A DNA stretch of 63,946 bases, the filler included, from Rozella allomycis CSF55 (lineage: Eukaryota), in assembly GCA_000442015.1 (NCBI GenBank). It is 13 parts of 12 records of this genome, joined end to end, with 100 filler letters (N's around TTAATTAATTAA, not from the genome) between each part and the next. Parts side by side here need not be neighbours in the genome. Positions count along the whole stretch, not along the records: positions 10,295 to 23,737 come from KE560793.1; 12 more parts are not named here. One strand, given 5' to 3'. The position numbers and the translations under genes were made by a program. Position 1 is the stretch's first letter. Every line of letters starts with the position of its first letter. The notes beneath the pieces are model-generated. The model was given only the letters and a program-made list of their open reading frames with translations, was not told the DNA's origin and made no database searches. This document shows positions 1-63,946 of the stretch, in pieces.

Positions 1-2656
1 TAAACTTGTGGAACGTTTCTTGCTCAAGGGTTTCAAAGGCATTTGGCGTACGTTTTGCAGCGCGAAATTTTGCAAACAGATTAGAGATATCGAAATCGAC
101 AAAGACAGGTTCCTGGAGAGAAATTGGGACCGTGGAAGGTGCGTTTTGTGCTACGTGATCAAAAGTGGTTGGAGCAACTTCGTTTGAATTTTCACTAGTG
201 TGAAAATTATCTATTATCATAGAATCATCAACTTTTGAGTTGTCAAACTTGCCTGGCGGGTCGTTTTTGGATAACGTATCTTGGTTTGAAAAAAATTCCC
301 ATCCTCTCCCTAAGCCTAACCCTATGTTCATCATGTCAGCGAGAATGTTTTCTTCCTTGGCTCCTGTACACCTGTACACAAAGAGCATTCTTTTCCTCAA
401 GACTCCCGAAAGTCACTGTGCGAAAGTACTTGAACACACTAATTAAATTGTTAATGTTGGATTACTTTATCACATGACAACAGAGTAAATTCATGTTTTG
501 GCAATCTATCGCTAATAACGATGGACCCAACGCTAAACATCTCCCCGTGATGACTCCTAGTTTTTTTCAAATCCCTTTCTTTCATTTATGAATTAAGGTT
601 GCATAGGGAAGAAAGATTTGTAAGCGTTAACTTGGCTCTCTGCCAAAGCACCCTACCTATTTCAAAATTTTCGATCAGGGACATCGCTAAACCATCATCT
701 TTAGGTTGCATGATTGTATATTTGATGCTGGTTAGTTCATACCAGGGTATCAATTCCGCCGAAAATGACTAAGTAAACTCATTGAACATTTATGCTTTGT
801 TGCTTCTAACCTCAATAAGAGTTTAATGATTAAATGGTTCGTTAAACCTCAATGAGCCCTGTTGAGGTTTATTTTGTCCTTAGAAAGCCGATTAGTTTAA
901 AATCTAAATTGATGAGATCATATACATCATATAATAGTACACTCAAAATTCTGCACAAATTTTGCAGCCGTTATCCAAAATATGCAACCCTTGGTTAACT
1001 TAGCTTTCGGAAGATATTATAATAGCCTGGAATAATTTTTGGTAAATATTTTATATCATTTTAGCCATACAATTGAGTAACCTTAAGCGAATAATAGTAG
1101 AGACTTTGTAAATCAAACACGAAATACGATATTTCAAAGACATAATACAATCCGAAGAACACGAAAAAAGAAATAACTAAATTAAAATAATATTTATAGT
1201 TTATAAATAATATGTATATTATATACATATTTATGAAAGAAAAATTAGATACTATTAAAGTTTAACTCAGGACTTTTCTTTACCTTAAAATAATAAAATT
1301 GAATAAAAACATATTTAAATTTTGCAAAACATTAAATTCTGCAGTGTGATCAAACGACACCGTTGCTCAGTGTAAAATTTGGCAATTGCCGATGTGATAC
1401 GTAATAACGACCGACGATATTTTGTTGATGATGTAAACATTAATGTTCCGGGTGTTATAATCCTAAAAGTACATGTTTTCTTCGTCGGATGACAATATTT
1501 TCCGGCTCATATTGTGTACATTTTATAATTGAAAATATTTAGAATTTTCACTGCCTTGGGAGACATTTTTGACTGGAATATCCCTTTGTTCGAACCAGCA
1601 TTTACTCAATCAAACAGTGACAACAATAACAACAGCATACCGATTTGTGTTTTTTGTGAATAGAGTCAACTAACGGGATTGCGTGCGGCCACAATAGAGC
1701 GTTTGCTCTTGACAGTTGTATATAATCTGGCCTTTTTTGATATAACGTATAAGTCATTAACTATTCGATGACAACAAATATTGAGTACCTTAGCCAATGC
1801 GACAGAGCCTGATGTCATAGTTTTGTGAAGACTGTTTATCTGGGCACTTCCTAGCCTATCAAACTCGTAAAATTACGCAAACAATAAAATGTATATTTTA
1901 CGTATTAAGGCAAAATTTACAGTAACAAATTATATATTGTTTCCAATGTGTCGAACTACTTTGAAACAAGACCATGGCCATAAGATAAATAATTTGCCCA
2001 TGAATCTGTATCGGAAGAGTCTATGCCCGCTGAAAGTGTCGTCGCATCATTCTTTATCTAAGGGGTGGTCTGAAAATATGTCTAATCGCCAGGTCACATA
2101 TGACATGAAAAATGGAGTAAAAGACACCGAGACCATATCTTTTACCCCAATTTTGCAAGTAAATATATTGCGCTACAATTAACGAAGGACATTATAAGCG
2201 CATGTTCATCATGTCGGCGAGAATGTTTTCTTCCTTGGCTCCTGTACACCTGTACACAAAAAGCATTCCTTTTCCTGCAGACCCCCGAAAGTCACTGCGC
2301 AATATTACTTGAACACACTTATTAAGGTGTTAATGTTGGATTACTTTATCACATGAAAGCTATAAATCAAATTGGGTATTGAAACCAGCGAATGAAATAT
2401 TTTTCTTTGGTGTGATACTGGGCTGTCTGTTAAATGTTTATTTTAACATTGGCAATTTAAAAATACGAAAATCAACTTGCAAGCAACAATGGCTTAATCT
2501 GGATATTGAATCAGTAAAATTGTCCAACCGATAATCTTGTCGTTAGAATCAGGAACGCAAAATACCATTTACCTGTTTAGATTTCTTACTAAAGTGAATT
2601 CATCATATTTAGAACTAGGAGTAAAAACGGGTAAATTTGAACCACAATAAAGAAGA

Positions 2657-3277
2657 TTATTTAGTATGGCTACTTTCCAATATTTTTTGCTTCACCCTTT
2701 GTTGTTGTAAAGCGACATTCTTGGTAGCTTCCGTCGCTTGAAACTTGTTTTCGCCTTGAGATCGGTTCAAATCATTTTTTCTAACCCCGAGTTGTTCTCT
2801 TAATTTTTCAAAGGCTGGTTTAGCGAATGGTTTCGTGAAAATTCTTGCGAGCATTTTGTTGGTATTGCAACGTTCAGGCTTGCCAATGTTTCACTGTTTA
2901 ATCCTTTTGTTAAGAAATCTGCTAATTGGTCTNATATAGCGAATGGTTTCGTGAAAATTCTTGCGAGCATGTTGTTTGTGTTGCAACGTTCAGGCTTGAT
3001 TGTTCAATTTTTGATTTGTTCCCTTACGAAATGATGTTTTAGGGCTATAAGCTTGGCCTAACCGTGTTGTGGTCGTCGTTGTGGGATCAATGCATCCTTT
3101 GGTGACGTTGTGGATGGTATTTAGTTTATGTTGATGTATGCTAGGGTAAAGTTCAAAAAATAGTTCATTTATCCACATCGCCTCTTGAGTTGCGAGTCCC
3201 AAGGCTAAATATTCTGTTTCCGCGGTTGACCTAGATAGAGACATTTGTTCTACTTTGTGTGGTTGGTTTGAGCACAT
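2657..3277 (-). mobile_element. Degenerate Ty1/Copia pol C-terminus (RNase H region)
   Basis: SLSRSTAETEYLALGLATQEAMWI and MLARIFTKPFAKPAFEKLREQLGV resemble the Copia RNase H motifs (STAEAEY...; QLADIFTKPL...LR..LG). Frameshifted and partly duplicated across a single N. Confidence 0.75.
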
Positions 3278-3421
3278 TCTTAATTTTAATAAATTGGTTT
3301 CTTTTAGGTGGATTTATTTGTTATTTCTTATTATTATTAATGGATTCCTAAAGAAACTTGATAAGGACTTAAGAAAGATTGAGAGTAGTAACGATTGTTT
3401 ATTTATTCTCCGATCTCTTCT

Positions 3422-3521
3422 NNNNNNNNNNNNNNNNNNNNNNNNNNNNNNNNNNNNNNNNNNNNTTAATTAATTAANNNNNNNNNNNNNNNNNNNNNNN
3501 NNNNNNNNNNNNNNNNNNNNN
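3422..3521. other. Artificial contig linker (N-run, TTAATTAATTAA, N-run); 12 such linkers in the window
   Basis: The same 100-nt six-frame-stop spacer recurs at about 10195, 23738, 32197, 34559, 46809, 51499, 53243, 56235, 57651, 59715 and 61491. Confidence 0.97.
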
Positions 3522-4972
3522 AAACAGGATGCCCCAAATAACTCCCAAATCACCAGCATGATCAGAGAAAGCAATGAAATCAAGAAGTTTTTGTCTTTTA
3601 TGTTTGTATAGACGAGTATATACAGCATCGGCAACATAATTTGATGCAAACACATTAGTTGTGGTTAAGAAATCATTCTGGACAACACAGTGAATAAGAC
3701 AACCTGTCTCTTCACTAGATGCTTCTAGACTCCCAATAGCTCTCACCAAAATATCCCAATCTACATAAGAAATGGTAGACGCTAGTAGCATTTGTTGGCT
3801 TTCATGAAGTGCATGCGCCAGAACAAATCTTGGAATTCCTCCCCACTTGTTATACAAATCATTGACAGTCCTCTCTGGTAAATCTTGATAAAGCAAAGCG
3901 CGACAAACTTGAATTTCTTCCTTGCTCCAAACTGACATATAGCGAATAGTGCAATGATCATCGCTGAACTTGTACCAAAGTTCACGACGAGGAGATGACA
4001 GAAGAATGGTCTTGGAAGCAAGGTCCACTGGTTTGAAGGCATCAACAATGTATATGGTATTAGGATCATGGAGATAAGGAACAAAGTCTGATTGAGATCC
4101 ACTGCTAATCACTCCAGACGAAAATAGATATCTCTCGTTGCTTCTCCCTCGCTCATAAACCACAGTATGGTTATGCTTCGCGAAATAATGAAGAAGAAAA
4201 TACCCGAAATAGGTTTTACCAATCCCAGGATTTCCTAGAATAACCAAGTGAGGCGTGGTGGGATCTGCAATAATTTCCAGACATTTAGCTAGAAGAAGCG
4301 TATAACAAGGACGCACAAACCAAGACTTGCCAATGACTGAATTTCCGAGGATATGAACATTGTCTGGTAGATTTACGACAGTATTCGGAGCACCAATTTC
4401 CAAAACCCGTAATGCATTCCAGTATGCATTCCCAAGGATATGAACATTGTCTGGTAAATTTACGACAGTATTGGGAGCACCAATTTCCAAAACCCGTAGC
4501 GCATTCCAGTATGCGGCATGACTAGAANGAACCACTTTTAGCGAAATGATGAAGAAGAAAATACCCGAAATAAGTTTTACCAATCCCAGGATTTCCTAGA
4601 ATAACCAAGTGAGGCGTGCTGGGNTGACTAGAAGCAGCCACTAAATCATTATTCAAACATTTATTCTTACTTGCAGGATGAAGCTTGTTGTAAATAACAC
4701 GACCCACTGTTCCAAGGTCCGCAACCAAATCCTCTTTGGTGAAAGAATAGATGTCTTCAAATTTAAACTGTTTTTCTTGAACAAACTTAGAAATTTTTTC
4801 TTTAAATCCTTGAGTTTCAATCCANTACTGTTTCAAGCTCCGCTACCCATTCCTCTTTGGTGAAAGAATAGAAGTCTTCAAATTTAAACTGGTTGTCTTG
4901 AACAAACTTAGAAATTTTTTCTTTAAATCCTTGAGTTTCAATCCACCGTCCAAACTCTTCCTCTGTAATCAT
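3522..4972 (-). CDS. Crinkler (CRN)-like P-loop NTPase effector, 3'-truncated and locally misassembled
   Basis: FVRPCY...LVILGNPGIGKTYFGYFLL (Walker A), YIVDA (Walker B), LLSSP, MSVWSKEEI and WGGIPRFVL are typical CRN-NTPase motifs. Short helical N-terminal header from ATG 4972; segments are duplicated around single Ns. Confidence 0.75.
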
Positions 4973-6175
4973 TTCTTAGACAGGGGTATTTGAAACAGGG
5001 GTTATTAAAGGTTTTTTAAGGTTTTTTAAACGATAAGTTACAATGTAGCTATTTGAAAATTAATCTTCCCTCCCACTGAGCCTGCCTCGGTCTGTTTCAT
5101 CAAGGTATCATCTGGAGAATTCTCGATGAAGTTCTTGAGAAGTTCCTTCAGTTTTCAATTCGAGCAGTTGGTTTCAACGCAATCGAAAAGCTGTTGTTTG
5201 CTCATCATTTTTTGACAGATCCAGGGGTTTTGGGTGCCTCCAAATGNCTGAAACAGTTAAAGGTTTTTTTAAGGTTTTTTAAACGATAAGTTACAATGTA
5301 GCTATTTGAAAATTNATAGCTATTTGAAAATTAATCTTCCCCAACTGTCAAAATCCTTCTCCCACTGGGCACTGAGCCTTGGTCTGTTTCATCAAGGTAT
5401 CACCTGGAGAATTATTCTCGATGAAGTTTTTGAGAGGCTCTTTCACTGTTCTACAATTGGCTTCAACCAATCGAAGAGCTGTTTTTTGCTCATCATTTTT
5501 TGACAGATCCAGGGGTTTTGGGTGCCTCCAAATGATAATAGTAATGTATCATAAGATATATCTTGATTCTGAAGAGCAAATTAGCTCTCCGTATAATAGA
5601 AATATACCTTAGCTAATTGTCTTGTAATCTTCCGCCGCAACTATCCTATTTGGATTAATTATAAGCATCCTTGACAATATAAACTCTTGAAGCTCCGATT
5701 TCTGCTCATTCTGTAAAGCTTTTGATCAAACCTTGATTGGCAGTGTGGACTATTCTTGATTNACATCCTTGACAATATAAACTCTCATTCATATCTTGTA
5801 AAGCTTTTGATAAAACCTTGATTGGCAGTGTGGACTATTCTTGATTTGTGGGCATCGATCGTGTCCATTAATATCGATTATTCCATCAATCAAAATTGCA
5901 GAACTTAAACACCATAGTCTTTTCAATCTTTAAAGAAATCAAAAATGACCGCCTTAGATTCAAATGTCAATTCAGTTGATGAACAAACCAACAAACATAA
6001 CTTTTTCTACTCAAATATATCAAAGGTCAAGCCCTGATGTCAGCTCATGGTCACTAGGGGATTACAAGTCGTTGACTTATCCCTTTGTTACTTTTGATGT
6101 AGATGATAATATCCCTGTGTCCTTGCACTCTAAATAAAATGATAGACGATATCTGAACCTTTATCTAAACCCCTG

Positions 6176-7381
6176 TCAACGAGATGATTTAAAAACTGGC
6201 TGGTTGCAACAAGCAAGAAGCTCAAATGTGAAGTTGAAAATTTGAAAGATAAAGATGGAGATATAATTGAATTTGGGNGGCTGGTTGCAACAAGCAAGAA
6301 GCTCAAAGGTGAAGTTGAAAATTTGAAAGATAAAGATGGAGATATAATTGAATTTGGGGTGTATTGTCTACGGAACAAAGAAGATTGGATTAGAAATCTT
6401 GGTGATGACTATGGTCCATTTATTTACACGAAGCTCAATTCAGCAAGTAAAAATCAAGTGTCTGAATTTTTACCTACTGAAGAACTGGTACCTAAAAACA
6501 TGAAGCTTGCTTTCTTTGATTGAATAGAACATAAAAGTAACGATTGTCCGAAGGGTAAGAATACGTGTGTAATGTGATGTTACTAGAGACTGTAGAAACT
6601 CGAATGATATCCATCGGTGCCAAGTGTGCCACTTTCAGCCATAGAAAATTTGAAAGAAAATTTATTCGCTCTGAAACATGTCATATCAAGAATCCGAACG
6701 CTTCTCCTTGAACAAAGATCGGTGTTTTACATACCAGGGAAGAGCTTGCCTTCAATCTCTTTGGAAAACCATTCGAGCGACGCGGAATGGCCCTTCAGAT
6801 TCATCGGTGAATGTTATTGGAACTTTTGGCTTTGGAAAGTCGTATATGCAGTGGTCTGCAGATGGAATACCAAGAAAGTACATTAAAAAGAATCACATCG
6901 AGATTAGTAGAAGGTATTAATGCCTGGATATAATAAGTACACATTCGTCCGTGCTACTCGGGATTGTTGGAGATTTTATGACCCATACATTTACAATTAT
7001 GGTGGCGTTGATATGGTTTTGGTGACTGGTACAACAATTGTTGGAATCAAGGTGACCATTGCTACCACACAAACCAATAACAAGATTTTTCGAAATGTGG
7101 AAACCCATACGGATGAACATCACTTATCGATTAAAGGTTTGTTTGTAGCAGGTGATGATTTTATTCATGAAGAAGAAAATGTCAAAGTTGTATACCTGAA
7201 GAATGTTTATCAAAAATTTTGGGAAGCTTCGCGTCCCCGTCAAGTGCCTGAAGTTCAAGATTATGTTTGCTCGTGCCGTTCGAATTGCTCCTCAAATAGA
7301 TGTGGATGCAACAAGTCAGGAAACTTATATAGTCAAAATTGCCAATGTGATCCCGAAAAGGGTTTAAATAAAGTTGAATGA
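6176..7381 (+). pseudogene. Fragmented CRN-like gene (header, P-loop remnant, nuclease-like part, Cys-rich CXC tail)
   Basis: Header ...NLGDDYGPFIYTKLNSASK resembles that of the 4972 gene. VIGTFGFGKSY is a Walker A remnant; GGVDMV..IGIKVT follows; C-terminal CSCRSNCSSNRCGC. Several stops and frameshifts. Confidence 0.55.
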
Positions 7382-7779
7382 TCCACCTCATCATTACGCC
7401 GCTTGCAAGCGCTCCATTGTGCGGTCAAATCACAGTTGATGGATTATATTTCCCGTTCGGTGTTGAAAGGTTATATCATGGATTATGTCAACATCAAAGC
7501 TGATGTTTGGGGACCAAGTGCTGTGCGACGATAAAATATTAGGCAATATCTTTGATGTCGACATGGTCCATGATGAAACCCTTTAATGCTCATGGCGGTG
7601 CTTGGAAGCCGATTATTCGACCAAAAAATCTTCCCTCGAGCTACTATCTTTTAGAAGTCACCTTCTTAATATATCATTAGATACCCACAAGCAACCATTA
7701 CGATCGACTACCACATTAAATCTTTGTTCGAAAGCTTATCAACAACTGCAATGTCTGCCTCAATTTCTACACTGAATTC

Positions 7780-8280
7780 GGTCAATAATAGCTCAAGCGA
7801 CGACTCACCTACGTATTATCGAACTTATATTTTACCGCATACCTGCTGAATTGAGCTTGGTGTAAACAGATGGGCCATAGTTATCAATCCAATCTTCTTT
7901 GTCATCAATCCTATCCTCTTTGGCNCTAATAGCTCAAGCGACGACTCACCTACGTATTATCGAAACTTTAATTTTACCTGCTGAATTGAGCTTGGTGTAA
8001 ACAGATGGACCATAGTTATCAATCCAATCTTCTTTGTCATCAATCCTATCCTCTTTGGCCTTTGCCACATAAACATACAATACACTCACAAATTCAATGA
8101 TATCTCTGTTGACATGAAAATCCAAAGAATGAAAATTTACGAGCTTGAAATCTCAANTTTCTTTGTCTTCAATCCTATCCTCTTTATCACATAGACATAC
8201 AATACACTCACAAATTCAATGATATCTCCATCTTACTTTTCCGCTTTGTCTTTGAGCTTTTTGCTTATTGTCACCGCTCT
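7780..8280 (-). pseudogene. Inverted degenerate copy of the same CRN header
   Basis: The reverse strand gives DGDIIEF...KEDWIDNYGPSVYTKLNSAG, matching 6242-6523. Confidence 0.5.
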
Positions 8281-8453
8281 TGTGAAACGTGAACTTTTTA
8301 AAGAGCTAAAAAATATGTTTAATTATTCTTAGACTTCAAGAGCAAAATGAGCCACGAGGTCTGATGAAGATGTCTAATAGTTTCTTCATGTCAACCTGAA
8401 AGTTTCGCACGTGTTGTCGAAATAAGAATTAATGCGAATTTTGCAAGGCTAGG

Positions 8454-9845
8454 ATGCATGGATTGATATCATGGTTTATTTCTCTGAGCCTTATTCAGTC
8501 TTTCAAAATCTATTGTGGTAAAGACCTATACTTTGTTGATGAATACACACATCCTGCTCAAGACTACTTTCACGGGTTTCGACAACGCGACAATATTTTG
8601 ATAACGGTCAAAATATATTCTGAATATGAAGCAAATGGAAGTGAAAAAAGATTTCAAAGGGAAGTTGATGCCCTAAAGCTATTGTCAAATTCCAATTTTG
8701 TGCCAAAGCTGGTTTGTAGTGAAAAGAACTCGCAAGTAGTAATCGGAAATTATAATATGAGCTTTAAAAAGCATGTTTTAGTGTTTGAATATTTAAAGGG
8801 AGTGCCAATTTACCAACACGTTACATTGCAAAGGGTTTCCCTTGGTAATCAAATAGAGATCGCCATGAAAATACTGATATTTTTAGAAGAATTGAGAAAC
8901 TTTGGCATTGTTTTGAACAATATAAACATCTACAACATATTTATTGACGAAGGTTCTGTAAAATTTATTAACATGGAATATTCCACGAATATCAATGAAG
9001 CCAAATTGTTTCCAAGTGTGAATATCATAAGCGCCAACGAAACTGAAAATACACACGCCATTGATTACTTTGGATTTGGTGTTGCAATTTATATGATTCA
9101 AGCACTGATTTGTTGCAGCGATGCTACAAAAGACAATTTCTTGGAAATGATTTTACCATTCAAGCAAGTATCGAACAACTTAATACCCCTTCCATGCCCC
9201 GATAGTTTCAATTACAACATTTACAGATTTACTAGGCCATTTCTGCAAATTGATCATCGAAAGAGAGTTGGACATTCTTTGAAATCATTCGAGTTAATTG
9301 AATTTAACCTATTTAAGGGTTTAAATTGGCGTGATATGAAACAAAACATGCATTATACAACAAATTATCACAGTATCGAATTGGAATTTGATAAACAAAA
9401 TCCTCGAATTTTTGATTTTGACATGGGATACGTAAATAGATATATCCATTTATTACATCAACAAACTATTTTAATTGATCGATTGAGAGGCTTTGATTGC
9501 ATTCAACCTTTGAAAACATTGTTCTCGAAAGTTACTGAAAAATGTGAATTGACTCTAAATAGCATTAACAATTATAACCAGTTTATGATATCGTCATTGG
9601 AATGGATGCGTTTACTATCTGTAAACTGTGAAGTGTTTCGAAATGAACTGGACATACTCTCAAAGCATGTTGATAGCAAATTATTAGAAAGTAAAGTATT
9701 GCTTCAAGAATCCCTCAGAGTAAAGAAACAAGTTGAATCGATATCTAATGATAAAACTAATACCATAAAAGCAATAGAGAATATTAACTTCAATTTGTCA
9801 TTGCTTAAAGATTTCATCATTAAAAGTACTCAAATAGCTTTCTAA
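8454..9845 (+). CDS. Intronless, probably secreted protein-kinase-like (pseudokinase) protein with helical C-terminus
   Basis: Hydrophobic N-terminus. Kinase subdomains ITVKIY, FQREVDALKLL, LVFEYLKG and IDYFGFGV are present, but HRD and DFG are replaced by LNNIN and INMEY. Confidence 0.7.
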   Translation: MHGLISWFISLSLIQSFKIYCGKDLYFVDEYTHPAQDYFHGFRQRDNILITVKIYSEYEANGSEKRFQREVDALKLLSNSNFVPKLVCSEKNSQVVIGNYNMSFKKHVLVFEYLKGVPIYQHVTLQRVSLGNQIEIAMKILIFLEELRNFGIVLNNINIYNIFIDEGSVKFINMEYSTNINEAKLFPSVNIISANETENTHAIDYFGFGVAIYMIQALICCSDATKDNFLEMILPFKQVSNNLIPLPCPDSFNYNIYRFTRPFLQIDHRKRVGHSLKSFELIEFNLFKGLNWRDMKQNMHYTTNYHSIELEFDKQNPRIFDFDMGYVNRYIHLLHQQTILIDRLRGFDCIQPLKTLFSKVTEKCELTLNSINNYNQFMISSLEWMRLLSVNCEVFRNELDILSKHVDSKLLESKVLLQESLRVKKQVESISNDKTNTIKAIENINFNLSLLKDFIIKSTQIAF

Positions 9846-10063
9846 TAAAGAAAGTTGATTATATTTCAACTTCTTGTTTGATTATTATTCCAATTCTTGT
9901 CAATATTTAAGGTTGAATTTATGGGAATAAGAAAGATACTCGTTTTATTCGACTTGTCATTTATTCCAGATTAACTTAATATACTATTGAATGTACCAAT
10001 TGTGCGACAAATTTTTAGGTGACCAAATAATTTGTTCAATCAGATTTTGGTTGTTTACATTTG

Positions 10064-10194
10064 ATGAAATCATCGATTATAGTCGCTTACGTCTTTCTTC
10101 TTTTAACCCTTCTTACATCTGATATTCTTTCATGTGGATGTGGTCAGATGACCACCGTGCAAGGAAAGACCTGTTCTCCATTAACCAATCAATT
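10064..10194 (+). CDS. N-terminus of a small secreted Cys-containing protein, truncated by gap
   Basis: MKSSIIVAYVFLLLTLLTSDILSCGCG...C: signal-peptide-like start, runs into the linker. Confidence 0.4.
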
Positions 10195-10293
10195 NNNNNN
10201 NNNNNNNNNNNNNNNNNNNNNNNNNNNNNNNNNNNNNNTTAATTAATTAANNNNNNNNNNNNNNNNNNNNNNNNNNNNNNNNNNNNNNNNNNN

Positions 10294-12287
10294 NACATAT
10301 TGCATGAGAGTCAAATAGGTACAATAACTCTATAAATATTATAAGAAATATCTAATTTTAATGATGTAAAAAATCAGCTCATGTCAAATCAATTGGAAAA
10401 CGAAGAGCGAAAAAAGAGCATGCACTTATTAAAAAGTGAAATCAAACGATTGAGAGATTGCAATGAAGTGATGAAAGAACAGCAGTAAGCAAGCATTGAA
10501 ATCAAAAACTAGCCAGAAGGATATGAAATCCAAGTTGAATCTTCAGAGACAAGAATACGAAACTATTATTAAAAGACACTTAAGTTTCATTGATAAATTA
10601 CTTGCAGAGAAGGATTCTTTGGCCAAAAAATGCGACGATTTTTCTGTAGAATTGAAAAACCTTGAAAAGAGTTTTAAGGAAAAGGAAAGATTAAATTTGT
10701 TTTAAAATCAGGTTCAAAAAGCACAAGATGACGCCAGACTAGATTTTATGAAACAAAAAGAGTTGTGGAACGCTTCTGAAAAACTCAAAAGGGACAAATG
10801 GATTAATGAAAAGTCTAAACTAATCAAGGAAAACACAATTAAAAGCCTTGAACCAGAAATACAAAAGATAGTCGCTGTAAGATGACATAAAAAGAATATC
10901 AAGCAACATAAGCAGCAGATGAGGAATCTAGAAGAAAAACTTCGCACTGATTTTGTAAATGAAAAAAATGAGCTCATGGAGAATCATGAGAGACATATTG
11001 TAAAAAATAACTTTGGTTTCTTTTATAGTCAATAATGAAAGAGAAAATCAATAAAGAAAAAGAAACTAAATTGCTTGAAGAAATTGAGTTTATGAAGAAA
11101 CGCTATCGTCGAGAAAACGAACAAAGTCTTTTAAATTTTGACAGCATGAAGAGCAAATTAATTTTGGAATTTAACGAAGAAAAGGAAAATTTAATTGCTT
11201 CTCATAAGAAGCATGTTGAAAATATGCAAAATTTTCATCGAGGGCAAATTGAAGAGCTACAAGAGACAATAGCTAGATGCAAATTAGAAGGAATAAGCTC
11301 ATTAGAAGAGCACAAGAGAAGATCATTAGGAGATGTAATTAATTAAAGATTACTGAAACAGATGAGGCAACTTGAAGAAAAGATCAAACTGGAAAAGGAT
11401 GAATGGCAGAGTCATCTACTGATAAAGCTTGAAAAACAATTTAAAGAAAAGGAGGTAAGAAATTTAATTGAGAAACTTGTTGAAAGAAATGATTGCAAAG
11501 CTTCGCACAGAAAGGGATTTAGAAATTGACAATATTGTCCAGCGACTAGAAAAAGAAAATAGTGAAATAATAAAGCAGATTGAGTCAACGAACGAGAGAG
11601 CAATTAGTACGGAGCGAAATGTTTTTGAAAAACAAATTAAATCTGTAAAAAATGGATGATATGATTTTCATTAGATGAAAGAAAAAATCAATGAGTTTGA
11701 AAAGAATTGCAAGTTGTTGCAAGAGGCTAATTTGGAAACAGCTAAAAAGTGTGAGCAATTGGAAGAACTGAAAAAAGAGATGGATGAGAAGCATAACGAA
11801 TTAGTAAATAGACTCTGATTTTTTATATAGTCCAATGAATTGAGAGAAAAAGAGAACATGATACTCCAATTTAATAGACAAAGACTTGAATTAAAAGAAG
11901 AAATCAGTAACTTAGCATTCTTCGTGTTTAAAGGAATGGGATTTAAGGAAGAGTTGAGTGCCAAAGACACCGCCTTTGAAACACTTCATAAAAAGTTTCA
12001 AGAAGCAAGTCGACGATTCGATGAAATGCAATCTTTAAACAAAGCAGAATTATCAAGGGTAAATCAAGAAAAAGTATTCTATCCCATCAATTTTGAATAG
12101 ATCGAAGCCATTGACAAAATAGAAAAGCAAGTCATGGGAATGTTGACAGTAAAGGATGAAATTATCAAAAACCTTCGCCTACAAATTGAAGAATCAAAAT
12201 TCAAGATTATAAACTTAGAAAATCTTGTAGAGAAACAAAGAAAGGTATATTCAAAGCATTTGAATGTTATAGGAACTGCTGTTTTAA
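10294..12287 (+). CDS. CEP131: Centrosomal protein CEP131/AZI1 homologue, 5'-truncated, about 11 introns of 27-30 nt
   Basis: Spliced product contains YETIIKRHLSFIDKLLAEKDSLAKKCD, EKLKRDKWINEKSKLIKENTIKSLEPEIQKIVA-QHK and ERDLEIDNIVQRLE, matching the CEP131 coiled coil. Stop at 12285-12287. Confidence 0.82.
10685..10711 (+). other. 27-nt GA-AG intron in CEP131
   Basis: gaaagattaaatttgttttaaaatcag contains an in-frame TAA. Removing it gives ...KSFKEK|VQKAQ..., colinear with CEP131. No GT or GC donor is available in the right phase. Confidence 0.7.
11455..11482 (+). other. 28-nt GT-TG intron in CEP131
   Basis: gtaagaaatttaattgagaaacttgttg; removal gives KEKE|KEMIAKLRTERD. The nearest in-phase AG would make a 46-nt intron. 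Confidence 0.6.
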
Positions 12288-12317
12288 TAAATCTGTCAAA
12301 TATTCTTTAATTTTATT

Positions 12318-13777
12318 TTAATTTGTACTTTGCAGCCAGAATGAAAGATATAAAAGTTCAGGGGCTAAATCTGGACTCAGTTTGGCAAATTTATGATCGG
12401 TTTCGAATTGCCCACCTTCATATTTGAGAAAGAAAACCTGGAAATTCATTACGCTACCCCAAACTGAAACCTTTCGAAATAATAATTCTTCCAACTCCGC
12501 ATGCCATGTATCGATGTCTTCCTCCTCATCACCACTAAACGCTGGAAGATTCAACAAAAAACCGTAGTAAGTCGGCTTTTTTTGTTTGTTAATGATATTT
12601 AAATGTTTGCTGGAGTATAATTGATCCATTTGATTTATGACGTCATCTTTCTGTTCTGTAGCTAATGTTAAAACTAAGTCATAATTGTTTCTAAAAGATA
12701 TAAAATTGAATAATTTACTTTTCATTGTATTCAGTTTCAATTTCACTTATGTATCTTTTGAATTCTTTTTCAACTAAATTGCTCTTTACGAAATTCCCAA
12801 CAAGAAGCCCTCTTTCTACTTTTTCCAACCCTCCGTGATGACGAAAATGTGATCTACAAAGATACTCAACCCACAATTGAGTTTTGATTTCATTGCCGTT
12901 TTGGTTTGTTATTATATTTGATAATGGCCCACTTAATCTAACATGAACTCGAGAGCGAATCCTATCAAAATTTGGCATTGATCTCTTTTTTAGGTGTTTA
13001 ATCGTCATATATTTTGTTTGAACAAAACTAGCTATAATTCTATTTTCGTCTATTTGCTTAGGCGAATTCAAATTTTCTCTACTCAAAGCCAAATGACGGA
13101 CATTTAACCAATCAGCAACTTGTATCCAGTTTAACACTCTATGAATAGATGAGGGTAATCTATAATAATGATTTTGATAGGGTACCTATGATATTCAGTC
13201 TTGTTCCACATGTATGAATGTTCCAAATCAAATAGAAAAACATCCATTCCTATCTCTGCACATTCTAATGCTATAGCTAAAGAATCATCGACTATAGCAA
13301 ATGCTCCGAGCTCTTGACAAATTGTAGACTTGCTTTTTGGCACCAAATTCTTTTTCTCTTCCTCGCTTAAATAGTGATTCCCAAAGTATACTCCCTTGAA
13401 AATTCCCGGGTAATACCTTTCAATAAATTGTATCGTTTTTTCTTTTATCGTTTCCTGTCTTGAGGTCACGACTACGAGATCAAACTTGAATTGTAACGCC
13501 TACAATAAACTTTTCTTCACGAACATACTTTTAAAACTTCAAAGGCGCAAGGAACTGGTCTAACATTATCAAAATGTTCGCTATTGTAAAATATTCTTGT
13601 AATTTCTATAGATTCTTCAAGACTTACGTTCCAAACTTGCCAATAGCTGTATGAAGTAAAATCCGACAATTCTAAATTTGCATTGTAATTTTCATTGTAA
13701 AACTTTATCATTGCTTCATGAGTCATAGAGAGCACCTCATCAACATCAATAGCTAGGAGTGGTCTATTTATGGACAT
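12318..13777 (-). CDS. HAD-family 5'(3')-deoxyribonucleotidase (NT5C-like) with a long C-terminal extension; 3 tiny introns
   Basis: LAIDVDEVL (HAD motif I), VVTSRQ, PKSKS and AIVDDS. After a 26-nt intron the frame continues through ORF 12715-13137, then after a 28-nt intron into 12318. Confidence 0.72.
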
Positions 13778-13797
13778 TGCGAATTTTACAGAAATAG

Positions 13798-14917
13798 TCA
13801 GATCTCTCGGAAGATTACACAGTATGTGAACGAAGAATAAAATTTATGATGCGAATTTATTTTTTGATGCATTTCCAATATCGCCTCTTTCGCCAAATTC
13901 AAATTGTAAGATAGTAAAGGCCTTAAATTATTGAAATCTCCTGACATTATTGCTATCAAACATAAAAACCTTATTAAAATTAATAAAATATCTTCCTACT
14001 TATTGATTTGATAAAATAAAACTGTATAACCATTCGAGAGTGCCAATGTACATTCTCGATCAATAGGATTCAAAGATTGCGAGCCTTCTGAACTACGTTA
14101 AACCGCTTTGATGGATGATTACGAATAAATAAAAGTCAAGTCGATGACAACGTCTAGTATATCACTACATAAATCAAACGTTAACGGATCCACGGGGGAG
14201 CTGTCTGTGGCAAAATACAGCTTACAGCCAGGATCAAACAAGAAAACCTTATCACAAGATGTATTCTAAATACATTAAAGTCACATTCATTACCGCGCAA
14301 AATATATCTAAAATATTTTCAAATGAGCAAAGTGATGGAATTACACTTTGGATAACCAGACTGAAAGCCTCAAAAACCGAGTTGTCGTAAATTGATGTAA
14401 GATGATAGGCAATTGAAATGTCTGAAACACCGGCCTGTTCAAATTCGTCGGACATCCTTTGTTGAATATCCTGTCGAATTTCTCTCTGATATGCTTCTGA
14501 AAGACAGTCTATTTTATGGATAAAAACATGAATCTTCAACACACTTAAAGCAAAATTTTACTTTTAAATTAGAATTTAAAGAATTTAAAGATAAAACAAT
14601 GTTGTATAATCGACTTAAAGGGTCCAATAATTCATCTTGAGCGTCAATTACGAATAACAAAACTTGCATTTTCTTCAGAATCTCTCTAGAATTTTCATCA
14701 TTCCAAAATTCTGGATAGTCTATAACTGAAAATGGTATCAACGACGATGTGATTGACTCGGTTCGAATAGATGATGTTGTTTCAAGGAATAATGTTTCTG
14801 GTGGAGTGGCATCATGGAAAATAACTCTCAATATGCTTGATTTTCCACTTCTACAGTCAACAAAATGGAATATTGTTACCTTTTCAAGCCAAGTATTAAT
14901 ATTTGTGCATTCTGCAT
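13798..14917 (-). CDS. GTR2: Rag GTPase RagC/D (Gtr2) homologue, 5 tiny introns
   Basis: ILILGLKR|SGKSSI, PPETLFLETT, LLFVIDAQD, HVFIHKID, YHLTSIYDNSVFEAFSLVIQ and ATDSSPVD. The 3' end position is approximate. Confidence 0.88.
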
Positions 14918-15151
14918 TATGGAATTTTCAAAAATGAGCCCTTTATAGATTTCGCCTTAGTTAATGTCCATATACATTAGTAGTAAAGAATTTACGACTA
15001 ATCACGGGCTTGTAAATGCTTATTTTTTTCTAGAACCAATTAGCCATAGCCCATATTTGACTATAATCTTGTTAAAGATGAAAAAATGTTGATTATTCAT
15101 ATTCCATCAACTTAGAAACAAATAACATATTAAGATCAAGTTTTATTAATA

Positions 15152-16135
15152 TTAGCCAATTAAACTGCTTGTGTGAGTTGGCTTTTCAGCTGTTTGCGGT
15201 AAATCGACTTCCATAGGAGACAGTTGATTGTTTTCATTGACTGTGGTTAAAATTGGTATCATAGTTTGACTTGATCTTCTTCTCTGCATTAAAATGAAAT
15301 CTCTGCTATTTCTGCTAGGCCTTCTATTCTCTGAAGTTATATTTGAAACGGTAAATTTATAACTCGGTATTTTTGGAAACTTGTCGATGGAAGATTTTTT
15401 GGTGGCGAATTGCTTGAGCATGGCCTTTTTAGTCTCCCATTCAAGATATGAACCCAAATAGTTGAAAAGTTCCGATAGCATTTGAAACGTCCAGCCCTCT
15501 ACGAATCGTTCCATGAAGAATCTTTTTTGATCACTCCTTTTAAATTCGGACAGTATTGCTTTAATTAATTCAGCAATAAAGTGGGTATACCAACCGTCAG
15601 TCATTGATGTAATTAGTTTAATACGCCTTTCCAGTTCTCGTAATGAATGTTTGTAGCTTATACCCATCATCTTAAACGAATTCTCAGTATTATTTAAATA
15701 GATTTCATCCAATGAAGTATGGAGAAATGGCTCATATTGACTGTTACTGGGAGATGTTGCAGTCTCATTTTCTAGCTCCGATATGATAGCGGTGAGAGAA
15801 ACTCTTCTCTTATTTTTAAGCTGATTTTCATCTTCTTTTATTTCCCAAAAATCTTCAATGAATGTTTTTAATATGAATGTGGTGATAGTTCCCAAAGTCC
15901 ATTCTTTAATAAGCCATCGTAATCCATTAGATATTTGCCCGATAGAGTATTCATTCATGACCCGCCTAATTCCTGCGGATATACTTATGACGTTATTTTC
16001 ATTGATAATGTAATTTTCAAATTTGGCCTTGAAAAGACGATCCATAGCTTTAACATTATTTTTGACATCCTTCCAATCGGATCTATAAATGCGTGGTTGG
16101 ATATCTAAAGGTTTGGTATTAGGATAAGGCATCAT
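15152..16135 (-). CDS. Intronless hypothetical protein (327 aa)
   Basis: Long open frame with W-rich helical segments; no family recognised. Confidence 0.7.
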   Translation of the reverse strand: MMPYPNTKPLDIQPRIYRSDWKDVKNNVKAMDRLFKAKFENYIINENNVISISAGIRRVMNEYSIGQISNGLRWLIKEWTLGTITTFILKTFIEDFWEIKEDENQLKNKRRVSLTAIISELENETATSPSNSQYEPFLHTSLDEIYLNNTENSFKMMGISYKHSLRELERRIKLITSMTDGWYTHFIAELIKAILSEFKRSDQKRFFMERFVEGWTFQMLSELFNYLGSYLEWETKKAMLKQFATKKSSIDKFPKIPSYKFTVSNITSENRRPSRNSRDFILMQRRRSSQTMIPILTTVNENNQLSPMEVDLPQTAEKPTHTSSLIG

Positions 16136-16264
16136 GGTTGTTGTGATCGGAGTTCTGCGCTGTTTATATGAATCTCAAAACGTCGAATGAACATGAAAAG
16201 AACCAATAGAATCAAAGTCTAAAAATAGAAATATGAATAAAATTAGACAATTATGCAAATGAAT

Positions 16265-17817
16265 TTATTTAGCATTTTTGCTTAGATGACTTTGGGCATT
16301 TTGAAAAAGGCTTTTCCACATAAACGCCTGAGATAAAATAATTTCAATTTCCTTTTCAGACCACTCTTTGGTAGGCAATCCATTCTGTAAAAACAAAAAG
16401 ATCTCCTAGAAATTCCATTTTAGATTGTACGATACCTGAAAATCCATTGTTAATAACTTCTCTCGGAAACAATGCAAAAATGATGCACAGACGTAGATGT
16501 GAAACTCCGAAAACCCATTTTCTTCGCACTGTCTCTACTTTAATAGTATGTTACTAAATATGTGTCCCACATTCTGATGACTAAGTGAATAGGGATTTCT
16601 CTTAAGAGCAAACAATTAACCCATCGGAACGCAAATTGAATAAATTCAACTCCTTGATAGTGAAAATGGTCATAAAGTTGTTCTGATATTTATGCATTTT
16701 TCGCCTTACTATCAATTCGAAGCATTAGCTCCTTCAATTTTTGCACTTGTCTTTGTATTCCAGGTTGAGAGAATGTGTAATTATCCTTTCGAAAAGTTTA
16801 TTTAAATTTACTTGTATTCCATCTAAAAGTTTATTAAGACACCAATAGGAATCAGCTTCCACATTCTGCAGCTGAAACTCATCTATTTCAAAAGGCTTCC
16901 TTCCATTATATGATGAAAAATACTAAATACTTAATATTTTGATTATTGTTGCATGATATGAAAACATAAAAAAATGGAGTCACGAGATCATTTATACCTT
17001 GTACATAACCGCTGGCAGGATGCCGAATTGCCCAACAATATAGAATTCTTTCTAAAGCTTCTTGTATAACTTTTCTTTGAAATAATTCAACTTCTGGATT
17101 CGTTCTTGGCATATCAATATGTATCTTTGTTATCTAAGTAACTCTTCTGGTACTTGATGATAAGTTGTATGGTCCAACCCTTCCACGCCTTTTGCAAATA
17201 AGGTTGTTGCATTCTCAATATATTCCTTTCTCTTTCTCTCTAATGTAGATTTTCTTCTTTCTGAATTTACGGGAAGCAAACCCTTTATTGACTTTATAAA
17301 CCCATATGTACCAGTAATATTTGCCATATTTCCGCCCTAAATTCATTAGGTATCCCGTTCCAAGCCAGTTTTTTCAACTGGACTATAAAGTATAATGGTT
17401 CAAGTTACTGATATCAACGTTGGGTTGAAGTAGGATTGACTTAAATTTATCAGACCTTGAGAATCCAGAGTTTTCGTCACTTTTTGAAATATTTTTCACG
17501 GATTTCCTTTTTACTTCATCTTTAATGTCTTTCTCATCAGACAATAATATATGCGCTACCAATGTCTACACTCCAAACATCATCCTGATCACTCTTGGAC
17601 ATATGTTTTTCCACAATGTCATCATCATTCCTTTGCGTCCTTAATCTTCCAGTTAAGTTATTATTACAACATTTTTTCTAAGAACGATTTATTGCTTATA
17701 ACCGACATTTGCTTTAGTTCTATGGTATTGTTAGTAGATGAGTTTATTATCCTTGTTGAAAATTATATGTTCGTATTACTCTCCCGGTGCCTTAGTTTTT
17801 TTAAAAAATGAAGCCAT
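16265..17817 (-). CDS. GYP1: Rab-GAP TBC domain protein (Gyp1/TBC1D22), about 11 tiny introns
   Basis: LKKLAWNGIP, QIHIDMPRTNP, WAIRHPASGYVQGINDLVTPF, VEADSYW, GIQDNYTFSQPGIQ, FIQFAFRWVNC and RMWDTYL. Confidence 0.9.
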
Positions 17818-17934
17818 GTTTTTTGTCTCGGCAATTTGAAAATCTCTATTTTTAGAAAAATAAATGTAAATGATGGAACAATTTATTCATTTTGACTGAA
17901 ATACATAAATTATGCGTAGTAAAGTACAATGCTT

Positions 17935-18942
17935 CTAGTTTGTTTGTCCGAGAAATCCAAGAGAAAATAAGTCACTAGGTCCTTCGTTTCCATTCATAGA
18001 ATACAAGTATGAATCGGAATTCGAGAAAATGTCTAAAGCCTGTAGGTTTTGTGATTTTTCTATGTCTTTCAGGCTGTGAGGGACATGGTTGATTTCGGTA
18101 TGGCTATCATCTTTCATAAAGTGAGTACGCAGTGTGATACCTTTTAATGGTGCCTGGTTCTGAATTAGGAAAACATCTATGGGTCCATTATCTCGACTGC
18201 AAAGATGAATTTCGTATTTTGCGATGTCCTGGGAATTCTTCTTTCTATTATTCGTTATTATATTTACCACATCAGGGTCAGGAACCTCTAGTGAGCACCC
18301 TTTTGGTGCCTTCACCGCAAATAGCGTATCCTTTGAAAAACAATCGATACTACGAATATCAGAATGTGTGACGAAGGCAAGCCTACTTAATTATTAGTAC
18401 TATTTGTATACTTTTTATAGTCATCATTGAACTCCTGCGTCGAGAACGAACGTTCAATCAAAAATTTTTGGTCGTCTAAAAAGCTTTCTTCCTCTTGAAG
18501 TTCTTTAATTCTTTGCTGGAATCTTTTCAATTCATTTTCTTGTTCCTCTGGTAATTCTTCATTATTCACTCCTCTATTTACACACTTCACAATATCGAAC
18601 CTGTATTTAACACTGTTTTTTCCGACTTTGTCTAAAGTGCCTATCCCTTCCATCACATTTGTTATATCATATATTCTTCTCTTTGCAACGCCAAGCTGGA
18701 TAGCAGCTTGATTTAAATCAACTAAACCGTCTGGTGATTGCCTAATCAGGTTCAAAAACTTTTTAGATAAAGACCCTAAGGAACTCTCAGTTCTGGAACC
18801 TATTATACAAAAATACATACAAAATACCTTGGCCTGTTGATGAAGTTGTTGAATTTAGATCAGAAGTGATACAGATGTCCGAGTTTAATTTTCTCTTTCT
18901 ATTTGGATTTGTAACTCCTAAAGCAGGACTATGAAGAGTCAT
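17935..18942 (-). CDS. E2F: E2F transcription factor, 5 tiny introns
   Basis: RTESSLGSLSKKF...VDLNQAAIQLGVAKRRIYDITNVMEGIG (E2F DNA-binding domain), followed by LAFVT, AVKAP, LEVPDP and GPIDVFL (marked box). Confidence 0.92.
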
Positions 18943-19117
18943 TTAAGAAGAAAATTGTCAAAACCTGTATTTACGAATTTTCAAAAATGGCTGCCTTTCC
19001 AGGGTAAAATTTTTAAACTCCGATTTGAGAAAATACCAAAATCCTATATAAATTACCTGCCCGCGTTCCAAAATCAATTTATTGTTTTCGAGGAGGTTGC
19101 TAAGCAAAATATTTTTG

Positions 19118-21279
19118 ATGTCAGCGAAATACCCGATACCTTCTAAACCAACCATCAGACACTTTCCTTATGAACAATTTTCGCATGATACATCAAGGTC
19201 TTATTCAGCAGAAACTGGAGATCAGAATTGGAATTTTGATGGTAGTTCTACAACAAGTTCATCTTCCGCATTCATAGATCGTTCAATAGTACAGAGCGGA
19301 AAGGACGAAGTAAATTTGGAGTCACAGATTAGAGTTGTCGTTAGGTAATTATAATATCTATCTTTCACTCGAATTCGACCAATGAATGATTTAGAAAAAA
19401 GTAGAGATGATCGATACTCTGTTTTGGCACTTGATGACGGCCAGACTATTCAGGTATTCAAAAGTAATTAAGTTTTCTCCAGGTTACAATACCTGAAGGG
19501 CCACCAAAAGGTCTGACATTTCATAAGGTGCACACAGAGACCTGCACTCAAAAGCAACTGTTTGATGAAAGTGGCGTCATAAATCTTTTAGACCGAGCAT
19601 TGGAAGGGTTAGATTTATTATTTATTGTTATGAAGTTACTCAGTAACTATATTTGCCTACGGCCAGACAAGTTCTGGAAAAACTTTCACGATGACAGGAC
19701 CGGACATTGATGAACCTTTACCATCCGATCAACAGGGTTTAATACCACGGGCTTTGCATTATATATATGCTAAGATAGCCCAGAATAAACAAGCTCATTA
19801 TACCGTGAGATCATCATACCTTGAAATTTACAATGAACAAGTTAGAGATTTGCTCAATATTGGTGGTGCATTAACTCTACCAGTTAGATGGAAACAAGAC
19901 AAAGGATTTTATGTTGAAAATATTTTTGTTGTCGAATGTGATGTATTAGATGATAACTTGGCAGTGTTGGAAGAAGGTACTTATATAAATGCGGGGATCA
20001 TCAAAGGACTAAGAAACCGTAAAACTGGCTCACACAGATTAAATGAAAACTCTAGTCGATCTCACTCGATTATGTCGGTTTACCTGGAAATCGAGAACAT
20101 AGATCCAGATGATAATCGTCTTATTAAGCGAACAGGGAAAATTAGCTTTGTGGATCTTGCAGGCTCAGAGAAAGTGAAGGAGAGCCAGGCTTCAGGGGGG
20201 ACATTTAATGAAATGCTAAATATTAACAAGAGCTTGTTGACGTTAGGTAATTTGATCATTAGTACTATAACAAGGAAATTGTATCTCCGCACTATCAGAT
20301 CCTAAAAAGAAAAATGGTCATATTCCTTTTAGAGATAGTAAGCTAACGAAGCTATTAGCAGATTCATTGGGTGGGAATGGTTACACACTTATGGTAATTC
20401 ATCATTATCATGCATATGGCAGATCGCTTGTATTTCTCCTTCTTCATATAACCTAAACGAAAGTTTGAAAACTTTGAGATATGCAAACAGAGCCAAGAAC
20501 ATTAGGAACAAACCAGTGATCCAAATGGATCCTAGAGATGAAGTATCTTAATGGGTAGTTTAGAATAGTTAATTATGCAATACAAAAGAGAGAACAAAAT
20601 TCTTAAATCGGAGAATTTATATCTTCGCAATCTTTCTGGGCTTGGAACTGCCGATTTGTCACATTTGCATGGAGATCCTGAGACTGTATCAAAGCTAGTA
20701 AGACATTAATGGTTGAATTTTAAGACTGCTACCATGTTAAATTTAAAACCAAGTTTTCTACCTACTGTTCCTAATAGAAATACAAATGGTAATTACGTTT
20801 CTTGGCAATAAACAGAAAGTTCGAAGCAGATTCTTATTAATTTAGAAAAAGAGTTAGAATTCACTAAAAAAGAGAATGTAGAATGGGTAAATGTTTTTTA
20901 ACTTAGTCTAACCTGCAATCACAGAAGAATATGACAGAAATAAGACTGAAAGATGTAATGGAAGAAAATGAGATGTTATCACTAAAACTTGAAAGATTGG
21001 AAAAAGTATTTTTGGGAAAAGAAACCAATTTATCGCCGGAATCAGAGTCATCAACACATGATTCAAATACAAAACCTGATATGCTTGGGAACAAACCTGT
21101 CCACTATAAAAAAGGGTAAATATGCAATTCAAACGTCAATAAATAGTGAGAGAGATGATCAAAAGTCAAGTACAACTGAAAAAGCGCCGTCGTTATCAAA
21201 CGTTGTCATGTCCAAGCAAAAGCTCCAAAAAGAGCTACAGTACCTAGATAATGAAATTCAAAGCTTAACTAAAAAATAA
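19118..21279 (+). CDS. Kinesin motor protein (KIF12-like), about 11 tiny introns
   Basis: [61 protein letters not shown] and [11 protein letters not shown], with a coiled-coil tail. The subfamily call is tentative. Confidence 0.9.
19345..19371 (+). other. 27-nt GT-CG intron in kinesin
   Basis: ag|gtaattataatatctatctttcactcg|a att cga cca restores the conserved VVVRIRP. An in-frame TAA lies inside and there is no AG in the segment. Confidence 0.82.
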
Positions 21280-21348
21280 AATAATTGTGCAATATTTATA
21301 TGGTGTTAATTTTGAATTAGCCACTACTCATTATTGTTTATAAATTCA

Positions 21349-22736
21349 ATGCAAACCTCTCGAATTTATTTATGGGGACACTCTGGTTCCGTAAATAGTC
21401 AAAAAATTAATAGATAGGTTAATAATGAAGCCAGATCAATAAAAGAGCCCAAAGAACTTGAATGCTTTGAATCAAAGGGTTTAACATCAGTGTCATGTGG
21501 TGCTTTACATACTTCGTTTTGTTTTGATGAGAAAGAACTTTACATGATGGGCCATGGTGAATCAGGACAACTTGGAAATGGACTGGGTACATCTTCTTTC
21601 GAGATACCTGTGCATGTGAAGTTGCCCATCAGCTCGGAAGGCAAAATTATTTCTGTTTCTTGTGGATACAGACACACAATAGTACTTACAAGTGAGGGTG
21701 TATATGGTTTCGGAGTAAGAAGCTCTGCAAAAACTTATTAGTGCAATTACGAGGGACAATTGGGCCTTGGATATGAAGAAGACTTAATACCGAATAAGGC
21801 TCTCGTCCCAAGAAAAATAACTTTCTTAGATCCTTATGATGTGGTCGCTGTTGCTTGTGGTTCCAGACATACTCTTTTTTTGTTATCAAATGGACAGATT
21901 TTGGGGACTGGGTAAGGCAAATTTTGTCGATATATAAGCTACAATGCACACGGGCAACTTGGTTTAAATTCAAGAAGAGATTATAATGCCCCTGCTGTGA
22001 TAGAATATTTGGAAAATGCCAATATAGTCAAAGTTACAGCGGGAGAGTTACATTCAGCAGTGTTAACAAGTACTAGGTATTTTAGACTCCAAATATAGCC
22101 TGCGGAGAGTTATATGTATTCGGGTTAGGAAGAGCTGTTGGGTTCGCTGAAGACTGCTTGGTACCAACGAAAATAGACTTTGGGACTCATGAAATAGTAA
22201 GAGATGTACAATGTGGTGCCAGCCATACCTTGGTTCTTACAAGTACACTTTTTATTCGATTTAACATTTAGAACAAGGCGACGTATATTCCTTTGGTGCT
22301 GGTTCCCATGGCCAGCTGGGCATTGGCAAAGTCTGTGTTAAACCCCAGCGCCCACAATTAATCAAGGATCTAGTTGGTAAATATGTTACTGATATTTCCG
22401 CTGGAGTTAGATTCAGTATTGCTGCTACAGGTATCAAATGATGTCCCCTAAAACGTAGCTGATGGTGATGTTTATGGATGGGGTGAAAATGTTGACAACG
22501 TTTTTTGTGTTGGGAAAGAAAACGAAATCCAGGTTAAACCAAAGAAAATTTCCCACTTTGATAAATCCAAAGTAGTTGGAATCGAATGCGGTGGTTGGCA
22601 CGTAATTGCTATAGTCAAGGGAGAGAAAGATCCAAAGGGTACAGATTATGCGTGTTTTTTAATAGCACATGTGAAGGATATCTTGAACGAGGACCCAAAA
22701 TTATCCCTTGCGTTAGGCGATAGACGGAAGTGTTAA
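21349..22736 (+). CDS. RCC1-repeat protein, 7 tiny introns
   Basis: Repeated VSCGALHT / VACGSRHT / VTAGELHS / VQCGASHT and GQLG motifs once 27-29-nt GT-AG introns are removed. Confidence 0.88.
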
Positions 22737-22762
22737 GTAATAAATAATATCACCTAAGTATA

Positions 22763-22834
22763 TCTCCCATGGTGTAATGGTTAGCACTTTGGACTTTGAA
22801 TCCAACAATCTGAGTTCGATTCTCAGTGGGAGAG
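22763..22834 (+). tRNA. tRNA-Gln(TTG)
   Basis: Acceptor stem TCTCCCA/TGGGAGA, D-arm TGGTGTAATGGTTAGCA, anticodon loop CTTTGAA, GTTCGA T-loop, downstream T-run. Confidence 0.95.
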
Positions 22835-23039
22835 TCGTTTTTAACTTTTCACACCTACCCACTTTCTTCCTTGCTTCTTTGAATAAATCTAAACCACTCA
22901 TATCAATCTTAAAATCCAACTAAAACAAAACATGATGTAGTTACGTTCCGTTGGAATGAAAGAGGTAGGGCTCCGCACACAAACAAACTATTTGCAAATA
23001 CCTTGTTTATTAATTTTCAATTTTAAAGCTACGATTCTA

Positions 23040-23737
23040 AACAAATGCATGCCATAACTGTCTCTGCGCATAACGAGCAACAAAAGTCAGTTATCAAATG
23101 TCAAGATGGACTAGCTCTGAGCTCTCTGAACCCCTTGGATTTAATCATGGCAAACGACTGACCACAAATTCGACAATCTGCTCGGCAAAAGACTCTTGCG
23201 TGAACACAGAACTCATTCTGTGCATTTTTCGCAAATGTCAGACACAGCGTCGTCTTACCAGCTTGCACTCTTTCGCATTGGATGTTGTGTCCCCTTGCGC
23301 AGCGTAGTGCGTACGTAAGGAGATTCGACGTCGTCTTTGGATTATGCTTAAGCATCTTAAAAGGGATTTGGCCTTGGTACTATTCTCTTCCAGCGTGAAT
23401 GTCTTCCAGACGTCTGATGCTTGTTTGCCATAGGCAGGTGCAGAAGTAGATGCGATATTGCTGACAGAGTCAGTTACTTCAANTCAAATGTCAAGATGGA
23501 CTAGCTCTGAGCTCTCTGAACCCCTTGGATTTAATCATGGCAAACGACTGACCACAAATTCGACAATCTGCTCGGCAAAAGACTCTTGCGTGAACACAGA
23601 ACTCATTCTGTGCATTTTTCGCAAATGTCAGACACAGCGTCGTCTTACCAGCTTGCACTCTTTCGCATTGGATGTTGTGTCCCCTTGCGCAGCGTAGTGC
23701 GTACGTAAGGAGATTCGACGTCGTCTTTGGATTATGC
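23040..23737 (-). mobile_element. hAT-like transposase remnant
   Basis: SDVWKTF (BED-finger-like) and SFAMIKSKGFRELR (compare hAT PFS.VE..GF.EL). Frameshifted; duplicated across N at 23483. Confidence 0.45.
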
Positions 23738-24354
23738 NNNNNNNNNNNNNNNNNNNNNNNNNNNNNNNNNNNNNNNNNNNNTTAATTAATTAANNNNNNN
23801 NNNNNNNNNNNNNNNNNNNNNNNNNNNNNNNNNNNNNTAGTTTCAATTCATCTTACTTTCATCTTTTAAGACATCCAACCATCCATTCATTAGGTACTGG
23901 GTATCAATATCTTTATTACCTCACGCTGCGTTTGGGGCATATATGTTGAAGTTTTACATACATTGTATTTCAGGCACCAAGTTCAAAGTCACCCTTTAGT
24001 GTAGAAGTTTAGTAATGACTTCAAAATTACCGCATGTGTTTGTTTCTGACAAACTGCTTTGACGGCCAATTCACGGTCAAGACGGACATCTGACTCACTA
24101 TTGTGACTATGGTAGATAATTATACGTCAAACAAATGCTTTGACGTTACCATCAAAAAACTGGTTGCCATTGTAAACAATGGAGGAAAAAAGGTTTTCCT
24201 CATGACCAAATCCGGAAGCCGACATCTCACTCTTATCCAACCTGAAAACAGTTAGGGTAATGTGGCGTGTTCGAAATAAAGCGACACGTCACTAAAAAAG
24301 GTGTGATGGAGCTTTTGTAACAGCCACCAAATTTAATTGACAACAACAGGAGCA

Positions 24355-50689: not shown

Positions 50690-51598
50690 CTACAAGGCCC
50701 AAGTGCCAACCTTATTACTTTGAGAATAGTACACGTAAGAGTAAACTGTCAAGTTTCAGTTTGAAGTGTTAAAAGTTATAAGAAATAAACATATTAACGA
50801 TAATTTATGCCCGGTAGATCTACTGTCAAGCAAAAATTACTGGTTGGACGCAATGATACAAAATCACACAATTTAATTCAATAGATACTTGAGTTCTTTT
50901 AAGTTTTGAGAATGCAATACTAAATCGTTTTGAAAACAAGGAAAGTCTATTGCAAGATCCGCGGACCTTTTTCATTTTTTGGTCGTTCATATTGTGATTT
51001 GTGTGGTCAGTCGTGGTGTTTACATCACGTCAAAACGTCCTTTAGAAAGACAGAGAATAATTTGTCTAGACATGTTGATGAAAACAAATTGAAAATCTGT
51101 TCGGATCAGAGAAAACCACTTTGAAGTTTCAGCGACCCTTACAACTTGGCGTAGGATTGACATTTTCTTGCGTAGGATTGGCATTTTCTTGGTAGTAGCC
51201 ATTATCCTGAAATTATTTGGTGCTCAATTCAATCGCTCCGCCATGATAATATTGACCTAACAAGACCTAAGAAGTCTAGAAATTAGGGAATACAAATAGT
51301 CGGCGGAAAAAATGGCGACATGGATTTGAAAACCTTCTAGCAATAACTTTAAGGTGGAACCGTGGACAACATAGGCATGAAAGAGTGGATACTGTTTAAT
51401 TTACACTCTCAATGTTGATGTCAATCAAGTCATAATTAGTAACTTTGGAGAAAGAACGAACTCCAAACTTTTAATTATATCTTTTAAGTCTTCATTAANN
51501 NNNNNNNNNNNNNNNNNNNNNNNNNNNNNNNNNNNNNNNNNNTTAATTAATTAANNNNNNNNNNNNNNNNNNNNNNNNNNNNNNNNNNNNNNNNNNNN

Positions 51599-53242
51599 GT
51601 GTGTGTAACCATTTTTTGCTTCCGATTCTCTCCAAATTTGGTCTATGAACTCACAACACCCAATATACGAAGTAATATTTATTTTCAGTCCGTATAGTAA
51701 AGGTAGCTGTTGAGGTATAGGTGGCGGAAGTTTTTGAAGGGGCATGTTGGATTGCTCATTAATATGGCACATTTGTGTCTATTTACAAATAAATTAAATT
51801 AAAATAATAGATTGTTGTTTTATCTACTTTATTAGCGTTTTAGAGCCNTTGAGACTCAGATTCGGGAATCGCAGGAGGAAAACGGTAGATGAATCAGTAG
51901 CGATAGAAGAAAGGGGTAAAATGAAATAGATATCGATTAAATTTTAGATTAAATCACAATTTCCATGGCATCTTCAAACTAATATCAAAAAATGATAAAG
52001 ATAGAAAACATTTTTGTGTGAAGAAATTTATTGTGAATATAAACTCNCTGAAAAAGTTAAAGGCTTCAGCCCATCAGATTTTTATGTGCTTTTTGGTGGA
52101 CATTTAAAGTCTGATTTTCAAAAGTCCATAATGTACCCAGACATTGTACAAGGTGTTTTTTAAATGAACCTTGTACAAATTTATGTCGTAATGAGGCTCA
52201 CCATTACGGCTTTATAAATCTAAATGAGTGAAATAGAAAGNTATTTTCACCTCGAATACGCACTCACTTTAAAGGATTTACATCGTTGACCAGAGGGTTG
52301 TCGAGTGGTGTGTGTGTGTATGTATGTGTGTGTGTGTATGTAACCATGTTTTGCTTCCGTTTTCTCCCAAATTTGGTCTATGAACCCAGAACACCCAATA
52401 TACCAAGCAATATTTATTTTCAGCCCCTATAGTAAAGGTAGTTCTTGAGATATAGGTGGCGGAAGTTTTGGAAGGGGCATCTTGGATTGCTCATTAATAT
52501 GGCACATTTGTGTCTATTTACAAATAAATTAAATTAAAATAATAGATTGTTGTTTTATCTACTTTATTAGCGTTTTAGAGCCATGAGATTTGCTTGTTAC
52601 ACTTAGTTTTGAGTCCTTAGAGTAGCAAATCTTTAAAACTATCCAATCGATTAAACAATTATATTAATTGAAAGATAAAATTTATAGGCATTTATTTATC
52701 AGAACAAGATAATGGGGATTCGGGATGCGGGATTCGCAAGAGGAAACTGGAAAACGGTCAATGAAGGTCACGAGTGATCGCAGAAAGCGGTAAAATGAAT
52801 TCCTAAATGTTTTGAATATAGGTACATTTTACTTTAGATGAGTCACATTAATGTGAAAAAAATGATCAAATAGAAAACAGTTGTTTTGCGTGGAAGAATT
52901 TATTGATAATTATAAACTCCCTGTCGCTCCATGCGCTTATAGTATCTTAATCCTCATAAATTGGATAGTANAAATGTCCGTAGTACCCTTATTTGGTCAG
53001 GTATGACAATTTACACAAAATTTTTGAATGTACAGGGTGACATCAGTATACCCTTTTGGGCTAATTTCATAAAGAATATAAAAGATATTTATCGGACGGG
53101 GAGTTTACGACCCGGACTTCAGAAACGATTATTGNCAGAAGAAGATAATGGGGATTCGGGATTCGCAAGAGGAAACTGGAAAACGGTTAATGAAGGTCAC
53201 GGGTGATCGCAGAAAGCGGTAAAATGAATTCCTAAATGTTTT
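51599..53242. repeat. Mosaic of dispersed repeat and LINE fragments with a (GT)n microsatellite
   Basis: 51600-51847 matches 52340-52583; 52702-52815 matches 53137-53242; TG repeat at 52308-52341. Confidence 0.7.
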
Positions 53243-55074
53243 NNNNNNNNNNNNNNNNNNNNNNNNNNNNNNNNNNNNNNNNNNNNTTAATTAATTAANN
53301 NNNNNNNNNNNNNNNNNNNNNNNNNNNNNNNNNNNNNNNNNNCGGATCCTAATGCCAAAAAATCGTCGGGTTCAGTTTACGTGATCATTCGCCTACGTGG
53401 TCCATCAATGGCCTTAGCCCATTCACACTTCGATGTTTACGTAAGCATAAAAGTTACTGTCATAAAGAATTATGATTTATTAATTGTCATTGCGATTGAC
53501 TAAATAGAAGTGGCCGTCTTTATCAACTCCAATATTGTTCTGACCCAAGTAGTCACGTAAAACATTGCTTTGGTGAATATTAATTTCAGTTGTTAAAAGC
53601 ATCTCACGCCTCTCTGGATTAGCGTTAGTCATTACATATACCCACTTGATAGGTATTAATAGAAGGTCTAGCCCATGACCTTGGCAGGCTTCCTTTAGTT
53701 TACTAGCAGCTCTTAAATAGTCCCTATGTAATAAAGCATAAACAATATTACTGTGCTCGCTTCGTCGTCCATCCTAATCTCTCCATAAGGTGACGATAGG
53801 TCGCCCTAGAGTAGCTTATGAGGTACGCTTGTAAGTTCTCAACAATAGCCCCCTGTGACACCTCCATAAAGTCCAAGACTGATGGGTCTATGAGGTGGCA
53901 ATAATTGTTTTATTAAGAATACTCAAAATAATTAAAGCCAGATAATTGTTGGGGGTGTTCATAATATAATTATCTAAAGATCTTTGGATATACCTATCCA
54001 ACGTGTCATCCCTTTGTGACGGCTCTCGTCTCGCTTGTTGAAGAACGGGTACGATGTTATTTCTTTGTGCAAAGTGACCGATTTGAGGACCTAATACCGG
54101 CATAAGCTCGTGCCTGTCGGGATGGTTGAATGCATATCTATCGGCCTCCTAAATTTATATATAGTGGTATTATTACTCCAAGCGCGTCAATGATTCGATC
54201 GTATATGATTCGCTCCTCGTTATTCATTTATGTTAATCATCAAAGATCGTGCGGTATATATGCCTATTTGACACCACCTGCCAACGTTAATCAGATAATC
54301 AAATGTCAAAGTCACACATTGAGTGATGCTAAAATGACTTCCGGCCCAGACGGATACCCATGCTAAAATAATCATCCGGCCCGGACGGATACCCATTTTG
54401 TCCTGATATGATGATCCGTCCCGGACGGATCGACATGCCATATCCATTTTAACAAAAACAGAGCTTTGCCCTAAGATCATACACACCTGTTGATTGCAGG
54501 CTTATATTTAAGGACACCAAAACATATCTTATACCAATCCATAATCTTGAAAGTAGTGTTATGGGTTTGTGATCTGAGCAATCGCCTATTTAAACTTGCA
54601 ATCGGCCCCTCTGCAAAAATCCGGTTAGTTTTATAGAATCTAACATCTTGATGGTATTAAAAATTATATACTCTTTTCAAAATACTTTTAAGATTAGTAA
54701 AACCAGGTTTCTAAAGCCTTAAATTTATTGGGTCAGGTTATGTCATCATTCGCCTACGTGAGGATCACGCGTGAATCACTGCCTGCAGTACGCACAAAAG
54801 ACGGGACTACCAATCAAATTAGTGCTAAACGATATATAGAGGCAGTGCTATTTTAAGCAACAATTGGTAGTAATTAGGTGACACAACCCCGTGTTTTACC
54901 TTATATATACCGTGGTTTGATTCTGTGTAGCCCATGCACAACCCCAAAGAGAAAAAGAGTAAAAAACGGGACAGGGAGACTATGGATGGACAATCAAGTA
55001 CAACAAGTAAAAGTTGCCTGACTATTATATAGGTGTTAACATTAAAGAAGCTTTTAAAATGATACTAATGTATA

Positions 55075-56234
55075 TTGCTCTCCAGAAATACAAGGTTCTT
55101 TGGAGCGAATATTCGCATAATAGGGACGTTGCAACAAAAAAAAGTTATTAAACCAAGTAAACTTAATAATTCGCCTAATAAAAAACGCGAGTACTCGGGA
55201 AATTGGGAGATTAGATCATTAGAGTTAGTTGTGCCTACCCCGGACCACAAATGGAGAAAAAGTGTGGTAATTACTGACTTAACCGGTCATATTTGGGACC
55301 AATGCGACGAAGGTGACACAATTTTTACGGCTGACGAATTAAACGTTAGCGGAGAAAAGTACTTTTCAGTTACGCGGAGACATATCTACTTAAGAAAGGC
55401 AGACATTCCAAAAATTACAATTCGAGACGCTCCGACTTGGTTGGACGACGTTTAACTATACTAATAAGTTAATAAAGGCAACTTTTTGTTTTTAGTTACC
55501 ATTAGGACCTACCTACTTTTATACACAAAGGCATGGACTCCTATGAGTACAAATATATTGTTGATGATATACTGAATAGCCACCAAAAAACCTTCTTTAT
55601 TCTTTCGAGGGCCTGGCACGGGAAAAACATACCTGGTAAGGCACCTGTGCAAATCTCTTAATGCTATNTTATTCGCATAATAGGGACGTTGCAACAAAAA
55701 AATATTACCCCAAGTAAACTTAATCATTCGCCTAATAAAAACGCGAGTACTCGGGAAATTGGGAGATTAGATCATTAGAGTTAGTTGTGCCTACCCCGGA
55801 CCACAAATGGAGAAAAAGTGTGGTAATTACTGACTTAACCGGTCATATTTGGGACCAATGCGACGAAGGTGACACAATTTTTACGGCTGACGAATTAAAC
55901 GTTAGCGGAGAAAAGTACTTTTCAGTTACGCGGAGACATATCTACTTAAGAAAGGCAGACATTCCAAAAATTACAATTCGAGACGCTCCGACTTGGTTGG
56001 ACGACGTTTAACTATACTAATAAGTTAATAAAGGCAACTTTTTGTTTTTAGTTACCATTAGGACCTACCTACTTTTATACACAAAGGCATGGACTCCTAT
56101 GAGTACAAATATATTGCCAAAAAAACCTTCTTTATTCTTTCGAGGGCCTGGTACGGGAAAAACATACCTGGTAAGGCACCTGTGCAAATCTCTTAATGCT
56201 ATTAAATGGAGATATCTGGTTTGTAGTACAATAG
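55075..56234 (+). pseudogene. Unknown ORF followed by a P-loop (Pif1/SF1 helicase-like) fragment; duplicated across N
   Basis: LFFRGPGTGKTYLVRHLC...YLVCST resembles helicase motifs I/Ia; truncated by gap. Confidence 0.4.
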
Positions 56235-56334
56235 NNNNNNNNNNNNNNNNNNNNNNNNNNNNNNNNNNNNNNNNNNNNTTAATTAATTAANNNNNNNNNN
56301 NNNNNNNNNNNNNNNNNNNNNNNNNNNNNNNNNN

Positions 56335-57548
56335 TAGAGAATTGGCTTCCTTTTTAATTGCGTCTTCCCATAACGGCAAATCACCTAAGCTTTTTGCTTC
56401 TTGAATATTGATAAGTATTTTATATTGTAATCTATTGTTTAATAATTTTGATAACATGGCATAATCATTTTTTATATATTGGTTTCTAACTCCATTGCCA
56501 TGGACCTTGCCATTCTTTGTTTTATATTAATTTGTATTTCATCATGATCTATATTACAGAAATTTATGGATGCCTGAGATATGTTATCACAGCTATCATA
56601 TTCATATGTAATATAATAATTAATGGAATCTTCATATTCAGCGTCACTACGTAGTTCATTGTCTATATTATTGTTCACCACCTCATTTCTATTATTATTG
56701 CTTTCATAACGTTCTTTAACATTTCCAAATTCCACCTCAACATATTTTAATTCATCATTTAACGTGTTCTTTCCAACAATATTGCTATAATTATTGTATT
56801 AGTATCCTATAACAAATCTTCATTATCAAGTTCTTGGTCTTCTTCTATCACTTTAAATTGTGGGTGAGTGTAGTTTATACCTTCATTATAAATGTCATTT
56901 CACTCTCAACAAATTCCACACTCCTGCTTTCAAATATTTTATGTGTTTCTAAATCAAGTAGTTTATATCCCTTTGATTGACTGTCATAACCTTACATAGA
57001 ACATCTTTTTGTAATCGGTTTCAACTATGATATCATTGTTGAAAGTAATTTTGAAAAACATAAACATCAAATTTTTCTTTAATGAGATACATCGATATCC
57101 TTTTCATAAAATGAAACATAAGGAATCTTTGACCTTTCCAAAACCGCCTTCGAAGGGTTACGGTTTTGTAGAACTGCTGCTACTATTTCATTCCAAAATT
57201 CCACAGGCAAGCTGAATTAATACACATCTAACTCTTTCCATAATAGTCTTATTCTTTTTCTGTGCCACACTATTCTGTTGTGGACAATAGTCAACGGTAT
57301 ATTGTCTTTAAATTCCGTTTTCATTACAAAATTTTACCCATTTTCACTTTTAAACTTATTGGCGTTATTACTTCTTACTATCTTTATGTTCTTGTTTATT
57401 AAATTAGTCATTAATCTTTGATAGTTTTCAAATGCTTCATATGCCTCACTTTTCTTTTTGATTGTATAAATATAACATAATCGTGAGTAGTCATCAATAA
57501 AAGTTATAAAATATTTACTCCCATCATGTGCTTCTTTAAAAGGGCCTT
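56335..57548 (-). mobile_element. Degenerate Ty1/Copia integrase to start of RT
   Basis: GPF...GSKYFITFIDDYSR, KSEAYEAF, IVRSNN, CPQQN, GYDSQSKGYKL and EA.....WEDAIKKEANSL, with stops. Confidence 0.8.
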
Positions 57549-57750
57549 TTTTTAATTATATATAAATAAGTCAATAATCGTATTTATTAAGGGTGAAGGA
57601 TCCACATCGTCCTGCCTCACCCTAAAACCCCAGAGAATTCGGAAACATGGNNNNNNNNNNNNNNNNNNNNNNNNNNNNNNNNNNNNNNNNNNNNTTAATT
57701 AATTAANNNNNNNNNNNNNNNNNNNNNNNNNNNNNNNNNNNNNNNNNNNN

Positions 57751-58052
57751 TCCTTTTGTCTAAGGAAGTTCAGAAAGCAAACGAACCTTTCAAATTTGTT
57801 TCGTCTAACTATGTTATTGCCTTCGAGAATATCACCACATAAATCCATGTTTAGCAATTTACCACAACTCTGCTTAATAAGATATTGAATTACACATGGA
57901 CATTTCCATGAAAGACTTACTTCCGGAGCTTGATGAAGGATCAAGTCGAAGGAAAGTGAACGAAGCCAGCGTGATGTCCGAGAAATTTGTTTCACATCAT
58001 TTAAACTTAAGTGCGACAAAATAACCAGCCAAACTTCATGTGGTACCTCCAT
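57751..58052 (-). CDS. F-box protein paralogous to 42847-43854, truncated by gap
   Basis: MEVPHEVWLVILSHL...QISRTSR...WKCPCVIQYLIK..CGKLL aligns with the N-terminus of the 43854 gene. Confidence 0.8.
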
Positions 58053-59153
58053 TTTTTAATTAGAACCGGGGTTTAGAATCTTTTTCAGTTTTCCAAAATT
58101 TCACAATAAAAAATTTGCTGCAACTCATTCTTTTTGGATGTATAGAATGAAACTCAAACCTGAGAGGCCGAGAAACCTCACATGTGACGGTGTTGTTGGG
58201 ATTTGAAACTTTTCACAAACAATATTTTGAAAAAGTAGTAAGGAGTTACTGTTGACATCTGCTTATGAGAGCGATTTTTTCAAAGTGAAAGTTCTTCCAA
58301 AACGTGAATTGGACTACACAATGCGCGCAGCGAGCACGGGTCAGGAATAAAATATATCAAATTTTATGATGTTGTTATGAAGTACGTTGAAATGTTTATT
58401 GATTTCATATCTCATTTCATATTTAAGGAACAATTTCTATACATTCCAGATTGCGCTAGATGCTANTCCAACATGTTACCTGGAAACTTTTTTATGTTTC
58501 TCGTTCACATTATTTTTAACTCGCTCAATAGCAAAAGTGGATCTCTTTCTGTTTCCTTGAAAGGCGCGGTCGAATTCCCTTTTGAGATGGACCGCCACAT
58601 CTCGCGCAGTTTCAACTTTCATTCCTGTNCTTTTTCAACACAACAAAGTTTGGACCACTGTGTCTCAAGTCTTCTTCGTCTTCACTAACCGCCATGGAAA
58701 ACCCTGTTTGGTCTACAAGGCGGTTGGCGTAATGTAGTTTTAGAAGCGCGATATGCTGGGCATGGGTCCAACATGTTACCTGGAAATTTTTCTATGTTTC
58801 TCGTTCACATTATTTTTAACTCGCTTAATAGCAAAAGCGGATTTCTTTCTGTTTCCTTGAAAGGCGCGGTCGAATTCTCTTTTGAGATGGACCGCCACAT
58901 CTCGNGCCAACAGTCAACCATAATTAATGATTAGCATATTTAGTAATCATACAGTACCGTTTTGAGTTTCACGTGATATTCTGTGGCTCAGTGAAGGAAT
59001 TTCACCTTTAGTGCAGCATAAAGATACCAAAGATTTGTATGTTTAATATTTATGACCCTGTGTTCCAACAGCAAACCAATGTTTTCAGAAAAGAACATTT
59101 CATGAAAGTTGATGATTATATTAAAATGATAAAAGATGGTTTGCAGGATCATT

Positions 59154-59714
59154 ATGAAGAAATTTGTATCGCTCTTGTTCTTCCCTCTAATTCTTGCCTT
59201 CAAATATGATTTCGGGAGGGTGCCATCTTGTCGGATGCATGATTTCGATTTATTGCGTAGACTAGGGAGTGGAACTTTTGGAACAGTTTACAAAGCGAAA
59301 AGAATGTCCGACGAGTCCATATTTGCATTAAAATACATGCACAATAGAATAATGACAGGTGAAGATTTGAAGCACGCTTTGCATGTAGAGGTCAGAGCAT
59401 TGGACCTATTGTCGTTTTCCAATTTCTTTCCAAAGTTAGTTTGCATGAATAAAGATGAGAGTATCAGAGAGCTGTTTTATGTTATGGAGCTTGTAGACGG
59501 TGTTGCTCTTGATCAATATGTGATGCAAAACAGACCGACTTTTAAACAAGTGAAGTTAATTTTTGCGAAAACTTTGTTGGCTTTGGAAGATTTAAGGAGA
59601 NAGAGCTGTTTTATGTTATGGAGCTTGTAGACGGTGTTGCACTTGATCAATATGTGATGCAAAACAGACCGACATTTAAACAAGTGAAGTTAATTTTTGC
59701 GAAAACTTTGTTGG
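59154..59714 (+). CDS. Signal-peptide-bearing Ser/Thr kinase, truncated by gap
   Basis: MKKFVSLLFFPLILA, then FDLLRRLGSGTFGTVYKA, FALKYM, EVRALDLL and YVMELVDG. Confidence 0.8.
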
Positions 59715-60239
59715 NNNNNNNNNNNNNNNNNNNNNNNNNNNNNNNNNNNNNNNNNNNNTTAATTAATTAANNNNNNNNNNNNNNNNNNNNNNNNNNNNNN
59801 NNNNNNNNNNNNNNTTACCAGCATATGAAAAATCTCTGAGTATAGCCAACCATTGTTAGCTGTAACAAAAGCATAGCAACATGAAACAAACATTTCACTA
59901 GACTAGCTGTACTCGCTTCGCTCGCATTAAACAAGGATTGTGTTCGTCATTTTTCTCCCATAGATAATCATACAACCGATACTACAATATAGATGGTAAG
60001 AATGGTATGATTTTTTGATACCCCTACCTGCGTTTAACTAAAAATGTTTGTTCTAGGTTGTCCTTATAGATCGCATATGTTTTCACCTCCGAGTCCGCAC
60101 GCCATTGACCATAGTCGAGGGATTGTTTCACTCGCTTTTACATTGAAAAAATGTTGTCTATAGACTATTGTTCCGAGGATAAGGCGAGACTAATAACTAA
60201 CAAAGTGACAAATTGTTTATTTACCCATTGTATTGACTA

Positions 60240-60960
60240 NGGACGGTACTTGTCGTAGTTCTCCATTGCCTTTTTACCAATTAGTGGTTATTATGACGTT
60301 TGACCCATCGGTCATACTAAAAGCGGAGTCGCCATGGTAATTGGTTGTCAAGAATATAATTGAACCTTCCAATGCGAGTTNTGACGGTACCTTTCGTAGT
60401 TCTCCATTGCCTTTTAAACATTTAGTGGTGATTATGACGTTTGACCCATCGGTCATACTAAAAGCGGAGTTGCCATGGTAATTGGTTGTCAAGAATATAA
60501 TTGAACCTTCCAATGCGAGTTGAGACGCAAAAGGCCAAGAATTCCATCGCTTGCCCACAATAGAATCCTGTGTAGCTCACTCTTCACATCGCCGCTCCAG
60601 TAGCGACGAAATATTTGACGCCCTTCAGGACAAAGAGAATAAGGCGGATTTTGGATTGCATCAATTATGTTCATTTCTGATGATCTCCTATTCGACCTAA
60701 CTAGATTCAAAACATCAAGCTTGTTTGGCACTGAATACGGTAGTCCTAAGTACTCTTCTTTGAGCGTTTGTAGAACACGCTCATAAATAATACCTTGTTT
60801 CAAAATGAAATCCGTGCTGAACTCAGTGACCAGGTCTTTTACTAATTGGTCCGTTTTTATGATGCCTCCCGCCACTATTCTATCATTCTTAATCTGGCAT
60901 GTGTGGTCTCCTATATATCCAATCAAAGTAGTATATTACCCTTTAGCAGCAGTCCATTGA
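60240..60960 (-). mobile_element. Possible MULE/Mutator transposase remnant
   Basis: HTC, IYERV and RILLWASDGILGLL resemble the region upstream of the MULE DDE domain; frameshifted. Confidence 0.4.
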
Positions 60961-62599
60961 TTGGACTTTTTTAAAAAAGCGGTTATATTCAAGAGAAACA
61001 TTTTTCCGTGTGTTTGTATGCGGGTTTATCTTCCATGATACACCCTGGTATGAAGTACAGGGGTTACATAGTGCTACAAATGAACGAGACTATGGTTAGA
61101 TAAGAGTTGGGTTGAGAGTAGGGAAACTTTAGTTTTGCTATCTGCTATCAAAAATTGGTAATTTTGGTACTTTTTGATACTTGATTTTGACAGGACTTTT
61201 TTTCGGAAATTTTCGATGATTCATCGGCATTCAAACTAACATGGTAAAATTATATAATAGGAGTTTCATCTTAAATCAAAAAAGAACAAACAATTCATAT
61301 GCCCATATGAAATATTACTTTAGCTACGCTCATTTAATGAGCGAAGCTCTGAAAATCTTGTATTGTAGGGGGGATGAATGAGAGATCTAACTTNAGTAAT
61401 TTCTCTTACTTTTCTAACTTTCTTCTTCAATCGAAAACATGTCGCTCCAAGCGCTTATAGTATCTTAATCCTCATAAATGGGATAGTAAANNNNNNNNNN
61501 NNNNNNNNNNNNNNNNNNNNNNNNNNNNNNNNNNTTAATTAATTAANNNNNNNNNNNNNNNNNNNNNNNNNNNNNNNNNNNNNNNNNNNNACATTTCAAT
61601 GTCGAACTCATCTTTAACCACAAACTTGAAGCATGATTGATTTCAAAAACTTGAATTAAAGGCTTGACGCTGGGTATAGTTATTCATCTATTCACCGTCC
61701 ACCGTCATCGTCATGATTTTTCACTCACCAAATTTTGTGAGCAGTGAGAGTGTAAGATAAAGATTTAAATTAATTTCTGGTATAGATGGCATCATTGCCG
61801 GATAGAAGTGTTAGTATTGCTGCTTTGAGTATATTCAATACTTAAGAATCAAACTTTTTTCCAACAATTTATTTGAATAGCTAGTCAAATCTACTTTCAT
61901 CGCTTTTCTTTAACACCGCCAGCGGCTGTAAACACCATTGAAAATTTGCATGGTGATTTAAATAGCAAATTTGATCTGGTTTTTATGTTTAAAATCGAAG
62001 TGAAAATTACGCTGTAATTTTATTTTTTGGCTTTCCTTTATAAGCGAAACAACATTTTTTGAAACGCATCATAATTGACCAAACACAACGCATGGATCAT
62101 TATCTTTTTTGAAAAATTCGATTCAAATTGACGGAAGCTAAATGCATTCTATATTAACCTTGATTATAAAATGCAATAAAAATTAATTTTAAAAAGCACC
62201 AAAAATTTTACAATATCTATATTGTAATTTGTATTTGAAGTTAGGAAGATCTTAAATGTTTTAAATGGATTAGTATCATTTTTTTGGTACTTTTCATAGA
62301 CGACAAATTTTTAAATATCTTTTTGGAAATTTAAAAGTATGAATTTGTTTATTGACATATTCCTGAAATGTTCCTTTGATTTCTATTGAAACAAAATATT
62401 TGCAACATCGAAATGATCGTGATCAATTTTTAATTTACCAACTTTTCAAACTTAAAACCTTTAAATTCAATCTTTTAAATTCAAACGTTTGAATTCATTC
62501 TTTTAAATCAAGAACTATTCCATTTCAGATTCAGATGATTTACCTGGTGTAGGCAAACTCGAAGAAAAATACATTTGAAATCCTAGCAAAATTAGAAAA

Positions 62600-63199
62600 A
62601 GAACTTCAATGACAATTCCTAACTTAGTCATCGTATCGAGTCCTAGGACGACATTAATGGGGTGCCATTATCATCGCCCATGTCTAGGACCTCAAAAGAA
62701 TGCTCAATTCTCTTGTCTACATGACAAACATCACCGCGTCCGTTATTCCTTTTCTAGACGTTGTGGTAGATCTTTCTGCCAGATAGAGCACCCTCACTTG
62801 ATTCACTTTGATTGAAAGTTCCTTAACCATTTTTGGTGAGGTGAAGGAGTGAGTACTCATAGAATCTATTCCTGCTCGTGCGTGAATTCCATTGATTGCA
62901 ATTGCAGTATAAAGACATTTGACTGCATTTAAGTTTATGATCATGTTGAATTGAATTGTCCCATCCAAGAGTTCTTCAGGGAATTCTTCACGGAGATCTA
63001 TTCTCCTGTTGTGAACATGTGAGAAAGACTCTCTATTCTTCTTTCGTTTCTCACATACTTCATTGTGGCCCTTCTCGTACGGTTGTGAGCACTTATCACA
63101 GAGTTTCTTGACGAAAACCTTTCTTGCCTCTTTCGTTTTCTCAGTTTTTCCTGAATTATTTGTTGAGTTACACAAGCAAATCTTGGATGCAATCTTCAA
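62600..63199 (-). mobile_element. Ty3/Gypsy gag knuckle and aspartic protease remnant
   Basis: LCDKCSQPYEKGHNEVC, ARAGIDSMSTHSF and VVLGLDTMTKLGI. Confidence 0.65.
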
Positions 63200-63946
63200 A
63201 GGTTATGTTTTTGTGAACGAAATCATGGATGGAAAATACTTTTATTCCTTTATCATGTTTACTAAATAAATTATAACACTGGCTCTAAAAGTTTTCGTTT
63301 CTATCTAGGCTCAACAAAAAACATAGAATGAAGTTTGAAACTCCCAAGTCGCTAGCAAAGTATGGAAAGGCCGCCTTTGACGCTCATCAGCTCAAAATTC
63401 TTGACCTCTTTGGTGCCGAAGGTCTTCGATATCTTTTACGTGACGATTGCAAACCTCCGGAAGTTCCTGTTTTAGGGCCTGTTTCATAATGCTCCGTCGC
63501 TGCTTTGACCCTTGTATGACAGGGTCATTTTATAAATTTACAAGTTGTTTAGGAAATTTGTCTCCGCTTTCTAGCTGACCAAAATCATCTCCGCCACAAA
63601 AGCAATGTACGCTATCTCTCCTTTAGCACGTTTTTCAATTTTTTCTACATTTTATGTTATAACATTATATAATATTATTGCTGATAATCGTGCCTGTCGA
63701 GAAGAGATATATTTTCAATACACTTACGCAAATAGAGCGTTTTTACTTGCTCTGCATGACTCCGGAGGTGACAGATACTTAAACGACATTTACGATGTTC
63801 AAAAATTACGTTTTTAAGAATTTTGAATCTTGTCAAACAAACGGCGTTCAACCCCTCTCGTTTTGATGATGAAACGATTGTTCTTCGTCTCGCTGTTTGT
63901 TTAGCTTTTTTAGCTTCAAATGGAGGTGAAAAAGATGTCGCTGCAA

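Follow-up and report, generated by a model that had tools for sequence, protein, structure and literature searches.

Here, we propose from the genomic sequence that a 27-nt insert in a kinesin gene of Rozella allomycis CSF55 is precisely spliced as a GT-CG intron, a reading to which we give a probability of about three in four. The insert lies at positions 19345–19371 of the window, by which we mean the whole stretch of 63,946 bases analysed, in which N44-TTAATTAATTAA-N44 linkers connect the draft contigs. As a YG acceptor is also found in three introns of LST8, a second gene, it looks like a property of splicing in this organism and not like a peculiarity of the kinesin. We are similarly confident that the kinesin insert and the LST8 introns belong to the U2 type and have a 3′ splice site relaxed to YG, which would be tolerated through a very short distance between branch site and acceptor.

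The kinesin gene and its insert

The host gene is kinesin-12 or KIF12-like: it encodes a motor domain with the P-loop and switch motifs (Pfam Kinesin PF00225, E 6.7e-64), and many of its best matches carry the name kinesin protein 12 or KIF12. The 202-residue translation of its largest exon is 100% identical to P0001, the public kinesin-domain protein of R. allomycis CSF55, which maps exactly onto the DNA (Table 1). R. allomycis, a cryptomycotan parasite, has the standard genetic code, and an in-frame TAA in the insert is therefore read as a stop. A ciliate code (table 6), suggested by the tiny introns and by apparent in-frame TAA and TAG codons in the tail of the kinesin, was rejected on the identity of the organism; these codons sit in GT-AG introns of 26–27 nt.

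Read directly, the insert (GTAATTATAATATCTATCTTTCACTCG) contains no AG anywhere along its 27 nt. It has a donor of the canonical GT-AG class and ends in CG, and therefore it is not classed as GT-AG. The upstream frame runs into it as GTT AGG TAA TTA TAA and meets two in-frame TAA codons, one more than the preliminary description had counted; otherwise the sequence agrees with what was described there, a GT-CG insert without AG inside the VRIRP motif of a kinesin. Deletion of the 27 nt gives GTT AG/A ATT CGA CCA, that is V-R-I-R-P, with the frame reading onward as I R P M N D L E K. This mRNA results from just two 27-nt cuts, GT..CG and, one base to the left, GG..TC. From the donor at 19345, splicing to later AG acceptors would remove 50 nt (out of frame), 57 nt (AG at 19400–19401), 60 nt (AG at 19403–19404) or 62 nt, the introns of 57 and 60 nt being in frame and free of stops. 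By eye, the candidate branch adenosine of the insert is at intron position 16 (CTATC) or 23 (TTCAC), and the position table of local introns shows no strong branch consensus.

Does removal of exactly these 27 nt give a normal kinesin? The N-terminus was built without them and compared by BLASTP with 59 homologues (P0002–P0060). A match spans the junction in 38 of the 59, ungapped at R/IRP in all 38 and with RP at that place in 37, so that the VVVRIRP obtained by removal can be set against the pattern VV[IVA]R[AIV]RP of 37 of 38 homologues. The remaining 21 have no HSP over the N-terminal part, and at least one of them, P0003, begins inside the motor. The earlier claim that removal restores VVVRIRP is thus borne out by a conserved beta-1/RxRP segment that is free of gaps in every homologue covering the junction. 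In kinesins, this strand contributes to the nucleotide pocket, and it is unlikely that a kinesin motor works without it. In the present gene, the beta-1 strand with this motif exists only when the 27 nt are removed. A search of the PDB with the 27-residue exon 2, a very short query, gave 0 matches.

The public model lacks the strand. P0001 takes a 60-nt intron from the same donor and reads VVVRDDRYSV, with 11 conserved residues including the RxRP motif gone. These 11 residues match those of the nearest relatives, Paraphelidium (P0002) with ARPMNTMEKQR and Amoeboaphelidium (P0009) with IRPLNQLESQR, which read IRVVIRARPMNTMEKQRADQ and VKVVIRIRPLNQLESQRNDG, respectively, at this place. The 33 nt that encode them are therefore coding, and the segment that must leave the RNA is, in turn, exactly the 27-nt insert. 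Mapped on the DNA, the ten annotated introns of P0001 measure 60, 29, 28, 28, 29, 26, 27, 63, 20 and 31 nt. For the one of 63 nt, a 27-nt in-frame GT-AG alternative exists (20789–20815). A further in-frame, stop-free GT-AG intron (Table 1) is translated in P0001 as a 10-residue insert that is missing in homologues, P0002 and P0009 both reading LEEGLRNR there without interruption.

Table 1. Positions, in the window, of the features of the kinesin and LST8 genes discussed in the text.
Feature	Position	Strand	Description
Kinesin-12-like gene (public model P0001, 606 aa)	19118..21279	+	exact mapping of P0001; last codon ends at 21276
Kinesin exon 1	19118..19344	+	ends ...SQIRVVV + AG (bases 1–2 of an Arg codon)
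Proposed GT-CG intron	19345..19371	+	27 nt, phase 2; 5′ GTAATT, 3′ CTCG
Kinesin exon 2 (27-nt model)	19372..19453	+	completes the Arg codon; next intron from 19454
60-nt GT-AG intron of the public model	19345..19404	+	takes out the 27 nt and 33 nt coding for 11 residues
In-frame, stop-free GT-AG intron	19977..20006	+	30 nt; translated in P0001 as 10 residues
LST8 gene (TOR complex subunit)	36723..37868	+	7 tiny introns; curated product of 314 aa
LST8 intron 2, putative GT-CG	36986..37013	+	28 nt, GTAAAG...ATCG; joins SGP/VQV; gap-free alignment
LST8 intron 3, putative GT-CG	37127..37154	+	28 nt, GTAAAC...ATCG, phase 2; joins WDF(R)TPK
LST8 intron 4, putative GT-TG	37303..37330	+	28 nt, GTAATT...TTTG; joins HEL/VPE

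Proposed non-AG introns in LST8 and in the window

Similar to the kinesin insert, three of the seven introns of LST8 end without AG, each of them 28 nt long and starting with GTAA; the other four are GT-AG. LST8 had been put forward as a parallel in a different gene and on a different contig, and it is both (contig 34659–46808, as against 10295–23737 for the kinesin). The parallel is also stronger than had been claimed, comprising three non-AG introns, for none of which an in-phase GT-AG alternative was found with donors up to 18 nt away and acceptors from −30 to +40 nt. Two of the three have, by eye, an out-of-phase AG 7 nt downstream, which the splicing machinery would need to ignore.

At all three junctions the curated LST8 aligns without gaps to P0121 (Sorochytrium) and P0138 (Cladochytrium); P0122, an unnamed record of transcript size, has one extra residue beside the second junction. 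Its identities to P0121, P0138 and P0122, in this order, are 199/311, 182/301 and 191/313. Against the same three references, P0156, the public model of 279 aa, which reads through one non-AG intron, skips most of a WD repeat and has lost 35 residues, reaches 161/276, 150/266 and 155/278. Two metagenome records, L001 and L055, match the curated protein in single uninterrupted HSPs over residues 13–313 and 92–313, respectively. The metagenome scan with the LST8 alignment returned 80 loci, with no close rozellid among them, the best being intronless and 67% identical to the curated LST8; a corresponding scan with the kinesin for the orthologous intron found no relative.

The LST8 introns can also be followed in independent contigs. 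Record 2 of X1 (1239 nt, depth 262) equals positions 36697–37935 of the window with 0 differences and 0 gaps. Record 14 of X3 covers 37189–37903; its four differences, at 37570, 37581, 37583 and 37615, all fall beyond the non-AG introns, and intron 4 is free of differences in both records. The LST8 acceptors are therefore not assembly errors. For the class of introns as a whole, the X1 contig upholds the earlier view that sequencing error is a less likely explanation. On the LST8 contig, the RNA run X10 gave just three pieces of 33–37 nt with 90–95% likeness, which lie at an AAA-ATPase motif and come from other organisms; run X9 gave nothing. For the kinesin region, 18900–21400, no RNA run was listed as containing it.

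How unusual is the kinesin insert among the introns of the window? We pooled 97 GT-AG introns, ten from the curated kinesin and 87 from a heuristic parse of the whole window, with some spurious bridges between adjacent genes among the 87. Lengths of 25–30 nt account for 76 of the 97, and only 6, partly parse artefacts, reach at least 50 nt. Donors start with GTA in 79 and with GTAA, the commonest form, in 48; acceptor position −3 carries a T in 45 introns and an A in 36. The first intron of the gene for V-ATPase subunit D, which has four AG introns in the parse, is for instance a phase 2 GT-AG intron of 26 nt. Excerpts of a published report give an intron density of 2.5 per kb for Rozella (PMC8476143). 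The kinesin insert falls within the distribution of the window in both length and composition; its donor is typical, and the −2 base of its acceptor alone is unusual.

A stricter dynamic-programming parse returned 87 AG and 11 non-AG introns; here the kinesin was masked by an overlapping merged model and was curated by hand instead. After a check for AG alternatives and inspection, the three LST8 introns are all that remain of the 11. Two candidates ending in TG, at 11455–11482 (+) and 17569–17542 (−), were excluded from the count, since AG alternatives exist for both and neither is in conserved sequence. Two further surveys were set aside, a dynamic-programming parse with free acceptors, which merged neighbouring genes and gave mostly spurious non-AG “introns”, and a clustering of junctions, which was too noisy. 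The long AG introns of the parse were screened for hidden alternatives of 24–32 nt ending in G, and no convincing case was found.

In total, the window holds four robust non-AG introns among about 100 putative introns. With GT fixed at the 5′ end, their acceptors read TCG, TCG, TCG and TTG. The −2 base is a pyrimidine in all four, and so is the terminal base a G, for which the calculated chance is about 0.001 at a G content of about 18%. A single gene, LST8, accounts for three of the four, which is odd for a genome-wide rate of about 4% and suggests a gene-specific factor.

Alternative accounts of the insert

Could the public model be right after all? The AG at 19403–19404 or that at 19400–19401 would then be used, the original AG having recently mutated to CG, and the product would be a kinesin without RxRP, probably crippled. 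These two acceptors require no unusual chemistry, the introns they define are in frame and free of stops, and the annotation behind P0001 itself takes the longer one. We nonetheless consider this account unlikely. The 33 nt that would belong to the intron code for 11 residues of the family consensus, so that only a very recent loss would fit, and the kinesin is otherwise intact over its other ten introns. Introns of 50 nt or more are also rare in the pooled set, as described above. Moreover, the account is inapplicable to LST8, which has no in-phase AG, so that non-AG splicing would be needed for this organism anyway.

A second possibility is that the C at 19370 is an error of assembly or base calling, or a minor allele, and that the insert is in truth a normal GT-AG intron of 27 nt. 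Single Ns are numerous in this draft assembly, and X3 contains 0.99 of the 31-mers sampled from 18900–21400, i.e. about 1% are missing. X1 and X2, however, come from two samples and two studies, and the assembly may derive from either; for each of them the fraction present of the 257 31-mers sampled over this range is 1.00. If one 31-mer in ten was sampled at random, we estimate that at most one would lie over 19370 only about 15% of the time. Errors would also need to strike the −2 position specifically in four introns, and the three analogous acceptors of LST8 are letter-perfect in the deeply covered X1 contig. An error or minor allele at 19370 is therefore, in our view, quite improbable.

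The insert might instead be retained, in a pseudogene or in a gene for an N-terminally truncated motor that starts at the internal ATG at 19382. VVVR is indeed followed by the two in-frame TAA codons, and this ATG lies just 11 nt past the insert. Yet the upstream ORF ends in the conserved beta-1 sequence IRVVVR and aligns to homologues, which argues that it is coding; the donor and the length of the insert are those of typical introns of this genome; and apart from the insert, the gene carries no disabling change in 2.1 kb with 11 introns. We regard retention as very improbable, and the exons of both the kinesin and LST8, intact and highly conserved, support the judgement of the preliminary description that pseudogenisation is a less likely explanation.

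U12-type introns are marked by the extended donor RTATCCTT and by a branch site resembling TCCTTAAC. Removal by other machinery, be it as a U12-type intron, by DNA elimination as in ciliates or as a nonconventional intron of the euglenid kind, would fit the non-canonical 3′ end of the insert and is scarcely credible: the donor (GTAATTAT) begins GTAATT and differs from the U12 consensus, the U12 branch motif is absent from the 27 nt, and this length is far too short for a U12-type intron; the equivalent cuts GT..CG and GG..TC offer no TA bounds as in internal eliminated sequences (IES) of the Paramecium type, Rozella is not a ciliate, and the equivalent LST8 inserts are present in DNA contigs at full depth; and complementarity between the ends of the insert is not obvious by eye.

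A possible mechanism, its precedents and its meaning

Compared with ordinary GT-AG introns of R. allomycis, the proposed GT-CG and GT-TG introns share the GTAA donor, the length (27–28 nt, the mode being 26–29 nt), the AT-rich body and the phase behaviour, and they differ in the −2 base of the acceptor, which is C, or T in one LST8 intron, and not A. TCG and TTG look like TAG in which the A has been replaced. The AG acceptor is nearly universal in U2-type introns. In the catalytic centre, the G at the start of the intron pairs with the G at its end, and mutation of the acceptor A normally blocks the second splicing step.

How could a YG acceptor then be used? U1 and U6 would recognise the GUAA donor of an ultra-short U2-type intron (5′ GUAAUU), and U2 would pair with a weak branch site lying a few nucleotides short of the 3′ end. 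In an intron of 27–28 nt, the branch site would be at most about 10 nt from the acceptor, which would leave hardly any choice of site, and in one of just 27 nt only a single G would come within reach of the catalytic centre at the second step. This terminal G, as the partner of the first intron G, would be retained, and the replacement of the A at −2 by a pyrimidine would be tolerated. Ligation of 19344 to 19372 would restore the nucleotide-binding beta-1/RxRP strand VVVRIRP, whereas the unspliced kinesin transcript would be a nonsense message by virtue of its two in-frame TAA codons. One of the two host genes is essential in other eukaryotes. Possibly Rozella has drifted into this state: with all of its introns ultra-short, selection on AG may have weakened and changes from A to Y may have become fixed. 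On balance, we favour the wider proposal that, in R. allomycis, a minority of the ultra-short introns (about four in about 100 here) are constitutively spliced at a YG acceptor, CG or TG, the acceptor being set by its distance from the branch site and AG proofreading of the Prp18/Slu7/Prp8 type being relaxed or lost.

Known non-canonical introns include the GC-AG class, the AT-AC introns of U12 and U2 type, and the diverse introns of the tunicates Oikopleura and Fritillaria. These too depart from GT-AG and are still precisely removed. GC-AG introns alter the donor and keep AG, and AT-AC introns alter both terminal bases, whereas GT-CG and GT-TG introns would alter the −2 base of the acceptor only. 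The tiny introns of Paramecium and other ciliates, reportedly described by Jaillon et al. in 2008, are said to resemble those of Rozella in their length of about 25–30 nt and in carrying in-frame stops when the length is a multiple of three, so that a retained intron gives nonsense. They are, however, reportedly GT-AG introns, and Rozella belongs to the fungal lineage and has the standard code.

In Saccharomyces cerevisiae, spliceosomes lacking Prp18p use BG acceptors, mostly near the branch point, according to excerpts of Roy et al. (2023, PMC10711555). The same excerpts give ACG (PHO85), UUG (SPT14), CUG (MAF1) and UGG (UBC12) as sites confirmed by RT-PCR in yeast without Prp18p, and describe Prp18p and Slu7p as dispensable when the distance from branch site to acceptor is short (PMC10711555). 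This use of BG acceptors without Prp18 means that non-AG chemistry is possible. As far as those excerpts go, the yeast sites share with the Rozella case the retained terminal G, a C, U or G at −2 and the closeness to the branch point, and the short branch-to-acceptor distance is the situation of every 27-nt intron. They differ in that the yeast BG sites are described as rare and mostly unproductive side products in a mutant, whereas in Rozella such a site would be the sole productive acceptor in wild-type genes.

We searched the literature on Rozella introns and splicing and on non-AG sites in short introns, and found no GT-CG or GT-TG introns described in Rozella or in other relatives of the fungi, though the paper on the genome itself (James et al. 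2013), outside the scope of this search, may bear on the point. Excerpts of a report on Rozella GTPase genes, which were curated with unpublished RNA-seq, make no mention of splice sites (PMC13393502). Within the literature searched, a spliceosomal intron with a non-AG acceptor in constitutive use has not been described in fungi or their relatives, and the introns proposed here would in this respect be new.

The intron-terminal AG is among the most constant signals of eukaryotic gene expression. If our reading is true, the use of CG and TG acceptors by the wild type in conserved, probably essential genes, a kinesin and a TOR-complex subunit, is a natural experiment on the selection and proofreading of the 3′ splice site in the second step, with a direct tie to the work on Prp18, Slu7 and Prp8 fidelity in yeast. 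It is precisely at these introns that the public models of both genes go wrong: the kinesin has lost its RxRP strand and gained a translated intron, and LST8 lacks 35 residues. Gene predictors that allow GT-AG only would then have damaged the public Rozella proteome systematically, conserved segments having been lost in both of the two genes checked. Rozella is the key outgroup for genome reduction in Microsporidia, and systematic mis-modelling would bias such comparisons; if the proposed splicing is real, what has been published on gene reduction at the root of the microsporidian lineage could be distorted.

Doubtful stretches of the public kinesin and LST8 models

The public model of the kinesin-12-like gene (P0001) has two additional doubtful spots. 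At 19977-20006, an in-frame 30-nt GT-AG intron is translated, which gives the model 10 additional residues. Further downstream, the model's intron at 20789-20851 is 63 nt long, and a typical 27-nt GT-AG alternative is available at 20789-20815; use of this shorter intron would retain 12 further in-frame residues in the kinesin. Near the start of the same gene, a perfect 10-bp palindrome, TCGAATTCGA (19369-19378), which includes an EcoRI site, spans the boundary between the proposed GT-CG intron and the following exon. That the boundary falls within the palindrome is probably due to chance.

The public LST8 model (P0156; 279 aa; window 36723-37868) is 35 residues shorter than our homology-guided model; it lacks most of one WD repeat and a 19-residue segment, and it reads through the first LST8 CG intron. 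Between 37570 and 37615, within or just 3' of intron 6 of LST8, a low-depth contig of sequencing run X3 departs from the window sequence at four sites (C>A, G>C, loss of a single nucleotide, and C>T). These differences may represent amplification errors or strain variation.

Other TG-ending inserts and annotated features

Two further inserts ending in TG rank only as candidates, because in-phase AG alternatives exist for both. The genes concerned are a coiled-coil gene and a TBC/RabGAP gene, the latter carrying its insert in the unconserved N-terminus. They are listed below with the tRNA genes and the retroelement.

Coordinates, strands and attributes of candidate inserts, tRNA genes and the retroelement
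Feature	Position	Strand	Remark
Candidate 28-nt GTA... insert ending TG	11455-11482	+	Would join open frames
Candidate 28-nt GTA... insert ending TG	17569-17542	-	Would join open frames
tRNA-Gln(TTG)	22763-22834	+	After RCC1-like gene
Retroelement	27600-32200		683-codon ORF with reverse transcriptase domain
tRNA-Glu(TTC)	37909-37980	-	Rfam
tRNA-Glu(TTC)	39022-39093	-	Rfam

Both tRNA-Glu(TTC) genes receive equal Rfam scores, and a V-ATPase subunit D gene lies between them. The retroelement ORF matches RVT_1 (E 1.4e-18), and a zf-RVT piece lies on the following contig; across this region, GC skew is strongly negative and AT skew positive.

Possible repeats and contig ends

Within 22960-23949, the same stretch of a few hundred bases is present on each side of the contig linker at 23738-23837. 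ORF translations are identical on either side of this linker, and the two flanking ends apparently overlap or have a repeat in common. At 47007-47561, the junction listing places ORF boundaries at 101-nt intervals, which points to tandemly repeated units of about 101 nt. Finally, within the LST8-bearing contig, the summed contig depth of sequencing run X1 rises from about 280 to 27,000-54,000 at 45189-45998, with many loose ends, which suggests that this contig contains either a repeat present in very many copies or a segment resembling organelle DNA.
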